A DNA stretch of 64,000 nucleotides from a virus. Below are positions 1-64,000 of the stretch, piece by piece. A model generated the notes under the pieces. The model did no database searches and was not told the origin of the DNA. It saw nothing but the letters and a program-made list of their open reading frames with translations. The stretch lies in IMG/VR virus record IMGVR_UViG_3300009168_000004, positions 11,336 through 75,335 of that record; one strand, 5' to 3'. A program made the position numbers and the translations under genes. Positions within the stretch are counted from its first letter, which is position 1, and each line of letters opens with the position of its first letter.

Positions 1-142
1 TGCTCGGGTCCTTGCTGCACTGCTCCGCCCAGAAGTGGGCCAGCGCCATGTAGCGACGATCCCACTTGTCCTGGTTCAGACGCGGCAGGCGGTAGTCCTC
101 CTCGGGGCCTCCGAGCCCGCTGAGATCGATCTCATCGCCCAT
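1..142 (-). CDS. dCMP deaminase, N-terminal part (runs off the left edge)
   Basis: Not in the ORF track. Manual translation from ATG at 142 gives MGDEIDLSGLGGPEEDYRLPRLNQDKWDRRYMALAHFWAEQCSKDPS, matching the WD.xxM.LA...SKDPST start of dCMP deaminases. Confidence 0.75.
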   Translation of the reverse strand, partial: MGDEIDLSGLGGPEEDYRLPRLNQDKWDRRYMALAHFWAEQCSKDPS

Positions 143-593
143 CGTGGTCACCGACGGGCTTCCCGGCATTCATCTCGTCGTACCACCACGCGATGCGGCG
201 GTTCAGGATCGCCCGCTGGTCCGCGTCCGGGGGCTTCCACCCGGCGGGCTTCACCACGTCGAGCGAGTTCTTCCGCTTGGATCTGTCGTCGTCCCCGCCG
301 GTCGCCCGCTCCTTCGCCATGTTCGCCCTCTGGACGGTGTCCCAGAGCTCGCCCCAGGGCAGCCCCATCATGTGCCCGGTGCCCAAGGCGACGTAGACGA
401 GGTCGAGCAGCGCGTCCGCCGCCTTCTGAAGGCTGCCCTCCTCGACCGCCAGCTTGTACTCCAGCAGCTCCTCCATCATGAAGTCGAACCGGAACTTGCT
501 GTCGCCCTCGCTGAGCAGCTTCGGCGGGCCGGCGTCCGACCGATCGAGCCCGAACTTCCTGTGGAAGGCGCCGACGTCTTCAAACATTCCCAT
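132..593 (-). CDS. MazG-like/all-alpha NTP pyrophosphohydrolase
   Basis: V..FH.KFG, EELLEY, ADALLDLVYVALG and VQRANMAK...DVVKPAGWKPP motifs. Confidence 0.85.
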   Translation of the reverse strand: MGMFEDVGAFHRKFGLDRSDAGPPKLLSEGDSKFRFDFMMEELLEYKLAVEEGSLQKAADALLDLVYVALGTGHMMGLPWGELWDTVQRANMAKERATGGDDDRSKRKNSLDVVKPAGWKPPDADQRAILNRRIAWWYDEMNAGKPVGDHDGR

Positions 594-1437
594 TCTGCTT
601 CTCCTGTGCCAGGTAGGTGTCCATGTCGTTCTTGAAGACGTGGAGCGAGGTCATGTGCATACTGTAGGTCCAGGGCACGATCTCGTTCCACACCTGCGGG
701 TTCAGCCGGCGGCACTGCTCGATGACCCAGAGCAGGAGCCGGACGGCGAGGTAGCAATCGTCGTTGTAGTGCCGGATGAGGTCGCAGGACCTGAGCGGAT
801 ACCAGATCATCGCCCGCTTGTCCCGGACCATGATCTGGTAGCCCAGGGTGCAGACCTTTCGGCCCCCGTCGGACAGCCCCGTGTCCTCCGGGAAGAACAG
901 CGGGATGTAAGCCTGCCTTGTGTGGGGCTCCCGAGCCAGCAGGTCGATCAAATCCTGGAGGTCCCCGTAACCATGGGCGATCCCGTACTTGGGCCGGTTG
1001 TCCACCGCTGGCCATTTGCGAAGCCCGTACTCGCCGGCCGGCGGCTTGGGCAGGACCCCATCGTCGGTCCGACGGGCGAACTTCGGCCAGAGCCGTTCCA
1101 TGTACGTGTGGTTGAAGCGTTCGGTTTTGAACTTCGCTGCCGACAGGCCCCACGGCCACTTCGCCCACTGGGTTCCAGGGTTCAGGGGCTCGCCCCCGAC
1201 GCGCTCGAGGAAGTGGTCGTCGGCCCACGGCCGATTGCAGTTCGTGTCCTGTCGCCAGTGCTCCAAGCCTTCGCCCCCGTGCAGGGGCACGCTCACGTTC
1301 ACGTCCTGGAGCTCGAACGTGTCCGTGTTGACCGGGACGCCCTGCCACCGCTCAGTCTTGACCGGCGGGGCCTTTCTCATCTCCGCCTTCAGCTTCTCCC
1401 TCAGCTCCGTGAACGTCTCCGCTTGCACCGCCAGCAT
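580..1437 (-). CDS. Thymidylate synthase-fold enzyme, probably dCMP-specific (hydroxymethylase-like)
   Basis: TRQAY, catalytic Cys in VCTLGYQ, RSCDLIRHYNDD (Asp at the E. coli Asn177 position) and SLHVF. Confidence 0.8.
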   Translation of the reverse strand: MLAVQAETFTELREKLKAEMRKAPPVKTERWQGVPVNTDTFELQDVNVSVPLHGGEGLEHWRQDTNCNRPWADDHFLERVGGEPLNPGTQWAKWPWGLSAAKFKTERFNHTYMERLWPKFARRTDDGVLPKPPAGEYGLRKWPAVDNRPKYGIAHGYGDLQDLIDLLAREPHTRQAYIPLFFPEDTGLSDGGRKVCTLGYQIMVRDKRAMIWYPLRSCDLIRHYNDDCYLAVRLLLWVIEQCRRLNPQVWNEIVPWTYSMHMTSLHVFKNDMDTYLAQEKQNGNV

Positions 1438-1699
1438 ACTTCTCCGCCTCCATCTTTGCCCTGGCCTCCGGCGTCATCGCGTGGACCAGGAAGTTGCATC
1501 CGTCCTTCTTGATGTCGGTCACCACGCCGCACTTATCACAGGACCCCGTCTCAAAGAAAGTGTTCGCCTCCGACATGGTCAACCGCTGACCGCAGCCGGC
1601 GCAGGAGAACTTCTGGTACACGTCCGCCCCTCGAGCGATCGCATCGTTGGCTGCGATCACGACTTCGTCGAACGGGTGGTTGAGCTTATTCGCTGACAC
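1352..1699 (-). CDS. Small Zn-ribbon protein
   Basis: CAGC...CDKC pairs. The GTG start at 1699 overlaps the end of the upstream MTase gene. Confidence 0.6.
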   Translation of the reverse strand: MSANKLNHPFDEVVIAANDAIARGADVYQKFSCAGCGQRLTMSEANTFFETGSCDKCGVVTDIKKDGCNFLVHAMTPEARAKMEAEKYAGGASGDVHGAEGEAEGGDEKGPAGQD

Positions 1700-3104
1700 T
1701 GGCTGGCTCCGTTGATTGGGGAACTCCCCGGGGAATTTTACGGGGAGTTCTGGGACTTCTTGTGCGAACGCGGGGAGCATCCTCAGTCCTGGCGGCGCGG
1801 GGCGGCGGGGCGATGGGCTTCATCCCGTACTTGTCCACCCGGACGGCGCACCGACGGGAGAGCCAGCAGGCCCCGCAGGCCTTCTTCTGGTCCGTGTAGC
1901 CCACGTTCTGACAGTACCAGGTCTTGGCCTCGTCCACGTGCTCGTTGGGCTGATTGACCCGCTCGCCCGTCGTCTCGAACGGCTCCTTCTTGATGTGCGC
2001 CATGATCTGCTTCGAGACGTACGTGCAGAACTGGATGGGCATGGCCTTGCCGGTCTGCCGGACCATGTGCTGGTTCAGGTCGTGGCTCCACTCCCCGCGG
2101 TCGTTGAGGACGGTTCCGTAGAAGACGAAGTCGTCGGGGAAGCCCTGGATGCGGGCGCGCTCCCGGACGGTGTAGGGCTCGCCCCGGTGGAAGTGGACCG
2201 AGGCGTTGCCGCCGGTCAGGACGTGCGCCGGTCCGTCCCAGTGGCCCTTGAGGAACCCGATCCGCTTGACCATGGGGTTGTCGCCCCGCGCCGCCCGCTC
2301 CTTCTTCGACTCCTCGCTCGGGTGGTACTCCAGGGTGAAGCCGCCCTTCTTGTCGCGGAAGTACTCCTTCACCTCATCCCATGAGTTCTTCTTCCTGTAC
2401 CTGCCGAGGTTCAGGGCGCGGAAGCAGTCCAGCGTCCCGTCGGCCGGATCGTGGTTTGGAAAGTTGCCGCGAGCCCTGGGCTCGGGCAGGTCGCCGATCA
2501 CGTCCTTGACCTTCAGCGAGTGGACGGCCTCGCCGGGGATGAAGGTCCACTTCTCCTTCCGCAGCGCGCCCAGCATGAACATCCGGTCTCGCCCCTTCTG
2601 AACGTTGCCGTAGCCCCAGTTGCTGACCCACTCCGGGAAGAGGTCGTAGTCCGGCAGCAGCTCGTGATACTTCGCCATCGGGAACGCCATGAAGGACTTG
2701 GGCAGGTCGTCCATCACGAAGTACCGGGGCTTGAACTCCGCCACCAGCTCGCAGAAGAGCGGGATGTCTGCGGGGTCGAACATCTTCTCGCGCTGGCCGG
2801 GGTTGGCTCCGGACAGGCGGCTGAAGTTGCCGCACTCCGGGTGGCCGAGGGCGATGTCCGCGTTGCTGAACCTCTGGAACTCCTCCTCGGTCATCGTCGG
2901 CCGGTCGTTCGGGAAGAGCGCACCGGGGTAGTTGACCTCGAAGGTGTTCTGCCCGTGGGCGTCCTTCTCGTGGTAGTACTTCCGCCACTCCACGTTGCCT
3001 TCGATCTTGAACCCGGCTGCTCGGGCTCCGATCAGCATCGATCCGATGCCGCAGGTTATGCCGACGGCCCTGAGCTGGTCATCGGTCTTCGGTCGTCGAG
3101 CCAT
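1686..3104 (-). CDS. Non-canonical C5-cytosine methyltransferase family protein (candidate carboxymethyltransferase)
   Basis: Motif I TCGIGS, motif IV GHPECGNFS, motif VI FVMDDL (normally ENV), motif VIII QKGRDRMF, motif IX TVRERARIQGFPDDF, motif X RQTGKAMP (normally GNA/GNS). C-terminal four-Cys cluster. Confidence 0.85.
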   Translation of the reverse strand: MARRPKTDDQLRAVGITCGIGSMLIGARAAGFKIEGNVEWRKYYHEKDAHGQNTFEVNYPGALFPNDRPTMTEEEFQRFSNADIALGHPECGNFSRLSGANPGQREKMFDPADIPLFCELVAEFKPRYFVMDDLPKSFMAFPMAKYHELLPDYDLFPEWVSNWGYGNVQKGRDRMFMLGALRKEKWTFIPGEAVHSLKVKDVIGDLPEPRARGNFPNHDPADGTLDCFRALNLGRYRKKNSWDEVKEYFRDKKGGFTLEYHPSEESKKERAARGDNPMVKRIGFLKGHWDGPAHVLTGGNASVHFHRGEPYTVRERARIQGFPDDFVFYGTVLNDRGEWSHDLNQHMVRQTGKAMPIQFCTYVSKQIMAHIKKEPFETTGERVNQPNEHVDEAKTWYCQNVGYTDQKKACGACWLSRRCAVRVDKYGMKPIAPPPRAARTEDAPRVRTRSPRTPRKIPRGVPQSTEPASVSE

Positions 3105-3105
3105 G

Positions 3106-4476
3106 TCAATACTGCTCCCCTGTGAAGATCATGACGAGCAGCTTACGATAGTCCTCGGGGGATCTGTCCACCTCCTTTGTCCGCAGGGGGATCTTGGGAG
3201 CTTCTGCGAGCCCCCTCGGCAGGTCTTCGCTGAACATCGCCCGCAGCAGCCCCTTGTCCCGACGGTCGATCCAGGGCACGCCCATCGCCCCCTCGACCAC
3301 GGACCGGGCCAGGAATGGGGACCTCAGCTCGATCGCGTGCCGCATCATCACCCGGTCGAGCCGGGGCAGGTGCCACATGACCATCTCCTGGAAGATGTCG
3401 CTGTACTGAGAGTCGTATCGCATCGCTCGGCCGTAGCCGCCGAAGCACTCGTCGGCCCCGTCCCCGGTCAGGACCACGGGCTCGCTGATCGCGTTGGCCA
3501 GCGCAATCTGGGGGATCAGGGAGCCGAGGTCGACGGGCTCCTGCATGTAGTGCAGGCCCTCCTCCAGGGTTCCGGCCTCCCAGCTAATCACCTTGGCCTC
3601 CGCATCGTTCTCGTTCATCAGGAGCTGCACCCTAGCAAGCTCCTGCGCGTTCGTCAGGTCGGTGGGGTGCTCGACGGGCTGGGCGTAGTAGGGGACGACC
3701 TGGTCGCTGAACCTGCGGGCCAGGGTGTAGACGATCGAGCTGTCGAGCCCGCCCGAGACGAGGCAGGCCACTGGCACGTCGGCCGACAGGACCCGCCGCT
3801 TCGTGGCCTTCACGATCTCCTCCCTGAGGTCGTCGTAGTTGCTGTGCCACTGGGGCTCCAGCTTGTCGACGACCTGCGCGATGACTCGGCCCGACGGGAA
3901 GAGGCGCACGTACTCTCCGGGCAGGACCTTCTTGATCTCGTTGTAGGGCGTCCTCCGCTGGTCCGGGCAGTAGCCCCACTTGATGCAGGCGGACATGTAG
4001 ACCTTGTCGAAGGTCACCGGACCGCGGGACTTCAGAGGGTCCAGCTCGGAGCAGGCGGCGACGATCTTGTCGGCTCGGTAGTAGAGCGGCTTCTGCGCCA
4101 GGTAGTCGACCAGGCAGTGGAGAGACTCCTCGTTGGAGTTCAAGGCGACGATCGACCAGAAGCCGTCGTACTCGGTGAAGCCCATCGGGCCCTGGTCGAT
4201 CCACGTGTCCATCGCGATGGTGCTGTCGCAGTCGGCTCCGGGGAAGCGCTCCCGGAAGTCCAGGATCTCGCCGACGAACCCGACGGACCACCCCTTCCGG
4301 TGCATGGGCTGATCGTTCTCTGGCCCCAGGCCCACGATGGGCAGGCGGACGTGGCCGATCGCCCCCGTCCTGGTCTGGGCGATCCGGGGCTCACGCGTGC
4401 CCCTGTGCTTCATCATCTCCACCGCTGCCGCGATGTCCTCGCCCTTCGCGCCGAGCTCGGCGTACACTCCGCACAT
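3106..4476 (-). CDS. Asparagine synthetase B-like glutamine amidotransferase
   Basis: N-terminal MCG (Ntn Cys), HRG, GHVRLPIVG, PP-loop SGGLDSS, TGDGADECFGGY and ELRSPFL. Confidence 0.92.
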   Translation of the reverse strand: MCGVYAELGAKGEDIAAAVEMMKHRGTREPRIAQTRTGAIGHVRLPIVGLGPENDQPMHRKGWSVGFVGEILDFRERFPGADCDSTIAMDTWIDQGPMGFTEYDGFWSIVALNSNEESLHCLVDYLAQKPLYYRADKIVAACSELDPLKSRGPVTFDKVYMSACIKWGYCPDQRRTPYNEIKKVLPGEYVRLFPSGRVIAQVVDKLEPQWHSNYDDLREEIVKATKRRVLSADVPVACLVSGGLDSSIVYTLARRFSDQVVPYYAQPVEHPTDLTNAQELARVQLLMNENDAEAKVISWEAGTLEEGLHYMQEPVDLGSLIPQIALANAISEPVVLTGDGADECFGGYGRAMRYDSQYSDIFQEMVMWHLPRLDRVMMRHAIELRSPFLARSVVEGAMGVPWIDRRDKGLLRAMFSEDLPRGLAEAPKIPLRTKEVDRSPEDYRKLLVMIFTGEQY

Positions 4477-4499
4477 TGAGTTCTCCTGTGCCTTGAAAC

Positions 4500-4564
4500 A
4501 AAAAAGGGGAGCAGGCCAAGGGGGCTACCACGGCGGGCAGTGCCAGAATGGCGACCTGCTCCCC
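4500..4564 (-). terminator. Terminator-like stem followed by a U-tract, upstream of the AsnB-like gene
   Basis: GGGGAGCAGG (4506-4515) pairs with CCTGCTCCCC (4555-4564) and is followed by T6 on the - strand. The enclosed segment is unusually long (39 nt). Confidence 0.45.
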
Positions 4565-4614
4565 AGTCATTGGGGCGTCAGGGGTTAGCCCAACGTCCTC
4601 CCCTTCCGGGGAGC

Positions 4615-4881
4615 TCAGTCTGTCTTCTTGGCCGGCGGGCTCCGGGGCAGGAGCGGCTTCGCGTCCGGGTTGAAGAGGTTGCGGCCGGAGCCGAACGTGT
4701 AGTCCTCAGCGCTCCGGCTGCGACCTGGCATCCCTGCTGTGCGGCGGACGGGGCGCTGTGGGGGCGGAAGGTCCGTTATGAGGCGTGTGAGCTCCCTCTT
4801 GCTCCTCTGCCGGATCGCGTACAGCGCCAGGACGGCGACGACGAAGACCAGGATTGCGATTGCCCAAGCTATCGTGTTCAT
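4615..4881 (-). CDS. Small membrane-anchored hypothetical protein
   Basis: MNTIAWAIAILVFVVAVLALYAIR hydrophobic N-terminus; ATGA overlap with the upstream gene. Confidence 0.65.
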   Translation of the reverse strand: MNTIAWAIAILVFVVAVLALYAIRQRSKRELTRLITDLPPPQRPVRRTAGMPGRSRSAEDYTFGSGRNLFNPDAKPLLPRSPPAKKTD

Positions 4882-5150
4882 TTGTCTCTCTGTGCTTCTG
4901 GAATGCCGAGGTGTGCGTACCCGGCGATGTCGTCCCAAGTATCCTTCAGGTCCGGGTCGCCCGTGAGCAGGCGGTGGACTTTGTGCGCGATCATCCGGAG
5001 CGAAGCCCTCTGCCCCCGGCTCATCGCCTGCCAGTTCTTGGCCTTCTCCCAGATCTCGATCGTGGCCTCGCTGATCTCCGCTCCGTCGTCCCAGTTGCCG
5101 TGCGTCGACTTCCGCTCTTCTCGAAGTTCCTTCGTCGTGCTCGTAGACAT
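4878..5150 (-). CDS. DUF6378-like phage protein
   Basis: ER.STHG, MIAHKVHRLLTGDP and DTWDDIAGYA motifs. Confidence 0.75.
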   Translation of the reverse strand: MSTSTTKELREERKSTHGNWDDGAEISEATIEIWEKAKNWQAMSRGQRASLRMIAHKVHRLLTGDPDLKDTWDDIAGYAHLGIPEAQRDK

Positions 5151-5593
5151 CAGTATCGTCCTTGGTACAGGTCAAGAAGGAGCAGGCCGACCAGCGCCCG
5201 CACCGTCGGGTCGTTGTAGAGCAGCGTCCGGCCGGAGGTGTGCGGGATCAGCCGCCAGATCACGCCGTCCACGAGCTGTGGGTGTATCAGGACTTTTTCA
5301 ATCTTCCGTGAAAGCCGGTGGTTCAATTCCGCCCTGACCTCATCGCCCAGGACTACGACCGTGGTCCCGACGGGAGCGTGGAGCCGGAGCTCGAAGGGGT
5401 GGTCCAGGATGTTGCGGCGGCGGAACGATCGCTCGTAGTCCACGCTGCTGATGGTCGGGGCCACATCCTTGATCAGCCGCCAGAGCCGCCACCCGGCGGA
5501 CCGGATCGGGGTCGCGCACAAGGCGTCGATCGGGCGATCCGAGTGGGGGTTGGTCAGACCCAGCAGAAGCGGGGAGGTCTTCGGTTTGGCCAT
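5150..5593 (-). CDS. Uracil-DNA glycosylase-like fold protein
   Basis: LLLGLTNP, SAGWRLWRL, VVVLG and IPHTSGRTLLYN resemble UDG-superfamily motifs (HPSG-like). Confidence 0.55.
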   Translation of the reverse strand: MAKPKTSPLLLGLTNPHSDRPIDALCATPIRSAGWRLWRLIKDVAPTISSVDYERSFRRRNILDHPFELRLHAPVGTTVVVLGDEVRAELNHRLSRKIEKVLIHPQLVDGVIWRLIPHTSGRTLLYNDPTVRALVGLLLLDLYQGRY

Positions 5594-5615
5594 GAGCTGC
5601 ACCCTGAACCGAACC

Positions 5616-5895
5616 GCGAACGATGTAAACTACGGGTAGAGCCTTGGTAAGAAGAATGCGGACGGCGCCGGGGCTCGCACTCCCAGCTTCGGGCTTCGCT
5701 CTTGGCACAGGAGCATTCGTCCTGGGCAGGCCGAAACGCACACTGCGGGCGAGAGGAACCAGATGGACTAGTTCCCAGCGCAGCAGCAAAGCCCTACCGC
5801 CAGGTCTGGACATTGGGGTCTAGGGCGAACGATGTAAACCTCGGTTAACCATGCACCCGCAATAGGTTTACATTGTCCGCGTTTCGGCTAAGACT
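5616..5895. promoter_or_regulatory. Divergent control region with three copies of a 15-bp motif containing TTTACA
   Basis: GCGAACGATGTAAAC at 5616-5630 and 5825-5839, with an inverted variant GTTTACATTGTCCGC at 5866-5880. The region lies between divergent transcription units. Confidence 0.65.
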
Positions 5896-5901
5896 GCCCC
5901 G

Positions 5902-6600
5902 ATGGCCAGGAGATGGTTTGCCCCGACGGGCAATAAACCAAAGAGGGCGGAGCACTCACTGCAGTCGAAGGCCGTCGCGGAGCTGACGGTCAAGCTGCGG
6001 CGCGAGGTGTTTCTCACTGCGATCCCGAACGGCGATCATCGTTTGATCCCGGTCGCTGTCCGGCTGAAGGCCGAGGGGGTGAAGCCGGGTGTGGCTGACC
6101 TCATGTTTCTCGCGCCGGGTCCCGAGGTGTCCTTCATCGAGATGAAGGCCGGCCGGGGCAGTCAGTCGGACGAGCAGCTCGGCTTCGAGGCCATGTGCGG
6201 TCGGCTCGGCATCAAGTACGTGGTGTGCCGGTCAGTCGAAGAGGTCCTTGAAACTGTTGGTTCGTGGGGGTATCTGAAGAATGTCCAATCCATTCCTGGA
6301 TCACGCGGAGCGAATAGCTCCAGCGCCAGTCAAGCGAGAGTGGCGGCGCCAGGAGGCAAAGCAGGAGCGCGAAGACCAGAAGCGGTCGCCCGCCATGATC
6401 CTGCTGGAGAAGAAGCAGAAGGAGCAGAACGCGCAGTTGAAGTTGTACCGAGAGTGGAAGCGACTGGTCAGGGACGACATCAAGAAGGCGCACGGCCAGG
6501 ACTTCGCCAACCTCATGCGCATCCTCCGGAACCTGAAGCTGGCCGAAGTCGACGTCCTGGTCCTCTTCGTCGCCGAAGCGCGGTGGCTCCTCGAGTCTGA
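5902..6600 (+). CDS. VRR-NUC domain nuclease
   Basis: EHSLQ, AIPNG, GVKPGVADL, FIEMKAGRG.QSDEQ and VVCRSVEE. The domain ends near 6285; the rest of the ORF overlaps the next gene. Confidence 0.8.
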   Translation: MARRWFAPTGNKPKRAEHSLQSKAVAELTVKLRREVFLTAIPNGDHRLIPVAVRLKAEGVKPGVADLMFLAPGPEVSFIEMKAGRGSQSDEQLGFEAMCGRLGIKYVVCRSVEEVLETVGSWGYLKNVQSIPGSRGANSSSASQARVAAPGGKAGARRPEAVARHDPAGEEAEGAERAVEVVPRVEATGQGRHQEGARPGLRQPHAHPPEPEAGRSRRPGPLRRRSAVAPRV

Positions 6601-6751
6601 CCTGACCACCCGGCTGGCGACCCTCAGCTACATCGACGGGTCGCTGGTCCGATGCAACGTCCGAAACGGCCTGCCCCACTTCGACGACCCGCTGTGGGAC
6701 GAGCCACCCAACGCGTTCTTGAAAATCCGCAAGATGCTGACGGGCGTCTGA
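6281..6751 (+). CDS. Hypothetical protein
   Basis: Genome-typical codon usage; TGATG coupling to the next gene. Confidence 0.7.
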   Translation: MSNPFLDHAERIAPAPVKREWRRQEAKQEREDQKRSPAMILLEKKQKEQNAQLKLYREWKRLVRDDIKKAHGQDFANLMRILRNLKLAEVDVLVLFVAEARWLLESDLTTRLATLSYIDGSLVRCNVRNGLPHFDDPLWDEPPNAFLKIRKMLTGV

Positions 6752-7047
6752 TGCTGACCCGTCGGGACTTCCTCGCCGCGGCCATGACGACGTTCGTGGC
6801 ATCGGCCGCCGCCGGAGCCAGGGAGCCCCTGACCTTCGAGGAGAGGTGGGAGGGGAGCGGAAAGTCCGATCGCCAGAAGTTCGGCGACCGGAAGATTGAG
6901 ATGGAGATTGTCGAGCCGGACAAGCCGTCCGCCCTCGACGATGCGCCGTTCCGGGCGAGCCCGACGGTGCGAAAGCAGCCGACCTTTCGGCGGCGCCGCC
7001 GGCGCTGGCGGAGAAGGCGGCGAAGAGCACAGGAGCAGAAGAAGTGA
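6751..7047 (+). CDS. Small protein with a twin-arginine-like signal and poly-Arg tail
   Basis: MLTRRDFLAAAM at the N-terminus and RRRRRRWRRRRRR near the C-terminus. Confidence 0.6.
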   Translation: MLTRRDFLAAAMTTFVASAAAGAREPLTFEERWEGSGKSDRQKFGDRKIEMEIVEPDKPSALDDAPFRASPTVRKQPTFRRRRRRWRRRRRRAQEQKK

Positions 7048-7523
7048 ACAGCAGACCACACCAGCCTCAGAGGTTCCCCCGCGAGGCAGTACTGATGGAC
7101 AAGCTTGCCCAAGCGATCGATCTCGAACCCGAAGTCCGCCAGGAGCTGCCCCCGGCGGACGCCCCCGAGGCGGTCCGGGCCGGAATGGTCCTGCCTGACT
7201 ACGTCACGCACATGGACGGGGCGACCCGGTCCGGGATGCTCTCGGCTGCCGCCGTCGTCCGGGAGTACGAGGCCACGGCCAAGATGATCGACGAGATGGG
7301 GCAGGAGCTCCGGGCGTCCCAGGACCGGGTCGCTGAGATGATGAGCACCTACGCCGAGGCGTTCAAGAAGCTCCAGGACACGGTCCAGGCCTACCGGGAC
7401 GAGGGCAAGCGGCTGTTCGAGCAGGTCGAGTCCAGCTCCAAGCTGGCCGACCGCGTGTCTGAGACCTGCGACATGCTCCGGCGGGAGCTCGAAGAGGCTG
7501 GCCGCCGCGACGACAACAGTTGA
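7044..7523 (+). CDS. Coiled-coil hypothetical protein
   Basis: Helical heptad-like C-terminal half; start and stop overlap the neighbouring genes. Confidence 0.7.
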   Translation: MNSRPHQPQRFPREAVLMDKLAQAIDLEPEVRQELPPADAPEAVRAGMVLPDYVTHMDGATRSGMLSAAAVVREYEATAKMIDEMGQELRASQDRVAEMMSTYAEAFKKLQDTVQAYRDEGKRLFEQVESSSKLADRVSETCDMLRRELEEAGRRDDNS

Positions 7524-7942
7524 CCACAGGGGAGGACGGCAATATGCCAGCTCAGATCGGACCGAAGAGGAAGAGGCCCAAGGAGCAGACCAAGCAGATC
7601 GACGAGCAGATCGGACTGCGAATAATGCAGCGCCGGAACCAGCTCAAGATGAGCCAGAGCGAACTGGGGGAGTGCCTCGGCATCACGTTCCAGCAGATCC
7701 AGAAGTATGAGCGGGGCCTGAACCGGGTCTCGGCCTCAGCCCTGGTCTTCTTTGCCAAGGCGCTCAACGCCCCCATCGCCCACTTCTACGAGGGCATCGA
7801 GGGCGTGCCCCCGCGGGAGCCCACCGCGATGGACAAGTTCGTCGCCACGCGGGATGGGATCGAGGGGCTGACAGCCCTGTCGAAGATGAAGCCCCCGCTC
7901 CGTCGGGCGTTCATCGACCTGGCCGGACAGGCCGCCAAGTGA
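7520..7942 (+). CDS. XRE-family HTH transcriptional regulator
   Basis: MSQSELGECLGITFQQIQKYERGLNRVSAS, typical of alphaproteobacterial HTH_3 proteins. The true start may be the ATG at 7544. Confidence 0.9.
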   Translation: MTTGEDGNMPAQIGPKRKRPKEQTKQIDEQIGLRIMQRRNQLKMSQSELGECLGITFQQIQKYERGLNRVSASALVFFAKALNAPIAHFYEGIEGVPPREPTAMDKFVATRDGIEGLTALSKMKPPLRRAFIDLAGQAAK

Positions 7943-8157
7943 GGAAGTTCCTGACGCCGGACCAGCGGCTGGAGATCATGAGGCTCTACCTCAAGGGCGA
8001 GAAGGTGGACGCGATAGCGGCAGCCTTCGGGGTGGGGAGGACGTACCCAACTCAGCTGTGTCACAGAAGGGGACTGCCGAAACGAAGACAGAGGGGCAGC
8101 GCGCCGCAGCGAGAGGAGGTCGGGGTGACGCTTAGTGCCGCCTTCGGCAGCGACTAA
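7939..8157 (+). CDS. Small HTH protein
   Basis: LYLKGEKVDAIAAAFGVGRTY helix-turn-helix pattern. Confidence 0.65.
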   Translation: MRKFLTPDQRLEIMRLYLKGEKVDAIAAAFGVGRTYPTQLCHRRGLPKRRQRGSAPQREEVGVTLSAAFGSD

Positions 8158-8441
8158 GCGCTGACCTTGAAGTCGGGCGTCGCCATCTGGACGGCGCCCG
8201 ACTCGAAGCCCGAGAGGTCGGCGTCCGGGGACAGAACGGCCACCACGACCTCGGCCACCTGCCACCTGGCCATCTGGATCTTCACCCGGAGATGCGCCAG
8301 GTCCAGGCCATCCTGGGCTGGCAGCCCCCTCAGCTTGGCCCAGGATTTGAGACAGGCGCGCTCGGAACCGACGTGAACTAAGGCCCCGACGGGGTTGAAC
8401 AGGCCCATTTGGCCACGCTTGTGGTGCAGTTTGCCGCCCAT
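8154..8441 (-). CDS. Hypothetical protein
   Basis: ORF with an upstream GAGGGG RBS, convergent on the HTH gene. Confidence 0.5.
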   Translation of the reverse strand: MGGKLHHKRGQMGLFNPVGALVHVGSERACLKSWAKLRGLPAQDGLDLAHLRVKIQMARWQVAEVVVAVLSPDADLSGFESGAVQMATPDFKVSA

Positions 8442-8755
8442 TCGTCGGTTCCCCTCTCAGATTGGCTGGGAAGCCCAAGGAGCGGGCTTCCAGCCGAAGG
8501 CCACATATCGCCCACCCAGCCGCTCAGGCCACGCCGGCGGGCTCCTAATCAGCTCACCGGTTCCGGGGCTGAGCCCCTGCGTCCTGCAGATCTGACAAAA
8601 AAGCTCCCAGATCCTCTCTCCCCCCGGACTTCGCACAAGACGCTCAGCATGAGAGAAAGTTCGCTCCGGAGTTGCCCTGACATGCCCGGACAGCACAAGA
8701 TTGCCCCTTCAGCTCCGACGCCAATGTCTCCATCCTGAATATCTATAACTGGCGG

Positions 8756-8926
8756 TCAGAAGACGGCCAGGTACTTCAGCATGACCAGGATGCCGATGAT
8801 GATCACGACGATCCTGATGATGTTCTTGATCCTCGCGTCGCCGATCGGCATCAGGTCGACCAGGTAGACGATCAGGACGATGACCAGGAACGTGACCAGG
8901 ATGCTGATGACTATGCTCATGCTCAT
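8756..8926 (-). CDS. Two-TM small membrane protein, possible holin
   Basis: Not in the ORF track. MSMSIVISILVTFLVIVLIVYLVDLMPIGDARIKNIIRIVVIIIGILVMLKYLAVF; last gene of the structural operon. Confidence 0.65.
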   Translation of the reverse strand: MSMSIVISILVTFLVIVLIVYLVDLMPIGDARIKNIIRIVVIIIGILVMLKYLAVF

Positions 8927-8947
8927 TGGGGTTCCCTTCCGGGGTGC

Positions 8948-9346
8948 TCAGGTCCCGATTGTGAAGCTCAGGTCTCCGGCCGAGAACAGGACCTGCTGGC
9001 CGGTCAGGATGGACTGCGGGGACGAAAGAGCCTTGGAGGCCAGCCGGTTCCCCGCGGAGGCGGCGTCGAACACGGCGACCCAGTCCAGATCGACGTCGCC
9101 CTCGGACGCGCCCCAGTCCACGTCGTCGGACGACTCCATGACGTTGACCGTGCCAGCCGAAGGCACCGTCCAGACGATCGCTTGCCGTCCGGCTGAGTTG
9201 ACGTCGGCCGACACCTCGACGCCGGCCGCCTTGGGGTCGCCGTCGAAGAGCGCCAGGTAGACCGTCGCTGGAGCCGTCGGCATGGCCTGGCCGCCGAGCC
9301 ACCGGACGATCTTGTTTCCCAGGTACGTTGAGAGGTCGCTTGCCAT
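8948..9346 (-). CDS. Small virion fibre-associated protein (paralogue of 20556-20930)
   Basis: MASDLSTYLGNKIVRWL...VYLALFDGDP...FDAASAGNRL; AGGAG RBS. Confidence 0.75.
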   Translation of the reverse strand: MASDLSTYLGNKIVRWLGGQAMPTAPATVYLALFDGDPKAAGVEVSADVNSAGRQAIVWTVPSAGTVNVMESSDDVDWGASEGDVDLDWVAVFDAASAGNRLASKALSSPQSILTGQQVLFSAGDLSFTIGT

Positions 9347-9357
9347 CACATCTCCTT

Positions 9358-12300
9358 TTATCGCCCCGACGGGATCGGGGACACTTGGACTCTGGTTACG
9401 GGTTCGTGAGCCTCCCTGGCCCGAAGCCTGCCCTCGTCGACGAAGTGGGCGGCGAGGTGCAGAGCGACCGAGGGGGCGGCTTCGAGGATGCTCTCGTCGA
9501 CGAAGTGCGAGGACAGCTCGACGGGGCAGGACGCCATCACGAACTCGACCTCGACCAGGTACTGGAAGCCCATCGCGAAGCCCGAGGTTCCGAGGAAGCG
9601 ATACCAGGAGTACGCCGTCGAGTTGACCGAGAAGTCCAGGAGCTGGTCGATCTGATCGATCAGGAGCGGAGAGCCGATGGCGGTCCAGGACGACCCGTCC
9701 GCGCTGCCCTGGAACTGGTAGGTGCCGAGCTGGTCCGCCGAGGACTGCACCACCCGGACGCCGGTGATCTTGGCCGGCACGTCGAGGGCGAACTTGATGT
9801 AGAGCCCGGTGACGTCCGCGTTCATGTCGATGCCGAGGGCGTCGGTGACCCCTGAGCTGAACCAGTTGAAGGCGCCGTCTACGATGTTGCTGGCGGTCCC
9901 CTCGAAGGTGGCCAGGTCCGTGGTGACCGCGATGCGCCCCGTCCGGTCGCCGATCCGCAGGTTGCATGGGTTGGTGTCCGTGATCTCCACAGAGAGCACG
10001 CCCTCGTCCACGAAGTGCGCCTCGAGCGCCGCCGGTCCCGGCGGACCGCCATCGATGTCGAAGATCGACTCGTCGACGAAGTGGGCTTCGAGGCTGACGA
10101 CCGCAGGGGGATCTCCCGCGCACGCACCCGACGAGAGCTGGGGGAACATGCGAAAGTCGAACTCGTTGATGCCGATCGAGTTGAGCCAGCCGGGGGTGCT
10201 CTTCTGCCGGATGCGGTACCACCGATAAGATCCTGGGGCGTCGACGTTCTGCTCGCTCGTGAAGGCGAAGCCCGTGCCCGCGTGCCAGGGGTCGGTCAGG
10301 ACGTGGACGTCTGAGACGAAGTCGTCGTTGGAGCCCTCGAAGTAGTGCTGACCATGGAAGTCGGTTCCGGGGGTGAAGCCGTTCATCTTCGTGGTCTCGA
10401 TGAAGACCTTCTGCCGGAAGTCGAACTTGATGACCACGCCGGTCTGCGCCGTCGTGATGACGATGCCGCTCGCCGTGACGCCGTCCACCAGCTCGTGGAT
10501 CGCCCCAGAGTCAAGTGTGCCAGTGAGGCTCATCCCGATCCCATACGGACCATCGTTGTCGCGGTTGCCCAGGCTCTGCACGTACTTGTAGGTTCCGCAG
10601 GGGTTCCCCGCGCTGCCGCCGTCGATCCAGAACTCCACCTCCTGGATCTTCAGGGCGCCGGAGCCGCTGACCCTGCGCATGCGGTAGTAGCGGAAGAACT
10701 GATCGTTGTCCTCGAGCGTCGCGACCGTGCGGAAGTAGGAGCCATTGTTGACGATCTCGTTGGCCAGGTTCGTGGGGACCGAGCAGATCGTCCAGGTCGA
10801 GCCGTCGTTCGAGCCCTCCCACACTGCAGTCTGGTTCGTGTCCGCGTTGCCGGTCTGCCAGTAGATCGCCGCCTGGCGCACCATGCGGAGCGAGCCGAAG
10901 TCGAACTTGATCGCCCAGTTGGAGTCGACCAGGAGCGCGAAGGGGCTGAACCCGGTGCGCACCCCGTCCACGATGCAGTCCAGGTCAGAGCCCGTGTCCT
11001 CGGTCCCGGCGTCCAGGGAGACGACGATGTCTCCCGTCCGGTCGCCGGAGCCCAGGGCGTTCGCGTAGCTCAGGCAGATGTCGCCGGGGTCCAGGTTGGC
11101 CTCGAGGGTCCTGAACTGGACCTCCCGGACGAAGTGCGAGACCGACGAGCTGCCGGCCTGGAGCTCCAGCTTGTAGTGCAGGAACGCCTTGTCGTTCGCG
11201 TTGAAGCCGTTGTAGGTCGTGGTGTTGCCAATGTCGCTGCCGCCGATGCGGACGGGCTCCCGGCCGATCGCTTCGTAGGACGACCCGTCGTTCGATCCGT
11301 ACGCGCGCCAGAGCCCTTGAGCCGATGAGCCTGACTGAACCCACTTCATCTCATTGATGACCTGCGCCCGGATGAAGTGGAAGACCAGGCCGCCCGAGGT
11401 TCCGATCGTCAGCCAGGCCACGTCGTCGCCCGTGTCGCCGTCGAACCAGGACCCGTCGGCTGCAGCCTCCGACGGGTTGATCGTGAAGTCAGCGTCCACC
11501 GCCGTGACCGAGATCGCCCCGGTCCTGTCCACCGTGATGTAGGCCGGCAGGGGGTCGGGCACCGCGTCCGTGGCGCCGATGATGAACTCGATCTCCTCGA
11601 TCCACGCGTCGTCGGTCAGGATGACGTCGGGGTCTGTCTTGCGCAGGCGGTAGTACTTGTAGCCGTTCGGGTTGGTGAAGGTGTACTCTGCGTCTACGTC
11701 CTCGCCCAGCGCGATGCCAGTCATGAGTGGCACATAGCCGGTCTGTGGGGCATCTGACGCCTCAAACGTCCACACACCCAGAGCCTCGACGCTCTCCTGG
11801 TACCACTTGAAGCCCACGATCCGCTGCTTGAACCCGGACGGGCGGAAGTCGAAGACGATCGAGGCGCTGGTCTGGTTCAGCGCCTCGTCGAACTTGAACG
11901 AGCCCGTGGCGTCGTTCGTGAAGCTGCCGTCGATCAGCTTGGCCGCGTTGCCGGACAGGTCAGAGAAGTTCTGCGAGACCCAGATGGTGCCCGTCCGATC
12001 GCCCGTCCCTCCGGGCTCGCCGTAGTCTGGAGCCGGCGGCGGGTCCGGCGGCGGGTCCGGCGTCGTCTCGGAGGAGTTGATCTTGAACTCGAACTCGATC
12101 AGCTCCGGCACCGACGGCGGGACGACCGACTTCCCCTGCGTCATGCGGAAGTAGCGATAGCCGACGGTGCTCTGGAAGCCGGCGATCTCGATGCAGGCGA
12201 CCGCGTACTCCTCGCCAGCCGTGAACAGCCACAGGCCGCTCGCCAGGTTGACGTAGGTCGCATCGTCGTCTGAGCCCTCGAACAGCCAGACGCCCATCGT

Positions 12301-12543
12301 CATGGAGTGAACGTGCGTCCGGATGTAGTACCGGAAGGCGTCGATGACGGGGTCGGCTCCTGAGCCGAAGTCGAACTTGATGTAGCCGTCCCCCTGACCT
12401 GGCGTCATGGCCAGCCCGGGGTTGGCGGTGGTGTCCCCGTTCACCAGGTCGTTCGGGTCCCCCGCAAACATGTTGGACGTGACGGTGATGTCGGCCGTCC
12501 GGTCGCCTGCGCCTCCGGGGTTGGAGTATGCTGTGTCGACCAT
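9358..12543 (-). CDS. Tail fibre/receptor-binding protein with about six discoidin (F5/8 type C)-like domains
   Basis: Repeated GDRTG.I.V...L.DG...KFDF...EGSND...YRYYR...E.EF units. Confidence 0.75.
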   Translation of the reverse strand: MVDTAYSNPGGAGDRTADITVTSNMFAGDPNDLVNGDTTANPGLAMTPGQGDGYIKFDFGSGADPVIDAFRYYIRTHVHSMTMGVWLFEGSDDDATYVNLASGLWLFTAGEEYAVACIEIAGFQSTVGYRYFRMTQGKSVVPPSVPELIEFEFKINSSETTPDPPPDPPPAPDYGEPGGTGDRTGTIWVSQNFSDLSGNAAKLIDGSFTNDATGSFKFDEALNQTSASIVFDFRPSGFKQRIVGFKWYQESVEALGVWTFEASDAPQTGYVPLMTGIALGEDVDAEYTFTNPNGYKYYRLRKTDPDVILTDDAWIEEIEFIIGATDAVPDPLPAYITVDRTGAISVTAVDADFTINPSEAAADGSWFDGDTGDDVAWLTIGTSGGLVFHFIRAQVINEMKWVQSGSSAQGLWRAYGSNDGSSYEAIGREPVRIGGSDIGNTTTYNGFNANDKAFLHYKLELQAGSSSVSHFVREVQFRTLEANLDPGDICLSYANALGSGDRTGDIVVSLDAGTEDTGSDLDCIVDGVRTGFSPFALLVDSNWAIKFDFGSLRMVRQAAIYWQTGNADTNQTAVWEGSNDGSTWTICSVPTNLANEIVNNGSYFRTVATLEDNDQFFRYYRMRRVSGSGALKIQEVEFWIDGGSAGNPCGTYKYVQSLGNRDNDGPYGIGMSLTGTLDSGAIHELVDGVTASGIVITTAQTGVVIKFDFRQKVFIETTKMNGFTPGTDFHGQHYFEGSNDDFVSDVHVLTDPWHAGTGFAFTSEQNVDAPGSYRWYRIRQKSTPGWLNSIGINEFDFRMFPQLSSGACAGDPPAVVSLEAHFVDESIFDIDGGPPGPAALEAHFVDEGVLSVEITDTNPCNLRIGDRTGRIAVTTDLATFEGTASNIVDGAFNWFSSGVTDALGIDMNADVTGLYIKFALDVPAKITGVRVVQSSADQLGTYQFQGSADGSSWTAIGSPLLIDQIDQLLDFSVNSTAYSWYRFLGTSGFAMGFQYLVEVEFVMASCPVELSSHFVDESILEAAPSVALHLAAHFVDEGRLRAREAHEPVTRVQVSPIPSGR

Positions 12544-12544
12544 C

Positions 12545-13321
12545 TTACGATCCCGGTATCAGCCCACGTCGGCCAGCGAACGTTCCAGTGAACTCGACCG
12601 CAGACCCGTCGATGGCGACCGGCGGCATGATGGAGAGCCGATCGCCCGGCTCGAACTGCACCGCGTCCGGAAAGTCGATGGCGGGGTCCGTGTCCCCGGC
12701 GCCCCAGTTTAGCGTCCCGATCGGGGTGTCGTTCTTGCGGATCTCGAACTCCAGGGAGCTGGCAGGGCCAACGCGGAGCTGGAACAGCGAGTTGGCCAGG
12801 TTGTCCTCGAGGAAGACCTGCGTGGCGAAGAGGTGCGAGAAGAGCCGATCCTCGTCTGGGTCCAGCCCCAGGCCAGGCGCTCCGGGGACGAAGCAGGCCA
12901 CGTCGTAGCGGTAGGGATCGTCGCCCCAGAGGCGCAGGTACGCGGGCTCGCCCAGGATGATCAGGTCCGGGTTGAACGGCAGGTCGATCGTGTGGTCCTG
13001 CAGGACCATGAACAAGCCTTCGCCGAACACCGTGATGATGTCCAGCTCGAAGACGGGCTGCCCGTCCTGCGCCTCGCCGCGCCACTCGAACGCTGCGACC
13101 GGCAGGGTGTAGGGCCCGAACGTCGTGCCGTCGGAGAGGAAGATCATCATCTGGCTGCCGATGACCTCGATGTTGGAGATGCCAACCGCGCTCGGCGGGT
13201 TCTCCTCCATCTCCGTGACCCGGAAGTCCAGATCCCAGAAGTTCGTGTCGACCTCGGCCGCAGTGAGGGGCGACCCCGTGCCGGTGCCCCACACACCGTC
13301 TGTAACGTAGATGATGGCCAT
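12545..13321 (-). CDS. Tail tip protein
   Basis: GSPLTAAEVDTNF fibre-anchor-like N-terminus; located in the tail operon. Confidence 0.65.
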   Translation of the reverse strand: MAIIYVTDGVWGTGTGSPLTAAEVDTNFWDLDFRVTEMEENPPSAVGISNIEVIGSQMMIFLSDGTTFGPYTLPVAAFEWRGEAQDGQPVFELDIITVFGEGLFMVLQDHTIDLPFNPDLIILGEPAYLRLWGDDPYRYDVACFVPGAPGLGLDPDEDRLFSHLFATQVFLEDNLANSLFQLRVGPASSLEFEIRKNDTPIGTLNWGAGDTDPAIDFPDAVQFEPGDRLSIMPPVAIDGSAVEFTGTFAGRRGLIPGS

Positions 13322-13330
13322 GTCCTGTCC

Positions 13331-13723
13331 TTACGCCGGGTCTTTCGTAGTGCGCACCTGGTCCCGCTTGATGATCTCGATGTTGTCCGCCGGCTGGATG
13401 CGGGAGAAGCCGATGCGCGTTCGCTTCTTGTCGATCTGGTTCCGGCCCTGGTACTCGGTCATGACCTCGACGTCGACGTACTGGTTGGCGTCGTCCTTGT
13501 TCTTGATCCTGGCCACGTCGAACTTGCGGCGCTCCTCCTTCGGGTTCGACTCGGCTTCGACGTCGTTCTGGTTCGAGGCGCTGAGCTGGAAGACGCTGGA
13601 CCCGCTGTTGCCCCACTCCATGACGGTGTCCTCGACGATCTTCTCCTCGGGCTTCGTCGTCCGGCCGGCAGGGAAGACGCCACCGGGCAGGAACGGGCGG
13701 ACCAGGTTCTCGACGTTGCTCAT
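13331..13723 (-). CDS. Tail hypothetical protein
   Basis: MSNVENLVRP start with GGAGG RBS and ATGA overlap. Confidence 0.7.
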   Translation of the reverse strand: MSNVENLVRPFLPGGVFPAGRTTKPEEKIVEDTVMEWGNSGSSVFQLSASNQNDVEAESNPKEERRKFDVARIKNKDDANQYVDVEVMTEYQGRNQIDKKRTRIGFSRIQPADNIEIIKRDQVRTTKDPA

Positions 13724-15627
13724 GCGGTGGCCTCCAAGTCGATCTGGGTCGGGATGACGAGATCTTCGACTGTGATGGTGACGAAGGTCTCGAAGGGTCC
13801 GGTCGTCAGGGGCTTCAGCGTGAGGCTGATGACCGTCGGGATCTCCTTGAGCGCGCCGTTGACTGCCGCCACGTCTGCGATCATCGGGATCAAAGGCTCG
13901 AGAACGAGGCGCTGATCCTTGGACGAGTTCGTGATGCTGACCGCCTTGACCAGGTCCTTGGCCTTCAGGTTCAGGAGGTCGATACCGTCGTCGTTGGGCG
14001 TGTAAGCGTCCACCGTGAACGCGAGCTCCGTGACCGTCGGGTCGATCAGGCTGACGAGGGAGTCGTAGACCTGGTAGTCGGCCCCGACGTAGTCGGCTGA
14101 GCAGTAGGTCGGGGTGCCGGCGCTCTCGGTGTAGGGGGGTTCGTCCTTCCCGATCAGGCAGGCGAAGGTGATCTTGCTGAGGGCGGCTCCCGTGTCCCCG
14201 TCCAGGGAGTGAGCAATGGTGATGACCTTGCCCGTGGCCTCGCCGCCGGGGAGCCGGCCGTTCGTGACCTGGGCGTTCTTGCGCAGGCTGAACTCCAGCC
14301 CGACGTCCATCGGGCACTCGAACGTGATCTCGACGGCCCTGGCCTTGCCCAGCAGGTTGGCCCTGGCGATGCAGAGCAGGTACTTGATGGCCGCCTGTCC
14401 GCGCTCGGTCGTGAAGAACTTGCGCCTTCGCACGTCGCCGATCGGGACCTCGTCGCCAATCCAGTCGCTGATCTTGTTGCCGTTGATCTCCACCCGGATG
14501 ATCTCGTCCTCTCCGGGCTCGGTCACGATCGGCTGGCAGGACGTTTTGAGATTGATGACCAGGGTCTCGCGATACTTCCTGGACACGTCGTAGCCCAGCA
14601 CAAGGCGACCGATCCCGTAGCCCAGGGGAGCGTAGGTCATCTCGACCTGGCTGCTGAAGCCAGCCGTCTCGCCGCTCCACCACTTGCCGCTGACCTTCGG
14701 CTCGAAGATGATCGAACCGACGGAGAGGGGCACCGGCGGGACGGGGTCGTCGAACGGGTGCTCCGGGTCGGCGAAGTAGTGCGGGATCTCCATCTCGGGG
14801 ACGCTGAGCAGCGAGTGGTCTTCGAGCTCCCCCAGGATCACGATGTAGCCGCCGGGGACCTTGGCGCCGGTCTTGGGCCAGTCCCCAAACAGCCCCTTGA
14901 ACGTGAAGGACGTCAGGAACTTCCCGCCCTGGTAAGCCTCGGGGTCGACCGGCCAGGCCTTCTCGATGAAGGGCATCATGTTGAGCCCGTCCCCAACGTC
15001 CACCACCACATCCTGGTCCCAGTCGACGGTTCCCTGCAGGACGATGGCGGAGGCCGGGGAGGCGTTCAGGGTCAACTGCATGTTCTCGTAGAACTGATCG
15101 TCCTCGGACAGCGTGACCGTGCCGTCTTCGCCGGAGATGATCGAGCTGACCGTCAGGTCGTGAGTCACCGGGTCAACGTGCCAGTGCACGGCGCGGCTCT
15201 CCAGCACGACGTCCGGGTCGTCCAGCTTGTCCTCGGAGATGAAGATCGGATCGTAGAAGGGGGAGACCTTGAGCGTGTCGGCCAGCGCAGCCTTCTGCTC
15301 CAGATAGTCCTCGGGGCGAGCCGTGAAGGTGACCGTCACGATCTCGGCGAAGACGTCCGTCGGGACGCCGACGATGCGGCCATAGAAGATCGGGATGATC
15401 ACGCCCGCGTCGATCTCCTTGGACAGAAACGCCCACCGCATCCGGCCAGGCTTCAGGAAGCCCCCGTCCCTCGGGTTCCTCAGGTCGATGTCGATCTGCG
15501 CGAACTCGCCCTCGGTGTGGATGAACTCGAACGCCAGGACGTCCTCGTCCACAACGTTGTGCACGTCAGGATCGAAGGCGATCCCGCCGGAGGCCACGTA
15601 CGCGAAGTAGAAGCGGTCCTTTGCCAT
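13720..15627 (-). CDS. Tail tip/baseplate hub-like protein
   Basis: 635-aa acidic, beta-rich protein two genes after the tape measure. Confidence 0.6.
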   Translation of the reverse strand: MAKDRFYFAYVASGGIAFDPDVHNVVDEDVLAFEFIHTEGEFAQIDIDLRNPRDGGFLKPGRMRWAFLSKEIDAGVIIPIFYGRIVGVPTDVFAEIVTVTFTARPEDYLEQKAALADTLKVSPFYDPIFISEDKLDDPDVVLESRAVHWHVDPVTHDLTVSSIISGEDGTVTLSEDDQFYENMQLTLNASPASAIVLQGTVDWDQDVVVDVGDGLNMMPFIEKAWPVDPEAYQGGKFLTSFTFKGLFGDWPKTGAKVPGGYIVILGELEDHSLLSVPEMEIPHYFADPEHPFDDPVPPVPLSVGSIIFEPKVSGKWWSGETAGFSSQVEMTYAPLGYGIGRLVLGYDVSRKYRETLVINLKTSCQPIVTEPGEDEIIRVEINGNKISDWIGDEVPIGDVRRRKFFTTERGQAAIKYLLCIARANLLGKARAVEITFECPMDVGLEFSLRKNAQVTNGRLPGGEATGKVITIAHSLDGDTGAALSKITFACLIGKDEPPYTESAGTPTYCSADYVGADYQVYDSLVSLIDPTVTELAFTVDAYTPNDDGIDLLNLKAKDLVKAVSITNSSKDQRLVLEPLIPMIADVAAVNGALKEIPTVISLTLKPLTTGPFETFVTITVEDLVIPTQIDLEATA

Positions 15628-16082
15628 CAGCTTGGGTCGTCGTCCAGTTCATACTCTTCGAGCGCAACGCTCCAGTTCACGCCCGCCGCCCACTCCTCCT
15701 CGGAGATCGAAAAGCTCATGACGCGCATGACCAGGACCGGCCGGTAGTAGGTCCAGGCCCCTTCGACCACGTGGCTACCTGGCACCGCGTCGCGCTCCTG
15801 AGCTCCGCCGGAGGTCTTGTACGAGAGGAAGGACAGGCACCTGACGGTCACCAGGGTTCCGGGGAAGTACGCGAACGGCGGCCGCTGGTCGGCGCCGCTG
15901 ACGCTCGAGGCGAACAGCTTGAACTGTGGCAGCGAGACGTCGATCAGCTTTCCGTTGATCGACCTGCGCATCTGCGCCGCCTGCTGGATCGGGGCCAGCG
16001 TCTGAGTCAAGCCTCGGGCCGAGTAGGGCGGCAGGCCGGCGCCGCTGATCTCGAGGAGCGTTGAGAACCCTGGTGCTGGCAT
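15627..16082 (-). CDS. Distal tail-like protein
   Basis: MPAPGFSTLLEISG...MRRSINGKLID; immediately downstream of the tape measure. Confidence 0.6.
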   Translation of the reverse strand: MPAPGFSTLLEISGAGLPPYSARGLTQTLAPIQQAAQMRRSINGKLIDVSLPQFKLFASSVSGADQRPPFAYFPGTLVTVRCLSFLSYKTSGGAQERDAVPGSHVVEGAWTYYRPVLVMRVMSFSISEEEWAAGVNWSVALEEYELDDDPS

Positions 16083-18244
16083 TATCGTCCCACCCACTGC
16101 GGCTTGCGTCCGGTCGACCTGGTCTGCCGCCGGACCGCGTACTTGATCAGGCCCCTGGCGCTGTCCTCGGACGCCGTCACCGGGAAGCTCTCGCCACCCG
16201 GCAGGTTCAGGACGATGGGCCTGCCCCCGGCGGCCGGAGCCTGGACTGGCCCCCCATCCGCGAACCGTGGCCTGCTGACGCTGCCTGCGAGCCCGCCCAG
16301 CGCGTGCTGGAAAGCCCCGCCAGGATTGAAGGTCCCGTTGTTGACTGAGCGCATGAACGCGTGGCCGTACTTGCGGACCGCCCTGGCGCGGATGACCCAC
16401 TCGTTGTTCGAGAGCCAAGCCGGGATGCTGTCGGAGGTGGAGGTTCCGGGTCCCCGGATGTGCCCGCCTCCGGCGGCCTTGACCTCCCCGCCGCCCGCCG
16501 CGTTGTTGGCCTTGCTCTTGATCTTGTCCAGGAGCGACAGGAGGCTCTGGGCGAAGGTGAAGAGCCCACCCAGCTTCGACATGACGAACTCGACCGCGGC
16601 ATTCCAGACGTTCTGAAAGGTCTGCGTGATCGACGTCCAGATCCCGTTGACGGTGTCAGCGATGAACTGGAGGCCAGACCTGATCGCGTCGGGCAGGGTG
16701 ACGGTGAAGAAGTTGACGAGCCCGTTCCAGACGGCGATGCTCGCATCGACGATCCACTTCCAGCCCGCAGCTACGATCTCTCCGAGGCTCTTCAGAGCAG
16801 ATGAGATCGCGTCGGGCAGAGTCGTTCCGAAGAACGTGGTGATGCCCTGCAGGATCGACGACACCCCCGACGAGATCGCCTGCGGAAGAGTCGTCCCGAA
16901 GAACGTGACGAGCGCCGCCCAGACCTTGGTGATGTCCCCGCCCATCGCCTCGAAGGCGGCGAACGCCAGCATAACCGCGGCGATGGCCAGGCCGATCGGA
17001 CCGAGCGACGCGACCACAAGACGCAGAGCAACCGCCAGGCCCCGGAGACCAATGGCCGCAAATCCAAGCGCTTGGGGCAGGCGAAGGAGGACGCTGAGGA
17101 CGATCTGGAAGGCGCCACCTCCGGCCTTGAGCAGCGCGAACAGGACCGTGAAGGCTCGGGTCATCAGTCCCACAAGAACGACGATGGCCAGGCCGCCGCC
17201 CGTGAGCTCCGTCCCGAAGACCGCGTTGATCGCGGCGGCCACCGGCTGCAGGGCAGCGACGAAGGAGTTGATCGCGGGGATGACCGCGTTCTGGATGATG
17301 TTCGCGATCGTCCCGACGGCCTGGCCGATCACGGTGAACGCCCGCTCGACGCCTCCGCCCTGGACGAACGCGTCGATCTTGGCGGCGATCGAGTCGAACG
17401 TGGCGATGATCTTCGCTCGGTTCTGCTCGAACAGGGCGACCACGCGGTTGACGATGCCGGAGACTGCAGGACCGAGACTCCGCTGCATGTCGCCGATGAA
17501 GGTGTCCGCCGCCCGTCCGGCCGTGATGAGCGAACCGGCGAGGGTTCCGCCGAACGTGTCGGCCAGCTTGCCGAAGGCCTCCTGCTTGGCCGCCGTAGCC
17601 TGAAGCCGCTGCGTCTCCTCCCGCAGCGCCTCCTCCTGCTGCCGGGTGAACTCCGCTTCCTTCTGAGACTGCTTGTACGAGAAGTTCAGATCCTGGATCG
17701 CCTGGTCGTACTCAGAGAAGGAGAGCTTGCCGTTGGCCAGGTCCCGATTGAGCCCCTGAACCGACTGGCGATAGCTGAACTGCGCCTTCTCGGTGGCCTG
17801 GGCAGTCTGGGCGGCTCGGATCTGCGCGTCGGTCTGCGAGTCCTGCGACTTGCCAGCCTCGTCGTAGGACTTGGCAGCCAGCCTCGCCCCGGCGATCAGG
17901 CCTCCGCTGACCGCCGCAGCCATCGTGGCGACCCGACGGGAGCCCATGATGAAGCGGTTCGAGGCAGTGGCTGCGCGTCCCAGCCCGGACGTGAGCTTGC
18001 CGAAGCCGCTGGACATCGCCTCGATCGAGCCGAGCGCGCCAGGTGCAGGCCTGAGCTGCTGCAGAGCCTTGGCTCCGGAGCGCATCTGCGTGAACCAGCT
18101 GCTCAGGCTCTTGCCGGACCGCGCCGCCGCGCCGTCGATCGTCGCGAACGCGGTCTGTCCGGCCGCGCCGAGCGCAAGGAGGCCAGCCTCGGCTTGGGGC
18201 AGGCCTTCGATCCTGACTTCGGAAACGAGGTCTTCGTCAGCCAT
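16082..18244 (-). CDS. Tape measure protein
   Basis: Ala/Gly-rich helical protein with Trp/Phe-spaced repeats and C-terminal GGHIRGPGTSTSDSIPAWLSNNEWVI. Confidence 0.9.
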   Translation of the reverse strand: MADEDLVSEVRIEGLPQAEAGLLALGAAGQTAFATIDGAAARSGKSLSSWFTQMRSGAKALQQLRPAPGALGSIEAMSSGFGKLTSGLGRAATASNRFIMGSRRVATMAAAVSGGLIAGARLAAKSYDEAGKSQDSQTDAQIRAAQTAQATEKAQFSYRQSVQGLNRDLANGKLSFSEYDQAIQDLNFSYKQSQKEAEFTRQQEEALREETQRLQATAAKQEAFGKLADTFGGTLAGSLITAGRAADTFIGDMQRSLGPAVSGIVNRVVALFEQNRAKIIATFDSIAAKIDAFVQGGGVERAFTVIGQAVGTIANIIQNAVIPAINSFVAALQPVAAAINAVFGTELTGGGLAIVVLVGLMTRAFTVLFALLKAGGGAFQIVLSVLLRLPQALGFAAIGLRGLAVALRLVVASLGPIGLAIAAVMLAFAAFEAMGGDITKVWAALVTFFGTTLPQAISSGVSSILQGITTFFGTTLPDAISSALKSLGEIVAAGWKWIVDASIAVWNGLVNFFTVTLPDAIRSGLQFIADTVNGIWTSITQTFQNVWNAAVEFVMSKLGGLFTFAQSLLSLLDKIKSKANNAAGGGEVKAAGGGHIRGPGTSTSDSIPAWLSNNEWVIRARAVRKYGHAFMRSVNNGTFNPGGAFQHALGGLAGSVSRPRFADGGPVQAPAAGGRPIVLNLPGGESFPVTASEDSARGLIKYAVRRQTRSTGRKPQWVGR

Positions 18245-18800
18245 TGGTCCGCAGGGCCTCCCGGTAGTATCGACCGAGCCGCTTCTGCTCCTGCCGAACG
18301 ATGTCTCGCAGCCGCCACTTGCGCGGGATGACCACGAACTCCTTGCCCACGTACTTGGCCTCCACCGTCCCGGCGCCCGTCCGGGCCATCAGGAGCGGCG
18401 ATCGGCCCAGCCGCTCGACGCGGAAGAGATTTCCGGGGTAGTCGCGTGCCCTGATCCCCTGGGCTTCCCTGGCCCACGGCAGGGGTATCCACAAGAGGGG
18501 GCGGCCAAAGATCTTCGCCCCGAACTCGAACACCCGCCAGTAGAACACGCTGTGCGTGACCCGGATGCTCAGCCGAACGCGGCTCCGAAAGGACAGGTAC
18601 GCCCGGAAGCCAGCCTGCCACCGAGCGCTGCCGAAGTTCCCTCCGGCCTTGATGTTTTCGCGACCCCGAGTCTCAATGGCCGCCGCTGCCCGACGGGCAG
18701 AAGCCTGCGTGGCCTTGACCATCTTCTCGGAGTAGCGCTTTGTCTGCGCACTCCAGAGCTGGCCGACGGCCTTGCCATTGAACGAGACCCGGATGGTCAC
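18237..18800 (-). CDS. HK97 gp10-like tail completion/neck protein
   Basis: Basic protein with a YWRVFEFG motif. Confidence 0.6.
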   Translation of the reverse strand: MTIRVSFNGKAVGQLWSAQTKRYSEKMVKATQASARRAAAAIETRGRENIKAGGNFGSARWQAGFRAYLSFRSRVRLSIRVTHSVFYWRVFEFGAKIFGRPLLWIPLPWAREAQGIRARDYPGNLFRVERLGRSPLLMARTGAGTVEAKYVGKEFVVIPRKWRLRDIVRQEQKRLGRYYREALRTNG

Positions 18801-19040
18801 TGCGACTTGTCCTCCAGTTGCTTCATGAACTTAGCGAAGCCCTTCTTGTCGGCGTGCGCAGAGTTCCTCAGCAGCACGACCAGCCTGGCATCCCTCGCCA
18901 TCTGGTCCCGTTCGATCACTTCGCACCAGGCGCTGAGCTGTCTGGGGGTGTAGCCCCAGGCGGCTTCGACGGGGTGCCCTGCTCGGATGACTGTGTTGAG
19001 GGCGCGGGCAATCTCGTAGCCGCTCCCTTGGTAGGCCCGT
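18797..19040 (-). CDS. Tail assembly chaperone, downstream (T-like) frame; start uncertain
   Basis: Overlapping -1 frame encodes ...GHPVEAAWGYTPRQLSAW..., between the chaperone and tape measure region. Confidence 0.55.
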
Positions 19041-19428
19041 CGGCGACGCCGCCGCCCGCGCCCCACAGCTCCGACAGGCCGTCGACGAAAGACTGCAGGC
19101 CCTGGGGGAAGGTGCACTCGACGATCCCCATGACCAGCAGGGCCGTGACCCCGGCCGGCAGCTCCAGGCACTCCTGGATCGCGTCCGGGTCGTCCTTCTT
19201 CCCCAGTCCGGCCGCGCACAGCTTGGCCAGCATGACGGGCGACTGCGAGAGTAGCGAGCTCACGATGTCACCCTCGAGCCTCTTCTCGGCGAACACCAGA
19301 CGCAGCTCCGGGATCTCCGACAGGAGGTTCATAATGAACGCAGCGCTGAGGCCCTTTACCTCAGCGATCTTCCGGTCCTTGACCTTGACCTCGAAGGTCA
19401 TGGCACCCAGGTCAACAAGACTTACCAC
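18916..19428 (-). CDS. Tail assembly chaperone (G-like)
   Basis: Follows the major tail gene; Pro/Ser/Thr-rich C-terminus. Confidence 0.7.
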   Translation of the reverse strand: MVSLVDLGAMTFEVKVKDRKIAEVKGLSAAFIMNLLSEIPELRLVFAEKRLEGDIVSSLLSQSPVMLAKLCAAGLGKKDDPDAIQECLELPAGVTALLVMGIVECTFPQGLQSFVDGLSELWGAGGGVADGPTKGAATRLPAPSTQSSEQGTPSKPPGATPPDSSAPGAK

Positions 19429-19500
19429 TCTACTCTCCTCGTTAGGAGGCGCCCGCTTTGGGAAGCGGACGCCGCCGGGTTAGGGCCGCCCGAAGCAGGC

Positions 19501-20055
19501 TTAGCTGGCGTCCGCCAGGTTGGTCCACTTGAGGATGCCGAACTTGCCGAGCGTGTCGCCCACGGTCTCGCTGACGAGCATCTCGCCCTCGAGCTCCATG
19601 TTGCCCCACTCGTCCTCCTCGAAGGCTCCGAACTCCCCGTTCGGGTTCAGGCTGACCCGGTACAGGAGCCAGTCGATCCGCGGACCGACGTCATTGGTGG
19701 CTTCGATCTTGAGCTGACCGATGATCTCGGTCTCGGCGAAGATCTCGACCTCAGGTCCGCCGACTGCGTCTTCGTCGAGGGTGCCCATGACCATCAGAGC
19801 CACGTTGTACGGCGTGAACTCCTCCATGGTGATGGCGAGGGTTCCGCCCTGCTCCAGGAGCACGCTCAGGTCCTTCTGACGAATGCCTTCGCGAGAGGTG
19901 AAGTGATCGAGCTTTTCGTTCGTCGGGGTGATGGTCGCTTCGGTGCAGTTGCCGAGGTCGGTCCAGTCTACGGCGCCGTCCTTCTTGAACGACACTTTGC
20001 CCTTGCCGATCCGATAGTTGCCGGTGTTCGGGCTGATGAGGGTTGGTTCAGGCAT
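19501..20055 (-). CDS. Major tail tube protein
   Basis: NYRIGKGKVSF, DLGNCTE, HFTSREG and WGNMELEGE motifs; gene position. Confidence 0.8.
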   Translation of the reverse strand: MPEPTLISPNTGNYRIGKGKVSFKKDGAVDWTDLGNCTEATITPTNEKLDHFTSREGIRQKDLSVLLEQGGTLAITMEEFTPYNVALMVMGTLDEDAVGGPEVEIFAETEIIGQLKIEATNDVGPRIDWLLYRVSLNPNGEFGAFEEDEWGNMELEGEMLVSETVGDTLGKFGILKWTNLADAS

Positions 20056-20068
20056 ATCTCAAATTCTC

Positions 20069-20548
20069 CTATTGTCGCGTTGGATCGAACACGTAGGTGA
20101 TGGAGAAGTCGAGCCGCATCTGACCTTCACCAGAGCTTCCACCCTTCATGTCGACGTCAGTGCCAGTCAGCTCGATAGCTCCGTTTGGTCCGACGAGGGT
20201 CCTCAGCGCCGCGTCCATTTCGACGGCGGCAAGGTATGCGAGCCTCATCGTATTCAACTCAGTACCGATTTCTTCGTTTAGCGGCCGGCGGTCCTTCACA
20301 AGGAAGTAGACTTCAGGCCGCATCGTCACAAGCTGCGGGCCGATGCCGCTCGCTCCTCCCCTGCCCTGCCGCGACCCTGTGAGCCGCGAGGTCTCCGCGC
20401 CGTCGAGCAGGACAGAAGCTGGCCGCTCGTCCTGATCCACAAGCCCGCGGTTGCGATACGCGTTCTTGAACCGCGCCGAGTCAGTGACCGTCAGCCCTAC
20501 GATCGTGGCGAAGAGCTGAGAGAGGATTTGTTCGCGCTTGTCGGCCAT
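20069..20548 (-). CDS. Tail terminator-like protein
   Basis: M.DKREQIL start and C-terminal DFSITY; precedes the tail tube gene. Confidence 0.65.
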   Translation of the reverse strand: MADKREQILSQLFATIVGLTVTDSARFKNAYRNRGLVDQDERPASVLLDGAETSRLTGSRQGRGGASGIGPQLVTMRPEVYFLVKDRRPLNEEIGTELNTMRLAYLAAVEMDAALRTLVGPNGAIELTGTDVDMKGGSSGEGQMRLDFSITYVFDPTRQ

Positions 20549-20555
20549 GCCGCCC

Positions 20556-20930
20556 TCAGTACGAAACGTCTAGATCGCCGGTTGCGATGGCCACCTTCTC
20601 CCCGCTGTCCACGCCGACCGACGAGACAATTTTCTTGGCCAGGCGATTGCCAGCCGAGGCTGCGTCGTGGAGGGTCACGTAGGTCACGGTCGCTGCCCCG
20701 GAGGCGTCCCCGAAGTCGATCTCCGCCGTGTTCGACATGGCGCGAGCAGCGATGGAGCCGAACGTGACCGCCTGGCGGGTCAGGGCGACGGTGCCCGTGA
20801 CCTCCGTGCCTGCCCCGTCGGGGTCGCCGTTGTAGAGTCCGGCGTAGACGTTTGCCGGGTCGGAAGGGAAAGCGCTGCTCTTCAGCCAGTTGAGCAGTGC
20901 GTCTCCGAGGTAGGTGGACATGTCGGACAT
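20556..20930 (-). CDS. Small virion fibre-associated protein (paralogue of 8948-9346)
   Basis: MSTYLGDALLNWL...VYAGLYNGDP...HDAASAGNRL. Confidence 0.75.
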   Translation of the reverse strand: MSDMSTYLGDALLNWLKSSAFPSDPANVYAGLYNGDPDGAGTEVTGTVALTRQAVTFGSIAARAMSNTAEIDFGDASGAATVTYVTLHDAASAGNRLAKKIVSSVGVDSGEKVAIATGDLDVSY

Positions 20931-20958
20931 GGTCTAGGGATCTCCTTTGGTGCCCGTC

Positions 20959-21165
20959 TCAGCCTTCCAGCTTCGACTTGATGATCGGGATCGGCTCTTG
21001 CGGAGCCGGGTTGCTGGGATCGCGACGCGGCTCACCTGGCCGGCGCAGCCCCATGCTGAAGCCGACCTTGCCGAGAACGACCTTCGTCTTGCCAGTCTCC
21101 GGGTCCTCGATGCGGTGGGGCTTCCTCTTGTCGATGCCAGCCTCCTCCGCGTACTTCTTTTCCAT
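20959..21165 (-). CDS. Small hypothetical protein
   Basis: GGGAG RBS; ORF fills an intergenic gap. Confidence 0.5.
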   Translation of the reverse strand: MEKKYAEEAGIDKRKPHRIEDPETGKTKVVLGKVGFSMGLRRPGEPRRDPSNPAPQEPIPIIKSKLEG

Positions 21166-21177
21166 CGTTCAAACTCC

Positions 21178-23019
21178 CTACGGGGGTGTAGCTCTGATTT
21201 CGAAACCGAGCCCGTTCAGTTCGCGGAAAGCGTTTCCGCCCGTCGCCGTGATGGCCATCGTCTCGGCTGCGGTCGAAGCAGACTGACGTTGGGCGACGAG
21301 ATACTGCATGCCCGGTACGGCCGTGCTTCCGTTGGTCAGGACCGTTGCAGCATTGGGTCCAAGAGCTGCCGTGTTGAAGTCGTCATTCTCCGCCGCCTCT
21401 CCAACCGCAACCGCCCCTCCCATCCAGACCCAGCGGGAAGAGGTGGTTTCGGAATTGACAGTCGACAATCCCCAAGAGACGGCGCTCGCTCCGTTCGCGC
21501 TCATCGTCCGCGAACTGCGGATGAAGCTCTGCGGGCTTGCCGACACGCCCCAAACGGCTGCATGCCCGCCCGAGATCTCGTACGCGCCGATGAACGATCG
21601 CTGCTTCGTCCCGCCCAGCGTCGCCGTCACCGTCATTCCGGTCTGCGCAGTAGGAACAAAGATGATGCGGAAGTCGATGACGCAGTTCTTCGTGACGGTC
21701 TGGTTCCACGTGGTCGCGTTCACGTCAACCGCAAGGACCGTCAAGCCCTTGTTGTTCGTGACGTTGCTGACGGTCGCGCCCGTGCCGACGACCATCGTCA
21801 GGACTGCAACGTAGCTCCCGGCCGCAACGTTGAACGAAGCGCTGGCAAGCGAGCCGCCCGTGGTGCCGCTGTTGACTGCGCTCTGGACGATGGTGGCCAC
21901 CTGAAGGTTCGCCGACACGGCGGCCGTGCTGGCGGTCTCGATCGTCTCGCTGAAGCCCTCCCCGTCAGTGTAGGACACGCGGCAGCGCAGCGCCTTGCCG
22001 ACCAGCGAGTGCTCCACCGTGTAGGCAGCGGACGTTGCGCCCGAGATGTCCACGCTGTCCGTGTGGTTGCGCCACTGATAGGTGATGCCGGTGGCCGGAC
22101 CATCCGGGTCGTCGTCGTTGAACGTGCAGGTGATCGTCTGACCTTCGACGGGCGTCGTGTCGTCGATCGATGCGGTCGCGTCGCCGCTGTCCACAGGACC
22201 CGACGGGATCGAAGTGACGATGGCGTTGTCGATCGCAAAGCCCAGCCCGAAGTTCACAGCCGGAACATACTGCGTGTTCTCGACGACCGAAGCCATGCTG
22301 AAGCCCAGGCCGAAGCTCGCCGAGATGAACTCGGTGCTCATCGCCCTGACGATCGCCGCCGCGTTGAAGCCCAGGCTGAAGTCCGCAGCGATATACTGCG
22401 TGTTCTCGATGATCGCCGCCGCGTCGAAGCCCAGGCCAAACGCGACCGGGCCGATGTACTTGATCTCTGTGACCGGAGACTCGATGATGAAGCCCAGGTC
22501 GAACGATGCTTGCAGCTCATAGACCGCCCGCGCGATCGGGACCATGCCGAACCCGAAGCCAAAGGACGCGCCGTGGATCTCGTTGACGATCGCGATGTCG
22601 GCGACCTCCGAGTCGAAGCCCACGCCCAGGGCGATGGCTCCGATGAGCTCGACGGGCCGGAGGTAGTTGACCGTCTGATTGTAGGTCACCGCACAGTCGT
22701 AGAAGAAGATCGTCGGGTCGCTCTGACGGGGACCCTTGATCGGCTCGACAATGTTGTACTCAGCCCCGGCGAAGAAGATCTTGTCAAGCTTGTGGTTCGG
22801 GGCCTCGCTTCCAAACTCCTCCAGGCTCAGAGCGGAGACGAGGATGCGGGATGCGCCTTCCTCGTGCAGCCCCTTCTCGCGCGGGTTGTACTCCAGGCGC
22901 GCAGCACGGCACTTCCTCGTCACGCCTCCGCGGACGATGAGAGCCTGGTCAGCGTCGATCTTCCCCAGCTTCTTGAGCTGGCGATCGACGACCTTGCGTG
23001 CCCGTGTGTAAGAGACCAT
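21178..23019 (-). CDS. Head-closure-like domain fused to a repeat segment and Ig-like/beta-rich domains
   Basis: The N-terminal ~120 aa resemble head-tail joining proteins. They are followed by about seven F(G/S)LGF-type repeats and DPDG...ITYQW...ISGATS..YT...VSYTDG (Ig-like). Confidence 0.6.
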   Translation of the reverse strand: MVSYTRARKVVDRQLKKLGKIDADQALIVRGGVTRKCRAARLEYNPREKGLHEEGASRILVSALSLEEFGSEAPNHKLDKIFFAGAEYNIVEPIKGPRQSDPTIFFYDCAVTYNQTVNYLRPVELIGAIALGVGFDSEVADIAIVNEIHGASFGFGFGMVPIARAVYELQASFDLGFIIESPVTEIKYIGPVAFGLGFDAAAIIENTQYIAADFSLGFNAAAIVRAMSTEFISASFGLGFSMASVVENTQYVPAVNFGLGFAIDNAIVTSIPSGPVDSGDATASIDDTTPVEGQTITCTFNDDDPDGPATGITYQWRNHTDSVDISGATSAAYTVEHSLVGKALRCRVSYTDGEGFSETIETASTAAVSANLQVATIVQSAVNSGTTGGSLASASFNVAAGSYVAVLTMVVGTGATVSNVTNNKGLTVLAVDVNATTWNQTVTKNCVIDFRIIFVPTAQTGMTVTATLGGTKQRSFIGAYEISGGHAAVWGVSASPQSFIRSSRTMSANGASAVSWGLSTVNSETTSSRWVWMGGAVAVGEAAENDDFNTAALGPNAATVLTNGSTAVPGMQYLVAQRQSASTAAETMAITATGGNAFRELNGLGFEIRATPP

Positions 23020-23020
23020 C

Positions 23021-23404
23021 TCAGATCGCGACGATGGCTGGTTTGTTGCGGGTCAGAAGTCGAAGATAGTTCCGGCCATAGATCGTACTGGCGTAGTCGC
23101 TCATCCCGGAGGACAGGTCGGCCTTGTCGTCGAAGTACGAGATCGAGAGGACCCCGCCGAAGCTTTCGCTGGCGATCCGGCCGGAGCCCGTGTCGATCTC
23201 GGCGTCGTCCCCGGAGGAGTTCTCCGTCGCAATCATGTGCGCCGCCAGGTACATGATCGCCGGCTGGTAGTCGGGTTCCGCCCACGACTCGTCGACTGAG
23301 GCCGAAGCCTCAGTCAGGATCAGGGTGACGTAGTCGTCGTCCTGTCCCTCAAAGACCGGGAAGCGAGCTTTGAACTGGGCGGCGTCGGGAACAGTGTACG
23401 GCAT
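23021..23404 (-). CDS. Head-tail adaptor (DUF4054-like)
   Basis: FKARFPVF, YLAAH and STIYGRNYLRL motifs. Confidence 0.8.
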   Translation of the reverse strand: MPYTVPDAAQFKARFPVFEGQDDDYVTLILTEASASVDESWAEPDYQPAIMYLAAHMIATENSSGDDAEIDTGSGRIASESFGGVLSISYFDDKADLSSGMSDYASTIYGRNYLRLLTRNKPAIVAI

Positions 23405-23464
23405 TGGATGGGTCCTCAGAGCTGAATAGCGGGCCGTGGAGCGGCCAATCCAGGGCCGCCCCTG

Positions 23465-24277
23465 TCATCTCCCCTTGTTTCGACTGACCTGCTGGCGGGG
23501 CTGGCTCAGCCCTCGAGGCGGGCTGCGAACCGGGGCTTCGCTTTTGCCTGGTCCCGGACCTTGGCCGAGCTGGACGACCTTCGGCCTTTCGCCACCACTG
23601 CCTTCGCCTTCTTGGCCGCCGTCTCGATCGCGGCCACCGCCTTGCCCGGTGGCCGGACGCCCCGGCCCTTCATGGCCAGCTTCTTCGCTGCCGCCCTGGC
23701 CTTCACCTGAGCCGCCGTCTGCTTCTTCGGTGTCCTCATCGCCATCCGTTCCGCTGTTGGCATCACTCAACTCCTCATTTTCACTGTCCTCATCCTCGTC
23801 GTCTCCGATCACGAGGCCGATCTTTTCGCGCTTCAGAACCTCAGCCGGGTCCTCCTTCTTGGGGATCGGAGCCATCAAGACCGCGTTGGCCTCGTCGACT
23901 GCACCGGCTTGGATGTGGTGAGCAGCGTTGGCCGCCCGTCGGGCCAGCTCCAGGCGCATCTCGCCGTGGTTCGGGCGCGAGCCCATGACGCCTTCGCCGA
24001 TGACCCGGTTGACCACGGTCAAGATTTCGTTGTACTCGAGCTGATCGTAGTTCCGCAGAGTGTCAAGAACCGCGATGAGCTGCGGGCTGTCCTTGTCGAT
24101 GTCCGTCCCCTCGGGGACGATGACGATGTTCTTGTGGTGCTTCTTGATCCTGTCGATCGTTCGCTGGGTCAGCTCTACGTTGACCGGCGATCCGACGGGA
24201 GCCTGGCGCGGGCGACCGCGCACGTTCACGAACACGCGCGGGCCGTCGCCGAAGTTCAGGAGGGTGACGATTGGCAT
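23465..24277 (-). CDS. Hypothetical protein downstream of the major capsid gene, acidic C-terminus
   Basis: ORF track and gene position. Confidence 0.65.
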   Translation of the reverse strand: MPIVTLLNFGDGPRVFVNVRGRPRQAPVGSPVNVELTQRTIDRIKKHHKNIVIVPEGTDIDKDSPQLIAVLDTLRNYDQLEYNEILTVVNRVIGEGVMGSRPNHGEMRLELARRAANAAHHIQAGAVDEANAVLMAPIPKKEDPAEVLKREKIGLVIGDDEDEDSENEELSDANSGTDGDEDTEEADGGSGEGQGGSEEAGHEGPGRPATGQGGGRDRDGGQEGEGSGGERPKVVQLGQGPGPGKSEAPVRSPPRGLSQPRQQVSRNKGR

Positions 24278-24362
24278 CTTGGTTCTCTCTGGGTTTCAGT
24301 CTGGAGAAAGCCGGAAGAGGGAGCGACCCTCTTCCGACCCATTCAAGCTCAATCCAGAAGGA

Positions 24363-25328
24363 TCAGCTCGGCTCGTCCCCGGAGATGCCGTCCAGGTAGC
24401 GAACAGCGCCCGGACGCCGGATCTCGAGGCCGGCGACGCGGAAGATGCCGGGGATGTCGTACACCAGGGGTCCGGTCTGCCACACGGGCAGGAAGCGATG
24501 CGGCATGGGAATGTGCATCTTGAGCACAGCCGGATCGCGGCGATACGCGACCATGCGGCCCGTCCCGCCAGTGCCCGCGTCTTCCAGTCCGCGGACGGCG
24601 CGGATGATGATCGGCCGGCCGGTCTGGAAGCTCACGATGTTCTTCGACGCGACGAAGTCCAGGATCGTGAGGGTCGTGTCGGGGACGCGCTTCGACACCA
24701 GGATGGTCATGGCCTCACCCGGCAGGAGCAGCGTGTCCGCGTATTCGATCTGGGCTGAGCTGGTCCACATGCCAGTGAGGATGGCGTTGATGTCCGCCAT
24801 GATCTCGTCGGCAGTCTTCGAGTCCCAGTCCGTCGAGCCCTCGGCGCCCTCGGCTGCCTGCACCGTGGTGATGCCAGGGTAGTCGATGATGCCGTGGAAG
24901 TTCTTGTCGCTCATGCCCCGGAGGGCAAGGTTGTCCACGAACTCCTCGTAGGCCCTGCGGGCTGCGGAGGCGCGCTCGGTGGTCAGGTTCGTGCCGGGGA
25001 CCATCATGGCCTGGCCGAGCTCCTGCAGCGAGTATCGGTATCCGATGTCGGCCATCTCAACGCCCACTTCGAACTGCGAGCGTTCGACGTCTGCGATGTG
25101 GATGTCCTTCGCGAGGTGGTGGAACCATCCCGCCTTGCCGACCTTGTCGCTCGAGAAGTACGTGATCGACTTGGCCCACTCGTTGGCTGCCGTGTCGACC
25201 GGGATGAGCGTCGGATACTGTATCTCCGGATACTGGACCTCGACGACTTGGGGTTCGATGTAAGACGTCTGCGACACCAGGAAGCCGAGGGCCTGCTGTG
25301 CCGCATCCGCCGAGTAGATATTGAACAT
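24363..25328 (-). CDS. Major capsid protein (DUF2184-type HK97 fold)
   Basis: GYRYSLQEL, A.AARRAYEE, RMVAYRRDP and GLEIRRPGAVRYLDGI. Confidence 0.9.
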   Translation of the reverse strand: MFNIYSADAAQQALGFLVSQTSYIEPQVVEVQYPEIQYPTLIPVDTAANEWAKSITYFSSDKVGKAGWFHHLAKDIHIADVERSQFEVGVEMADIGYRYSLQELGQAMMVPGTNLTTERASAARRAYEEFVDNLALRGMSDKNFHGIIDYPGITTVQAAEGAEGSTDWDSKTADEIMADINAILTGMWTSSAQIEYADTLLLPGEAMTILVSKRVPDTTLTILDFVASKNIVSFQTGRPIIIRAVRGLEDAGTGGTGRMVAYRRDPAVLKMHIPMPHRFLPVWQTGPLVYDIPGIFRVAGLEIRRPGAVRYLDGISGDEPS

Positions 25329-25407
25329 TGAATGCTCCGGTTGGGGTTCTGCTTGTTTGCGGATGGCGACCAGGAGGAGCTCGCGCTCCTCTCAGTCTCC
25401 GATGGGG

Positions 25408-25896
25408 TCAGACGCCGTCGTTCTTCTCGAGGCCAGGGAAGTAGGCGATCGCACGCCCGTTCACCAAGGCACTGGTCTCCCAGCGGGCACCCTTGAGCGG
25501 ACCGACGCCGCCGGTGTTCGAGAAGATGCCGGTGGTGCCGTCGAAGTGGACGGGGTCGCCAGCGTTGACCGCGACTGCAGGCTCGAGCCACATCATGCCG
25601 CGGCGGAGGACGCCGACGTTCTGATAGCGCTCGTACTTGTCGGGGTCGGTGGCGTAGGAGTTACGCATCGTGATGTCGCGGATGGACGCGCCGCGATAGA
25701 GGGCCAAGTCACCGCCGAGGATGACTGCGTTGTCGCCGAACGTGGCGATGGTCCCGCGGCTGACTGCCCGCCCGAACGGGATGCCCGTCTCGGGTTCGCA
25801 GTTCCCGGTGAACGCATCGGTCACGTCGTAGGAGCCGTGAACCGTACCCGGACCAGGCGGGCGAATGGTCTCGACGTATTCAGTCTGGATGGGCAT
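25408..25896 (-). CDS. Capsid decoration/cement protein
   Basis: IPFGRAV, VGVLRRG and GARWETSA; lies between the DUF2213 gene and the MCP. Confidence 0.75.
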   Translation of the reverse strand: MPIQTEYVETIRPPGPGTVHGSYDVTDAFTGNCEPETGIPFGRAVSRGTIATFGDNAVILGGDLALYRGASIRDITMRNSYATDPDKYERYQNVGVLRRGMMWLEPAVAVNAGDPVHFDGTTGIFSNTGGVGPLKGARWETSALVNGRAIAYFPGLEKNDGV

Positions 25897-25986
25897 TATA
25901 GATTTCTCCGGTTGGATTTGTCTTGGTAGTTCTTCGGAGCCATCACCCGTCAGCCGAAGCTGACGAGATCAAGCCGCCGGTCTTGT

Positions 25987-27210
25987 TCAGGCAGTTCCCT
26001 GCGGTGTCTTCCAAGCGTTCTGCATGCGGTTGTTGTAGTCGCTGTAGGACTTCTCTGCAGCCGCCCGGTCGCCCAGGACCGGCTGGCTGCCGCCGGTGAA
26101 GGCCGCCCTGGCGACATCGACTGCGCGGTTGGTGTCGACCGCCTTGACGCTTGCCGTGAGGGTGGCAAACGACGTGGCAACCTGCTCGTCGGTCCAGCCC
26201 TTGGCGACATCCTTGAGCGCGTGGTCGACGACCTGCCGGCGGATCTCCCCGTCGGTCTTGCCGTCCACCACCAGCTTGTCGCCGAGGATTGCAGCGGCCT
26301 TGCCCATGCAGATCGTGCGGTCGGCAACGAGCTGATCGAGCTGCTGCGGGGTCAGCTTGGCGCTGTCGAGCTGGCTCTTCAGCGTTGCGTTCTCCGCCGT
26401 TAGGGTGTCCTTGTCCTTCGACAGGGTGGTGACCTGGGCAGTCATGTCGGTGACCTGCTTGTTCAGGCTATCCGACACGCTCTTGTGCGTGGCCTCGAGC
26501 GCCTTCACCTGGTTGGCGGCGTTGTCGAGGGCGCGCTGCACGACTTGGATCGTCGTGTCGGTCATCTCGCAGGTGATGCCGTCCACGGTCATTGTGCGCA
26601 GGTTCATTTGGTCTCTCCGGGTTGGGGGTGGTTCAGGCTCAGCGTCTTCGACGCCGAATGGCAGTTCGTCCCCGACGGATAGCCTGGCTCCGCCGCGGGC
26701 CGCTTTCACGAGGGCGATGTGGTTCGCCCGGATGTTGCGTTGGATGGCGTCGTAAGCCTCGCCGGTCGGCGTGGTGCCGGACGCAACCTCGATGTCGCAC
26801 GAATACCCGACGGAGAGCTGTCGCTTGCCAGCCTCGATCGCCTTGACGGCGGACGAGTCCATGAACAGCATCGGGACGCGGACGTATTCTTGATCTCGGA
26901 GGACGTCGCCGTCGCTCTGGCCGACCGCGTACTCGCTCCAGTTTTCGGAGGTGACCTCGACCTTCGGGTGGTCGTTGGTCAGGGGGCGGTGGGCGAGGGA
27001 CGCCATCGCGTCCTTGTGGAAGACTTCGCTCTCAGGCCGGTAGACCCGGACGACGTCCTTGTCCGCCAGCTCGCCACCAATCTCCTTGCCGAGATAGAGT
27101 TGAATGCCGGTGCGCGAAACGCGGGGAGCAGCCGCCAGATAGCCCCCGGCCTTCTTGGACATGTGGGCGGCGTCGAAGGACAGCCGGTCGTACAGGTTCA
27201 GCTTGATCAT
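25987..27210 (-). CDS. DUF2213 head maturation protease/scaffold
   Basis: RTGIQLY, VYRPESEVF, TNDHP, LSVGY and NHIALVKAARGG, plus a coiled-coil scaffold tail. Confidence 0.88.
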   Translation of the reverse strand: MIKLNLYDRLSFDAAHMSKKAGGYLAAAPRVSRTGIQLYLGKEIGGELADKDVVRVYRPESEVFHKDAMASLAHRPLTNDHPKVEVTSENWSEYAVGQSDGDVLRDQEYVRVPMLFMDSSAVKAIEAGKRQLSVGYSCDIEVASGTTPTGEAYDAIQRNIRANHIALVKAARGGARLSVGDELPFGVEDAEPEPPPTRRDQMNLRTMTVDGITCEMTDTTIQVVQRALDNAANQVKALEATHKSVSDSLNKQVTDMTAQVTTLSKDKDTLTAENATLKSQLDSAKLTPQQLDQLVADRTICMGKAAAILGDKLVVDGKTDGEIRRQVVDHALKDVAKGWTDEQVATSFATLTASVKAVDTNRAVDVARAAFTGGSQPVLGDRAAAEKSYSDYNNRMQNAWKTPQGTA

Positions 27211-27235
27211 GCAGCCTCCTTGCGGAGGCCAGGGA

Positions 27236-27970
27236 TCAGGGCCTCCAGTACCGCGAGACCCAGTAGTCTTCGCGGATGGTCTCGACCTGCCAGGGCTTCC
27301 GTCTGCCGTTGAAGAACATGATGCAGGTCCGCTTCGAGATCTCGCGGAGCTTGCGATAGTCGACCGAGTAGGAGGCCACCGTCGGATAGGTGAAGCCGTC
27401 GCACCCTTCGAGACCAACCAGGTTCATGCTCAGCCACGACTGGTCGGAGCCGAGCCACTTCTTCTTGAACGTCTGAGCTGGGCTGGTGGCCGGGTCGAAC
27501 TTGGACCAGATGAAGTCGAGGTCTCCGGCTGTGAACATCTGCAGCGAGCCGTTGAAGACCTTCGGATGGTGGGCACCCGCGCAGGCCCAGCCCATGAAGC
27601 GGAACTTCTCCGTGGACTCGATCATCGGGGTGATGTCGCGCATGATGATCGCGTCCAGGTCGATCCCCATGATGCGGTGCCCGTCCCGGATCTTCATCTG
27701 AAACTGGGTGGCCGGATCGTACAGCTTGAGCCGCCTGTAGCACGACGGCAAATTTCTTTTTGTGGCGTTGGCCAGGTCTGCACCGTCCGACCACAAGGGA
27801 TGCGTCTCGCAGGCGAGACCAGTCGGATCGTCCGTGACGCAGACGATGCGATGGGGCACCTTCACGTTGGCCTGCAGAGCCTTGACCATCGCGTTTACGT
27901 GCACAGCGGAGTAGGTCGCTCGGACTGGGTTCTTCCAGTCGGTCCACTTCCAGAGGACTATGTGCAGCAT
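27236..27970 (-). CDS. GT-A glycosyltransferase
   Basis: VCVTDD, IDLD (DxD), FNGSL, GSDQ and FFNG.RKPW. Confidence 0.8.
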   Translation of the reverse strand: MLHIVLWKWTDWKNPVRATYSAVHVNAMVKALQANVKVPHRIVCVTDDPTGLACETHPLWSDGADLANATKRNLPSCYRRLKLYDPATQFQMKIRDGHRIMGIDLDAIIMRDITPMIESTEKFRFMGWACAGAHHPKVFNGSLQMFTAGDLDFIWSKFDPATSPAQTFKKKWLGSDQSWLSMNLVGLEGCDGFTYPTVASYSVDYRKLREISKRTCIMFFNGRRKPWQVETIREDYWVSRYWRP

Positions 27971-28695
27971 CAGAGGACCCGCACCCACTCGAAGCGAACA
28001 GGATTGACAGCGCGATACGGACCAGAGCCGATCTTGGCGCGGAGGACAGGGTTGCGGCGAGCGTGCCACTGCGTGTCCTTGCGTCCCCAATCCTTGGTGT
28101 TGGCGTCGAAGATGTCATCGGCCCGGAAGACTATCGTCGAAAACGCCTTGGTCGGCATTTCGATGAGGCCGGCGCCCTTAGCGCAGCGGCGGAAGTTTCC
28201 GTCTGACCCGTAGTGCCCAGCGAAGTCTTCGTCGTACCCGCCCATCGACCAGAAGTCTTCAGCTCGCATCAGGTAGCTGTTCGGATGCGGCCGTTCGAGC
28301 GAGGTACCGTTCGTGAGCACCTGGTTCGGCATGTAATATGTTCCCGATCGGACGTCCATCTGGAAAATACTCAGGAGCTGGTCCCGCGGGACCAGGTGAT
28401 CCATGTCCGTCAGGAACGCCCACTCGGTCTCAACGTTCTGCATTGCCAGGTTGCGAGCCCCGTCCTGGTTCCAAGGAATGTTGGGCACCACCCGGTAGAG
28501 TTTGGTTCCTATAGGGCTTTGCTGCCCCCACTGCCAGATCGCCGTAGCGGCATCCCACCGGGGGCTCCCGTCGTCCACCAGCACGACCTTCACCCGATCC
28601 TGGAGCACCGGAGGGTAGGCTGCCCACTCGTCCAGGTGACGCTTCAGCATGTTGGGGTTGTCGTAGTAGGCCAGCACCAGGGTCAGGTCCTTCAT
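27970..28695 (-). CDS. GT2-family glycosyltransferase
   Basis: LVDDGS, ARNLA, TDMDH and GGYDEDFAG.YGSD. Confidence 0.85.
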   Translation of the reverse strand: MKDLTLVLAYYDNPNMLKRHLDEWAAYPPVLQDRVKVVLVDDGSPRWDAATAIWQWGQQSPIGTKLYRVVPNIPWNQDGARNLAMQNVETEWAFLTDMDHLVPRDQLLSIFQMDVRSGTYYMPNQVLTNGTSLERPHPNSYLMRAEDFWSMGGYDEDFAGHYGSDGNFRRCAKGAGLIEMPTKAFSTIVFRADDIFDANTKDWGRKDTQWHARRNPVLRAKIGSGPYRAVNPVRFEWVRVL

Positions 28696-29423
28696 GGCTT
28701 TCCCCTGCTCGGCCAGGCGTCGCCCGTCCAGTACTTCGTTGTCAGTTCAAACCTGTCCGGAGGGTATCCAAGAGACGAGTTGGCCTCCCCGAGGGTGTGG
28801 TTGACCAGGCACGGGACCCGCCAGAACATCGTCAGCCCGATCGCCTGGAAGCACGCGGAGACGATGCCGTCCACGTTCTTGTCCCAGTGCTTCGGCCCCT
28901 CCAGGTAGTTGTGGAGCTCAGCCGAGTCGAGCAGCGCATGCGCGGACGCACGCGACAGGACCAGGCACTGGGCTCCCCACATCTTGAAGCCAATCTGCAT
29001 CCCATGCGAGTGGATGCCGTCCCGGAGTCTGCTGGTGCTCTCAGCCTTCTCGCACATCTTGGACATCCGGATGGGCAGGTACAGCGAGAGGCAGCCGAAC
29101 CCCTCCCAGGTCTGGATGTTGAACAGGTCGTCGCGCAGAGCCCTGTGGGAGTTCTTCGCCCACAGGATGTCGTCCTCGCACACCATGAGGAACGGCTCCT
29201 GGGTAATTTCGACCAGGGTCCGCAGAGCCTTGAGCCAGTTGCGCAGGTTCCCCAGGAGCGGCACGTTTCTGCGAACGTACATGTTCTCGTCGAGCCGGCA
29301 GTCGACGGAGCCGTCGGAGAAGATGCGGATGTCCTGGTCGAAGCCCGCATCCCGCATCGAGGCGAGCGACCGCTCCAGCGTCAGGACTGGCCGGGGCGCA
29401 GTGATGTAGGCGATCGCTATCAT
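28692..29423 (-). CDS. GT-A glycosyltransferase-like protein
   Basis: TAPR, MVCEDD, WGAQCLV and PCLVNH...SSLG. Confidence 0.7.
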   Translation of the reverse strand: MIAIAYITAPRPVLTLERSLASMRDAGFDQDIRIFSDGSVDCRLDENMYVRRNVPLLGNLRNWLKALRTLVEITQEPFLMVCEDDILWAKNSHRALRDDLFNIQTWEGFGCLSLYLPIRMSKMCEKAESTSRLRDGIHSHGMQIGFKMWGAQCLVLSRASAHALLDSAELHNYLEGPKHWDKNVDGIVSACFQAIGLTMFWRVPCLVNHTLGEANSSLGYPPDRFELTTKYWTGDAWPSRGKP

Positions 29424-29563
29424 GAGTCATCGCCAAACCGGGCCAGCAGCGTCCGCCACAGGAGCTCCCACTGGCTCCGGCTCGTCCACGAGGGCCTGTC
29501 GATCCGGCACCCCTCGAAGACGACGTAGTCCAGATAGATGTCGACCGACGGGCGATCGGTCAC
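29420..29563 (-). CDS. 47-aa hypothetical protein
   Basis: Manual ORF coupled to both neighbours by 4-nt overlaps. Confidence 0.5.
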   Translation of the reverse strand: MTDRPSVDIYLDYVVFEGCRIDRPSWTSRSQWELLWRTLLARFGDDS

Positions 29564-30153
29564 AGCTGGACCCACCAGTGGGCGACAGACATGAGGTAGT
29601 CCTTGGTGGGGCGCTTCACCTCAGCCTGCACCCGATCGCCGAACGCTTCGTGGACGGCCTTGTGCACCCCAGGCCACAGGTAGTCGTCGCCGGACATGAC
29701 CGCCCCATCCCTCATCAGGGGCAGGTAGTCGGCGATGTCCTGCTGCACGGCTTCGTAGGTGTGCAGCCCGTCGATCATGATGTAGTCGATGGACTTCGGC
29801 TCGAACAGGACCCGCGCGTCGTGGGAGTACAGCCGGTGGGGCATGATCACAGAGCTGACCGGCTTGGTGTTATCGTTGAAGACCTCGAGGGCATCCCTGC
29901 CCCTCAGGAGGGCAAAAAACTCGGTGTGCTTCAGATCGCCCCCGCCGTCGGTCCAGGGGTCGATGCAGTGCAGGGTGATGGGCTTGCCGGAGTTCAGGAT
30001 CTCCACAGCCATGAACGCCGCCGACCGCCCCATCCACGATCCTATCTCCACGAAGGTGGAGGGTCGGTCCTGCGGGGCGCGCTGCACGGCGTCGACGTAG
30101 AGCTGGATGAACGACGCCCATCCGTGAATGCTCTTGTAAAAGTGTTCCATCAC
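29560..30153 (-). CDS. Class I SAM-dependent methyltransferase (Methyltransf_24-like)
   Basis: VEIGSWMGRS, CIDPW, IDGLHTYEAV..D and GDDY.WPGV. Confidence 0.88.
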   Translation of the reverse strand: MMEHFYKSIHGWASFIQLYVDAVQRAPQDRPSTFVEIGSWMGRSAAFMAVEILNSGKPITLHCIDPWTDGGGDLKHTEFFALLRGRDALEVFNDNTKPVSSVIMPHRLYSHDARVLFEPKSIDYIMIDGLHTYEAVQQDIADYLPLMRDGAVMSGDDYLWPGVHKAVHEAFGDRVQAEVKRPTKDYLMSVAHWWVQL

Positions 30154-30389
30154 TGCGGATGTCCTTTGTTCAGGTTGGGGCGAGCGAGGAGGTCGTCGGC
30201 GTCAGAGAGGCCCGCCTTGATCACTCGCCTGAGGTCGAACGGCCAGGTCAGGACGGCGAAGATGCTGGTCTGCCTGTCCTCCAGGAAGAAGCGGTTCAAC
30301 GGCTCAGCCAGCAAGAGAACGTAGACCCCAGTCAAGAGATAGCACGTCACCACGCCGAGGATGAAGTAAGCTGCGTATTCCATCTGCAT
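30150..30389 (-). CDS. Small membrane protein
   Basis: Hydrophobic N-terminal segment; AGGA RBS. Confidence 0.55.
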   Translation of the reverse strand: MQMEYAAYFILGVVTCYLLTGVYVLLLAEPLNRFFLEDRQTSIFAVLTWPFDLRRVIKAGLSDADDLLARPNLNKGHPQ

Positions 30390-30396
30390 TCCTTTC

Positions 30397-31299
30397 TTAC
30401 GAGTCGAAGGTGCCTTGCTCAATCTCGTTGACCAGGACCGCCCAGGCGTCCCGGCCAACCTTTCCCGTTGGCTTCCATTCACCATCTGTTCTGGCGAAGA
30501 ACGCGCAGTCGACGTAGCCGCCCATCGTCCATCCGACGGTGGTCTCGAGGATGTACCAGCGAGTCTCGTCGCGAACCATGTCGACGGCCGCCCACTTCAT
30601 CCGCTCGACCTCGAAGAAGCGGTCAGAGTAGTCGAGGGCGGACCGGACCTCGTCATCTGCGTCGACGACGCTCTGGAAGTTCCGGCTGCCCGAAGCCATC
30701 GGCCTGTCCGTCCGGTTGAACCTCCGCAGGACCAGGCGCTGCCTGCCGATCCCGACGACCCGGACGTCGTGGTCGTTCTCCGGGATGAAGCGCTGCCACA
30801 AGAGGTAGCCAAGCTGGGCCAGGTCGTAGTGCATCGGGATGCCCCGGTCGCTGAACGCCGCCCTGACCTCGGCCATCGCCTCCTGGTAGCTGTTGATCAT
30901 GCGGACGTTGTTCGACGAAGCCCCCTCGGCGGACTTGGAGAGAAACGGGTACGCTGGCTCGTCGTTGTTCAGATACCCCTTCGCCGCCATCGGCGTGAAG
31001 AAGGCCTTGGTCGGCGGCATCCACCGCGCCAAGTGCCTGGCCTGCTCGAGCTTGTCGTCGTACAGAACCGACGAGCGATAGTCCGGAATGAGCGTGAGCC
31101 CGTTGTTGACGCTGAGGTTCTGCATCAGCTTCTTGTGGAGGCGGCGCAGGTTCGGATGGTGGTGCATGTGCACGAAGGCGTAGCCCCGGTCCGGCTCGAC
31201 GGCAGCCTCGAACATGCGGCAGGAGATGCCCCTGCCCCCGCAGGCTTCGTGGAGCCGCTTGCCCCAGCCCTGCGGATCGTCGTAGGCCCAGACGCTCAA
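30397..31299 (-). CDS. ATP-grasp (RimK-like) ligase
   Basis: YDDK, PF.SKS..GASS.NV, WQRFIP.N..DVRV, ASGS, AVDMV and ILE. Start placed at TTG 31299 (TTGA overlap). Confidence 0.82.
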   Translation of the reverse strand: MSVWAYDDPQGWGKRLHEACGGRGISCRMFEAAVEPDRGYAFVHMHHHPNLRRLHKKLMQNLSVNNGLTLIPDYRSSVLYDDKLEQARHLARWMPPTKAFFTPMAAKGYLNNDEPAYPFLSKSAEGASSNNVRMINSYQEAMAEVRAAFSDRGIPMHYDLAQLGYLLWQRFIPENDHDVRVVGIGRQRLVLRRFNRTDRPMASGSRNFQSVVDADDEVRSALDYSDRFFEVERMKWAAVDMVRDETRWYILETTVGWTMGGYVDCAFFARTDGEWKPTGKVGRDAWAVLVNEIEQGTFDS

Positions 31300-31475
31300 C
31301 TCCTGTCCCGATGCTGCTCTTCCCAGGATGGCACCCCCAACAGGATTGCTGAGCCCGCGACCAGGAGGTGAGCTACGATCTCCCAGCCGAACGGAGTGGC
31401 GAGCACCGACACGCACAGGCACGTCGCCCCCGCCGACTGGGCGTCCAGCAGCATCCACCGATGCCATGTTGTCAC
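31296..31475 (-). CDS. 59-aa membrane protein
   Basis: Manual ORF MTTWHRWMLLDAQ...VAHLLVAGSAILLGV; fills the gap exactly. Confidence 0.5.
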   Translation of the reverse strand: MTTWHRWMLLDAQSAGATCLCVSVLATPFGWEIVAHLLVAGSAILLGVPSWEEQHRDRS

Positions 31476-32522
31476 TCACAGGTCCTCCGTCGTGAACCGT
31501 CGGTCGCGCGCAGGCACGAACACGCATCGGCAGTGCGGGTGCGCGGGGATCAAGCTGCGGGCAACGTTGATGCGGTAGGGTCCCTCCTCGGCGATGTCTT
31601 CGCACTCCGGGCAGACCTCGTCGTCGCCGGCCGTCAGGACGTTGACGCGCTTCAGCTTCTCGATCGCCTCCTGCGCCTTCCTGATCCTGCGGACGGTCTC
31701 GCGGTGGGGCACCGTGGTCCGGCTGACCTTCGAGCCTGCCCCCGTGTTCGGATTGAACTTCCGCTTCTTGTCCTCGAAGAACGACACAGCGTCCTGCGCA
31801 GGGCGGCGGATCTTCCTGACCTCCGGGATGATGCCGACCTCGGTGACCCCGACGGACTCGTAGGACGACAGGCTTCCTTCGTTGAATGTCCGCATGACGA
31901 TCGTGTCAGCCAGGGCGTCGATGCGGGTTCCGCCCACCTTGTCGATGCGGGAGTACATCGCCCGGAGCAGGAGGTTCGCATTCTTCTTGGACAAGATCCC
32001 GTCGGCTGCAGCCCGAACCAGGTTCTGGCTGACCGCCTCGCTGATGCCCTGCAGCTCCACAAACGCAGACTGGACGATGGTGTCCACCCTGTCCCTGTGG
32101 TTCTCCGGCGACCTGGCGACGTTCAGATCCCGCGTGTTCCTGTCCGCGAACCGCAGCCCCTTCTCGAAGGCGCGCTCAACGTAGCCTGCCAGATACCGGC
32201 CATCGTGCTCGAGGACGTTCTGGGTCAGGGCGGAGTCGACGAACTGCTGGAAGCCCATGATCTTGGCTGGCCCAGCCGTGACCATGGCCGCGGCTGACAT
32301 GCCCGAGAAGGCGGTCATGGGCTTCAGCCCGAGCGCGTCGTTGTCGATGATCTGCATCCGCAGCAGGGCGCGCAGCCGGTTCATGCGGATGGCCATGGCC
32401 GATCGCATGGCGGAGCGAATGGTCTTGGTCCCCGACGGGTCTCGGCTGGTCGGCTTGGCGTCCGACAGGTAGGTGCAGCAGGAGCACCTGTCGTGGATGA
32501 CCTCGTTCTTGTACTTCAGCAT
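31476..32522 (-). CDS. Head morphogenesis protein (SPP1 gp7/Mu F-like)
   Basis: DPSGT N-terminal motif and C-terminal TAGDDEVCPEC...IPAHPHCRC. Confidence 0.85.
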   Translation of the reverse strand: MLKYKNEVIHDRCSCCTYLSDAKPTSRDPSGTKTIRSAMRSAMAIRMNRLRALLRMQIIDNDALGLKPMTAFSGMSAAAMVTAGPAKIMGFQQFVDSALTQNVLEHDGRYLAGYVERAFEKGLRFADRNTRDLNVARSPENHRDRVDTIVQSAFVELQGISEAVSQNLVRAAADGILSKKNANLLLRAMYSRIDKVGGTRIDALADTIVMRTFNEGSLSSYESVGVTEVGIIPEVRKIRRPAQDAVSFFEDKKRKFNPNTGAGSKVSRTTVPHRETVRRIRKAQEAIEKLKRVNVLTAGDDEVCPECEDIAEEGPYRINVARSLIPAHPHCRCVFVPARDRRFTTEDL

Positions 32523-32529
32523 CGGTTCC

Positions 32530-33045
32530 TCACTGGAGCAGGAGCAGGTCGTCGTCCAGGACCACCGCGTCGACGAAGTCCACGGTGATCCGGAACCGAT
32601 CCGGCCTCTCGGTCGGCATGGCTGTCAGTTGCACGCGCTTGCCGGCGTGCGGGGAGGGCTCCGGGATCAGGGTGGGGATTATCACCGATCCCCCGATCGG
32701 CAGCACCAGCGGGCTCCGCACGTGCTCTGGGACGGGTGTCTGCTCGGGTCCCTTGTGGGGATGGACGTAGAAGGAGAACACGTCGGGCAGCTCCCGAACG
32801 TGGAGCTCCAGACTCCGGGGACGAAGCGTCCGCCAGCCGAGACCTCCCCCCGTCCCGAACCGGACGGGAGGAGCAGCCGGCACCGTGAGCTCGAACGCGA
32901 AGACGTCAGGGGCCTCGGTGACCTCGAACGAAAGTCCGACGCCAGAGACGCCGTCGGGGGCAAACGACAGCTTGAACCAGGCCGGAGCGGTCCCCCTGGG
33001 GAACCACCCGGATGGGCTCAGGAGCCGGTTGTAGAACTCACGCAT
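32530..33045 (-). CDS. Hypothetical virion protein
   Basis: Two (T/R)E.PDVF.F repeats; ends DDDLLLLQ. Confidence 0.6.
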   Translation of the reverse strand: MREFYNRLLSPSGWFPRGTAPAWFKLSFAPDGVSGVGLSFEVTEAPDVFAFELTVPAAPPVRFGTGGGLGWRTLRPRSLELHVRELPDVFSFYVHPHKGPEQTPVPEHVRSPLVLPIGGSVIIPTLIPEPSPHAGKRVQLTAMPTERPDRFRITVDFVDAVVLDDDLLLLQ

Positions 33046-33415
33046 GGGTGATCTGACCCGACACGCAGGTGACCGTGCCGTTGACCTCGATGGCCAGCTC
33101 GCTGACGATGACCTCGCCCCCGCCGCCCATCAGGCTGACGAGCATGGCGTCCACGACGGTGACGCCGTCCCCGTCGGCCAGGCGCGCCAGGTTGGCAGAG
33201 CCAGCTCCGGTGGCCAGGGCCTCGATGGGCGTTCCCCTCAGGGTCATCGTCCCTCCCGACGGGGCGGAGAAGGACGGCTTCTGCAGGGGGATGGTCGCCA
33301 GGAGCTCGCTGGCAGCCGTGAAGAGGAGCAGCATCCCCGGATCTGCCTTGGCGTCGATCCGATCGATCACGATCTGGAGCCGGTCGTTCTTGGTGGGCAT
33401 CGAGTACGATGACAT
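33038..33415 (-). CDS. Small beta-rich virion protein
   Basis: LLATIPL.KPSFSAPSGG and A.ATG.G.A..ARL.D pattern. Confidence 0.65.
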   Translation of the reverse strand: MSSYSMPTKNDRLQIVIDRIDAKADPGMLLLFTAASELLATIPLQKPSFSAPSGGTMTLRGTPIEALATGAGSANLARLADGDGVTVVDAMLVSLMGGGGEVIVSELAIEVNGTVTCVSGQITHA

Positions 33416-33436
33416 TGCCTGTCCCCTGTTCTTCTG

Positions 33437-33664
33437 CTAGACCCACGCTGTCCCGTTCCAGAACCGGACAGGCTTGGTGATCCACGCCACGCCGTCCCAC
33501 ACCTTCGACGGCTTGCTGCTCCACGACGTGTCGTTCCAGACCTTGAGCCTCGAGGCGGCTGCGGCGGTCGTCACTTCGCCGGAGAAGAAGCCGCCCGACA
33601 TCGCGAAGTCCCGCGGGCCGTCGTCGACGACGTATCCGCCCGTTGCGCTGAAGCTTCGACTCAT
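33437..33664 (-). CDS. Small virion protein
   Basis: Three (K/R)(V/F)W(N/D)G..W-like repeats. Confidence 0.6.
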   Translation of the reverse strand: MSRSFSATGGYVVDDGPRDFAMSGGFFSGEVTTAAAASRLKVWNDTSWSSKPSKVWDGVAWITKPVRFWNGTAWV

Positions 33665-34980
33665 GATGTCACCACCGGCTTCGGGTCGATGTAGAACGTC
33701 GAGTTGTTTCGCATCGCCATCGGATAGATCGTGATCGGTCCCTTCTCCCTTGGCGTCACCGTCACAGCCATCGAGAACTTCGCGGTCAGCGCGCCGGCCC
33801 ACGTGCCGTGTCCATCAGGCAGCGTAACAGGAGGGGCGAGATAGGAAACGTCCGCGGCGCTCGTGGCACGCGAGCCGCTGACCTGACCGTCAGTGCCGAG
33901 ATATTCAACGTCGATCCAGATGTCTTGGTTGGTCGGCCGCACGCCGCCCGCCCAGATGCCTTCGACCGTGACGGTGACCGGCACTCCAATCACTTCATTC
34001 CACACCGTGATGGGCAGGGCTTCGAACGGAAGCTTGTTGCGGTTGGACCCTGTCGCCAGTCGCCACGAGATCGGGAAGGTGCCATCGCTCGCTCCTCCGC
34101 TCCTGACGATGGTCGCCTCGGTGAACATGCCGCCGGCCCTGTTGTGCTTCTCAGTCCTGTAGTTGGTGTCGCCGGTATCGCATCGAATGTACGTGATCTC
34201 AAGTCCGCCGAGCGAGGCGATGATGGCGCTGTACGGGGCGCAGGGTCCGATGCGACAATCCTTGAAGACGTAGGTGTGAGAGTTGGACGCCGCCCCAGAG
34301 ATCATGGACTTGCCTGCCCCCATGACCGACAGGTCGCTCCCCTCCTGAAGCAATGTGCCGATAGCCGCGCCGGGAAGGTAGAGCGTCGTCGGTACGATGG
34401 CGCCAACGATGAACGGTTCGCCAAATCCACGAATGCTGACGCGCCCGCCCGGCGAGACGCCTTGCGAGACGTTGCCGAAGCTGACTTGGGTTCTCTCGAG
34501 AATTGTTATCGAGCCGTTGACGCCCGGAGCAATGCGAGATCCAGTCGCCGTACTGACCAGAGCCAGCAAGCAACGAACCATGCGCCACGACGTTTGCCCT
34601 GAGCCTATGGCAATGCTTGTGACGTTGGCGCCGGTGCCGCAGTAGAACTGCACGCCGTAGCATTCGGCGACGCTTCCGGAGAGAACGAGGTTGCCGCCTA
34701 GCTGCGTTGTAATCTTGGCCGTCGTTCGAAGGTCGGCAAAGACGGGAGGAACCGAACCGCCGACGCGCAGAACGCAATAGACGTAGCACGGACTGGCTTC
34801 GGTGCCTGGCGAAGTGATGAGCGCAGCGCCGGCGTTGATCTCATTGTGGTCATCAGCAAGAAAGAACACATCACTGATTGCCTTGCTCGTCATCGCCGCG
34901 GCGAGCGTCAGGTATGCGTTGGCCCAGTCTGCCCCTGAGGCAGCGCCCGTCGCTCCGCTCCATACGAAATAGTTGGCCAT
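33661..34980 (-). CDS. Beta-helix-like virion spike/fibre protein
   Basis: MANYFVWSGATGAASGADWANAYLTL start; G/S/T-rich beta repeats. Confidence 0.65.
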   Translation of the reverse strand: MANYFVWSGATGAASGADWANAYLTLAAAMTSKAISDVFFLADDHNEINAGAALITSPGTEASPCYVYCVLRVGGSVPPVFADLRTTAKITTQLGGNLVLSGSVAECYGVQFYCGTGANVTSIAIGSGQTSWRMVRCLLALVSTATGSRIAPGVNGSITILERTQVSFGNVSQGVSPGGRVSIRGFGEPFIVGAIVPTTLYLPGAAIGTLLQEGSDLSVMGAGKSMISGAASNSHTYVFKDCRIGPCAPYSAIIASLGGLEITYIRCDTGDTNYRTEKHNRAGGMFTEATIVRSGGASDGTFPISWRLATGSNRNKLPFEALPITVWNEVIGVPVTVTVEGIWAGGVRPTNQDIWIDVEYLGTDGQVSGSRATSAADVSYLAPPVTLPDGHGTWAGALTAKFSMAVTVTPREKGPITIYPMAMRNNSTFYIDPKPVVTS

Positions 34981-35237
34981 CAGTTGGTGTCCACCCAGAC
35001 GTCGTAGAGAGCAGGGTCGAGCGGAGCCATCGTGCCGACGGTCATCCTGGCGATCCTCTCCCAGTCCGCGTTCTCTCTCGCGTACAGCTTGTCGTCGATC
35101 GGAGCCTCTGGAAGTGTATTGGCTGCCGACGCTGCCTTCCATCGCGCGCCGTCCCAGATGTACTGCGGGACGCCGCCCAGAGGAGGGACGGGATAGAGCT
35201 GACCAACTGTTGGTGAGGCAGGGAAGTTGAGGGCCAT
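34980..35237 (-). CDS. Small fibre-associated protein
   Basis: LNFPASPTVGQ.Y...WDG.RW, EAP.D.KLYAR and DVWVDT. Confidence 0.7.
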   Translation of the reverse strand: MALNFPASPTVGQLYPVPPLGGVPQYIWDGARWKAASAANTLPEAPIDDKLYARENADWERIARMTVGTMAPLDPALYDVWVDTN

Positions 35238-35238
35238 G

Positions 35239-38200
35239 TTATCTATACTCCTTGATTATAACTCCACCACTGCCACCACTGCCGCCAAGAACTCCAACAT
35301 TTTCATTCACTGAATAGCCAGCAGAACCGCCGCCACCGGGGAATTGTCCACCGCCACCGGCCACTAGATAATCCCCCACCTTTCCGCCAGAGCCGCCCAT
35401 CGGTGCATTGCCGCCGACGCCCGGAAGCACGAACGTTGGAGTCATGCTGCCAACAGCCCACGTTCCGGGAGCGCCCGCGATGTTAAGGTCGCCGCCTGAA
35501 CTCGTCCCGCCCGCGCCACCAGCGATGTTGCTAACTGCGCCACCGGCTCCACTCGTGCCGCCGCCACCACCGCCAGCGGTCAACAAGTCTCCGAATGTCG
35601 TAGTGCCGCCAACTGCTGCGCCACCACCACCAGCGCCGATCGTCACGGTTTGCGTCGTTGGTGAATTGATGCGCTTGCGAGCGTATCCGCCTGACCCGCC
35701 GCCGCCTCCGGTAGAGACCTGCCCCGCGGTTGTCGCGCCACCATTGCCGCCGCCGCCACCGCCGCCCCATGCTTCCACAACGATGAAAGCAACATCGTCG
35801 CTTGACGGCGACCACTCGCCGCTTGCTGTGATGATGGTCTCGCCGATCAGCAAACCATCACCGGGCAGCACGCCCTGAATGGCGACACTCCATGCATCAG
35901 ACGCCACGCGCATCGTCACGTCCTGCCAGAAATAGTTACCCTCTCCGTAATTGGTTCTAGGACAGCCCGCGCCGGAAGTCGTGTACGTCGCAAGCACGTA
36001 CGTAACTTCATCTGGATACTGTGCGGCTGGCGGTGGGGTCGTCATAAAATAATTGTCGTCATCGCGGGCAATGCAAATGAAAGTACCGGCAGCAACGTTG
36101 GCTGGCACTTCAAGCGCAGCCTCCACCCATCCCTCACCGATGCTTTCATCGGTCATGACGGTGGTGCCGATAAGCACGTCGAAATCGAAGTCATAAAGAA
36201 AGAGTTGTCGCGTTGATACTGCTGACGGAGCGCCCGACCTGTAGAACCTTAGATGCGTTATCTGACAATCCACATTCATCAAAAGGACGGTACCAAAGCG
36301 AAGGTTCGCGGCCTCGACAGTTGTCGAAGGTACAGCGGCATCCGGGAAAATGTGATGGGCTGCTCCGAGTGCACTTTCTGTATCCTTCGGGCCATACAGA
36401 GCATGACCTTCTGTGTCGATGTAGTAATCTCCATCAAGCCCAAGACTGCTGGCAGGGGGACCGACGCCGTCATGAATGATGGCTCCCGTCGCCTGTATGG
36501 CAACCGGCCACGTCTCGCCCAAAGACATGTACTGCCATTCAAGGTCGGTGCCGTAGTTGTATGGGGCCTCGTAGCCACTAGGAGGAAAGACGTCCGGGCC
36601 GTCGCCGACACCCATGCGGATGCCGAAGTGAACGGCGGCATCAGGATTGGTTGGTACCGGGGCAACGGTTTGCGCGTAAGCTAGAGCATCAAAGGAAGCG
36701 ACAATCGCCAAGTGCTGATCGGCCACAACAGGAATTGGAGCGGGGAAGGCGGCGGACACCCAACCGTCAAAGCCCGCAGTCTCAACCGTCGCATTGGTTA
36801 CACCAAGCAGCGTCCCCGTCGTTCCGTCGTACAGATAAAGTTGCCGCGTCGTATTTGCAGAAGTGGGGTTGCGCCGAAACTTCGCGCTGATGACCTGCCC
36901 ATCAACGAGTGCGATGAACTCGTTGCCGACCACTAATGGATTTGGGTCGAACTCCCACAAGGGAGGTTCGGTCAACATGAACTCTGGGTCCAGCATCACG
37001 GCTTCGAACTTCGGGCCGTAAAGCGTGTCCGTGTCCGTATCGATGTAGTAGTCGCCGCCCTCGCCCAGCGCATCGTCGGGCAGGCCTGTGCCTGAATGAA
37101 TTGTCTGGCCGCTGCCGCCGCCGCCTCCGGTTCCTGGTATGCCTTGTGGACCTTGCGGTCCCTCCGGACCTTCAGGTCCAGCAGGACCTGCGGCACCGTC
37201 AACGCCGTCAGCTCCATCTGCACCATCAGCACCGGGCACGCCCTGGATGCCCTGAGGTCCTGCCGGGCCCACCGCTCCGTCAGCACCGGCAGGTCCTTCA
37301 GGTCCTTCAGGTCCAGCCGGTCCGGCTTCTCCGAGGGGGACCGCCACCGTCTCGACCCACTGGATGGTGTCGCCGTCGTCGTAGTTGATGAAGAGAACGC
37401 CGATCGAGCTGTCCCACCACAGCGCGCCGACGGGCGCACCGACGGGGGCGGTGTCGCTGATGATGATGATCGAAGCGTCGCCCCCTCCCGTGCCTGGCTC
37501 ACCTTGCGGACCTTCAGGACCCATCGGCCCTTCAGGTCCCATCGGTCCCACATCGCCGGTATCTCCCTTCGGACCCTGAGATCCGTCTGCTCCATCTGCT
37601 CCAGGAGGGCCTGCTACGCCGTCAGCGCCAGCAGGACCAGCAGGACCAGCAGGGCCAGCACTGCCGTCAGCACCAGCAGGACCTTGCAGTCCAGGTTCAC
37701 CGTCATCTCCCTTTGGTCCTTCTGGTCCTTCTGGTCCTTCTGGTCCTGTCGCTCCGTCGATGCCCGTCGGTCCCTGGGGTCCCTCGGGTCCAGGAGCACC
37801 TGGAGCACCGGGTTCTCCTGGGTCGCCCTTCTCGCCCACGGTCCGGAGGAGGACGGTGATGGCCTGGTTGGCTGCGAACACGCCGGAGCCCGACGCGGAC
37901 ACGAACTCGACGGGCACCGTGAAGTAGTCTGCGAGGTTGGTGGCCGGCGCAGTCATCCGCCAGACCTGGTTGCTCAGAGCGAAGTCCCGGTCCTGGATGA
38001 TGAACTCGTCGTCGGTGTTGGCGAGGGACAGGAGGACGGACAGGTCGAAGTCGTCCTGCGTGATCCAGTCGACCGACAGCATGGTGGCGGCCTGCTGGTC
38101 TGTGTTGTTCCAGCGCAGCTTGCCGGTGCCGGGGTCCGCCATCGCCACCGAACTTGTGTCGGCCCGGTAGTGGAAGACCGAGGTCGAAGCCCCCTGCTCC

Positions 38201-38568
38201 CCGGTGGCGCCAGTCTCACCCGGCGGGCCCTGGTCGGCGGCGTCGCCGAACACGGTCGACTGGGCTGGCCCCAGGGTCCGGACCCGCAGAGGAGCGACGA
38301 TCGCCCCGTCGTTGTGCTGGAGGAAGACGAGGACCTGCTCCGACGGGTCGTCGTTGTACACGGTCACCAGCTCGACCGTCCGGAGGATGCCCGCCCCAGG
38401 CGAGGGCGACGCCACGACGGTGCCCCCGCCCGCGTCCGCGACGATCGTGTTGAGCCTCCCCGGCGTGATCGTGTCGTCGATGGTGGTCTTGTCGACCCAC
38501 GACGCGTGGACGCGCGCCGCCCTGTCGGTGACGACCTCCAGCGTGTCGCCCTCCTGGAGTATCAGCAT
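35239..38568 (-). CDS. Collagen-like fibre protein with two DUF4082-like domains and a Gly-rich C-terminus
   Basis: Long Gly-X-Y tracts; duplicated IH.G.G.P...LG..GDYYIDT....LYGPK; WGGGGGGG. Confidence 0.85.
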
Positions 38569-41189
38569 CAGGTTGCCTCATCTTCGCTGTCGTCTTCGTC
38601 CTCAGTGATCCGCTCGAACTCTTTGATGCGGCCCTTCTCGTCGTGCTTCGTGACCGTCGTGATCTCCCGCCCGCCCCTGTTGACGATGGTCACGGGGACG
38701 GTGACGTGGATCGTCTGCTCGTCCTTCGGGGCGCGCTTGCTGAGGGCGGTCGCCGCGTCCTTCTGGGTCTTGAAGTTCCCGATCTTCCCGTTCTTGTCGT
38801 CGGCCCTCCACCTCACCGCCTCGCCCCGTCCCGACGCGACCGCACCCCCTGCGCCGCCGGACCTCTGCTCGTTCGTGACGACCTGCTTGACGGTGCCCAC
38901 CTTGGTGTTGCCCTTGTAGGCGTTGTAGGACTTGAGCTTGACCGGCGCCTCCTTGCCCAGGACCTTGGTCTCGCGGTTGTGGTCGGAGGCCTCGTACATG
39001 TCCAGGCCTGCGACCTGGCCGGCGAACTTGCCCTTCTCGGTGGTCTCTCCGACCTTGGGCGCAGCCGCTGCCGCCCCTCCGCCCCCGCCCGATCCGAACT
39101 GCCCGTTCTCTGCTCGCTCCTGGTTCTCGTTGTACTCGTCCAGGGCCACCTCGGGGACGTCGGTCTCGTTGTTGAAGCCCGTCATCTGGATCTCCTGGAA
39201 GACCTCGGGCCCGAGGACGATCTCGCCCCGGTAGGGCTCCATCTCGTCGATCTGCTCAGGCCCGTTGTAGGTGATCGTGACGTGCGGGTTGTAGTCCTCG
39301 TAGTCGTACGAGCAGCCCTGGTGCTTCAAGGAGGAGTGGCGCCAGGACAGGTCGGAGTTGCCGAAGGCGAGGACGACAGCCTTGCCGAACCTCTCGACGA
39401 TGCGGGGTCCGCCGGGGACGACGCGGATGTGCCCCTCCAGGTCCTGGCCCCAGGCCTCGCCCATCTTGATCCAGTCGACCGCCTCCTTCGAGTACATGAT
39501 CGTGACGTGCATCTCGGCCGGGGTGACCGTGGACTTGAAGCCCTGCGAGGCCGCCCAGTCGATGATGGCCTGCGCGTTCAGCACCCTGCGGTAGACGTAG
39601 AGGGGCTTCGGGGTCGCGTCGGCGAGGGCGTCCCGGACGGCGGCGTTGCCCGACGGGGTCCGCATCCTGTCCCTGCCCTTGATCCTGCGGCGCCGCTGGG
39701 CAGCCCGGAAGTCGTTGGCCGCCCTCTTGGCCGGGTCCAGGTTGCTGTTGGCGGGCTCGGGCAGATCCGCGTCTGGGTCCTCGGGGTCCACCTCGGCGTT
39801 CGGGTCAGCGTTCGGATCGACCACGGGCTCAGGTTCTGCGCGCAGACCCTCCTCGTGGTCTGGGTCGTCGAACTCCTCGATGATCTGCTCGATGCCTGGG
39901 TAGGTTCCGTCCTCGATGAGCTGCGCCTCCCTGGCCTTCTTGAGCACCACCGGGTCCAGGATCGCGGCATCCACGTCCACCTTGAACGTGTCGGCCTTCT
40001 TCTTCTCCAGGTCAGCCTTCTGCTCCGGCGTCATCTGCCAGAGGGAGTTCCACACGTAGAAGATCTCCTCGGGCTTGGAGCCGAGGGCGGACCGGATCAA
40101 GACTTCGTCCAGGCGCCAGAGCACCGGGGAGTCGTCGTTCTTCTGCTTCGAGGAGACCGAGTCGTAGTAGTTCCTGGTGTCGCTCTCGCCCGTCGCGCTC
40201 ATGCCCGCGGGGGACTGGCCGAAGAAGCGGGTCGCCGGGATGTCGGCTGCGCCGCAGACCATCAGGAAGTACATCTGCAGGATCTCGGGCAGGGACGCGA
40301 ACGAGGCCACCTGCCTCTGCCACTCCTCCTCCTTGTCGATCAGGAGCATGGAGTGCACGCCCTTGATGATGTTGGCGAGGCCGAACCGCTCGAGCAGGTT
40401 CCGCTCGTAGGTCCTGGATGAGATGTTCAGCGTCAGCCCTGGGATCTTGATGATGTCGATCTTCGACTCCGCCACGAGCTGAGCCACCGACGCAGTCACC
40501 AGGCCGCAGGACTTGATGGCGTCGGCGACGTTCAGCAGGACGGAGTCGCCCCAGGGCTGCTTGGTCGTCAGGACGTCCTGTCTCGGCATCCCGACGAAGG
40601 GGACGACGCGGCTCGGGTGGAAGCGGACCAGGGTGCCGTTGAACAGGGAGTGGCGCTCGTAGTAGGAGGGCTCACCGTACCAGGGCGAGGTGATGTCGTC
40701 GATCATGGGGCCAGGCGACACGTCCCAGCGGCTCACCGGGTGCAGGAACTCCAGGTCTCCGACCCTGACCGCCTCGATGTCCACCGGGGTCTCGTTGGAT
40801 GCGCCCTTGATGCCCATGACGATGCCGGCGCCCCCGTAGAGCCGAGCCTTCTGCTTGGCCACCTTCATCTTCTGCTGCAGGCCAAGGCGCTGCTCCTCCG
40901 CCTCGATCGCCGTGATCTCCTCCGGGTCGCCGGCCTGCCAGGACCGCCACTCCCTGGTGGCGTCCTCCGCCGGAATGTCGATGAGCTTCCGGGCGATCCA
41001 GTCGCCGCGGTAGGCCGCGTCGGCCTGCGCCTGGTCCATGTCCGGCATGACCCAGTTGACGCCGGTCATCTTGTCCTTGGCCGTGCCGAGGCCCGTCGCC
41101 AGGTTCTCCAGGCTGTCCCGCGCAGACTTCTGGCTCGGTGGGGGCTTGGATGCCCGACGGGTTGGTGCGGAAGCTGCTCTCTTAGCCAT
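38568..41189 (-). CDS. Portal protein (DUF1073-type) fused to an Acb1-like 2H phosphoesterase
   Basis: [24 protein letters not shown] and [28 protein letters not shown]. The C-terminal part carries MHVTIMYS and PHVTITY. Confidence 0.9.
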
Positions 41190-42735
41190 CTGTGTTACCC
41201 CTGACCCAACTGAGCGATGTGTCGTAGTTGTAGGTCTTCTCGATCATCTTGTTGAAGGCGCCGGCCGAAGCGTCCACCTGGTCCTTGAACTGGCCCGACG
41301 GGAAGGCTTCGTGCTCGTTGATGAAGTCCCGGTTCCACTTCTTTCGCAGGAGCTTGACGTTGCCTGCCTGCACCGCAGCCGCGTAGGGCTCGGCCCGGAC
41401 CTCCTTCTTGCCGGTCACCCGGTCGATGAAGCAGAGGTGCCCGTGCAGGTTGGCGACCGTGCGCTGCGCGCTCTCCTTGCCGCCGGACCCCGGCTCCTGC
41501 TCCACGTAGACGACGGTCCGCTGGATGCTGTCGTCCAGCTCGGCCGTCGCCTTGATCTTGGTCTCTCGGGTGTAGGCGTCCCACTGGCCCCGGACGACGT
41601 CCTCGACGATCACGGTGCCGTCGGCCATCTGGTTCATGAGCACGCCCGCCGTGTGGGCGCCGCCTCCGGACGTGCCGGCCTTGTCCCAGTACCTGACCCG
41701 CTTCTTGATCTCGGACTGGGGGAACGAGCCGATGATGCGCATCTCCTCGATGGGGAACATGCCGCCGCCCTGGATGATCGGGTTCTGCTGATACAGGCTC
41801 TCCCACGAGACTTCGGTGTAGGTCTTCCGCTGCTCCAGGAGGAACTCCAGGGACTTGAACTCTGGGAACAGGGCCTCGCCGACGGACCGGGGCTCGCAGT
41901 TCACCCGGATCGACTCCTCGGTGGCGAAGGCCGGGTAGCGGAGGATGGTCATGTCGGGGAAGCGCTCGATCAGTCGGCCGGCGGGGTCGTCCACGTGCCA
42001 CCTGGTGACGGTCATGAGCATGCCCGCCCGGTCGTCGAACCGGGACATGAAGTCGTCCGTCATCCAGGACCAGGTCTTGTCTCGGATGGTCGGCGACTGC
42101 GCCTCGCCCCGGCCCTTGATCGGATCGTCGACCACGCCGAAGTCCAGCGACTTCCCGGTGATCTGCCCGTCGGGGGCGGTCGTGTTCTCGAAGTAGCCCT
42201 TGCGCCCGACGAAGTGCATCAGGTGGCTGTTCCGCTGGTACTGGCCCGCGTACTCGCCGCCGCCCTTCAGGGGCAGGATGCGCGTGTCCGGGAACGCCCT
42301 CTTGAAGCGATCGTCCTCGAACCGCCTCTGCAGCTCCGTGTTGGTCTTCGTGCCCAGGTCGCCCGAGTACGATGCGAAGATCGTCCGGAAGTCGGGCTCG
42401 TGCCCGTGGAACCAGGACACCCCGTCCTGCACGCTCCTGGACTTTCCATGTTGCGGCGGAGCCATCAGGAGCAGCTTCGGCCGGTGGCCGTTCTTCAGGC
42501 GGATGAAGAACCTCTGCAGGAGGCCGCTGACCTGGCGCGGCCACCAGCCGACCCGCATCTCGGGGTCCATCATCTTGCGGTAGGCGTACAGGTTCTCCCT
42601 GGCCTCCGCCGCTTGCAGGTCCATGATCAGGTCCAGGTCCTGCTGGGTGAACCTGGGGCGGTTGCGGCTGTCGTGCTCTGCGCGGGCGATGGCCTCCCTG
42701 ATCTGCTCCTTGCGGGGGTTGTGCGCGTCCATCAT
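41182..42735 (-). CDS. terL: Terminase large subunit
   Basis: Walker A PPQHGKS, Walker B VVDDPIK, TRWHVDD, YWDKA, EQEPGSGG and FPSG..KDQVDA. Confidence 0.93.
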   Translation of the reverse strand: MMDAHNPRKEQIREAIARAEHDSRNRPRFTQQDLDLIMDLQAAEARENLYAYRKMMDPEMRVGWWPRQVSGLLQRFFIRLKNGHRPKLLLMAPPQHGKSRSVQDGVSWFHGHEPDFRTIFASYSGDLGTKTNTELQRRFEDDRFKRAFPDTRILPLKGGGEYAGQYQRNSHLMHFVGRKGYFENTTAPDGQITGKSLDFGVVDDPIKGRGEAQSPTIRDKTWSWMTDDFMSRFDDRAGMLMTVTRWHVDDPAGRLIERFPDMTILRYPAFATEESIRVNCEPRSVGEALFPEFKSLEFLLEQRKTYTEVSWESLYQQNPIIQGGGMFPIEEMRIIGSFPQSEIKKRVRYWDKAGTSGGGAHTAGVLMNQMADGTVIVEDVVRGQWDAYTRETKIKATAELDDSIQRTVVYVEQEPGSGGKESAQRTVANLHGHLCFIDRVTGKKEVRAEPYAAAVQAGNVKLLRKKWNRDFINEHEAFPSGQFKDQVDASAGAFNKMIEKTYNYDTSLSWVRGNTDG

Positions 42736-43823
42736 CAGAATGCAAAGCTCACGTTGGTGGCTTCGACCTTGTCGACGTCGAGCGGGTCGTCCGGGTCCGT
42801 CTTGAACGTGATCGAGACCGTGATCGTGCCTGGCCCCCTCTTGGTCTCCCCCGTGTTGAAGGTCTTGTAGACCCCGGCCATCTCGTCCTCCGGGAAGCGC
42901 CCGACGTCGTCGTGGTCGACGTTCGGCGGGAAGAAGGCCGGGGCGCCTGCGTAGAAGTCGACGTCGGCGTTGAAGATGTCGTCGGTCGCGACGTCCTCGG
43001 GCTGAACCACCGGCCACGCCTCGTACCCCATGACCTTCAGGTACCGGGCGAACCAGAGCTTGCCCTCGTAGCTGGCCTTGCCGCCGATCGCCCCCGGACG
43101 GGACCAGGTCACGTCGAAGGTCACCACCTTCTGGCCGACGGCGACAGCGGCAGACTTGAGGGCGTCGTAGGCGATCCAGATCAGGCGCGTGCCCGGACCG
43201 ACGGTCTGGGTCTTGGACGCTCCGACCTCGTCGTGGCCGGCAGTCTCGGTCAGCAGGAAGATGTCCCAGTTGAAGCCGGCCAGGCCGATGTCCGTCGCGA
43301 TCGACATGGCGAGGACGTTCGAGTAGAGCGAGCTGGCATCGTCGGGCGCAGTGTAGTCTGAGCCGCCCGCTCCATTCCACGAGACTGTGAACGGCACCTC
43401 CTGCTCGCCGAACGGATCGAAGCCGGAGGAGCAGATCGCCCCGGTCAGCGTGTCGATGAGGACGTACTCACCGGCGTCGATCACGTGGAAGGTCAGCCCG
43501 GAGAAGACCTTCGACCTGGGGTCGGCCACCGCAGGGAACGCGTGGAACTTGTTGGGGGCTGCGGTGAAGGCGGGCACGGGGTCGGCTTCGCTGCCCGGAG
43601 GGGCAGACACCTTCTCTGGGAACGGGCCGTAGGCCAGGACGCCGTCCTGCCAGCCGAACCAGGGGAAGTCCGACTGCAGAGTGATGCGGACGCTGGGGTC
43701 CGTGCCCCCCGACGGGATGCTCGAGTCGACCTGCCCCATGCCCTGGACGAACAGCAGGAGATACCGGCCTCCGGGCCAGTTCACGTTCACCAGGTGCTGG
43801 GTGGGGTCGTGGGCTAGCGGCAT
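42735..43823 (-). CDS. Hypothetical beta-rich protein
   Basis: MPLAHDPTQHLVNVNW start; TGATG coupling on both sides. Confidence 0.7.
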   Translation of the reverse strand: MPLAHDPTQHLVNVNWPGGRYLLLFVQGMGQVDSSIPSGGTDPSVRITLQSDFPWFGWQDGVLAYGPFPEKVSAPPGSEADPVPAFTAAPNKFHAFPAVADPRSKVFSGLTFHVIDAGEYVLIDTLTGAICSSGFDPFGEQEVPFTVSWNGAGGSDYTAPDDASSLYSNVLAMSIATDIGLAGFNWDIFLLTETAGHDEVGASKTQTVGPGTRLIWIAYDALKSAAVAVGQKVVTFDVTWSRPGAIGGKASYEGKLWFARYLKVMGYEAWPVVQPEDVATDDIFNADVDFYAGAPAFFPPNVDHDDVGRFPEDEMAGVYKTFNTGETKRGPGTITVSITFKTDPDDPLDVDKVEATNVSFAF

Positions 43824-44500
43824 CAGCGTGCAGTCCGGCCGAAGGTTCGCTTTGGGAGGTAGCTGTCGGCCCCTGGGGGCTTGCGGAGGGGCTGGACGCT
43901 GGCCCGGTGGTGATACGGGCAGTAGGCCAGCGGACGCGCTCGGCTGGCCCCTGAGGCCCGTGGCGCGTCGCACACCAGCCCGTCGGGCATCGGCCACTGG
44001 CAGCGATCGCCCTCGGGGACGGTGGCATCCCCTGCCGAGGTCGCCATCGGACCCTCGAGGCTGGCGGCTCCCTTGGTTTCCTTGGACTTCGGAGGCCTCA
44101 CCTGGTCGATCTGCATGGTCCTGGACACAAACACGGTGGTGTTCCCCATCCCCATGTTGACCCTGCCAGCCCGAGGCTCAGGTCCGGTCTGAGTGTCCTG
44201 GGACTTGTAGTTCGCCTTGGCTCTGACCCTGCTGATCTGACGCATCTTCACGTCCATCCGCACGCCAGTTGCCCTGCCGGCGGTCCTCGGATACTTCTTC
44301 TGCAGGTCGAGGCGGTGGATCTTGCCCCCGACGGCAGAGATCGTGAAGGTGACACAGGAGCGGGGGAACTCCGCCCGCATCGCCTTGACGATCTTGGCGA
44401 TCGTCAGGTAGGCCCCGCGCGTGCCCGAGTACAGGAGCTCGAGGTGCGCGATCTCCTGAGAGGTCCACCTGCTGTTCGGGGAGTCGGTCTTTGTCATCAT
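43823..44500 (-). CDS. GcrA-like cell-cycle regulator
   Basis: WT...I..L..L...AVGGKIHRL N-terminal HTH and C-terminal CQWP...C...YCPYH..S.QP. Confidence 0.75.
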   Translation of the reverse strand: MMTKTDSPNSRWTSQEIAHLELLYSGTRGAYLTIAKIVKAMRAEFPRSCVTFTISAVGGKIHRLDLQKKYPRTAGRATGVRMDVKMRQISRVRAKANYKSQDTQTGPEPRAGRVNMGMGNTTVFVSRTMQIDQVRPPKSKETKGAASLEGPMATSAGDATVPEGDRCQWPMPDGLVCDAPRASGASRARPLAYCPYHHRASVQPLRKPPGADSYLPKRTFGRTAR

Positions 44501-44784
44501 CAACAGAAGTCTCGTTTTGTTGCGTACAAGTTTAACGACCAATCCTCATGGTCTTTCTACGTTGACAGCATTCTCGTTTTCCTGACAGCAATTGCATCCT
44601 TCTGTTCTCATGACCTTTCTACGTTGACAGGAACTTCGTTTTGGAACCAGCAATTGCATCCTTCTTTTCTCATGACCTTTTGGGGTTAACAGAAATCTCG
44701 TTTTCCGCGTTGCAATTGCATGCTTCAGTTCTCATGGTCTTTTGGGGTTGACAGAAATCTCGTTTTGACCCGTAGAAGTTTAAC
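44499..44784. repeat. 62-bp-period array, block 1 (5 copies)
   Basis: Unit starts at 44499, 44561, 44623, 44685 and 44747. Confidence 0.95.
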
Positions 44785-44789
44785 TGATC

Positions 44790-45083
44790 CTGTGAGCCAC
44801 ATACGCCGGGTGTGTGCCTCATCGGCCGGCCAGTGTGCCGGATGTGTGGCCAGAGGTTCAGGTGTGAGCCGCATACGCTAGCAGTGTGCCTCATCGGTCG
44901 GTTCCCCGACAGGTGTGTGGCCAGAGGTTCAGGTGTGAGCCCTCATTGCCAGGTGTGAGACTCACAGGCGCGGACGGGATCTTGTGCGACGGGTGCAGAT
45001 CCGATGTGTGGCTCACTGGCCGGGTTGTGAGGCTCACTGCTCCGCTGTGGTCCGGATGTGGGGCGTGTGTGCCAGGTGTGTTG
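44790..45083. repeat. TG-rich repeat region, about 71-72-bp period
   Basis: TGTGAGCC at 44791, 44863 and 44934; duplicated GTGTGGCCAGAGGTTCAGGTGTGAGCC; GTGAG-N-CTCAC palindromes at 44955 and 45027. Confidence 0.8.
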
Positions 45084-45307
45084 GTCAACAGAAGTCTCGT
45101 TTTAGTCCGTACAAGTTTAACTTCCATTCCTCATCTTCTGCCAACGTTAACAGGAACTTCGTTTTGATCCAAGCAATTGCATCGATCAGTTCTCATCTTC
45201 TGCCAACGTTAACAGAAATCTCGTTTTAGCCGACGCAAGTTTACCGATCTTTCCTCATGGTCTTTCTACGTTAACAGAAATCTCGTTTTATTCAGTGCAA
45301 GTTTAAC
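45084..45307. repeat. 62-bp-period array, block 2 (4 copies)
   Basis: Unit starts at 45084, 45146, 45208 and 45270. Confidence 0.95.
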
Positions 45308-45650
45308 TGCACTCCTCCCGGAAGCGCCGGCAGTTGCCCTGGCCTCGGTCCCCGCGTTCGTCCTTGAACATGCAGGCGCGGCGCAGCCGCTCGCAGCGGC
45401 CACCTCTACCACCGCCACCAATGATGTCGCCGATGCCCCCAATGACGCCGCCGCCGCCGCCGCCTCCCCTTCCACCGCGCTCATCTCCGCACTGCTCTCG
45501 GAAGCGCCGGCAGTTGCCGTCGCCCCGCTCGCCCAGCGAGTCACGCATCAGGCAGGCTTGGCGCAGAGATCGGCAGTCTTGTGCCTCGACGAGGGTCGGG
45601 ATCAGCCCGACGGTTGCGAGGGAAGCGGCGATCAGGAGTGCCTTGAGCAT
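45303..45650 (-). CDS. Secreted Cys-rich small protein with an internal duplication
   Basis: Signal peptide MLKALLIAASLA...VEA; two C..LR.AC......G.RG.GNCRRFRE.C units joined by a Gly linker. Confidence 0.8.
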   Translation of the reverse strand: MLKALLIAASLATVGLIPTLVEAQDCRSLRQACLMRDSLGERGDGNCRRFREQCGDERGGRGGGGGGGVIGGIGDIIGGGGRGGRCERLRRACMFKDERGDRGQGNCRRFREECS

Positions 45651-45667
45651 TTGGTTGTTTCCCCTTG

Positions 45668-45951
45668 GTTGACAGAAATCTCGTTTTGGAACCAGCAAGT
45701 TTACCGATCCGCTCTCATCTTCTGGTGACGTTGACAGAAATCTCGTTTTATTCCCAGCAAGTTTACCGACCGATCCTCATCTCTCTTCAACGTTGACAGA
45801 AATCTCGTTTTGATCAGTGCAAGTTTACCGATCAATCCTCATGGTCCGTTGGGGTTGACAGAAATCTCGTTTTGATCGGTAGAAGTTTAGCTTTCAGCTC
45901 TCATCTTCTGCCAACGTTGACAGAAATCTCGTTTTCCTGACAGCAAGTTTA
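45668..45951. repeat. 62-bp-period array, block 3 (5 copies)
   Basis: Unit starts at 45668, 45730, 45792, 45854 and 45916. Confidence 0.95.
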
Positions 45952-46425
45952 ATCATCCTCGCCTGTCGTCTGGAAGGCTTCGTCCTCGATCTCAGTAAAC
46001 TCTGCGTCCACGACCGACGGGTCGTCGGGCAGGGATGGGTCGTGCTCGATCAGGGTCGGCGGGCGGTAGCCCCGGTCCAGGAGCTGCTGCCTGAGCTGGG
46101 CGGCGGTCATCTTCGGGCCGCCGTCTGCGCCGACCGCCGCAGCCGTGATCGTCGCATCGACCTGCTTGGGGATGATCTTGCCGACGAGCGGACCGAAGAT
46201 GTCGGGCTTCTTGCGGGACAGCCACACCAGGTAACCGATCGCTCCGTCCTTGCCCTTCCCGTCTGACCCGCTCTTGTGCATGGCGTCGATCACGAGCTCT
46301 TGGACGATGCGCCCGTTCTTGTTGGGAATGCCCTTGCGGGTCTTCGTGGCCTTGTCGCCCTTGTGGAGCGGCTTGAGGCCCCGGTATTGGGGCAGGTCCA
46401 GCTTCGGAGATCTTGATCCGGCCAT
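45949..46425 (-). CDS. Terminase small subunit (probable)
   Basis: RKGIPNK, G.DG.GKDG.IGYL and F..LVGKIIP; first gene of the packaging region. Confidence 0.65.
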   Translation of the reverse strand: MAGSRSPKLDLPQYRGLKPLHKGDKATKTRKGIPNKNGRIVQELVIDAMHKSGSDGKGKDGAIGYLVWLSRKKPDIFGPLVGKIIPKQVDATITAAAVGADGGPKMTAAQLRQQLLDRGYRPPTLIEHDPSLPDDPSVVDAEFTEIEDEAFQTTGEDD

Positions 46426-46549
46426 CCGACACCAAATCTAGTTGTTTGACGGACCGATGAAGGAACCGAACCTGGGCGTCGACCTGGCCGAGCGACGATA
46501 GGGGCCGCTTCCGGACCTTTTTCGAAACCACAAACTCCTATTAGGAACG

Positions 46550-46835
46550 TTCGCTGGACCCACCGGACCCGACGGTCTGGACGGGGAGGGGCTCCCTATA
46601 CTGCTCCTACCCTTATTTTAACCCCTTTTCCCCCCTTTCCTACCCGACGGGACAGCATATTCTCACACACACACGTGCAAAGAATATCCGTCCAGGCGTC
46701 CAGTTCCTCGGCTAACCATCTTGTAATCAAACAATTTTTTGATAGGACGCGTCACTGGACGCCTGGACACGAAAATGGCGGCACCCGTTTTCTGATCTGG
46801 ACGGCCCGACGGGTGGAGGACGGGTCCGGACGGGT
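46550..46835. other. Probable replication origin
   Basis: Multiple TGGACG/CGTCCA iterons in both orientations around AT-rich and pyrimidine-rich tracts, directly downstream of the primase-helicase. Confidence 0.5.
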
Positions 46836-49612
46836 CAGCCCAACGGGGGCACCCGTCCGCGATGCTGCCGGGGTACTTCCGCGTTCAGATCCTGGTCCGT
46901 TCGGCTCAGGGTGGTGTGTCCGCCCTGCCGGTTCGCAAGGAACCCAGCCCTCGCATTCCAGTGCGCCAGCCCCGCCTCGTTCAGCTTCAGACCGCCCACG
47001 TGCCGCTGCGGCTGCCCGAACTTGTCGAACTTGAACATTGCGCTATCCGGGTGGAACTTCAGGGCCTTCGCGAATGCGCCAGGCGACGGGATCGGCAGGC
47101 CGTGGTTCTCCTCTCGCCAACTGTGAAACGCCGCGTAAAGATCCGCGCTGACGTTCATCGCGGTCCGGTCGTACTCGCAGCAATCCCTGACGAAGCCGAT
47201 CGAGATGTTGCTGTCCTCCCGGAGCTCAGCCGAGGCCTCGTCCATGTCAGGAGTGTACGAGTAGTGGCCCCTCGCCAGGGCCCGCTTCATCCCGGCAATA
47301 GCCCAGTTCAGGACGCCTGACTTCTCCTCCTCAAGCACCCAGTCCGCCGGAGACGAGTAGCCCCTCGCAACCGCCTCAGCGGCCACGCCCGTCGGGCGCA
47401 GGGGGTCGAACACCGTCCGGATGCGCAGGATGGCCAGGCGGTTCTCCATTGCCCTGCTCATCTCCCTGAACTGCGGCATCACGTTCGCGCCCCAGAACGA
47501 CGGCCCGCGGTAGACGTGCGCGGTCTGGGCACCGTTCTTGATGTTCACCCCGACGGGGTCCGACGACAGCAGCGCCTTCACCATCGAGCTGATCTCCCAC
47601 TTGGACTGATCGAAGGCTTCGTGCAGGACCCAGGGCACGCTGCGGAGGAACGGCTCCGTGCCGTGCGGCTTTGAGAGCTGGTCGATGGGCTGCGTGATCG
47701 GGGCGTTCGTTATCAGGCCGCTGAGGACGTTCAGGAGGGTCGACTTGCCGGAGTTGCTCTCGCCGACCAGGACCAGAGCCCGCATCAGCGCCTTCTGCTT
47801 CCGGGCCAGGAGCGCCATGCCTAGGTTCTCCTGGATGAATGCGACCGCGCCGTCGTCCTTCACGATGTCCTTGAGCGTCCGCATCCAGATCGGGCAGGCG
47901 GCCGCCGGGTCGTACTCGCACTCGATGCGGGCTGTGGCGTAGTCGTCCGGCCTATGCGGCCGGTGGTGCATGGTTTCCAGGTCGACCAGGCCTGACTGCG
48001 TTGAGATCATCCCGTGCGCGTCCCACTGCACGTCAGCTTCGTCCTGGTGGATCTCCCCCATCCGCTGCAGGTGGGCGATCGTCTCATTGATCACGGTCGT
48101 CGTGGGCACGATGCCCAGGGCGTCGCACCCGACGTTGATCTCTCGAGCTAACCAGGACTTTTCCTCCTTCGTCACCCCGTACATCGCCCACAGCCCATCC
48201 CGGTAGCGCCAGGGCACAGAGCCGATGTACATGAGCTGCTCGCCCCGCTGCTCCAGAGCTGCCAGGACGCCGGCGGCCAGGACCACGTGGGCGTCCTTCT
48301 TGCCCTTTTTCTTCCTCCCCTCCTTGGGCTCAGGCCGGGGCTCGCTCTTCCGCTGCGCACGGACCTGGTCGAGGTGCACCACCTGGGCAGCCCTCCCCGT
48401 CGGGCGGGGTGCTGGCTTCGGCATGGAGGCGAGCTGCTGCATGCCCCGGTTGGCCTGCAGGGAGGCCAGCTCCGGCGGCTCCCCGCCCATCGCTTCGTCT
48501 AGGATCTCGCCGCTGTCGTCCTCAGGATCGTGTGAGCCCTCATCGGCCGTGAGTGCCCTCTCTTCCTCCACTTGGTCCTCTGGCGGCTCCGCCGGGAACT
48601 CGTGGCCCACCTTCTTGATCCACCCCCGCATCGCGCCTCGGACCTTCCGGCGCTCGACGTCCATGTTCCAGCTGTCCTCGGCGACGCGCTCTAGGGCCTC
48701 CATCATCTTGGCCTCGACGAAGTCCTCGGTGTAGCCCTGGGACAGCATGCCCGACGTGACGTCGCGGATGGTCAGGTGGACGGAGAAGGTCTCGTCTATG
48801 CCCTCGTCCCGGCGCTGCTCCAGGTACTCCATCCGGGCCAGGCGGTCCCGCCAGTCGATGTGGTCGGTGTAGCCCTGCAGCTCAGCCACCCGGAGGAACG
48901 GGTTCTCCTGCTCCGCCACCTTCCGCTCCCGGACCTTTCGCGTCAGCACTGGAGGGGCCTCCTGGGCGGCCAGGGAGCCCAGCCAGGCGCTCAGCACCGC
49001 TCGGGGGTACCTTTCCCCCTCGCCAGCCAGCACGCGCACCAGCGCCCACGCCCCGGCTTTGGTGTTGTGGGTTCCCGGAACCCGGAGCAGGGTGACAGCG
49101 TGCCGGGTCGCCTTGTCCCCCGCCAGGTGGTTTCCAAGGACTTGGAGTTCCGCCTCGTAGGCTCTGACGTCCTCGGGTCCGGGCGCATCCGTCGGGTCGG
49201 TGAAGAACCAGTAGGCGTGGACGCCCCCTCCGGACCTGTGCATTCGGCTGGGCGGGTTCGGCAGGGCGGCCAGGGCTGCCAGGACCTCGTCCTCGGTGTT
49301 CAGGATGTCCTTGAAGTCGATGTCGACGTGCAGGCACGTCAGGGCGGCCACGTTGGGCTTGACCCGCTTGTGCCCCTTCAGGATCGGGCTGACGCAGTGG
49401 AAGCAGCCCCGCTCGGCCCTGTCGTGCTTGACCAGGAACCGGCGGATGCGCTCTGGGTCCCTCGTCAGGACGTGGACTTCGCCCTTGCCTGACTGGCCCC
49501 GGACGTTGGGCAGGCTGCACACGTAGACGGGGTGGTCGTGCCCCTGCAGCATGTAGTCGACATAGAGCGTCAGGTCGGCGCCGGGGCCGACTTCTTCGTT
49601 AATCTCAGTCAC
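46835..49612 (-). CDS. Primase-helicase (RepB-like primase, D5_N, SF3 helicase)
   Basis: LHVDID, SGGGVHAYW, LRVPGT.NTK, HRPDDYAT and GESNSGKST. Confidence 0.9.
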   Translation of the reverse strand: MTEINEEVGPGADLTLYVDYMLQGHDHPVYVCSLPNVRGQSGKGEVHVLTRDPERIRRFLVKHDRAERGCFHCVSPILKGHKRVKPNVAALTCLHVDIDFKDILNTEDEVLAALAALPNPPSRMHRSGGGVHAYWFFTDPTDAPGPEDVRAYEAELQVLGNHLAGDKATRHAVTLLRVPGTHNTKAGAWALVRVLAGEGERYPRAVLSAWLGSLAAQEAPPVLTRKVRERKVAEQENPFLRVAELQGYTDHIDWRDRLARMEYLEQRRDEGIDETFSVHLTIRDVTSGMLSQGYTEDFVEAKMMEALERVAEDSWNMDVERRKVRGAMRGWIKKVGHEFPAEPPEDQVEEERALTADEGSHDPEDDSGEILDEAMGGEPPELASLQANRGMQQLASMPKPAPRPTGRAAQVVHLDQVRAQRKSEPRPEPKEGRKKKGKKDAHVVLAAGVLAALEQRGEQLMYIGSVPWRYRDGLWAMYGVTKEEKSWLAREINVGCDALGIVPTTTVINETIAHLQRMGEIHQDEADVQWDAHGMISTQSGLVDLETMHHRPHRPDDYATARIECEYDPAAACPIWMRTLKDIVKDDGAVAFIQENLGMALLARKQKALMRALVLVGESNSGKSTLLNVLSGLITNAPITQPIDQLSKPHGTEPFLRSVPWVLHEAFDQSKWEISSMVKALLSSDPVGVNIKNGAQTAHVYRGPSFWGANVMPQFREMSRAMENRLAILRIRTVFDPLRPTGVAAEAVARGYSSPADWVLEEEKSGVLNWAIAGMKRALARGHYSYTPDMDEASAELREDSNISIGFVRDCCEYDRTAMNVSADLYAAFHSWREENHGLPIPSPGAFAKALKFHPDSAMFKFDKFGQPQRHVGGLKLNEAGLAHWNARAGFLANRQGGHTTLSRTDQDLNAEVPRQHRGRVPPLG

Positions 49613-49700
49613 AATCTCACCCCGCCGTTGTCACGAACAGACGGTTGGGGGACCGACCCGAGCCAAATTCCCGGATCGATCCCCCGCTCAGACCGTCAGG

Positions 49701-50627
49701 TCAGCGGCGCCTTGCGGTGCCGCCGTTCTTCTTGGCAGGTGCAGCAGCCCTCTGCGCCGGAGTGGCCGCGCGCTGGTTCGGGCGGGCTGCCCTGACGGGA
49801 GCCTCCTCAGCCTGCGCCTCGGCCTCCTCGCCGGCCTCCTCCCCCTCGTCGCCAGCGTCAGCCGGGTCGGAGGGGGTGTACTCGAACAGGGACTTCTCCT
49901 CCCATCCGACGACCTTCATCGTCGGCACCTTGATCCATCCGAACTCGGGGTTGGAGTGCTTGTACTTCCTGACGCCGACGGCCACGATCGGCCACTCGTC
50001 GGGACGGGTCCGCATCTCCTTGCCGTAGACTTTGCAAAGGTCGCCCATCATGCCCAGGCCGCCCTTCGACGAGGTGGCGAACGTGAACAGCTGCTCCTCC
50101 TCGGCTTGGTCCCCTGGGGTCTTGAGGAGCAGGTAGTTGCTGTACTGCCAAGGGTCCCGCGCCTTGCCCTGGTCGTCGACCTCCCACTGCTCCTCGTCGG
50201 AGTCACCCAGCTCTTCGCGTCGAGCGGGCCGGAAGCCGGACGCCAGCGGACCCATGAGCTGTTCCGCGGGCTTGTTGTCCACCCACTTGATCCAGCCGAT
50301 CATGAGCTGGTTCATGTTGCAGGTGTACTCTGTGCCCTCTTCGATCTCCTCGTCGTCCTCGCCGCACAGCCAGTCCCCCTTGTTGAACTTCAGGAGCTGC
50401 CCGACGATGAACCGACCGGCGAACTGGTCGCCGTAGGCCTCGAAGGCGTTGCGCTCGTTCACTCCGCCGACGGACGTCTGGGCGGGTCGGGCCACGGCGG
50501 TGCCGGTGCTCGGTGGTGCCTCGTCTGCTGGCGGGATGATCGTCTCACGGTTTGGTGCGCGTGGTGTGCTTCTTACCATTTTTCTGTCTGCCTTCTGCTG
50601 TTTCACTGCTTGCTGCTTTCGATCCAC
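49701..50627 (-). CDS. ssDNA-binding-like replication protein
   Basis: LLKFNKGDW, GWIKW, DPWQ, YKH...G.IKVP...VGW and an acidic tail. The start may lie further downstream. Confidence 0.6.
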   Translation of the reverse strand: MDRKQQAVKQQKADRKMVRSTPRAPNRETIIPPADEAPPSTGTAVARPAQTSVGGVNERNAFEAYGDQFAGRFIVGQLLKFNKGDWLCGEDDEEIEEGTEYTCNMNQLMIGWIKWVDNKPAEQLMGPLASGFRPARREELGDSDEEQWEVDDQGKARDPWQYSNYLLLKTPGDQAEEEQLFTFATSSKGGLGMMGDLCKVYGKEMRTRPDEWPIVAVGVRKYKHSNPEFGWIKVPTMKVVGWEEKSLFEYTPSDPADAGDEGEEAGEEAEAQAEEAPVRAARPNQRAATPAQRAAAPAKKNGGTARRR

Positions 50628-50686
50628 ATCGGGCAGGGTGCCCTAGTGGGGACGCAACGTGGTGGAGAGTGATGTTCCCACCCCGC

Positions 50687-51787
50687 CTATCCGCGCGCCC
50701 GGAGCTGCTTCTTCCGGGGCGTGGAGTTCTTTGTGGCCTCAGCCTCGAGCGCCACCCTGACCATCAGCATGTCCGACGGGTCGCCGGTCGTGCTGTATGC
50801 CTCGACGTCCACGCCAGCCTCGGTTGCTGCGGCGCGGATGCCCTTCATGTCGTAGTTCCGCCGGCCCTTCACGGCCGACCAGGTCACCACGCCGGGGATG
50901 CGGCGGATGCCCTTGTCCTTCAGCCTGTCCTTGATGAGCTGCTTCTGGGTGTTCAGGGCGATCTCGGCCTTGTCTTTCAGGCCGTCCAGGCGCTCGTGCT
51001 CCCGGCACAGGTCGGTGATCTCAGCGGTGAACTGGGGGTCGGCTGCCGCCTCAGACTCCGGGACGGAGTGGCGGACGATGCCGCAGGCCTGGGTGAACGG
51101 GCAGTACTCGCACTCCTTGCCGCCGGCGATCCACCCCTCCGGGGGCAGCTCGTCGGGGCGGGTTGCGGTCTTGATCCGGACGGCGCGCTTGTGGCCTGCG
51201 TCGTAGACCTTCGGGTCGAACTTGATCGCGAACTCGTGGACTTCGTCCAGGAAGGAGGCGTCCATGTAGGACAGGATCGCGTACTCCGGCTTGTAGACGG
51301 TCAGCTCCCGGACCAGGCCGAGCTGCATCTGCGTCTGGAACTCGTTCTCCTCCTTGGCCCTCGACATGTTCACGCGGGGGTCCACCGACTTGCACTCGAC
51401 CAGGACGCACTGCCCCGCGCCGATGTCAGCGATCCCGAAGTCCTTCAGGAGCAGGTCCCGAGGCTGGTCGATCAGCAGCCCGTCTGGGGTCGCCGACGCG
51501 TATCGGTCGTTGAAGGTCTTCTGGTCCTTCCCGGCCCACAGGAGCTTCTTGCCGTACTTCCTGCGCATGGCGGGGACGTAGAAGTGCTGCTCGAGCAGCT
51601 TGCCCCTGGCCCTGGCGCCCCATCGGTCGCCGTGCCCCTCGTCCACTCGCCCCTCGGTCTTCACCCAGTACATCCTGCGGGAGCAGAGCCCGATCTCCGA
51701 CGCGCCGATCGTGCGCTGCCGGTCCATCACGAACGTCGTCTCCATCGTTGGTGACAGCGCGTAGGCTTCCAGGGCTTCTCTAATCAT
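50687..51787 (-). CDS. Cas4/YqaJ-like PD-(D/E)xK exonuclease
   Basis: IGASEIGLC, ATPDG, VECKS, Q..Q and CEYCPF...C. Confidence 0.85.
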   Translation of the reverse strand: MIREALEAYALSPTMETTFVMDRQRTIGASEIGLCSRRMYWVKTEGRVDEGHGDRWGARARGKLLEQHFYVPAMRRKYGKKLLWAGKDQKTFNDRYASATPDGLLIDQPRDLLLKDFGIADIGAGQCVLVECKSVDPRVNMSRAKEENEFQTQMQLGLVRELTVYKPEYAILSYMDASFLDEVHEFAIKFDPKVYDAGHKRAVRIKTATRPDELPPEGWIAGGKECEYCPFTQACGIVRHSVPESEAAADPQFTAEITDLCREHERLDGLKDKAEIALNTQKQLIKDRLKDKGIRRIPGVVTWSAVKGRRNYDMKGIRAAATEAGVDVEAYSTTGDPSDMLMVRVALEAEATKNSTPRKKQLRARG

Positions 51788-52031
51788 GTGGGATCTTGCT
51801 CACGTCGATGGTGGCGTCGTAGTCCCGCAGGGCATCGTCAGCGAACAGGAGCGCGTTCGCCCGCATCTGGGCGATCCGTTCGCGATTGCGGAGGATGACG
51901 ACAGCGTTCATTGCGCCCGGGATCTGAAGCTGGGCGGACACCGCCGCCACGTACGCGTCGCCCCAGAACTTGGCTCGAAGCTCGTGAACTTTTTCTTTTT
52001 TGACAAAGATGTCAGGCCTGGGAATTGTCAT
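51780..52031 (-). CDS. Hypothetical protein
   Basis: ORF track; coupled to the exonuclease gene. Confidence 0.6.
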   Translation of the reverse strand: MTIPRPDIFVKKEKVHELRAKFWGDAYVAAVSAQLQIPGAMNAVVILRNRERIAQMRANALLFADDALRDYDATIDVSKIPHD

Positions 52032-52141
52032 TCGGCATCTTCCTTCGGGTTATCTGAAGCCCCGCCGTCCGCGCTGGCACCGCACGCGGATGGTCTGAGG
52101 CGAAACGGGGCCGACTGCGTGACCAGCCGACCCCATCCCGC

Positions 52142-52423
52142 TTACGCTGCGATCTGCAGCGGCACGCAATCCGAGGACAGCGGCATGCCAGGTCTCGGTC
52201 TGCACCGAAACTGGATGATCGTGCCCGTCGGGGTGGCCTGCACGGACTGGATCATATCCTTCCGGTCCATGATCGACTGCGCCCTGGCCATGATCGCCAG
52301 CCGCTCATCGCGCTGCTTCTGCTTCAGCGTGCGTCGCTCCACGCTGCCGAAAAGGTTGCCCAGGAAGTCGTCCATGGACTCTTCGCGGCGTGGCGTGGGA
52401 ACGAACTCTACTCGTCCGCACAT
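52142..52423 (-). CDS. Hypothetical protein
   Basis: ORF track; start uncertain. Confidence 0.5.
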   Translation of the reverse strand: MCGRVEFVPTPRREESMDDFLGNLFGSVERRTLKQKQRDERLAIMARAQSIMDRKDMIQSVQATPTGTIIQFRCRPRPGMPLSSDCVPLQIAA

Positions 52424-52521
52424 CGAAGCCTCCTTGTCTACGCACAGGGGTCAACTGGGGAAGGTGCGTGCGCTTCCAGCCTGCCCGACGGGGACCATAC
52501 CACTTCGGCCCAGCGAGGCCA

Positions 52522-53094
52522 CTAGGAATTTGAGGGTTGTCCCCCAGCAGTGTGAATGCGAAACAAGCGGAGCTGACTGGACGACTCCAGCATCAGGGGA
52601 TGGCGGGGATGCCCGTCCTTCGTCAGACCAAGGCAATGCACCGGAATGCCCTGTCGGTCAAGCATCGAGAACACATGCGTATTCCTGGCGTTGAACTTCT
52701 CCCGGTCGGGGCAGGCTTGTGGGAACCTCTTCAGTTGCCCCCAGGCTGCCACTACGATGCCGCCCTTTGCCCGGACGTCCTTGGACTCGTCGCGGATGAA
52801 GCCGTCGTTCAGAGGTCCGATCGGGTCCTTGGCCCTCATCATCTCCGCAGGCTCGGTCGCCCGCCAGGCGAAGAGGTTCACCACCCGGACGGAGCCGAAC
52901 CCGAGGCTGGCCCCGAAGCCAACGCACCGGCGGATGGTGGGGTCGTCGGCCTCGGCGTCCGCGGTGGACGGGTTCAGCATGATGAAGAGCAGGGGCTCGC
53001 GCTCGGTGTTCCAGGTCCTCCAGAGGGCGTAGCGGTACTCCTGCCTCTTGCCGCTCAGGACCGCCCCGGCGACGGCGGAGGGCTTGGCCCTCAC
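52522..53094 (-). CDS. DUF1643 protein
   Basis: YRYALWRTW, FIMLNPSTAD, DDPTIRRC, NLFAWRATEP, AAWG and GHPRHPL. Confidence 0.9.
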   Translation of the reverse strand: MRAKPSAVAGAVLSGKRQEYRYALWRTWNTEREPLLFIMLNPSTADAEADDPTIRRCVGFGASLGFGSVRVVNLFAWRATEPAEMMRAKDPIGPLNDGFIRDESKDVRAKGGIVVAAWGQLKRFPQACPDREKFNARNTHVFSMLDRQGIPVHCLGLTKDGHPRHPLMLESSSQLRLFRIHTAGGQPSNS

Positions 53095-53342
53095 GTCAGG
53101 ATCTCCTTCTTCTGCGGCAGCGGGCGCTCCCCTCGGGTGAAGTGGACGAACCAGGCCTTCATCCCGACGGAGTGGAAGCGGTTTTCGAGCTGGTTCAGCA
53201 GGCCGAGGCACTCCTCCAGGTCCTCCTTCTCCATCGCCTCGAGCATGTCCAGGGATGCCACGGGGGTGTTCTTGCCGATGGGCCGGGTCTCGAGCTCCGC
53301 CCGACGGAGCATGACCAGGAACTGCTTTGGCGGGATCTTCAT
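53091..53342 (-). CDS. Hypothetical protein
   Basis: 4-nt overlaps on both sides; GAGG RBS. Confidence 0.6.
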   Translation of the reverse strand: MKIPPKQFLVMLRRAELETRPIGKNTPVASLDMLEAMEKEDLEECLGLLNQLENRFHSVGMKAWFVHFTRGERPLPQKKEILT

Positions 53343-55309
53343 GTTGTCCTCTTTCTTGGTGGCTTGTCGCGGAAGCCTCCGCCCCTGCCAGCGGAGCGGA
53401 CGATGTTGAACTCGGGGTTGTCGTGCTCGCACTGGCCCCAGCTTGCGCCGATCCCGGCGTCCACCCGCAGGGGGACCAGCAGGTCGACGCAGTTTTCCAT
53501 GAGGCGGTCTATGTGGGTGAGAGCCTCTCTCGCCTCATTTGTGTTCGGGCAGCTCCCCGTCAGCTCGTCGTGGACGGTCATCAGGGGGATGCCGGCGGCC
53601 GCAGCCGCGCCCGACTCCCAGACGTCCACCATCGCCATCTTCATGATGTCAGCCGCCGAGCCTTGGGTCCGGGCGTTCAGGGCTTTGTGGCAGAAGGCGC
53701 GCTTCGCCCCTGGAACCTTGTGGCGGAGGATGGTCGTGGTTCGCTCCCCGGCCTTCCACTTGTTCAGAGCCCACGCGTTGAAGCGCCTCTTCCTGCCGAG
53801 GAGGGTGATGATCTCCCCGGTCCGCTCGGCCAGGTTCATCAGGCGGTGGATCAGGGGGCGCATGAAGGGCGCACCCCGGTGGTACGCGTCGAGCAGCTTC
53901 TCGCCGGCCTGCCGGGACAGGTTGAGCTGAGCGCAGAGCTTCTCCACGCCCTCGCCGTACGCGATGCCGAAGTTCACGGTCTTGGCCGGTCCCCTCTCCA
54001 GCCCTGTCATCTCGGCCAGCTTTGCGTGGAAGTCCGTGTTGGGGTCGCTGCGGTAGGCCTCGACGACCTCCATCGCCCCCTTCAGCCCCATGTCCGCCGC
54101 GTCGTGCGCCAGGAGCCGGTACTCGATCTGGGAGTAGTCCTTCTTCCAGAAGATGTGGCTCTCATCGTCCCGGATGAACATGGCGCGGATCAGCTTTCCG
54201 TCGTCGGTCCTGACCGGGATGAACTGCAGGTTGGGTCCCGACGAGCTGAAGCGCCCGGAGACCGCCCCTCCGCCGTCCGACTTGAGCTGGTTGAAGTTGC
54301 AGTGGATGCGTCCGTTGATGTGGCCGTCGAGGATGCAGCCCCGCAGGAAGGTCCCCCGGAACTTGTCGAGCCGTCGGACCTCGATGATGTTCCTGGCCAT
54401 CTGGTGGTCGCAGGTCTCCAGGAAGTCCTTGCGGAAGGACGGCTTGTCGGTCTTGGGGGTCCGGGGGTAGGGGATGCCAGCCTCGTCGAAGGCGGGGGCG
54501 ATCGAGTCCGCAGCCCAGACCTCGATCTCCATTCCGGCGTCGCGGTTCAGCTTCTTGTGGAGCTTCGCCTGGTCCTTGGTCATCTTGTCGTAGAGCTGCT
54601 CCGCCCGGTCCAGGTCCACCCGGACGCCCCTCTTCTTCATCGCCTTCAGCATCGGGATCAGGCGGCTCTCGAGCAGGAACAGGTCCCACAGCCCCTCCGC
54701 CTCGAGCCTCGGCTTCTGCTTCTGGAAGATCTTGATCGGGTGGTTGACGTCGCCGATCGCGTACTTCGCCACGACCGACGAGGGGGCGCGCCAGATGTTG
54801 GCCTTGGGGTTCTTCCGGCCGAAGTTCTTGACCAGGAACTCGTCCAGCTCGTCGTCCAGCTTTCCGATCCCCAGGTAGTCCTTCGACAGCGCCTCGAGCC
54901 CGTAGCTGAACCTGTCCTCGTCGAGCAGAGGCTCGGCGTTCTGGATGTCGTAGGGCACGCCGCCGATGTCGGTCACCCCCTCCTTGTCCAGGAAGCCGTA
55001 GTCGTAGAGCAGGTTGGCTCCGATCTTGGGGGTGCTGGTCCTGAGCTCCTGCCTGAGCCAGCCGAAGACCTTCGCCCTGTCCAGGTTGTCCGGGTCGTTC
55101 TCGTGGGCGACCGGGTAGTAGCGTCGGAACCCCGCCTCCGTCCCGACGGCGACGCCGGCCACGAAGGTGTCGGGCTTGTGCCACCCCGGCCCGTCGGTCT
55201 TCAGGCCTGGGTCCTTCGTCTCGCAGTCGACGGCGATCGCCCCCTGTCCTGCGAGGGAGGGGAACAGCTCGTGGCCTGGCAGGTCCCTCAGGCGTGCGGT
55301 TGCGTCCAT
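53339..55309 (-). CDS. Family A DNA polymerase with 3'-5' exonuclease
   Basis: ExoI DCET, GRFSSSGPNLQ, motif A DYSQIEYR, motif B KTVNFGIAYG, QGSAAD and motif C VHDEL. Confidence 0.95.
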   Translation of the reverse strand: MDATARLRDLPGHELFPSLAGQGAIAVDCETKDPGLKTDGPGWHKPDTFVAGVAVGTEAGFRRYYPVAHENDPDNLDRAKVFGWLRQELRTSTPKIGANLLYDYGFLDKEGVTDIGGVPYDIQNAEPLLDEDRFSYGLEALSKDYLGIGKLDDELDEFLVKNFGRKNPKANIWRAPSSVVAKYAIGDVNHPIKIFQKQKPRLEAEGLWDLFLLESRLIPMLKAMKKRGVRVDLDRAEQLYDKMTKDQAKLHKKLNRDAGMEIEVWAADSIAPAFDEAGIPYPRTPKTDKPSFRKDFLETCDHQMARNIIEVRRLDKFRGTFLRGCILDGHINGRIHCNFNQLKSDGGGAVSGRFSSSGPNLQFIPVRTDDGKLIRAMFIRDDESHIFWKKDYSQIEYRLLAHDAADMGLKGAMEVVEAYRSDPNTDFHAKLAEMTGLERGPAKTVNFGIAYGEGVEKLCAQLNLSRQAGEKLLDAYHRGAPFMRPLIHRLMNLAERTGEIITLLGRKRRFNAWALNKWKAGERTTTILRHKVPGAKRAFCHKALNARTQGSAADIMKMAMVDVWESGAAAAAGIPLMTVHDELTGSCPNTNEAREALTHIDRLMENCVDLLVPLRVDAGIGASWGQCEHDNPEFNIVRSAGRGGGFRDKPPRKRTT

Positions 55310-55310
55310 G

Positions 55311-56672
55311 CTATCCTGCCCTCGGGTTGGCGTTGATCCAGGAGGCCAGCGAACGCCGCCTCTGGGCTGCCGTCGGTGGTTCTGGCCGGCTCAGGCCGAG
55401 CGCCGGATCGGGCTCGCGGACGTTCAGGGAACTCGGCGAGATGACGCCAAAGTTCAGCAGGACCTTGATCGAGCGGTGCGCCATCTCCTTGCATTCTGCG
55501 ACCTGCCGGTTCTGGCCCTCGGTCTGGGGGTTCATGATCATGTTCATGGCCAGCTCCTCGACGGGCTGCGGGTACCTGGCGCGCGCCCTGTCCCGCAGCA
55601 CGTCGACCAGGATCTGGTGGAGCATCGGCAGGAAGAACGGCTGCAGCTCGATCTCGGCTGGAGTCATGGGTCGCAGGCGTATCAGCGGCGACGGCAAAGC
55701 CGCCATCTCCTGCGCCTGCGCCTCGTCGCGGGTCCTTGGAAACCACCTGGCGGGGGTGATGCACCGGACCCAGTCGCCGCTGTGCAGAGCAGCGTCCGGG
55801 TTCTCGAGGGTCGCCCACTCGGTGCCCGGTCCGCGTCTGACCTGCAGGACCCATCCTCCGCCCAGCACGTCGCTCCTCCGCTGGGGGGTGGAGAGGTAGG
55901 GATGGTTCGCGACGCGCACGCCGGTGTGGCTGTACGCGTCCTGGGGGATGGCGTTCGGCATCCTCGGAGCCGAGCTCTCGATCGGTCCGCCGCCGCCGCG
56001 GGAGTAGGCCCGGTCGACCTGAGCCTGCCCGAGCTGCTCGAACGGGTTGGCGTCTGGCCCCGGCCGCTCGTAGACGAGCCTGCTGAGCCTTCCGACCTCC
56101 CGACGGGCTCGGCTGAGCTCTTCGCTCGTTTCGATCCGGGCCTGCCGCTCCATCATGAGCTGCTGCTGCAGTCGCTCATCGGGTGGCGGGATGTCCGCCG
56201 GGGGCGGCAGGGGGCGGTTCGGGTTGTCGCTGATCCACTTGAACAGGCGGGCGAAGAGGTTCGCATCCTGCACCTGGCTCGGCGTTGGGACAGACCCCGG
56301 CGGGCAGACCCGCTCGGCGTACTGGCGGAACCACTCCTCGATCTCCTGCGCCAGGTTGCCGGTCGCAGGCCGTGCGGCCGCAGGCCGTCCGGGCTCTGAC
56401 CGGAGCCGCCGGCTGATCTGCGGGAAGGCGGTGTTCTGGTCTGCGCTCCCAGGTGGCTCTTCGTCAAACTCTTCGGGCATGGCTCCAATTCCTGTGCTGT
56501 CTTGGATGGTTTGCCGGGTGGTGCCCCCAGTAATCACACTTTGGGGCAGAGTGCCAATCGTCTGCGCGATCTCCAGGGCCGCGCGCATGCCGGCCAGGAT
56601 CTGCTCGGGGGTGACCTGGGGTGCTGGCGTGCTCGTCACCGTCGTGCTCAGCGGCACCAAGTCAATGGGCAT
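55311..56672 (-). CDS. Pro/Arg-rich hypothetical protein
   Basis: ORF track; start set at MPIDLVP (TGATG overlap). Confidence 0.65.
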   Translation of the reverse strand: MPIDLVPLSTTVTSTPAPQVTPEQILAGMRAALEIAQTIGTLPQSVITGGTTRQTIQDSTGIGAMPEEFDEEPPGSADQNTAFPQISRRLRSEPGRPAAARPATGNLAQEIEEWFRQYAERVCPPGSVPTPSQVQDANLFARLFKWISDNPNRPLPPPADIPPPDERLQQQLMMERQARIETSEELSRARREVGRLSRLVYERPGPDANPFEQLGQAQVDRAYSRGGGGPIESSAPRMPNAIPQDAYSHTGVRVANHPYLSTPQRRSDVLGGGWVLQVRRGPGTEWATLENPDAALHSGDWVRCITPARWFPRTRDEAQAQEMAALPSPLIRLRPMTPAEIELQPFFLPMLHQILVDVLRDRARARYPQPVEELAMNMIMNPQTEGQNRQVAECKEMAHRSIKVLLNFGVISPSSLNVREPDPALGLSRPEPPTAAQRRRSLASWINANPRAG

Positions 56673-57103
56673 CAGTCTGCCCTCTCCAGAACTTCGCTGA
56701 TCCTCTCGCGGACTTCGAGCTGCAGCCGCCCCTCGGCCTGCGCCAGCTCGACGTCCGCGCTGTCCGGCCGACGGCTGATCGTGCGGAGGCACTTCTCGAT
56801 GTGACGGATGCGGGCGGACAGGATGGACTTCTGGGCGGCCTTGCGCCGGAGGAAGTCAGCCCTGGCGAGCTCGTAGGTCGGCCACGCCCACTGGCGCTTG
56901 ACGCCGACCCGCATCAGCCTGCCGTCGTCTGAGCGGACGGACTTCTGGTGGACCATCCCGATGCGGATGAACAGCACCACGACCGCAGAGCTCCACGGCC
57001 CGTCGGGGGTCCCGAACTCGTTCACCCCTCCGGCGTATCGCCGGTCCTCGACGCGATACCAGACGTCCCCGACGGAGACGCCCTCAAGCTGGGTTGGGCT
57101 CAT
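56672..57103 (-). CDS. Hypothetical protein
   Basis: ORF track; operon coupling. Confidence 0.65.
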   Translation of the reverse strand: MSPTQLEGVSVGDVWYRVEDRRYAGGVNEFGTPDGPWSSAVVVLFIRIGMVHQKSVRSDDGRLMRVGVKRQWAWPTYELARADFLRRKAAQKSILSARIRHIEKCLRTISRRPDSADVELAQAEGRLQLEVRERISEVLERAD

Positions 57104-57275
57104 CGGCGACCACCCTCTCTGACGTGGTGAAGGGGTGCCGCTGCCGATCGCACTGGCGCTTGCGGACGACGTGGTCTTCGACCCTCCGGGTGATGATCAC
57201 GTGGCTGGGTCCGCTGCACACCGGGCACGGGACAGAGGCTCCGCCCCTCGTCCGCTTCGGCTTCTGTCTGGGCAT
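57084..57275 (-). CDS. NrdR-N/Ogr-like Zn-ribbon protein
   Basis: CPVC...VI.TR...VRKRQC...H.FTTSE. Confidence 0.7.
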   Translation of the reverse strand: MPRQKPKRTRGGASVPCPVCSGPSHVIITRRVEDHVVRKRQCDRQRHPFTTSERVVADEPNPA

Positions 57276-57823
57276 CACTTCCTCATCATCGAGTCGCCGA
57301 AGCGCTGGACCCACTGGTGCGTGAAGTCTGTGTCGGGGGACAGGTCGCCCCGGATGATCTCCCGGACGGTGTCCCTGATCCTGGCCGCCGCCTCCTCGTC
57401 GCTGGCGCAGACCATCTGGGCTCCGAAGTTGCCGGGGTCCAGGCGGTTGACCCTGCCTCCGAAGATCTCGTTGCGGCGCTTGGATGGGTTGAGGGCGAAG
57501 ATCATGAACTCGTGGGTCGCCCCCGGAATGTAGAAGCGGATCGGTTGCTCGTCAGGTGCAGGGCGCAGGTGGACGAGCGACAGGACGTAGGAGTGCCAGA
57601 TCGGATGGGCCCAAGGGCACTCGATCAGCCACAGGGCCACCGACGCGGGGAACGGCCTCCCGTGGATGTGCCAGTAGCCGACGTGGTCCGTCGGGACCAG
57701 CCAGGCCTCGCCGCGCAGATCAGACTCGCTCGGGGGAACCCCGACGGGGTCAGCCCGGACGGCGGCCATCGCCCGCTGCCGGTTCTCCTGGACCATGTCC
57801 TCGGCCATCTTGCGCTCGTCCAT
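57275..57823 (-). CDS. Hypothetical protein
   Basis: GGAGG RBS; ORF track. Confidence 0.7.
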   Translation of the reverse strand: MDERKMAEDMVQENRQRAMAAVRADPVGVPPSESDLRGEAWLVPTDHVGYWHIHGRPFPASVALWLIECPWAHPIWHSYVLSLVHLRPAPDEQPIRFYIPGATHEFMIFALNPSKRRNEIFGGRVNRLDPGNFGAQMVCASDEEAAARIRDTVREIIRGDLSPDTDFTHQWVQRFGDSMMRK

Positions 57824-57845
57824 GGGGCTACCCTCCTAACCTTGC

Positions 57846-58283
57846 CTAAACTTCCTCGAACTGGATGCGGCCGGCGGCCGTCCACCGCTGGACATCTCGG
57901 CGGGAGATGCCCCTGGTCTTGAGCTGGGCCTCGGTGAGGCCGACCCTCAGCTTCTTATATCTCAGGAAGGCCTGGGTGGTGGGCAGGCAGGGGTTGGGGT
58001 CCACCCGGACGAGCCTTGGCCCCAGGTGCTCAGGGGAGCGCGCCACGGGGCGTGGGGGCCAGGGGGGTGGGTTGTATGGGCCGACCTGGATTGCGCGACC
58101 AGTGACCCGCTCTATGCAACTGCGGGCCTCCTCGGTGCCGATCCTGAGGAGCGCCAGGGCCAGGTCGGCTCGGGTGACGGCTCCGAGGGGTATTCCGTGG
58201 GTGACGAAGTAGGACGTCAGGTCGAGCTGGACTTGCGCCGGCAGGGCTGTGAGCAGCGTGGACTGCCAGGCGGGGTCAGCCAT
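57846..58283 (-). CDS. Hypothetical protein
   Basis: Start MADPAWQ. Confidence 0.6.
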   Translation of the reverse strand: MADPAWQSTLLTALPAQVQLDLTSYFVTHGIPLGAVTRADLALALLRIGTEEARSCIERVTGRAIQVGPYNPPPWPPRPVARSPEHLGPRLVRVDPNPCLPTTQAFLRYKKLRVGLTEAQLKTRGISRRDVQRWTAAGRIQFEEV

Positions 58284-58355
58284 TGGACTTCCCTTTGGTC
58301 GTCCGGGTGGAGGAAGTTCCGCCCCTCGCACCCGGACCAAATTACGCCAATCGGA

Positions 58356-58967
58356 TTAGCCTACAAGGCTGATGTGACCGTCGCGAACCGTGTTGGTCAG
58401 CCACTGGCGAGCGTTGCGGCGTTCAGCCGTCGGGAACTTTGCCAGGTACTTCCCGATGCTGATGCCACCGCGCATCTTCTCGTAGTGGGCGTGGGCATCC
58501 GTGCCTTCGCGGCGCGGGTTCTCGTCCGCCTTCAGGCGGATGACCTGCTCGTCGCGGGTTCGGGTCCGGGTCGCCGACGTGCCGTTGGCTGCCGGGGTTC
58601 GGGCGGCGTCGGTCGCTGACTTGGGCGTGACCTTGCGGGCGGTCGCCGGGGTCTTCTTCGCTGCCTTCTTGGCTGCGGTCTTCGGGGCCTTCTTCTTCGC
58701 TGCAGTCTTAGCCATTGTACTCTCCTGCGCCGTGGCGCTGTTTACACTGTCGGTTGGCTCCTGAACATCTCCCTGCTGGGGTCCGTCCAGGACTTCTAGG
58801 TGATAGTTCGGGATGGTCTGGAGGGAGCCGGAGTGCATCCAACGCACCTCCGATTGCTCCGGGCCGGACCGAACCAGCTCCCCGACGCGCTTGCCCTTGA
58901 CGAAGCGGACGTAGACTCTGCCCTGCTTCGGTTCGGGTCCGTCGGTGGAAGTCTTCTTGCTCGTCAT
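58356..58967 (-). CDS. Histone H1-like Lys/Ala-rich DNA-binding protein (internal start at 58715)
   Basis: AKTAAKKKAPKTAAKKAAKK followed by an NPRREGT domain. RBSs precede both ATG 58967 and ATG 58715. Confidence 0.7.
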   Translation of the reverse strand: MTSKKTSTDGPEPKQGRVYVRFVKGKRVGELVRSGPEQSEVRWMHSGSLQTIPNYHLEVLDGPQQGDVQEPTDSVNSATAQESTMAKTAAKKKAPKTAAKKAAKKTPATARKVTPKSATDAARTPAANGTSATRTRTRDEQVIRLKADENPRREGTDAHAHYEKMRGGISIGKYLAKFPTAERRNARQWLTNTVRDGHISLVG

Positions 58968-59288
58968 GTGGGGTCCTCCAGCTCCCCGATCGATCTCTCT
59001 TACCAAGCTCTTGGACAATATGTCCATACCCGTAGCATGCATCAAGACCTTTGAAGAGGTGTCAACGGCTGTGATTTTCCCTGCGGGCTGTCGGGCCATC
59101 AGGCCTGGAGTGATCACTTCCTGCTGTCCCACTCATCGAGCATCCAGCCTACGATGCATCCGACGGCGATGGCTGCGATGGACGCCAAGATGACGCTCCA
59201 GAGCCTCTCGGGCTTTGAGATGACCAAGGCTCCGGCCGCCGTCAGCGAGACGGCGACCAGGCACTTGATGAGTAGATTTCCGTCCAAC

Positions 59289-59978
59289 TTACGCCAGGCG
59301 GACCAGCGGTCGATCGCCACGACGCTTACGGCGCAGAGACAGCAGGCCAAGGCCAAGGAAGCCCAAGCCCATCATCGCCCACGTCGCAGGCTCAGGTACG
59401 CCAGCGATCTGCTGGCCGGGGATGAGCCCGGCCTGTCCAGTTGCGTAGCCGGTATCAAACGCGCCGCCGTCCGGATTGAGCGGGTTGAACGCGAAGATGT
59501 GGTCCGACACTACCCGGTTGTTGGAGTTGAGAGCGAAGATGCTCGCAACGCTGTTCCACTGCCCCGTCGGATTGTCGAGCGTGAAGTGGAACTCCGTGAC
59601 CGACCGCGTGAAGCCGTCGAACATGTTGATGGAGGTGTTGAAGTCCCCCCACGTTCCGCCGTTGCTCGAATTGATGCTCAGGACGGATGTCGGCGGGTTG
59701 GTGCCGTTGATGAGCGGCGTCCAACCGATGCCGCTGATCAGATAGTTCGTTGCGGAGAAGTTCAGGTCGAACGCCCCTTGCCCTCCGAACGAGTAGCCGG
59801 TCGCCGCCTGATAGCTGAAGGACGCCGTGTCTCCGTCGATCAGGTTCACAGTCAGCGTGCCGTACGGCGGCAAGAACTGAGCCGGCAGATTGCTCTGCGT
59901 CAGGCTCAGGGTTGCACCAAAGGATGGTGCAATCATTGCTGCCCCCATGGCAGCAGCCAGCAGTAGTTTTTTCAACAT
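59289..59978 (-). CDS. PEP-CTERM (PEPxxWA) surface protein
   Basis: Signal peptide; C-terminal VPEPATWAMMGLGFLGLGLLSLRRKRR. Confidence 0.9.
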   Translation of the reverse strand: MLKKLLLAAAMGAAMIAPSFGATLSLTQSNLPAQFLPPYGTLTVNLIDGDTASFSYQAATGYSFGGQGAFDLNFSATNYLISGIGWTPLINGTNPPTSVLSINSSNGGTWGDFNTSINMFDGFTRSVTEFHFTLDNPTGQWNSVASIFALNSNNRVVSDHIFAFNPLNPDGGAFDTGYATGQAGLIPGQQIAGVPEPATWAMMGLGFLGLGLLSLRRKRRGDRPLVRLA

Positions 59979-60080
59979 ATTTCTCTCTCCGCGTTGTGAC
60001 GCATCGGGTGCGCCGTCCCTACTCCCTACACCACTTTACACTCTTTGAAGGGGGAGACTTTCGCTGCCTCCTGCCCCTTT

Positions 60081-60440
60081 TCACGCAGCTTTCTTCTTGG
60101 ACTTTGCCCCGCGCCTGGTCGGGACGATCGCCCGGTGCCGGCCCTTGGCGATCCACTCGGCAGCCTTCTTGAGTTCCGCCTCCTCGTCGATCCTGGTCCC
60201 CCGACGGGGCTCCAGGGTGTAGCCCGCCGCGGTCATCATCGCTGCGATGGTTGCGAACTGCGGCCGGCGGGTCGGACCCTCGAAGATGTTCTTGGCCGTC
60301 GAGTAGGCGACCCCGGACAGCTTCGCCACGCGGGAGACGAACCTCTCGCCCAGGGCGTCCTGCAGGGCGGTCCGCGCCTTGTCGCAGATGGGGTCCTTCT
60401 CGATGAAGTTGTAGGTCCGGTAGACGTGGATGCGAGGCAT
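60081..60440 (-). CDS. HTH-like protein
   Basis: VAKLSGVAYSTAKNIFEG.TRRPQFATI. Confidence 0.65.
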   Translation of the reverse strand: MPRIHVYRTYNFIEKDPICDKARTALQDALGERFVSRVAKLSGVAYSTAKNIFEGPTRRPQFATIAAMMTAAGYTLEPRRGTRIDEEAELKKAAEWIAKGRHRAIVPTRRGAKSKKKAA

Positions 60441-60835
60441 CAGCCCTCCTGGTTCGTTGCGGCCGCCACGGCCTTCTTGCCGGCGGGCGTGAGCTCGTAG
60501 CAGGCCTTCCGCCCCGCCACCTTGGTCGACCGGGCCAGCTTGTCGCGCTTGAGCTTCCCGATCGTCGCCAGAGCCGACGAGTCGGCCAGGCCAGCGTCTC
60601 GGAAGATCGTCCGCAGGTCGTCCATGCACTGCTTGCCCTTGGCGGACAGCGCCACCAGGATCAGGGCGCGGCCCGACATCTTGGCTGCGCCGGGGATCGT
60701 GCCGTCCTGGTTCGCCTGGTTCCTCTTCAGGTCAAGGTCCAGCCTCGCCACACCGGGCATCGCGTTGAGCACGTTCACGACTCGGCCGAAGGCCGCCTCG
60801 TCCACGTGCGCAACGATCTTCATCATCTTTGCCAT
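60440..60835 (-). CDS. Winged-helix-like protein
   Basis: C-terminal ...IGKLKRDKLA...YELTPAG. Confidence 0.6.
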   Translation of the reverse strand: MAKMMKIVAHVDEAAFGRVVNVLNAMPGVARLDLDLKRNQANQDGTIPGAAKMSGRALILVALSAKGKQCMDDLRTIFRDAGLADSSALATIGKLKRDKLARSTKVAGRKACYELTPAGKKAVAAATNQEG

Positions 60836-60940
60836 TCAGTTCTCCTGTGCCATTTTGAAGGGTTCGGGGGAGCCGAGCGGGGTTCAAAGCCCTCGGCTCC
60901 CCCTCGTCAGCCCGAGTCGTGACTCTCGGACCCAACGATC

Positions 60941-61885
60941 TCAGTTGACCTGCTCTCCGGCAGGCTGGTGGGCAATCGCGAGCTGGAGCCCCGCCGGCTC
61001 GCTCAGCGTCTGGTCGGCGTGCAGCGTGGCCGTCAGGACGTCCGCCGTCTCTCGGACGGCAAACCCTCCGCCGTCGGCGAAGGTGATGCGGGTGCCCACG
61101 CGGCCGTCGTGGCGGGGGTAGTAGGTCCGGACGAAGGAGCCGTTCAGGATGCAGACCTCGTCGGTCTCGCCGGTGTGGCGCGAGCTCCGGATCTTCGTGA
61201 CCTTGACGAACTTGGACATCAGCTCGGGGGCCACCGCACGGATCTTCTCGACCAGCTTGTCCATGGTCTCGAAGACCGCGAAGCCCTTCCCGTCGGCGAA
61301 CGTGATCCGGCTGCCCGGACGGTTGTCCTTGCGGGCGTAGAAGCAGCGGATGAAGGCGACGTTGATGACCGACGGCTCGCCCTGGAACAGCGGGGGAGCA
61401 GCCGCACCGGGCTCCTCGTCGAACTCCTGATCGTCGTCGATCTCGTGGTGATCCTCGTACTCGCTGGAGCCCCCTCCAACCTTGTCGACCGTGATGAACT
61501 TGGACATGTCGTCCTCCGATACTAGGCCCACGATTGCTCCGGCTGTGGGCGAGGGCCGGCCTTGCCGGGGGAAGGTCCCCCGTGTGAGAGTCCGACGGGG
61601 CTGGGCATCGCTGCCCGAACCCGGCACAGGTAGCCCCGTCGGCTGGGCGGCGAACGGGCCGCCCGGTTGTTCGTGGATATTCCAGATGGCGTAGAGGGTA
61701 GCAGCGGCCATCGTCCGCTCCGCGTCGTTGTCCAACGCGCGCATCGTGATCTTGGACGTGTACTTCGTCCGGGTCACGGGGTCCGTGAACCCGTCGATGT
61801 GGGTGATCTTGTAGATGACGCCTCGGCTGTCCATGACCGAGTGGCCGACGCGCAGGCTGGTGACTTGGCTTCCCATCTGGGGCAT
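60941..61885 (-). CDS. Hypothetical protein with a tandem duplicated domain (internal start near 61508)
   Basis: RITFADG.GFAV.ET occurs twice. Confidence 0.7.
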   Translation of the reverse strand: MPQMGSQVTSLRVGHSVMDSRGVIYKITHIDGFTDPVTRTKYTSKITMRALDNDAERTMAAATLYAIWNIHEQPGGPFAAQPTGLPVPGSGSDAQPRRTLTRGTFPRQGRPSPTAGAIVGLVSEDDMSKFITVDKVGGGSSEYEDHHEIDDDQEFDEEPGAAAPPLFQGEPSVINVAFIRCFYARKDNRPGSRITFADGKGFAVFETMDKLVEKIRAVAPELMSKFVKVTKIRSSRHTGETDEVCILNGSFVRTYYPRHDGRVGTRITFADGGGFAVRETADVLTATLHADQTLSEPAGLQLAIAHQPAGEQVN

Positions 61886-61943
61886 TGGAACTTCTCCTCT
61901 TGCGTCCGCCTATCTGATCCTGGGGGCGGACAGACCCTGGTCT

Positions 61944-62393
61944 TTACGCTGCGATCTCCTCCGCGAAGAACCGGGAGGCGCACTCCGGGCCAAAACCCGT
62001 CTTGATCGAATGGGGGACGGTCAGCTTGCGGGAGCAGCGGCCGCAGCGGCCTTCGTGCCAGATCTCCAGCTTCTGGCTGATGTAGTCCTTCTGCAGGTTC
62101 TGCCAGGCCCAAGCGAACGCCTTGCAGGACGGGGCCTCGCGGCTGACCCGAGCCTTCGAGCCGCCGTGGAAGAAGACGCCCCGGCGGATGTAGCCGACGT
62201 AGACGTACGCGGTCTCGTTGTCCGGGCCGTTCATAAGCTGGACGAAGTGGACGTTGCCGTCCTCCGGGGACTTGATCCGGAAGGTGAAGCGCTGGTCCGT
62301 CTCCTTGGACCGCAGGGTGACGGTGGCCTTGCCGGCCAGCATGAAGCGCAGGGCTTCGGCAGCTTCGGTGAAGGGGGCGGGAACGAAGGTCAT
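61944..62393 (-). CDS. DUF6011-type Zn-finger phage protein
   Basis: AG.AT.TL.S, GPDNE and HEGRCGRCSRKLTVP.SI.TGFGPECA. Confidence 0.8.
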   Translation of the reverse strand: MTFVPAPFTEAAEALRFMLAGKATVTLRSKETDQRFTFRIKSPEDGNVHFVQLMNGPDNETAYVYVGYIRRGVFFHGGSKARVSREAPSCKAFAWAWQNLQKDYISQKLEIWHEGRCGRCSRKLTVPHSIKTGFGPECASRFFAEEIAA

Positions 62394-62473
62394 GGGGTGG
62401 TCTCCTGTGCCGGGAGGTTGAGGTCTACGGGTAGGGTTGTAGGCCCTGCGGGCCAGCCCGTAAACCGGATTGT

Positions 62474-62752
62474 TCAGGCGGTGTGGGCAGCCATCGCAGC
62501 TTCCCACTCCGTGGTCAACGCATCGTCTGCGTCCATCGCCACGAAGCGGTCGGCGTAGGTGTCGTGGGTCGAGACGAAGACCAGGCCATCGTAGTCGGCG
62601 TAGATGTCCCAGCAGTAGCGGACCAGATTGCCAGCGTGGGCGACAGTGACCTCGATCGCCTCAGCGTGGGCGTCGACCGTGACGGTGGCGGACTCAGCGC
62701 CGGGGAAGGTGCGGAGGACTTCGGCTTCGACGATCTGGGAGAGGGTGCGCAT
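62474..62752 (-). CDS. Hypothetical protein
   Basis: ORF track; AAGGA RBS. Confidence 0.6.
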   Translation of the reverse strand: MRTLSQIVEAEVLRTFPGAESATVTVDAHAEAIEVTVAHAGNLVRYCWDIYADYDGLVFVSTHDTYADRFVAMDADDALTTEWEAAMAAHTA

Positions 62753-62885
62753 CGGTCAGTTCCTTTGTTTCAGTACAGGCATCATGACCTAGAACCTTCA
62801 ACGAGGAGTCAACGCCCAGGATTATCCAAGAGATATTTGTGTGGGCTGTGAGCCCACACTTGCCAAGAGAGACCACATCCGCCTC

Positions 62886-63437
62886 TCACGCCTCATCGGG
62901 TTCCGCCGCCGGGGGATGGCTCTGGACGGCATCCTCGAGCTCACGGAGGACGGCCCAGTTCACAGGGGGTTCGGCAGGGCCAGCCGCGTCCCCGTCGCGC
63001 TGGGCCAGCCCTGGGGTCGTGGCACCCGTCGGGCCGTTGACCTCCCGCTCCTGCCAGCCGAAGTTGAAGCGGTAGCGGGGATCGGGGACGCAGAAGAGGT
63101 GATACTTGTTCGAGGTGTCCACCTTCCGGCTCTCTGCCGGGTAGAGCTCCACGGCCTCGCACTCCGCCCCGACGAGCTGGTTCTTGATCGCCTGGAAGTC
63201 CCGCCAGTCCCGCAGGATCGGCCCTCCGTCCCGACGGCGAATGTTCAGGTGCACAAGGCCCTGCGGCGTCTTGCGGATCTGCACCTGGTACGTGTCGTTG
63301 ATCCAGACCTGGTTCCGGGCAGCCTCGGACTGCAGGGAGGCGATCGCCCGCTTCCGGGTGGCCGCCCCGTTCTTCATGACCTGCTCGATCAGCTCCTCCG
63401 ACGGCGGCAGGACCGCAGCCCTCTCAAGCTTCTGCAC
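62886..63437 (-). CDS. Conserved phage protein
   Basis: HLNIRRRDG, DWRDFQAIKNQLVG.E.EAVELYPAES..VDTSN.YHL. Confidence 0.75.
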   Translation of the reverse strand: MQKLERAAVLPPSEELIEQVMKNGAATRKRAIASLQSEAARNQVWINDTYQVQIRKTPQGLVHLNIRRRDGGPILRDWRDFQAIKNQLVGAECEAVELYPAESRKVDTSNKYHLFCVPDPRYRFNFGWQEREVNGPTGATTPGLAQRDGDAAGPAEPPVNWAVLRELEDAVQSHPPAAEPDEA

Positions 63438-63597
63438 TGGTCCGCTCCCCCAGGGTCAGGACCACTTCGCCGTTCGACAGGCGGAGCTCGGTGGTCAGGT
63501 TGAACCTCTTACCGTCCGTCGTCTCGATGGCGACGGTCTTGCCGTTGTGGCCGGCGCCCACCAGGGCGATGAGCTCACGCAGTTGCTTCAGGGTCAT
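63424..63597 (-). CDS. 57-aa hypothetical protein
   Basis: Manual ORF MTLKQLRELIAL..., ATGA overlap with the upstream gene. Confidence 0.55.
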   Translation of the reverse strand: MTLKQLRELIALVGAGHNGKTVAIETTDGKRFNLTTELRLSNGEVVLTLGERTSAEA

Positions 63598-63875
63598 AGC
63601 AGTTCTCCAAACAGGCGGGTGAAGTCGAAGTCATCAGTATCGTGCTCGCCGACGGCGTCGAACCACCGGACGAAGTTCGAGGGGTCGTTCTCGCCCCAGC
63701 GGCAGAAGCCGACCAGGTCGCCGGTGGCCTTGTCGAACTCGGCCTCGACGCGCTCGTAGCCGTCGTACAAGATCTCGCTCCGATCGGGGTCCGTGCGGAT
63801 GGCGCAGTAGCCGTGGGACAGGGACTCGATCGAGGCGCGGCTGACCGGCTGGCGCAGGTAGTAGAAGGTGCTCAT
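63594..63875 (-). CDS. Hypothetical protein
   Basis: ORF track; GAGG RBS. Confidence 0.65.
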   Translation of the reverse strand: MSTFYYLRQPVSRASIESLSHGYCAIRTDPDRSEILYDGYERVEAEFDKATGDLVGFCRWGENDPSNFVRWFDAVGEHDTDDFDFTRLFGELL

Positions 63876-64000
63876 CTGGGTTCCTCTTCAGACGTGGTCG
63901 TGGAAGACGGTCAGGTCAAGCCACTCTTGTGTGACGGCGAAGGTCACCCCGACGGTCGGGGCGGCAGCCAGGACGAACTGCATGGCGCTTTCGCCGTCCA

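Follow-up and report, generated by a model that had tools for sequence, protein, structure and literature searches.

The left end of this phage sequence carries a gene string in which a thymidylate synthase (TS)-fold enzyme is flanked on one side by enzymes of the nucleotide pool and on the other by a DNA C5-methyltransferase look-alike and an AsnB-like protein. The question raised by this arrangement is whether the TS-fold enzyme acts on dCMP and, if so, whether its product and the chemistry of its neighbors lead to two modified bases or to a single one. The window that we analyzed is a stretch of 64,000 nucleotides, corresponding to bases 11336 to 75335 of a contig of 75,335 bp. The first 100 bases of the contig are repeated at position 75213, with about 120 bases being common to head and tail, and it therefore represents the complete, circularly assembled genome (75.2 kb) of an uncultured phage. 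Among sequencing data, matches to the stretch were found only in Logan contigs from sediment and soil metagenomes.

The string is encoded entirely on the minus strand. It runs from the AsnB-like gene (3106..4476; PF00733, E = 4.9e-33, plus GATase_6/7) through the methyltransferase look-alike (1686..3104; PF00145, E = 2.8e-17), the TS-fold enzyme of 285 amino acids (580..1437; phrog_160, E = 1e-21), and a MazG-like pyrophosphohydrolase of the PRA-PH family (132..593; PF01503, E = 1.8e-13; phrog_671, E = 3.7e-22) to the start of a dCMP deaminase gene, the first 56 codons of which (2..169) are located in the window, while the rest lies to its left. The full deaminase has 181 amino acids (contig positions 10959 to 11504; PF00383, E = 3.9e-23; phrog_174, E = 3.2e-45). 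A sequence-only reading of this DNA had already pointed to the clustering with MazG-like and dCMP deaminase genes, and the domain matches bear this out. The same reading had suggested looking for a kinase or transferase gene left of the window; neither is present there, and the genes that follow the deaminase encode an HTH protein, an Amidoligase_2 protein, and two gamma-glutamyl cyclotransferase-like proteins. Within the string, a zinc-finger-like open reading frame (ORF) of 142 amino acids (1352..1780, minus strand) overlaps both the methyltransferase look-alike and the TS-fold gene. It is poorly conserved, and since it is present in only one related locus, we do not count it among the core genes. 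Upstream of the AsnB-like gene, two small minus-strand ORFs (4878..5602), one DUF6378-like with 90 amino acids and the other with 150 amino acids, are conserved in 7 to 8 related loci; searches against NCBIfam gave no further information on these ORFs.

The product of 580..1437 is a TS-fold protein belonging to a very divergent phage clade. One database gene call begins at Met20, but the first 19 residues are conserved and confidently modeled, which supports translation from the ATG at 1437. No Pfam family was matched at an E value of ≤0.1, NCBIfam gave nothing useful for this protein, and no match to PF00303, the canonical ThyA family, was found anywhere on the contig; among the homologues, only some have a precomputed PF00303 match. 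A word-based protein search returned 2003 homologues, and a tblastn search returned 178 phage records, about 120 of which are true family members, with phages of Gordonia, Brevundimonas, Microbacterium, and Streptomyces, Mycobacterium phage Muddy (gp46), Pseudomonas phage PMBT14, and Serratia phage Serbin being represented. Nearly all phage members are labeled thymidylate synthase in public records. The protein studied here carries all the marks of the Muddy gp46-like clade, namely, the PWADDHF and NPG blocks, GRKxCT, and RSCDxxRHxxxD with invariant His and Asp residues. No longer homologues (500 to 2000 amino acids) were found, and neither a deaminase nor a MazG domain is present in the two longest (350 and 390 amino acids) of 120 near-length matches; a protein atlas includes a cluster of viral proteins in which TS is fused to a deaminase.

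An AlphaFold2 model of the protein (pLDDT 89.9; pTM 0.91) was compared with the PDB by using Foldseek, and the best matches were MilA, AfhB, and T4 dCMP hydroxymethylase, each of which ranked above any ThyA entry. When the family profile was compared with PDB sequences, MilA ranked first (E = 1.2e-7) and AfhB ranked second (E = 7e-7), and Lactobacillus casei TS chains showing an Asp at the 177 position outscored wild-type TS chains. MilA, AfhB, and T4 dCMP hydroxymethylase are all cytosine-nucleotide enzymes.

Gapless alignments revealed the catalytic set of ThyA in this protein, with Cys196, Arg216, Ser217, Asp219, and His266 being the counterparts of Cys146, Arg166, Ser167, Asp169, and His207, respectively; Arg174 is also kept. 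Tyr112 probably matches Tyr94 of the Escherichia coli enzyme, in a region where the alignment is less certain. The catalytic Cys196 is the last residue of Arg193-Lys-Val-Cys196 (850..861, minus strand, as computed from the ORF start), and the alignments place Arg193 at the Leu143 position and Thr197 at the His147 position. The RSCDLIRHYNDD motif begins at residue 216. Asp227, encoded by a GAT codon at 757..759 on the minus strand, occupies the position of E. coli Asn177 and T4 gp42 Asp179. It is located 11 residues after the invariant Arg of the RS.D motif, and because the spacing is the same from Arg166 to Asn177 in the E. coli enzyme and from the corresponding Arg to Asp179 in T4 gp42, the alignment of these three residues needs no gap. 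His223 (769..771, minus strand) falls on the Gly173 position, where the characterized TS-fold enzymes that we compared have Gly or Val; in E. coli ThyA, Gly173 lies within 6 Å of C5 of dUMP (PMC13326640). SLHVF constitutes residues 264 to 268, and the C-terminal tail past His266 is only 19 residues long, compared with about 55 residues in E. coli ThyA. The earlier assignments of an Asp to the Asn177 position, of a His to the conserved Gly173 position, and of SLHVF to the region that follows are therefore all correct. In an alignment of 78 family members with 39 to 70% identity, Cys196, Arg193, Arg216, His223, Asp227, Tyr112, and His266 are invariant, and an Asp is found at the Asn177 position in 119 of the 120 closest database homologues. 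The Asp227/His223 pattern is thus not due to chance, and it is confirmed as a property of the whole family and not of one protein.

The residues with which canonical ThyA recognizes uracil, Asn177 and His147, and the hydrophobic residue at the Leu143 position are absent and are replaced by Asp227, Thr197, and Arg193, respectively, all of which are conserved. An N177D exchange switches TS to dCMP (PMC13326640), and in a metagenomic association study (MetaGPA), positions 177 and 147 were the two most diagnostic of cytosine-modified contigs (PMC8670742). The combination of an Asp at the Asn177 position with a Cys-Thr pair, as seen in a gapless alignment with T4 gp42, is that of T4-type dCMP hydroxymethylases. 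These features support an assignment of the active site to the cytosine type (Asp at 177 and Thr at 147), and together with the nearest structures they strengthen the earlier proposal of a dCMP-type enzyme. The nature of the product is less readily read from the residues. Leu143 correlates with methyl versus hydroxymethyl products, with hydrophobic residues at this position indicating methyl and acidic residues indicating hydroxymethyl or hydroxyl products, and D169N marks 5-hydroxy-dCMP synthases (PMC13326640). The acidic residue of T4-type dCMP hydroxymethylases at the Leu143 position (Asp145 in T4) is not found here, as Arg193 is invariant, and the D169N signature is absent as well, with Asp219 being kept in at least 90% of the 78 members. 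The enzyme thus conforms to the rules for cytosine at both position 177 and position 147, deviates from the 5-hydroxy rule, and fits neither product class at position 143, and the published residue rules do not predict its product. The absence of D169N, the Arg at the Leu143 position, where methyl-forming enzymes have a hydrophobic residue that excludes water, and the short C terminus may be taken as hints in this regard.

A comparison with characterized enzymes gives a similar picture. T4 gp42 (PDB 1b5d, 1b49, and 6l18) shares with the protein studied here the TS fold, the Cys-Thr pair, the Asp at identical spacing, and a short C terminus, and the setting is also shared, in that both phages have a dCTPase-type pyrophosphohydrolase and a dCMP deaminase. 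However, the two proteins have only about 17 to 18% sequence identity (profile E value of only 2e-4), and the enzyme described here has Arg in place of Asp at the Leu143 position, His in place of Gly173, and a large insertion (the PWADDHF ... NPG block). Unlike T4, this phage has no deoxynucleoside monophosphate kinase and no glucosyltransferases, and the partners of the enzyme are the methyltransferase look-alike and the AsnB-like protein. MilA (PDB 5b6d and 5jnh), the best profile and structural match, shares the Cys-Thr pair, the Asp, and an Arg at the Leu172 position, but it is the CMP 5-hydroxymethylase of the Streptomyces mildiomycin pathway, prefers the ribonucleotide, and has Gly at position 173 and Asp at the Leu143 position. 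AfhB and RB69 gp48 (PDB 9iqu and 9iqc; PMC13326640) are phage TS-fold enzymes that act on dCMP and have in common with the family the Cys-Thr pair, Asp177, and a Phe at the Tyr209 position; they differ in having Asn at position 169, where our enzyme keeps the Asp, and in using flavin and O2.

The methyltransferase look-alike contains GHPECG as motif IV, FVMDDLP as motif VI, and KQTGKAMP, with Lys replacing Asn, as motif X. An alignment of its clade showed that the motif I glycines and the catalytic Cys (in GHPECG) are kept and that DDL replaces ENV. The AsnB-like protein has kept an N-terminal Met-Cys-Gly sequence and the PP-loop SGGLDS. It is a putative glutamine-dependent amidotransferase or adenylating ligase and, given that the N-terminal Cys and the PP-loop are kept, should amidate an adenylated carboxylate with ammonia derived from glutamine. 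A C5-methyltransferase homologue is likewise paired with an asparagine-synthetase homologue in the CmoA/CmoX/CmoY system of Synechococcus phage S-B43, in which the latter protein amidates a base-borne carboxylate in phage DNA (PMC12783734). That system needs CmoA and has the CmoX signature, SPPC plus Arg350, and no TS homologue is mentioned in its gene neighborhoods (PMC12783734). In contrast, the methyltransferase clade described here has HPEC and Lys in place of this signature, an Asp-type TS relative is nearly always present, and a search for CmoA (TIGR00740) gave no match on the contig or anywhere in the assembly to which the contig belongs, a 100%-complete binned metagenome genome with an uncertain host assignment.

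How closely these genes belong together was seen in two surveys. The forward survey covered 80 IMG/VR loci encoding relatives of the TS-fold enzyme. All nine of the closest loci (≥56% identity) encode both the methyltransferase look-alike (46 to 69% identity) and the AsnB-like protein (45 to 53% identity), and the two genes occur together in none of the 71 more distant loci, one of which has a weak methyltransferase match (32%) without an AsnB-like gene. The reverse survey, performed with the methyltransferase clade, covered 53 loci (GC content of 29 to 65%; 32 to 68% identity). A TS relative is encoded in 45 of these, most of which show RS(C/N)D followed by an Asp at +11 (the motif was not printed for four), and an AsnB-like gene is present in 46. 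Among the eight loci that lack a TS relative, seven end near the methyltransferase gene, and the remaining one genuinely lacks a TS relative within 10 kb. A quick tree placed the methyltransferase-linked TS relatives at three separate positions, one of which joins two long branches and is uncertain. In other lineages, too, the TS relative is accompanied by the AsnB-like protein, one or two methyltransferase look-alikes, a deaminase, a family A polymerase, and a pyrophosphohydrolase of the all-alpha type. Related cassettes repeatedly contain a MazG- or dUTPase_2-type gene, the deaminase gene usually directly follows that of the TS relative, and relatives of the TS-fold enzyme retain the MazG-like and dCMP deaminase context. 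[quoted passage not shown]

This linkage is not symmetric, as the methyltransferase clade requires the TS relative but not vice versa. This is expected if the TS relative makes a precursor that is elaborated by alternative second modules, and the tie of the methyltransferase clade to the TS relative favors one multistep product over two independent marks. The sequence-only reading had envisaged a cytosine modification running alongside the methyltransferase/AsnB chemistry and had left the choice between two modified pyrimidines and one multistep product. The first part agrees with the cytosine-type site, while "alongside" understates a linkage seen in 45 of 53 loci; between the two outcomes, the linkage speaks for the single product. 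No GenBank phage record matched the methyltransferase look-alike at an E value of ≤1e-20, and hence no cultured phage can serve as a model of the three-gene cassette.

Among the more distant loci, 57 of 71 have, near the TS relative and mostly directly upstream of it, a gene of an unlabeled family coding for a protein of about 270 amino acids, which is absent from every methyltransferase locus and from this contig. The protein shows a conserved Cys as well as an R..E.......D motif whose spacing is that of TS, and two GenBank records name it "pyrimidine hmase." Its predicted structure (pLDDT 91) matches TS-fold entries only, with AfhB being the first, and nothing significant was obtained when it was compared with the TS family by using hhalign or when its own profile was searched against PDB sequences. 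From the predicted structure alone, we regard it as a candidate second TS-fold gene. Muddy, the Gordonia cluster CT phages, PMBT14, and Serbin exemplify this arrangement. Muddy gp46 and its relatives in these phages belong to the same family (33 to 45% identity, with invariant Cys, Arg, His, and Asp residues) and are all annotated simply as thymidylate synthase. Genes for a dCMP deaminase and a family A polymerase likewise come after them, but these phages have a thymidylate kinase gene and the second, cryptic TS-fold gene (gp47 in Muddy) instead of the methyltransferase look-alike and the AsnB-like protein.

Taken together, we consider it reasonably likely that the TS relative is a dCMP C5-modifying enzyme, probably a hydroxymethylase, and that it makes the precursor of one hypermodified cytosine. 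The evidence bears directly on the fold, the active-site residues, the gene linkage, and how large and how conserved the family is, and we infer from here on a substrate, a product, its incorporation into DNA, and an order of steps. The conserved Cys of this folate-type TS-fold enzyme would attack C6 of dCMP, and not of dUMP, and a one-carbon unit would be added at C5, with 5-hydroxymethyl-dCMP being the likeliest product. The MazG-like pyrophosphohydrolase, which presumably converts dCTP or dUTP to the corresponding monophosphate, would supply the enzyme with dCMP from dCTP, and the dCMP deaminase would balance the pools or deaminate part of the product. The modified nucleotide would then enter DNA via host kinases and the phage family A polymerase, and after replication the Lys-type methyltransferase look-alike and the AsnB-like amidotransferase would elaborate the base. 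The three linked genes would thus probably build one modified cytosine for the phage DNA. C5-methyltransferases are able to exchange or derivatize the hydroxymethyl group of 5-hydroxymethylcytosine (5hmC) in vitro via a C6 adduct, and a second step at the DNA level is therefore chemically conceivable. A more detailed version, which we put forward only tentatively, is that 5hmC or a similar C5 handle is reactivated at C6 in DNA by the cysteine-dependent methyltransferase-fold enzyme and that the AsnB-like protein completes the reaction, giving a cytosine hypermodified with an amide or amine.

Several points count against this proposal. T4 requires its own kinase (gp1) for the formation of 5-hydroxymethyl-dCDP, and here no match to thymidylate kinase was found on the whole contig, no P-loop motif was found in any small ORF of the complete 75.2-kb genome, and neither a glycosyltransferase nor a nucleotide kinase gene evidently adjoins the cassette in that genome. 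It is not obvious what reaction a C5-attacking methyltransferase could carry out on a cytosine whose C5 already bears a substituent, and the invariant Arg at the Leu143 position, which falls into neither published class, also counts against the proposal. Furthermore, the adjacency of the deaminase and the existence of TS-deaminase fusions would suit consecutive steps, in which the product is deaminated to a uracil derivative or to dTMP, and the cassette of the cultured relatives, with thymidylate kinase, dUTPase, and deaminase, looks like one for ordinary dTTP synthesis.

In light of this, it is conceivable, albeit unlikely in our view, that the TS relative is a dCMP methylase, whose 5-methyl-dCMP either enters DNA as 5-methylcytosine, a base that is carried by the DNA of Xanthomonas phage XP12, or is turned into dTMP by the deaminase. 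Both the E. coli N177D and the L. casei N229D TS variants are dCMP methylases (PMC8670742 and PMC13326640), and the better scores of the Asp-bearing L. casei chains against the family profile point in the same direction, as do the location of the deaminase directly downstream in most lineages and the viral fusion cluster. The lack of ThyA, ThyX, and a nucleotide kinase in this phage would pose no problem if dTMP were the end product, and thymidylate would then be made without ThyA or ThyX. However, the Leu143 position is occupied by an invariant Arg and not by a hydrophobic residue, and the protein lacks the C-terminal segment with which ThyA closes its site for hydride transfer. ThyX is also present in some relatives: Brevundimonas phage Polewnik encodes it elsewhere in its genome, and in Manatee Spring phage MW202455, a single cassette contains thymidylate kinase, pyrophosphohydrolase, ThyX, the second TS-fold gene, and the TS relative. 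This co-occurrence makes a redundant role in dTMP synthesis unlikely, and plain dTMP supply would leave the tie of the methyltransferase clade to the TS relative unexplained.

We regard as less probable still that the locus makes two independent marks, with the TS relative and the deaminase producing 5-hydroxymethyl-dUMP or another thymine replacement by way of a cytosine intermediate and the methyltransferase look-alike and the AsnB-like protein modifying plain cytosine in the manner of CmoX and CmoY. The clash at C5 of cytosine would disappear, and the tight adjacency of the TS relative and the deaminase would be in keeping with such a division. The motif X Lys is placed as in M.MpeI N374K, which is reportedly an engineered carboxymethylating variant. 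AsnB homologues amidate 5-carboxymethylcytosine in phage S-B43 (PMC12783734). On the other hand, the HPEC- and Lys-containing clade does not carry SPPC and Arg350, CmoA was found neither on the contig nor in the complete assembly, the study on CmoX mentions no TS homologues in the CmoX neighborhoods (PMC12783734), and dCMP would be a roundabout route to a uracil derivative.

An ordinary, very divergent TS that acts on dUMP, with a protonated Asp in place of the Asn, would fit the annotation in public records, the gene order in Muddy, PMBT14, and Yersinia phage P744, where its neighbors encode thymidylate kinase, dUTPase, and dCMP deaminase, and the absence of ThyA from both the phage and its presumed host, the assembly of which uses ThyX, whereas the phage has neither enzyme. 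We nevertheless consider it improbable, as the Asp is invariant, position 147 is of the cytosine type too, a PF00303 match is absent, ThyX co-occurs with the family, and the nearest structures are all cytosine-specific enzymes. A flavin-dependent 5-hydroxy-dCMP synthase resembling RB69 gp48 and AfhB, with the 5-hydroxyl group serving as the handle for later steps, is highly improbable, since the D169N change of all tested enzymes of this kind (PMC13326640) is absent, Asp219 is nearly invariant, and no glycosyltransferase gene adjoins the cassette, even though AfhB is the third-best structural and second-best profile match and has the same Phe at the Tyr209 position.

No published papers on this clade or cassette were found in literature searches; the modification strategy is already known, but this enzyme branch and its cassettes are not previously described in the literature that we found. 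By hypermodifying their DNA, phages overcome restriction and CRISPR systems, and the enzymes involved are a source of tools for epigenetic sequencing. The TS branch described here is widespread, with more than 2000 proteins, and is found in phages infecting Mycobacterium (the therapeutic phage Muddy among them), Gordonia, Pseudomonas, Serratia, and Brevundimonas. Its linkage defines a three-gene cassette, with the methyltransferase and the amidotransferase, and a two-gene cassette, with the second TS-fold enzyme, both of which probably make so-far-undescribed cytosine derivatives. If the tentative version with reactivation at C6 is true, other members of the clade would mostly run the second step at the nucleotide level via the cryptic second TS-fold enzyme, and this step would have been taken over by two unrelated folds that both attack C6.

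The contig that contains the window begins with 100 bases that recur at position 75213 (counted over the whole contig), and about 120 bases are common to its head and tail. This shows that the genome, about 75.2 kb in size, is complete and was assembled as a circle. The contig belongs to a 502-contig assembly whose chromosome uses ThyX and may or may not be that of the phage host. Before the window starts, bases 5690-8619 of the contig carry three consecutive genes, one for an Amidoligase_2 protein and two for gamma-glutamyl cyclotransferase-like proteins, a set whose predicted output is peptide-like modifications. GGACT-like genes occur again in some related loci (L017, L092, and L094).

For the thymidylate synthase (TS)-fold protein, hereafter the TS relative, the database gene call starts at Met20 and gives 266 aa. 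The first 19 residues (1381-1437, minus strand) are kept in homologues and modeled with high confidence, and the ATG at 1437 is therefore the better start. The 5' end of this gene is overlapped by 86 nt, and the 3' end of the Lys-type C5-methyltransferase-like gene by 95 nt, by a zinc-finger-like open reading frame (ORF) at 1352-1780 on the minus strand; just one of the related loci encodes a homologue of this ORF, and both its true extent and its status as a gene are doubtful. Two further small minus-strand ORFs, one DUF6378-like (90 aa) and one matching phrog_12275 (150 aa), precede the AsnB-like gene at 4878-5602. Both are kept in seven to eight related loci, including the distant L096 and L097, and may be members of the cassette.

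In some lineages the methyltransferase-like gene is doubled in tandem (L095, 8806-11468; L097, 4422-6829), and L096 and L097 also encode, upstream of the AsnB-like gene, a small protein that has a P-loop and faintly matches dNK or dTMP kinase. Locus L129 (IMGVR_UViG_3300037466_001900) has the methyltransferase-like gene, the AsnB-like gene, the deaminase gene, and the MazG-like gene, and is the sole case among adequately flanked loci with the methyltransferase-like gene in which no TS relative was detectable within 10 kb.

Among the 71 IMG/VR loci with more distant TS relatives, 57 have a gene of about 270 aa near the TS relative, mostly directly upstream (for example, L021, 9156-9983). It is also found at 7165-7953 in L007, at 8181-9014 in L108, and in Muddy, where it is gp47 (L002, 7081-7974). 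The methyltransferase/AsnB pair and this gene co-occurred in none of the loci. The ~270-aa gene has no Pfam match; its predicted structure has the TS fold, and a Cys and an Asp are kept with TS spacing. Most phages of this clade, the Muddy gp46-like family, therefore probably carry two TS-fold genes of the cytosine type, usually in tandem.

Follow-up and report, generated by a model that had tools for sequence, protein, structure and literature searches.

A motif X lysine methyltransferase homologue and an AsnB-like partner, added recurrently to a phage cytosine-replacement kit, probably build an amide-bearing cytosine by a route other than carboxy-SAM

Phages carrying a predicted cytosine-replacement kit recurrently add to it a pair of genes, encoding a C5-methyltransferase (C5-MTase)-fold enzyme with a lysine in motif X (the Lys-type enzyme) and an AsnB-like amide synthetase. 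As these two genes join a cytosine-replacing kit again and again, their products probably build an undescribed amide-bearing cytosine, by a route that gene content suggests is other than carboxy-SAM (Cx-SAM). The window analysed here comprises 64,000 nucleotides (positions 11,336 to 75,335 of IMG/VR record IMGVR_UViG_3300009168_000004) of a complete, terminally redundant phage genome of 75 kb, and it opens with a DNA-precursor and modification block containing the pair. The bin containing the phage is 5.8 Mb in size and 100% complete, and the host of the phage was assigned via metagenomic binning. Soil, freshwater and marine samples yielded dozens of near-complete genomes of uncultured phages that carry the pair; no cultured phage was found to carry it, and the literature searched contained no experimental characterisation of the Lys-type family.

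The Lys-type enzyme (472 aa; 1686..3104, minus strand) scored 63.6 bits against PF00145, above the cut-off of 22, and 32.3 bits against TIGR00675, below the cut-off of 100.65. Its AF2 model (pLDDT 90) matched HaeIII, HhaI, DNMT1 and CmoX (8yf3) in Foldseek with E values of 1e-14 to 1e-17 (1.1e-14 for 8yf3 and 9.5e-17 for HaeIII), which places it in the C5-MTase fold. Its motifs read TCGIGS (I), HPEC (IV), MDDL (VI), QKGRDR (VIII), RERARIQGFPDDF (IX) and QTGKAMP (X). Compared with the canonical FxGxG/PC/ENV/QxRxR/GN(A/S)V series, the cysteine and QxRxR are retained, and the conserved departures are Phe to Thr in motif I, Pro to Glu before the cysteine, ENV to DDL, and Asn to Lys in motif X. The catalytic Cys91 (codon 2832..2834, minus strand, in GHPECGNFS) is invariant in the family alignment and aligns with the PC-motif cysteine of 3g7u, HaeIII and gp123 of Streptomyces phage TurkishDelight. 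Over the family the catalytic motif is PEC, PDC, PKC or PSC, and the SPPC of CmoX is absent; the residue preceding the cysteine is acidic (PEC/PDC) in AsnB-containing loci and Lys or Ser in seven AsnB-less loci, a small sample of related loci. Asp132-Asp133-Leu134 (2703..2711, minus strand) takes the place of ENV. Among the cytosine contacts of CmoX (Glu to N4, Arg to O2), the Glu is replaced by the invariant Asp132, and Arg172 and Arg174 of motif VIII are invariant. The cofactor-site residues Glu39 and Trp40 are also conserved. A C-x11-C-x2-C-x5-C cluster at the C-terminus (Cys398, 410, 413 and 419; 1848..1913, minus strand) is nearly invariant in the family alignment, is missing from the shortest members (373 aa), and probably binds metal.

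Lys353 (codon AAG, 2046..2048, minus strand, in VRQTGKAMP) occupies the motif X position held by Asn in HaeIII and HhaI and by Arg in CmoX; profile alignment placed it on the Asn of M.HaeIII GNAVP and, in the TurkishDelight enzyme of CmoX type, on the GRAVP Arg. The lysine is essentially invariant (GK[AFCS]MP) down to 26% identity across homologues from a 5.8-billion-protein collection, in which the family numbers 567 proteins, and across about 140 loci, with Arg at this position in only 1 of about 140 relatives. The motif X change noticed by the sequence-only reading is thus real and no product of chance. It had also proposed that the lysine lies where a cationic residue permits the use of carboxylated SAM, and this agrees with the engineered carboxymethyltransferases M.MpeI N374K and M.CviPI Y205K/R, in which a cationic side chain at that pocket position forms a salt bridge to the cofactor carboxylate (PMC13288465), and with Arg350 of SpCmoX (PMC12783734); Dcm N436K, invoked as a further precedent, is not mentioned in PMC13288465. 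The engineered enzymes share with the window enzyme a lysine at the equivalent pocket position, but they are otherwise canonical proteins with a single substitution and are fed with Cx-SAM, whereas the window enzyme has several rewired motifs and no Cx-SAM source that we could find. Nature has thus produced a positively charged motif X residue in another MTase lineage as well, one that diverged deeply. The full-length fold match to DNA-bound MTases, the presence of a PF01555 N6/N4 DNA MTase fused to or beside the enzyme in ~25 loci (with the fusion in several phages), the occurrence of tandem paralogues and a pI of 9.0 together suggest that the Lys-type enzyme most likely acts on DNA.

The partner gene (3106..4476, minus strand) encodes a predicted glutamine-dependent AsnB-like amide synthetase of 456 aa, with an intact Cys2 (MCGV start) and PP-loop (SGGLDS). 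The protein matched Asn_synthase (115.7 bits) and GATase_6/7 in Pfam as well as AsnB (1ct9), is ~100 aa shorter than E. coli AsnB, and missed the asparagine synthase equivalog level (TIGR01536, 159.6 versus 267.1 bits; NF006949, 107.3 versus 499 bits). An MCG or VCG start was present in 57 of 63 homologues and the PP-loop in 60. Carboxylates are the substrates of AsnB-family enzymes. The stop codon of the AsnB-like gene (TGA, 3106-3108) is separated by a single base from the MTase start codon (ATG, 3102-3104), so the MTase gene directly follows an intact AsnB-like gene, as had been reported from the sequence alone. The two genes share a strand in 63 of 73 non-redundant MTase-seeded loci, and among loci seeded with the thymidylate-synthase (TS)-like gene described below (the best 80 of 435 contigs) 15 had both genes, one had the AsnB-like gene alone, one had the MTase gene alone and 63 had neither. 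Translational coupling at the window locus and joint presence and absence across phages indicate that the two genes form a real functional pair.

Two natural systems resemble this pair. CmoA, CmoX and CmoY of Synechococcus phage S-B43 (Yang et al., Nat Commun 2025, PMC12783734; PDB 8YF3) likewise combine a phage C5-MTase fold, a cationic residue at the HhaI Asn304 position and an adjoining AsnB-family ATP-dependent amide ligase, with a likely role in DNA camouflage. However, SpCmoX has Arg350, SPPC and ENV where the window enzyme has Lys353, HPEC and DDL, and at the sequence level 8yf3 is matched only marginally (E 0.009 with the single sequence and 4e-4 with the profile); SpCmoY uses glycine, whereas the window ligase has a glutaminase domain; and the window pair lacks a detectable CmoA and is embedded in a dCMP-specific TS-like kit. 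In TurkishDelight, gp121 to gp125 encode two ParB proteins, a CmoX-type MTase, a glutamine amidotransferase-AsnB-like protein and a CmoA-like protein, and this phage provides a natural precedent for CmoX beside a Gln-type AsnB-like protein. As in the window, the gene right after that for the MTase-fold enzyme encodes a Gln-dependent AsnB-like protein of ~460 aa, and the window AsnB-like protein shares 25% identity with gp124 along nearly all of its length (E 4e-23). The cassette matches the Gln-type ligase class that was predicted, not assayed, in PMC12783734, where an ammonia-derived amide is predicted for the second-largest ligase cluster. In contrast to the window enzyme, gp123 belongs clearly to the dcm superfamily (166 bits) and carries SPPC, ENV and GRAVP, it is accompanied by the CmoA homologue gp125 and the ParB proteins, and no TS-like kit was present in the stretch of TurkishDelight examined.

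Since a CmoX-like reaction would depend on Cx-SAM, we looked for CmoA with the profile TIGR00740 (cut-off 193 bits). No CmoA was detected in the window, the whole complete phage genome or its bin, in any of 35 records of related phages, among which 17 reach at least 90% completeness, or above the cut-off in any of 61 host-order genomes, where the best score was 48.5 bits. As a positive control, the same profile scored TurkishDelight gp125 at 89.5 bits. The sequence-only reading had seen no CmoA-like synthase in the window and had called for a search of the remaining genome and the host; that wider search returned no source. By comparison, CmoA is carried on 4257 of 5615 CmoX contigs (76%; PMC12783734). 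Judged by gene content, this MTase lineage with lysine at motif X evidently cannot rely on CmoA.

The surroundings of the pair point to a different starting material. The TS-fold enzyme (285 aa; 580..1437, minus strand; phrog_160) has Cys196 and, at the TS Asn177 position, Asp227, both invariant in the family. Its Asp227 aligns to the corresponding Asp of MilA, and the closest solved relatives of its profile are the CMP hydroxymethylase MilA (2.7e-19) and the T4 dCMP hydroxymethylase gp42 (1.3e-13), and on these grounds the enzyme is predicted to be cytosine-specific. Next to it lie a MazG/PRA-PH-type NTP pyrophosphohydrolase (132..593, minus strand; PF01503, 51 bits; phrog_671), a candidate dCTPase, and the 5' part of a dCMP deaminase gene (2..169, minus strand; PF00383, 81.8 bits) that leaves the window at its low-coordinate edge (contig C31, 10959-11504). 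The MazG-type protein was found in 33 of 73 MTase-seeded loci, with a dUTPase_2-type protein instead in another 27, and dCMP deaminase in 59 of 73; of 62 deaminase copies, 55 carry the HAE and PCxxC motifs. A 150-aa UDG-superfamily-like protein (5150..5602, minus strand; phrog_12275) travels with the kit, in 44 of 73 MTase-seeded loci and most TS-seeded loci; its link to UDG is an atlas structure/feature match to UDG-bearing clusters, a lead only. A DUF6378 protein (4878..5150, minus strand) is linked in closer relatives only (16 of 73 loci). A possible small Zn-ribbon ORF (CxxC...CxxC; 1352..1780, minus strand), whose true start is uncertain, fills the 248-bp gap between the MTase and TS-like genes. 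Minimal loci run from the NTP pyrophosphatase gene through the MTase-like and TS-like genes to that for dCMP deaminase, with overlapping stops and starts, and a gene for a family A DNA polymerase often lies nearby. The TS-like gene was present in 66 of 73 MTase-seeded loci, the misses being mostly truncated contigs, whereas it occurs on 435 viral contigs with the MTase on only 16 of the best 80, and the TS tree calls for the MTase to have been gained or lost at least 9 times. The pair is thus a recurrent add-on that depends on the kit, and the kit is far commoner than the pair.

In phage T4, dC is replaced by means of the dCTPase gp56, the dCMP hydroxymethylase gp42 and the dCMP deaminase cd, and the resulting 5hmC is decorated after replication. 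The window phage has the same combination of NTP pyrophosphatase, cytosine-specific TS-fold enzyme, dCMP deaminase and optional decorating add-on, and the match of the kit partners (dCMP deaminase, MazG or dUTPase_2) to the T4 logic of dC exclusion supports dC replacement. The differences are that T4 decorates with glycosyltransferases and the window phage with a C5-MTase-fold protein and an amidotransferase, and that gp42 is no more than a remote relative of the TS-like enzyme (profile E ~1e-13). With such a kit, cytosine C5 would already be substituted before the pair acts. We therefore tentatively favour the explanation, to which we give somewhat less than even weight, that the pair acts after replication and converts kit-installed 5-(hydroxy)methylcytosine to a base with an amide-bearing side chain. 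MazG, dCMP deaminase and the TS-fold enzyme would swap dCTP for a 5-substituted dCTP before replication, and family membership and conserved residues suggest that the substituent is most likely 5-hydroxymethyl. The Lys-type enzyme would then flip the kit-installed base out of DNA, with Cys91 at C6 and with assistance from Arg172, Arg174 and Asp132, and attach a carboxylate-bearing group at the C5 side chain, Lys353 holding the carboxylate as Arg350 does in CmoX; the donor would be a SAM-type cofactor or an amino acid, other than CmoA-made Cx-SAM. The AsnB-like enzyme, by the chemistry of its family, would adenylate the carboxylate and convert it to a primary amide with ammonia released from glutamine by the Cys2 glutaminase domain. 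The outcome would be a neutral, bulky, amide-bearing cytosine that likely shields the DNA from host nucleases.

One candidate chemistry for the side chain, which we regard as speculative, repurposes the C5-MTase fold on 5hmC in DNA: Cys91 would attack C6, the hydroxyl would leave to give an exocyclic methylene, an amino-acid-like, carboxylate-bearing nucleophile, gripped by Lys353 in the pocket that once took methionine, would add, and the AsnB-like enzyme would amidate it in a glutamine-dependent step. In vitro, C5-MTases couple 5hmC with thiols or exchange aldehydes; we know of no natural C5-MTase homologue that derivatises 5hmC. The TS-like product could also be 5-methyl instead of 5-hydroxymethyl, which would leave the MTase-fold enzyme without an obvious reaction; we know of no sequence rule that tells the two products apart. 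Further points count against the post-replicative explanation: the conserved Glu39 and Trp40 fit an enzyme that moves an alkyl group in the usual SAM-type manner onto a C5 free of substituents, the position of the MTase gene between the NTP pyrophosphatase and TS-like genes in minimal loci could mean action on nucleotides, and the host was assigned through metagenomic binning.

The conserved Glu39 and Trp40 suit a transfer from ordinary SAM of a part other than methyl, with 3-amino-3-carboxypropyl as the candidate, to cytosine C5 or to the 5hmC oxygen, followed by amidation of the alpha-carboxylate by the AsnB-like enzyme. Such a transfer makes CmoA unnecessary, the Phe to Thr change in motif I and the Asn to Lys change in motif X indicate that the methionine end of the cofactor pocket is remodelled, and the acidic PEC/PDC of AsnB-containing loci, against Lys or Ser in the seven AsnB-less loci, would suit a zwitterionic group, although these loci are few and related. 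TYW2 and diphthamide synthesis offer analogies for the transfer, and DPH6, which amidates diphthine, for the second step. To our knowledge no C5-MTase homologue transfers 3-amino-3-carboxypropyl, the proposal is purely inferential, and an unsubstituted C5 target would leave the strict dependence on the TS-like kit unexplained, so we consider it unlikely. Slightly less probable still is the pathway put forward by the sequence-only reading, in which Cx-SAM would give 5-carboxymethylcytosine on unmodified C and the AsnB-like enzyme 5-carbamoylmethylcytosine. Its lysine position (that of N374K, Y205K and CmoX Arg350), gene pair and natural precedent (the CmoX, Gln-type AsnB-like and CmoA cassette of TurkishDelight, together with the ammonia-derived amide predicted in PMC12783734) all stand, but its donor lacks support: no Cx-SAM source accompanies the pair in the genomes searched with a profile that does score the TurkishDelight CmoA, most CmoX contigs carry one, the SPPC and ENV Glu of CmoX are lost, and the obligatory dCMP-specific kit, whose presence had been overlooked, would occupy C5 beforehand.

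The gene order of minimal loci, with overlapping stops and starts, and the often adjoining family A DNA polymerase would fit a free-nucleotide block in which both enzymes of the pair work on dCMP or 5-hydroxymethyl-dCMP before polymerisation and the polymerase incorporates the finished base. We hold this to be improbable, as the enzyme retains an extensive target-recognition region, its whole length matches DNA-bound MTases, PF01555 DNA MTase fusions occur in several phages, and no C5-MTase is known to us to act on mononucleotides. The least credible reading takes the enzyme for a standard 5mC methyltransferase that uses SAM and whose motifs have drifted, beside an unrelated asparagine-supply gene: engineered K/R variants still methylate with SAM (PMC13288465) and the PF00145 score is above threshold, yet hundreds of sequences, at identities as low as 26%, share the motif changes without variation, the MTase and AsnB-like genes are almost always either both there or both missing, and the AsnB-like protein lies well under the asparagine synthase equivalog cut-offs (159.6 versus 267; 107 versus 499).

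The Lys-type MTase family is large and conserved in detail, and a cationic motif X residue in an MTase lineage that does not rely on CmoA implies that an alkyl donor, or else a reaction catalysed by the MTase fold, is still to be discovered. If the reading in which the C5-MTase fold is repurposed on 5hmC were true, hypermodified cytosine would gain a new chemical class, reached by an equally new enzymatic route that needs no kinases, glycosyltransferases or Cx-SAM. Epigenetic sequencing tools have come from phage DNA hypermodification, DM-Seq resting on 5cxmC and CxMTases. The bare TS-like kit occurs in cultured phages of Serratia, Pseudomonas, Brevundimonas and Gordonia, which makes these phages a practical chassis for the add-on pair. 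Phage DNA hypermodifications decide which host defences succeed.

The window belongs to a 75,335-bp contig (C31) assigned to a 5.77-Mb genome bin of 502 contigs. Since the contig carries an exact 123-bp direct terminal repeat at its ends (window end 64000 being the contig end) and its genes include those for a portal, a large terminase, a family A DNA polymerase and a D5-type primase-helicase, it is a complete phage genome and not a chromosomal island; its host is assigned indirectly, through its placement in the bin of a bacterial MAG. The block that opens the window lies on the minus strand and contains a dCMP deaminase gene running off the low-coordinate edge, genes for an NTP pyrophosphatase of the MazG type (132-593) and a thymidylate-synthase-fold (TS-fold) protein (580-1437), a small ORF that may encode a Zn ribbon, a C5-MTase homologue with Lys at motif X (Lys-MTase, 1686-3104), a glutamine-dependent AsnB-like gene (3106-4476), a DUF6378 protein (4878-5150) and a UDG-like protein of 150 aa (5150-5602), which is basic (pI 10) and predicted to adopt a UDG-superfamily-like fold. 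Beyond this block, the family match of a plus-strand VRR-NUC nuclease ORF (5902-6600) is confined to residues 7-129, and the low-complexity tail of this ORF overlaps the next plus-strand ORF (6281-6751) by ~320 nt, which may reflect a frameshift or a mis-extended ORF. Further along, the portal protein (38568-41189, minus strand; Phage_portal_3, 2.5e-99) ends in an Acb1 anti-CBASS phosphodiesterase domain at its C-terminus (PF23474, 4.3e-36), so that the predicted counter-defence enzyme would be tethered to the portal or packaged along with it.

The Lys-MTase matches PF00145, and the top structural matches of its AlphaFold model (pLDDT 90) are DNA-bound C5-MTases (HaeIII, HhaI and DNMT1/MET1) and CmoX (8yf3; E 1e-14). 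The sequence-only reading had described a natural Asn-to-Lys change at motif X, a retained catalytic Cys and an adjoining AsnB-like gene, and all three were borne out: in profile alignment Lys353 (AAG, 2046-2048) falls on the Asn of HaeIII GNAVP, the Cys is present in GHPECGNFS, and a single base separates the AsnB-like stop from the Lys-MTase start. The Lys is not a chance substitution, as it is kept almost without exception, in sequences as distant as 26% identity, across 567 relatives found among 5.8 billion proteins and ~140 fetched loci, with Arg in one locus only. Other motifs are altered as well (ENV to DDL, and Phe to Thr in motif I). The protein also has a C-terminal C-x11-C-x2-C-x5-C cluster (1848-1913, minus strand), missing from 373-aa family members, whose spacing we take to resemble the Fe-S cluster loop of EndoIII/MutY-type glycosylases. 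Inteins with a DUF559/MTES_1575 endonuclease domain are inserted in several Lys-MTase genes (L139:9947-12106; P0014, P0051, P0089 and P0105). A broken copy on a 2.78-Mb contig of an uncultured Alphaproteobacteria MAG (L014:10001-10635), with a frame break near residue 96 and a match that stops at residue 216, could be what is left of a decayed prophage and hint at host range.

The sequence-only reading named phage carboxymethyltransferases linked to amide ligases as a precedent, and this chemistry is real, as seen from the CmoX/CmoY work, engineered enzymes and a cassette in a Streptomyces phage. In Synechococcus phage S-B43, a phage CmoA produces Cx-SAM, the C5-MTase homologue CmoX (with an SPPC motif, and Arg350 in place of HhaI Asn304) produces 5-carboxymethylcytosine, and CmoY, an AsnB homologue, joins glycine to the CmoX product (Yang et al., PMC12783734). 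Among 5,615 CmoX-like sequences of that survey CmoA was found on 4,257 contigs, and ammonia use was predicted, not shown, for the second-largest ligase cluster, whose members include a glutaminase domain (PMC12783734). Enzymes with an engineered cationic residue at the motif X position (M.MpeI N374K, M.CviPI Y205K/R) accept Cx-SAM and retain SAM methylation (PMC13288465). Streptomyces phage TurkishDelight is a natural case of the glutamine-type ligase class, with gp121-125 encoding two ParB proteins, a CmoX-type MTase (gp123; SPPC, ENV and GRAVP), a Gln-AsnB-like protein and a CmoA homologue (gp125; TIGR00740, 89.5 bits). In profile alignment, Lys353 of the window enzyme falls on the Arg of gp123 GRAVP, Arg being the motif X residue of S-B43 CmoX also. 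Judged by sequence, the Lys family is far from CmoX: the window enzyme scores 32 bits against TIGR00675 versus 166 bits for gp123, and its single-sequence match to 8yf3 has an E of 0.009.

The sequence-only reading saw no CmoA in the window, and this holds for the whole phage and its 100%-complete bin, neither of which has a match to the CmoA model (TIGR00740). Nor was one found in any of 35 related viral records, of which 17 are estimated to be at least 90% complete and several have terminal repeats, while 61 host-order genomes gave nothing above the cut-off (best 48.5 bits versus 193). As the same model picks up the diverged TurkishDelight CmoA, an enzyme of the phage type would not have escaped the search. 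Together with the distance from CmoX, these absences fit poorly with transfer of a carboxymethyl group from Cx-SAM, and we regard that route as unlikely.

The genes around the Lys-MTase point to a cytosine replacement system. We clustered every ORF lying up to 8 kb from the gene in 73 non-redundant loci, each 8 kb or longer, and a TS-fold protein was found in 66, an AsnB-like protein in 63, a dCMP deaminase in 59 and a UDG-like protein in 44; a MazG-type pyrophosphatase occurred in 33 and one of the dUTPase_2 type in 27 others. The other frequent neighbors serve replication, namely a family A polymerase and the SNF2 and UvrD helicases. In the TS-fold family the catalytic Cys is invariant, as is an Asp at the position of thymidylate synthase Asn177, where, by a rule cited in PMC8670742, the residue switches specificity from uracil to cytosine. 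Among solved structures, the family comes closest to MilA CMP hydroxymethylase (2.7e-19) and T4 dCMP hydroxymethylase (1.3e-13); PDB entries 9iqu and 9iqc are close TS-like matches for which we traced no associated paper. A cytosine-type TS-fold enzyme, a dCTP-clearing pyrophosphatase and a dCMP deaminase together follow the T4 logic of replacing dC before replication. An Amidoligase_2 gene (PF12224, 1.3e-42; L015:7609-8619, minus strand) adjoins a gene for an AIG2/gamma-glutamyl-cyclotransferase-like (GGACT) protein (6590-7372, minus strand), and both lie on C31 upstream of the window, ~3–5 kb from the modification block; as only two of the 73 loci share them, they were rejected as pathway members, and Amidoligase_2 is probably a separate system.

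Our tentatively preferred reading is that the kit of TS-fold enzyme, deaminase and pyrophosphatase would put 5-(hydroxy)methyl-dC in place before replication, that the Lys-MTase would then, by covalent C6 chemistry on DNA, extend the C5 side chain with a group that bears a carboxylate, and that the AsnB-like enzyme would convert the added carboxylate to a primary amide with ammonia from glutamine. Amidation by the AsnB-like enzyme is kept from the pathway first proposed, while its Cx-SAM donor is left without CmoA support. Simple alkylation of an unsubstituted C5 would give no reason to need the kit, and full dC replacement would remove its substrate. There is a small chance that another part of SAM, such as aminocarboxypropyl, is transferred and then amidated as in diphthamide, and a plain methylase beside an unrelated AsnB is very improbable. 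Lys or Ser precedes the catalytic Cys (PKC/PSC) in all seven AsnB-less loci and Glu or Asp in AsnB-containing ones, a covariation in a small sample of related loci that hints at different transferred groups in the two sets.

A pathway wholly on free nucleotides would fit the minimal AsnB-less loci, in which the Lys-MTase gene sits between the pyrophosphatase and TS-fold genes with overlapping reading frames. We nevertheless hold it to be quite unlikely, counting as evidence for action on DNA the full-length match to DNA-bound MTases, the long stretch of variable sequence that separates motif VIII from motif IX, a pI of 9.0, true tandem paralogues in a few phages, and fusion to or a position beside PF01555 N6/N4 DNA MTases in ~25 loci. 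Most of the extra MTase genes in the loci are of this PF01555 kind and join the Lys-MTase cluster through the fusion proteins.

In the cultured-phage collection, neither the Lys-MTase nor the AsnB-like protein has a close relative (best matches at most 29% identity over partial length, or ~24% over most of the protein), and no phage carries the pair. TS-fold relatives occur in 113 cultured phages, and cultured phages such as Pseudomonas phage PMBT14 and Serratia phage Serbin have the kit without the pair; we found no paper on DNA modification in those with a TS-like kit, and none on the Lys-MTase/AsnB-like module in the literature searched. When the TS-fold protein was used as seed, 435 viral contigs were recovered, and nearly all of the 80 best loci had a deaminase, a pyrophosphatase and a UDG-like gene, the UDG-like protein accompanying the kit in most phages with or without the pair. 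Lys-MTase and AsnB-like genes were each present in 16 of these 80 loci, with both in 15, either one alone in a single locus each and neither in 63, and Lys-MTase presence changes at least nine times on the TS-fold tree (FastTree, 93 scored tips). This joint presence and absence, along with the repeated changes, indicates that the Lys-MTase and AsnB-like protein form a coupled, mobile add-on, and the pair occurs only on top of the dC-replacement kit.

Follow-up and report, generated by a model that had tools for sequence, protein, structure and literature searches.

The multi-block iterons of P1 (incC/incA) and P4 (ori/crr) can flank a gene, and the sopC centromere of the F plasmid consists of 12 units of 43 bp that repeat strictly and carry one protein site apiece. 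The cosB/pac regions of phages carry AT-rich repeated boxes, examples being the lambda R sites, SPP1 pacL/pacR and the P1 pac hexamers. The PeSLs of T4-type phages, said to have been described by Arbiol and co-workers in 2010, are reportedly mobile regulatory cassettes of ~50-70 bp that flank small accessory genes and promote recombinational shuffling. TIGR-Tas arrays, finally, are defined by ~9-nt spacers flanked by box C (CCA-like) and box D (UG) (PMC12045711; bioRxiv 10.64898/2026.09.09.750476).

The array analysed here lies between the replication and packaging genes of a ~75-kb sediment phage. Its 14 co-oriented units repeat at an exact 62-bp period in three blocks (5+4+5) with a total extent of 1.45 kb, and the module matches no known repeat family. 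The window is a stretch of 64,000 nt from IMG/VR record IMGVR_UViG_3300009168_000004, and all coordinates refer to it. The segments that follow the blocks are here called payloads. The features of the locus are:

41182-42720, minus strand: large terminase (TerL), with its true start near 42720 and not at 43380 (GC3)
42735-43823, minus strand: orphan ORF (362 aa) separating TerL from the GcrA-like gene, its frame confirmed by GC3
43823-44497, minus strand: GcrA-like gene (224 aa), adjoining block 1 on its downstream side and heading the packaging/head (late) operon
44499-44782, plus strand (the motif strand; all neighbouring genes are on the minus strand): array block 1, units 1-5
44783-45083, no strand: GT-rich non-coding payload between blocks 1 and 2, with no coding frame in the GC3 map
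45084-45305, plus strand: array block 2, units 6-9
45303-45650, minus strand: payload gene for a 115-aa Cys-rich protein, between blocks 3 and 2
45668-45951, plus strand: array block 3, units 10-14, the best-conserved block
45949-46425, minus strand: gene for a 158-aa basic/acidic protein, labelled terS in the first-pass annotation
46426-46834, no strand: second non-coding control region, between the primase-helicase and 158-aa genes
46835-49612, minus strand: D5/P4-alpha-like primase-helicase, with which the replication module ends

The first-pass annotation had described the copy number, period and block structure of the array, and these are confirmed by the sequence itself, by a 16-mer scan and by Tandem Repeats Finder (TRF). 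Units start at 44499, 44561, 44623, 44685 and 44747 in block 1, at 45084, 45146, 45208 and 45270 in block 2, and at 45668, 45730, 45792, 45854 and 45916 in block 3, and TRF reports a period of 62 for all three blocks. With up to three mismatches allowed, the 16-mer ACAGAAATCTCGTTTT gives 14 matches, all on the plus strand, where shuffled sequences lead one to expect 0.14; it has none outside this locus in the entire 5.77-Mb assembly. Misassembly is unlikely, since a Logan contig built separately from the probable source run matches the whole stretch with 0 differences, and pieces of the array are also present in three other metagenomes (X2-X4). The array had also been called AT-rich in a GC-rich genome, and rightly so: GC content is 40-44% in the blocks and 64.5% in the contig, and the blocks are the largest, lowest-GC segments across the 75-kb genome. 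Unit similarity that seemed to continue into the upstream ORFs at their 3' ends (GAGGAT) proved to be out of register.

The fit between the blocks and their surroundings is close. As had been noted, every block opens with the 20-mer and closes with box B; each starts at the stop codon of the upstream payload and ends exactly at the downstream payload. The TAA stops of the 158-aa gene (45949-45951) and the Cys-rich gene (45303-45305) do indeed fall within the terminal box B of units 14 and 9, respectively. The GcrA-like start codon overlaps with unit 1, and 17 nt separate the end of the 20-mer in unit 10 from the ATG of the Cys-rich gene. The payloads number three: the gene for the Cys-rich secreted protein, the GT-rich segment with its cluster of palindromes, and the GcrA-like gene, with which the 35-kb late operon begins; payload and following block together measure 585 and 584 bp. 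The 115-aa protein has a signal peptide, two Cys-rich half-repeats and a Gly run, and is predicted to be secreted; no family was found for it. The GT-rich payload comprises ~4 repeats of 71-72 bp with at least seven TGTGAG-n-CTCACA-type sites (operator-like palindromes), together with three CCTCAT motifs. The GcrA-like protein matches the Pfam GcrA model with E = 4e-5 and 24.4 bits, under the 26.9-bit cut-off, and a homologue 94% identical to it carries a PF07750 pre-annotation. Further upstream, the second control region (46426-46834) has an AT-rich core together with inverted repeats of the GTCCAG/GGACGGG type, among them one perfect pair of 15 nt.

Each unit comprises three conserved boxes of 20, 8 and 5 nt (the 20-mer, box B and CTCAT), with variable segments of 8, 10 and 11 nt (N8, N10 and N11). 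Mean pairwise identity is 0.89, 0.80 and 1.0 for the boxes and 0.37, 0.52 and 0.51 for the variable segments. The three-box layout had been correctly formulated, but the unit start, given as GTT(G/A), has to be written GTYRAC (ATCAAC in unit 1, GTCAAC in unit 6), and box B is not uniform, being GAAGTTTA in units 5 and 13; a palindromic variant, GCAATTGC, occurs in units 2, 3 and 4 of block 1 and unit 7 of block 2. The mosaic recurrences listed for the variable segments are all correct: CCTGACAG is common to units 2 and 14, GGAACCAG to units 3 and 10, and CTTCTGCCAAC to units 6, 7 and 13. The sequence between the boxes had been called free, and this does not stand. N11 repeats the start of the 20-mer in inverted and degenerate form, so that a partial dyad, tTCTGyCAAC followed by GTTGACAGAA, spans the unit boundary, and it is at this boundary that the best dyad among all 62 possible centres is found (mean 6.2/10 pairs). 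The unit also has a hidden 31-bp half-period (identity 0.37 versus 0.257, z = 3.7), and to judge from its sequence it is an old dimer of 31-bp halves (GTTGACAGA... / GTTTACCGA...).

That unit length is constrained, the other part of the same claim, holds. Indels among the units number 0, though the variable parts are only 37-52% alike, and near relatives in the three other metagenomes gain or lose entire 62-bp units, having either one fewer (83 bp skipped and 21 put in, making 62) or two more (124 bp). Both unit order and copy number vary between these near relatives. Turnover of this kind, with its mosaic reuse of segments, fits a largely neutral minisatellite, in which a gene junction has been duplicated by unequal crossing-over, the boxes are junction signals kept by gene conversion, and copy number has no function; the unit does resemble a stop codon, spacer and start codon, and the array is missing from distant relatives, with no homologous array found elsewhere. 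We nevertheless consider this improbable. Neutral drift with conversion should spread differences evenly, whereas the variation between units is strongly clustered (column-entropy lag-1 autocorrelation 0.42, permutation p = 3e-4); length is strict despite 50-60% linker divergence; and the array has been kept in four metagenomes from different studies.

The first-pass annotation had proposed looking for arrays in related phages, and the outcome is divided: near relatives have pieces of the array, and the more distant ones, at ~50% TerL identity, do not. In one of the other metagenomes (X2) a single contig holds most of the GcrA-like gene together with the first array units, and a relative, L223, lacks both array and GcrA-like gene but does have TerL, portal and the 158-aa homologue. 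Since the relatives at ~50% TerL identity do without it, the array is not a core function of this phage group. Wider searches gave no homologous array in 207 genomes of the family (20-mer), in 400 genomes of the phylum (BLAST with block 3) or among GenBank phages (4.5-kb blastn); exact 16-mer scans of viral and genome contigs gave single chance matches only, and a two-unit pattern scan of metagenome and viral contigs found only unrelated 20-21-bp satellites. The host is not readable from the bin, the phage contig being a compositional outlier there. Two leads to a host were rejected. Three matches in GC-rich Methylobacteriaceae (L098, L157 and L178) lie upstream of an IclR-type gene or inside an FtsK ORF, and were dropped because their number fits chance; 22-mers shared with the bin, considered as CRISPR spacers, are chance matches within coding DNA.

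Does the array encode guides? The units had been likened to 36-nt repeats with 26-nt spacers, and small guide-like or decoy RNAs of TIGR type had been suggested. Neither proposal is supported: the array is not CRISPR, and it is not TIGR. A CRISPR array has nearly identical direct repeats of 23-55 bp between unique spacers of comparable length; here the 36-bp 'repeat' is hypervariable in its central 8 nt (identity 0.37), and the 26-bp 'spacers' share the invariant CTCAT and recur, with 8 N11 variants in 11 units. No Cas domains were found by Pfam in ~30 contig proteins, and an Rfam search of the array gave no family above noise and no CRISPR-DR family at E <= 5. As for TIGR, the unit is 62 nt rather than ~36 nt, has no stems and, by inspection, has no CCA...UG flanks on either strand. 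A six-frame search of the entire assembly, the phage contig (C31) included, for Nop/Tas (PF01798) found nothing at E <= 1; in a control the same model matched in 5 of 14 genomes, and a divergent Tas could escape it. RNAalifold returned a consensus fold of 0.0 kcal/mol in four registers on both strands. Tried as guides, the variable segments gave three same-unit co-occurrences in the MAG, where ~0.3-0.6 are expected, all in coding sequence and with inconsistent geometry, and the proposed target search has therefore yielded none that is credible. The 362-aa ORF at 42735-43823, put forward as a possible effector, gave no homologue, no fold assignment and no usable ESM Atlas match, and PADLOC found no match among 10 neighbouring proteins.

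A role at the RNA level need not involve guides, and the locus has several features that suggest one. Carried in the minus-strand late mRNA, the array could act as a repeated A/U-rich leader or processing site, as a chain of mini-cistrons, or as a source of small RNAs (guide, decoy or sponge). Every unit is co-oriented with the genes, blocks run from a stop codon to an RBS/start codon, and the minus strand is purine-rich and C-poor. On that strand every internal unit reads ATGAG-N10-TAA: type A units (AAGTTTA box) give in-frame ORFs of 5 codons (MRxxx), and type B units (GCAATTGC box) give 21-codon ORFs whose stop TGA overlaps the next ATG, and such mini-cistrons would keep ribosomes engaged across a lengthy region that is otherwise untranslated. 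Box B lies 28 nt from the GcrA-like ATG, which is also the distance between -10 and ATG in the early cassettes of the phage. We think an RNA element unlikely all the same. The mini-ORFs, unlike the real genes of the phage, have no Shine-Dalgarno sequence at a workable distance; the variable segments recur and form families; and the lack of consensus structure on either strand, of an Rfam family, of Nop/Tas, of PADLOC matches in the ten neighbours and of credible targets all tell against it. Very improbable, in our judgement, is the more specific possibility of a novel kind of multi-box RNA array in phages (three boxes and three variable segments per 62-nt unit), unrelated to CRISPR or TIGR, transcribed with the late operon and processed to guide or decoy RNAs that work with an unrecognised effector such as the orphan 362-aa or the GcrA-like protein.

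Promoter signals were sought in the units and in the phage at large. A sigma-70 consensus scan of the units, for -35 and -10 hexamers set 16-18 bp apart, found 0 sites on either strand. The minus-strand TAAACT has a -35-like hexamer (at least 4/6) at 19 bp in only 7 of the 11 internal units, and box B is poor as a -10, its variants TGCAAT and, in relatives, TAAAAG breaking key positions (A2 or T6); on the plus strand TTGACA occurs with no -10. No terminator was detected in the array. The phage does have promoter cassettes of its own, of the form TTGAC-N20-22-TAnnnT with a conserved leader, and these are confined to the early and middle parts of the genome; the late-region gaps, as inspected by eye, showed none, and local alignment of both strands of block 3 with nine cassettes gave z <= 2.6, too low to count as similarity. 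A sponge for a host factor had also been suggested, on the strength of TTGACA and the CtrA half-site TTAAC, and the latter is present in only four units, with a full CtrA box in none. GANTC, the methylation site preferred by canonical GcrA, is absent from the units. Several other sites examined by eye were rejected as single half-sites or wrongly spaced, namely a LexA/lux-box-like CTGT-N8/10-ACAG, an FNR/FixK half-box, a Pho-box half, sigma-28, sigma-54 and IHF.

Helical phasing of the units, as sites for TerS wrapping at a pac site or genome end, had been another of the early suggestions. The unit has no 10.3-bp harmonic in either A/T content or conservation, the strongest conservation harmonic being 15.5 bp, and the idea of wrapping on one face or of curvature was dropped accordingly. 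A pac or cos accessory platform, with modules bound by the small terminase and packaging starting beside the terminase genes, would suit the position of the array, between TerL/portal and a gene syntenic with the position upstream of a relative's TerL, and AT-rich repeated boxes are typical of cosB/pac regions. The terS label itself has only synteny behind it, in that the L223 homologue of the 158-aa protein lies ~1.5 kb upstream of TerL. The protein has no Pfam, PDB or fold match, only PHROG 11043 (unknown function), and its AF2 model, built from a 10-sequence alignment, has a pLDDT of 54, too poor for a fold search. With its 1.45 kb and 14 copies the array far exceeds any described pac site; it is interrupted by two payloads and a regulator gene, lacks the 10-11-bp phasing expected for wrapping around a TerS ring, and has no counterpart in L223, which has both the 158-aa and TerL homologues. 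A packaging platform is in our view quite unlikely. The contig (C31) self-closes with a 123-bp overlap, which does not place the genome ends.

Replication iterons offer another explanation, in which the array is an origin or origin-control locus bound by the D5/P4-alpha-like primase-helicase or another initiator, its AT-rich DNA serving as the unwinding element. The co-oriented, asymmetric 20-bp direct repeats, within the 17-22-bp range of iterons, their constant spacing and their position in the lowest-GC segments of the genome speak for this. The primase-helicase gene is 1-2.4 kb upstream, and the multi-block layout with an intervening gene recalls P1 incC-repA-incA and P4 ori with crr. Set against these points, the minimum of the cumulative GC skew lies near 52 kb rather than at the array (~45 kb), though its small amplitude in a genome with nearly all genes on one strand makes this a weak argument. 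The array is downstream of the 158-aa gene, which by synteny places it within the packaging module; the primase-helicase gene is itself followed directly by another non-coding region rich in repeats; and no initiator or DnaA-type protein was identified. We regard an origin function as rather unlikely.

What, then, might the array do? Our tentative preference, which we hold as possible rather than probable, is for an iteron- or operator-like set of putative protein-binding sites by which access to the late operon is gated. It would act as DNA, a lineage-specific, fast-recombining series of 14 co-oriented and evenly spaced modules for a sequence-specific DNA-binding protein. The 20-mer would be the primary site, forming a dyad with the degenerate inverted copy in the preceding N11, and box B and CTCAT may provide secondary contacts. 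A phage protein is predicted to bind cooperatively at the fixed spacing and to coat or loop the only large AT-rich non-coding region of the genome. The best candidate is the GcrA-like regulator encoded immediately downstream, and further candidates are the upstream basic 158-aa protein and an early Zn-ribbon/HTH protein, encoded at 10443-10778 of contig C31. The resulting complex would gate expression of all three payloads, which lie downstream of the blocks, the region being where transcription leaves the replication genes for the late operon. Entry to the late operon is probably controlled at the array, since the promoter cassettes are confined to the early and middle regions and none were seen in the late gaps.

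We infer the protein binding, the identity of the binder and the transcriptional gating from several lines of evidence. The anatomy of the unit supports a protein site, the asymmetric 20-bp core being 89% conserved, against 37-52% for its flanks, and pointing one way in all copies, with the best dyad at the unit boundary and a hidden half-period of 31 bp. Support comes also from the apparent constraint on length, with no indels within the array and changes by multiples of 62 bp in relatives, from the position, in the largest low-GC segments of the genome, between the primase-helicase and the GcrA-like, TerL and portal genes, and from the exact fit of each block between an upstream stop codon and a downstream payload. 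The missing consensus fold, Rfam family and Nop/Tas, which count against the RNA readings, count for a protein, as does the distribution among relatives, where L223 has neither array nor GcrA-like gene and the X2 contig has parts of both. Against protein-binding sites, the 20-mer matches no known operator, the units lack the GANTC preferred by canonical GcrA, a spacing of 62 bp in 14 copies exceeds the need of any described operator, and the conserved patches lack 10.3-bp phasing. The transcriptional output is conjectural, because no sigma-70-type promoter is detectable and box B is a poor -10, and the co-orientation with genes and the stop/start overlaps fit a role at the RNA or translation level equally well.

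If the units are protein sites, they form an unusually large, strictly spaced cis-element, recent in one phage lineage, and a case in which a platform for the late switch (or for an origin or packaging) has been built by amplifying a 31/62-bp module. Should the array act as RNA, it would be a third architecture among repeat-array guide systems. In either case it is a model for the keeping of spacing while sequence and copy number turn over, at a compact locus of 1.45 kb with three candidate binders. The work also illustrates a limit of binning, in that the host of a 75-kb phage cannot be read from the MAG.

Comparison with described systems brings out what is distinctive. Like TIGR arrays, this one is phage-borne, has short boxes alternating with 8-11-nt variable segments, and has ~5-15 units, with sub-arrays a few hundred bp apart that fill intergenic gaps (PMC12045711; bioRxiv 10.64898/2026.09.09.750476). 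TIGR units have two alternating repeats of 8-12 nt, or stems, in ~36 nt (PMC12045711), whereas here there are three boxes of 20, 8 and 5 nt in 62 nt, with no Nop/Tas, no stems and no CCA/UG spacer flanks, and the variable segments recur and are mutually related. PeSLs are likewise repeated intergenic modules of ~50-70 bp, but they combine an early promoter with a stem-loop and are dispersed; the present units have neither promoter nor hairpin, and are in tandem, mostly without intervening genes. The sopC centromere, also a long tandem array of composite units, differs in that its units are near-identical throughout. There is no sign of a plasmid-prophage lifestyle, since C31 carries no integrase and no ParB/SopB-type protein that might be cognate to a partition centromere; the only ParB_N match in the assembly is on another contig, C171.

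The iterons of P1 incC/incA, P4 ori/crr and lambda ori resemble the array in their asymmetric 17-22-bp sites of one orientation, constant spacing, AT-richness, several blocks and proximity to replication genes. Phage and plasmid iterons have a period of ~22 bp, in contrast to 62 bp here (31 bp by half-units), where box B and CTCAT are additional and the array lies away from the GC-skew extreme, on the packaging side and downstream of the 158-aa gene. Finally, the L5 stoperators, the direct repeats of D29 Gp36 (PMC12266134) and the 5+5 iterons around the promoter of R1 parC share with the array asymmetric sites oriented with transcription. Such sites occupy short gaps between genes, ahead of late or packaging genes, and are bound cooperatively head to tail, as is predicted here. 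Those sites are 8-13 bp long and dispersed or few, whereas here there are 14 long composite modules in tandem at a strict 62 bp.

The array at 44499-45951, delimited by sequence inspection, repeats a 62-bp unit 14 times, the copies being divided among three blocks:

Block 1, units 1-5, 44499-44782
Block 2, units 6-9, 45084-45305
Block 3, units 10-14, 45668-45951

Unit starts lie exactly 62 bp apart within every block, and TRF returns a period of 62 in each of the three. The core 16-mer ACAGAAATCTCGTTTT, at up to three mismatches, matches 14 sites where 0.14 would be expected, every one of them on the + strand, and has no other occurrence across the 5.77-Mb assembly into which the phage contig was binned. 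The first-pass annotation had described the unit as 20-mer, N8, box B, N10, CTCAT and N11; this formula is correct by sequence, as are its block limits, the stop codons that it placed within the terminal box B and the segment recurrences that it listed. The locus is real and statistically solid.

The contig, C31, is 75,335 bp long and its first 123 bases recur at its end, so that it closes as a genome of about 75.2 kb; the window corresponds to C31 11336-75335. The genome is that of a phage and encodes a portal fused to an Acb1-like domain, a T4-type large terminase (TerL), a D5/P4-alpha-like primase-helicase, a RecE/Cas4-like exonuclease and a family A DNA polymerase; neither an integrase nor ParB was found on it. 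C31 is probably mis-binned, its tetranucleotide correlation to the bin being 0.895 (median 0.997) and its GC content 64.5% compared with 71.2%. Given this outlying composition and the absence of spacer-like matches between C31 and the bin, the host cannot be taken from the bin. The GcrA-like gene, given where that family occurs, hints at an alphaproteobacterial host. A phage-encoded 229-aa protein (59289-59978, minus strand) carries a PEP-CTERM sorting motif (E = 9e-6), implying a host with an exosortase system. GATC density on C31 is 8.2/kb, about 2.5 times a rough expectation from base composition, and that of GANTC is 1.1/kb.

Nearly all genes lie on the minus strand. Transcription runs from the primase-helicase through a 409-bp repeat-rich non-coding region, the 158-aa gene, block 3, the Cys-rich gene, block 2, the GT-rich segment, block 1, the GcrA-like gene and a 362-aa ORF to TerL and the portal:

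49612-46835, minus strand, primase-helicase
46426-46834, non-coding, directly after the primase-helicase gene, with an AT-rich core and GTCCAG/GGACGGG-type repeats
Between this region and block 3, gene for a basic/acidic 158-aa protein
45303-45650, minus strand, 115-aa secreted Cys-rich protein with a signal peptide, a Gly run and two half-repeats (C-x6-C...C-x7-C)
44783-45083, GT-rich non-coding segment of about 300 bp that contains a repeat some 71-72 bp long
Between the GcrA-like gene and TerL, orphan 362-aa ORF
TerL, true start near 42720 as judged by GC3

The Cys-rich protein has no family in Pfam, PHROG or PADLOC, and its gene sits cassette-like between array blocks. The GT-rich segment contains at least seven TGTGAG-n-CTCACA-type sites (lac/CRP-like palindromes) and three CCTCAT motifs, which it has in common with the 62-bp units; RNA folding of the segment scores only slightly ahead of shuffled sequence (z = -1.7 and -2.3).

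Conservation within the unit is strongly patterned. The entropy of its columns clusters, with a lag-1 autocorrelation of 0.42 (p = 3e-4), mean pairwise identity being 0.89 for the 20-mer, 0.80 for box B and 1.0 for CTCAT, and 0.37, 0.52 and 0.51 for N8, N10 and N11. This differs from expectation under drift and gene conversion, and a minisatellite derived from a junction is improbable. The unit also has a hidden half-period, with self-identity of 0.37 at lag 31 and 0.38 at lag 93 where the background is 0.257 (z about 3.7-4), and the half-units start GTTGACAGA and GTTTACCGA; it is thus an ancient dimer of two 31-bp modules. N11, labelled variable, in part repeats the first bases of the 20-mer in inverted and degenerate form, and the best dyad among all 62 possible centres falls on the unit boundary, where tTCTGyCAAC meets GTTGACAGAA (mean 6.2/10 pairs, maximum 9/12). 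Box B is of two types, AAGTTTA in 10 units (type A) and the palindrome GCAATTGC in units 2, 3, 4 and 7 (type B), and the following N10 co-varies with it.

The first-pass annotation had envisaged helically phased sites. Neither A/T content nor conservation has a 10.3-bp harmonic within the unit, leaving one-face helix wrapping inside it without support; among the harmonics of conservation, that of 15.5 bp is the strongest. A pac platform is distinctly unlikely in our estimation, and the 'terS' label of the 158-aa gene could not be confirmed. At a larger scale, each of two payloads together with its following block has nearly the same length, 299+286 = 585 bp and 362+222 = 584 bp (starts 44499, 45084 and 45668), a 63-bp longer payload being compensated by one 62-bp unit fewer. 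This reflects either a module-level length constraint or coincidence, the chance of which is about 5% by rough estimate (about 3 in 62).

Near-identical phages carrying pieces of the array occur in three soil and sediment metagenomes from other studies. Two of them, X2 and X3, lack one unit, 83 bp being skipped and 21 bp put in, a net loss of exactly 62 bp. A joint in X2 steps back 124 bp, a gain of two units, and at other joints new hybrid units connect one block with another. Turnover of the array is therefore by whole units, with its period kept. In more distant relatives, namely six viral contigs (50-52% TerL identity) and L223, no tandem array or low-GC island lies near TerL. L223 has a portal gene and, 1.5 kb upstream of its TerL gene, a homologue of the 158-aa gene, and neither the array nor the GcrA-like gene. 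Searches found no related arrays in viral contigs, metagenome contigs, 207 family genomes and 400 phylum genomes. The array is limited to one narrow lineage, and these absences indicate that it is a young, lineage-specific insertion, situated next to the 158-aa gene on the side of the packaging genes.

Several known classes can be set aside. The array is not CRISPR: its repeats vary, its spacers are neither unique nor free, and no Rfam CRISPR-DR family matches. Published definitions of TIGR arrays call for units of about 36 nt, with two repeats of 8-12 nt or stems and with spacers of about 9 nt between CCA/UG boxes, and for a Tas protein with a Nop domain; none of these is found here. As guides, the variable segments lack credible targets within phage or bin, and the TIGR-like guide RNAs suggested by the first-pass annotation are not borne out; a new RNA-array class is highly improbable.

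An RNA- or translation-level element is unlikely. Every internal unit reads ATGAG-N10-TAA on the minus strand (for example, 45904-45887), giving in type A units an in-frame five-codon ORF, MRxxx, always Met-Arg(AGR)-x-x-x, and in type B units a 21-codon ORF whose TGA stop overlaps the next unit's ATG (ATGA). These resemble the lambda bar minigenes but have no Shine-Dalgarno sequence at a workable distance, whereas the phage's real genes have one. No consensus RNA fold emerged in any register on either strand.

Canonical promoters and terminators are likewise absent from both strands of the array. Minus-strand TAAACT is a conceivable -10 element, but conservation is lacking at the -35 position and the key A2 or T6 is lost in several box variants. 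The units are unrelated to the phage's own promoter-like cassettes:

C31 453-9823 and window positions about 62813 and 59066, minus strand, at least nine members

These have the form TT(G/A)AC(A/G/T)-N20-22-TAnnnT, with a spacer longer than the usual 17 bp and a conserved leader (..ctgaaacaaaggaac..), and are confined to early and middle regions; none of these usual promoters was seen in those late-region gaps that were read by eye.

The conserved, asymmetric 20-bp core in one orientation throughout, the partial dyad, the related half-site, the strict period and the AT-richness together give the anatomy of protein-binding sites. No low-GC stretches of the genome are larger than the array segments, and no DNA in it is more AT-rich. 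In the direction of transcription the segments follow the replication genes and directly precede the three payloads, namely the Cys-rich gene, the GT-rich segment and the GcrA-like gene, the last of which heads the 35-kb late region, a position that we infer to be a gate into the late operon. Anatomy and position lead us to favour, tentatively, an array of iteron- or operator-like sites, on which cooperative coating by a phage protein would time expression of payloads and late operon. The GcrA-like gene is the only recognisable transcription factor gene near the array, and L223 lacks both; the canonical GcrA site, GANTC, is absent from the units. A candidate sequence-specific phage regulator is encoded elsewhere:

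C31 10443-10778, minus strand, early protein of 111 aa carrying a CxxC...CxxC ribbon at its N terminus and an HTH (HTH_23/Sigma70_r4_2/KorA-like)

Replication iterons serving the P4-alpha-like primase-helicase are possible but rather doubtful. The region 46426-46834, whose repeats include two 15-nt stretches in perfect inverted orientation (46690-46704 and 46754-46768), is an alternative candidate either for the origin or for the promoter of the 158-aa gene, and another possible origin is the cumulative GC-skew minimum at about 51950-52150, adjoining a low-GC gap with TGACA-TCTT-TGTCA and then an A-tract. Among known systems, the array matches no described repeat family and is closest in kind to iteron and operator arrays.
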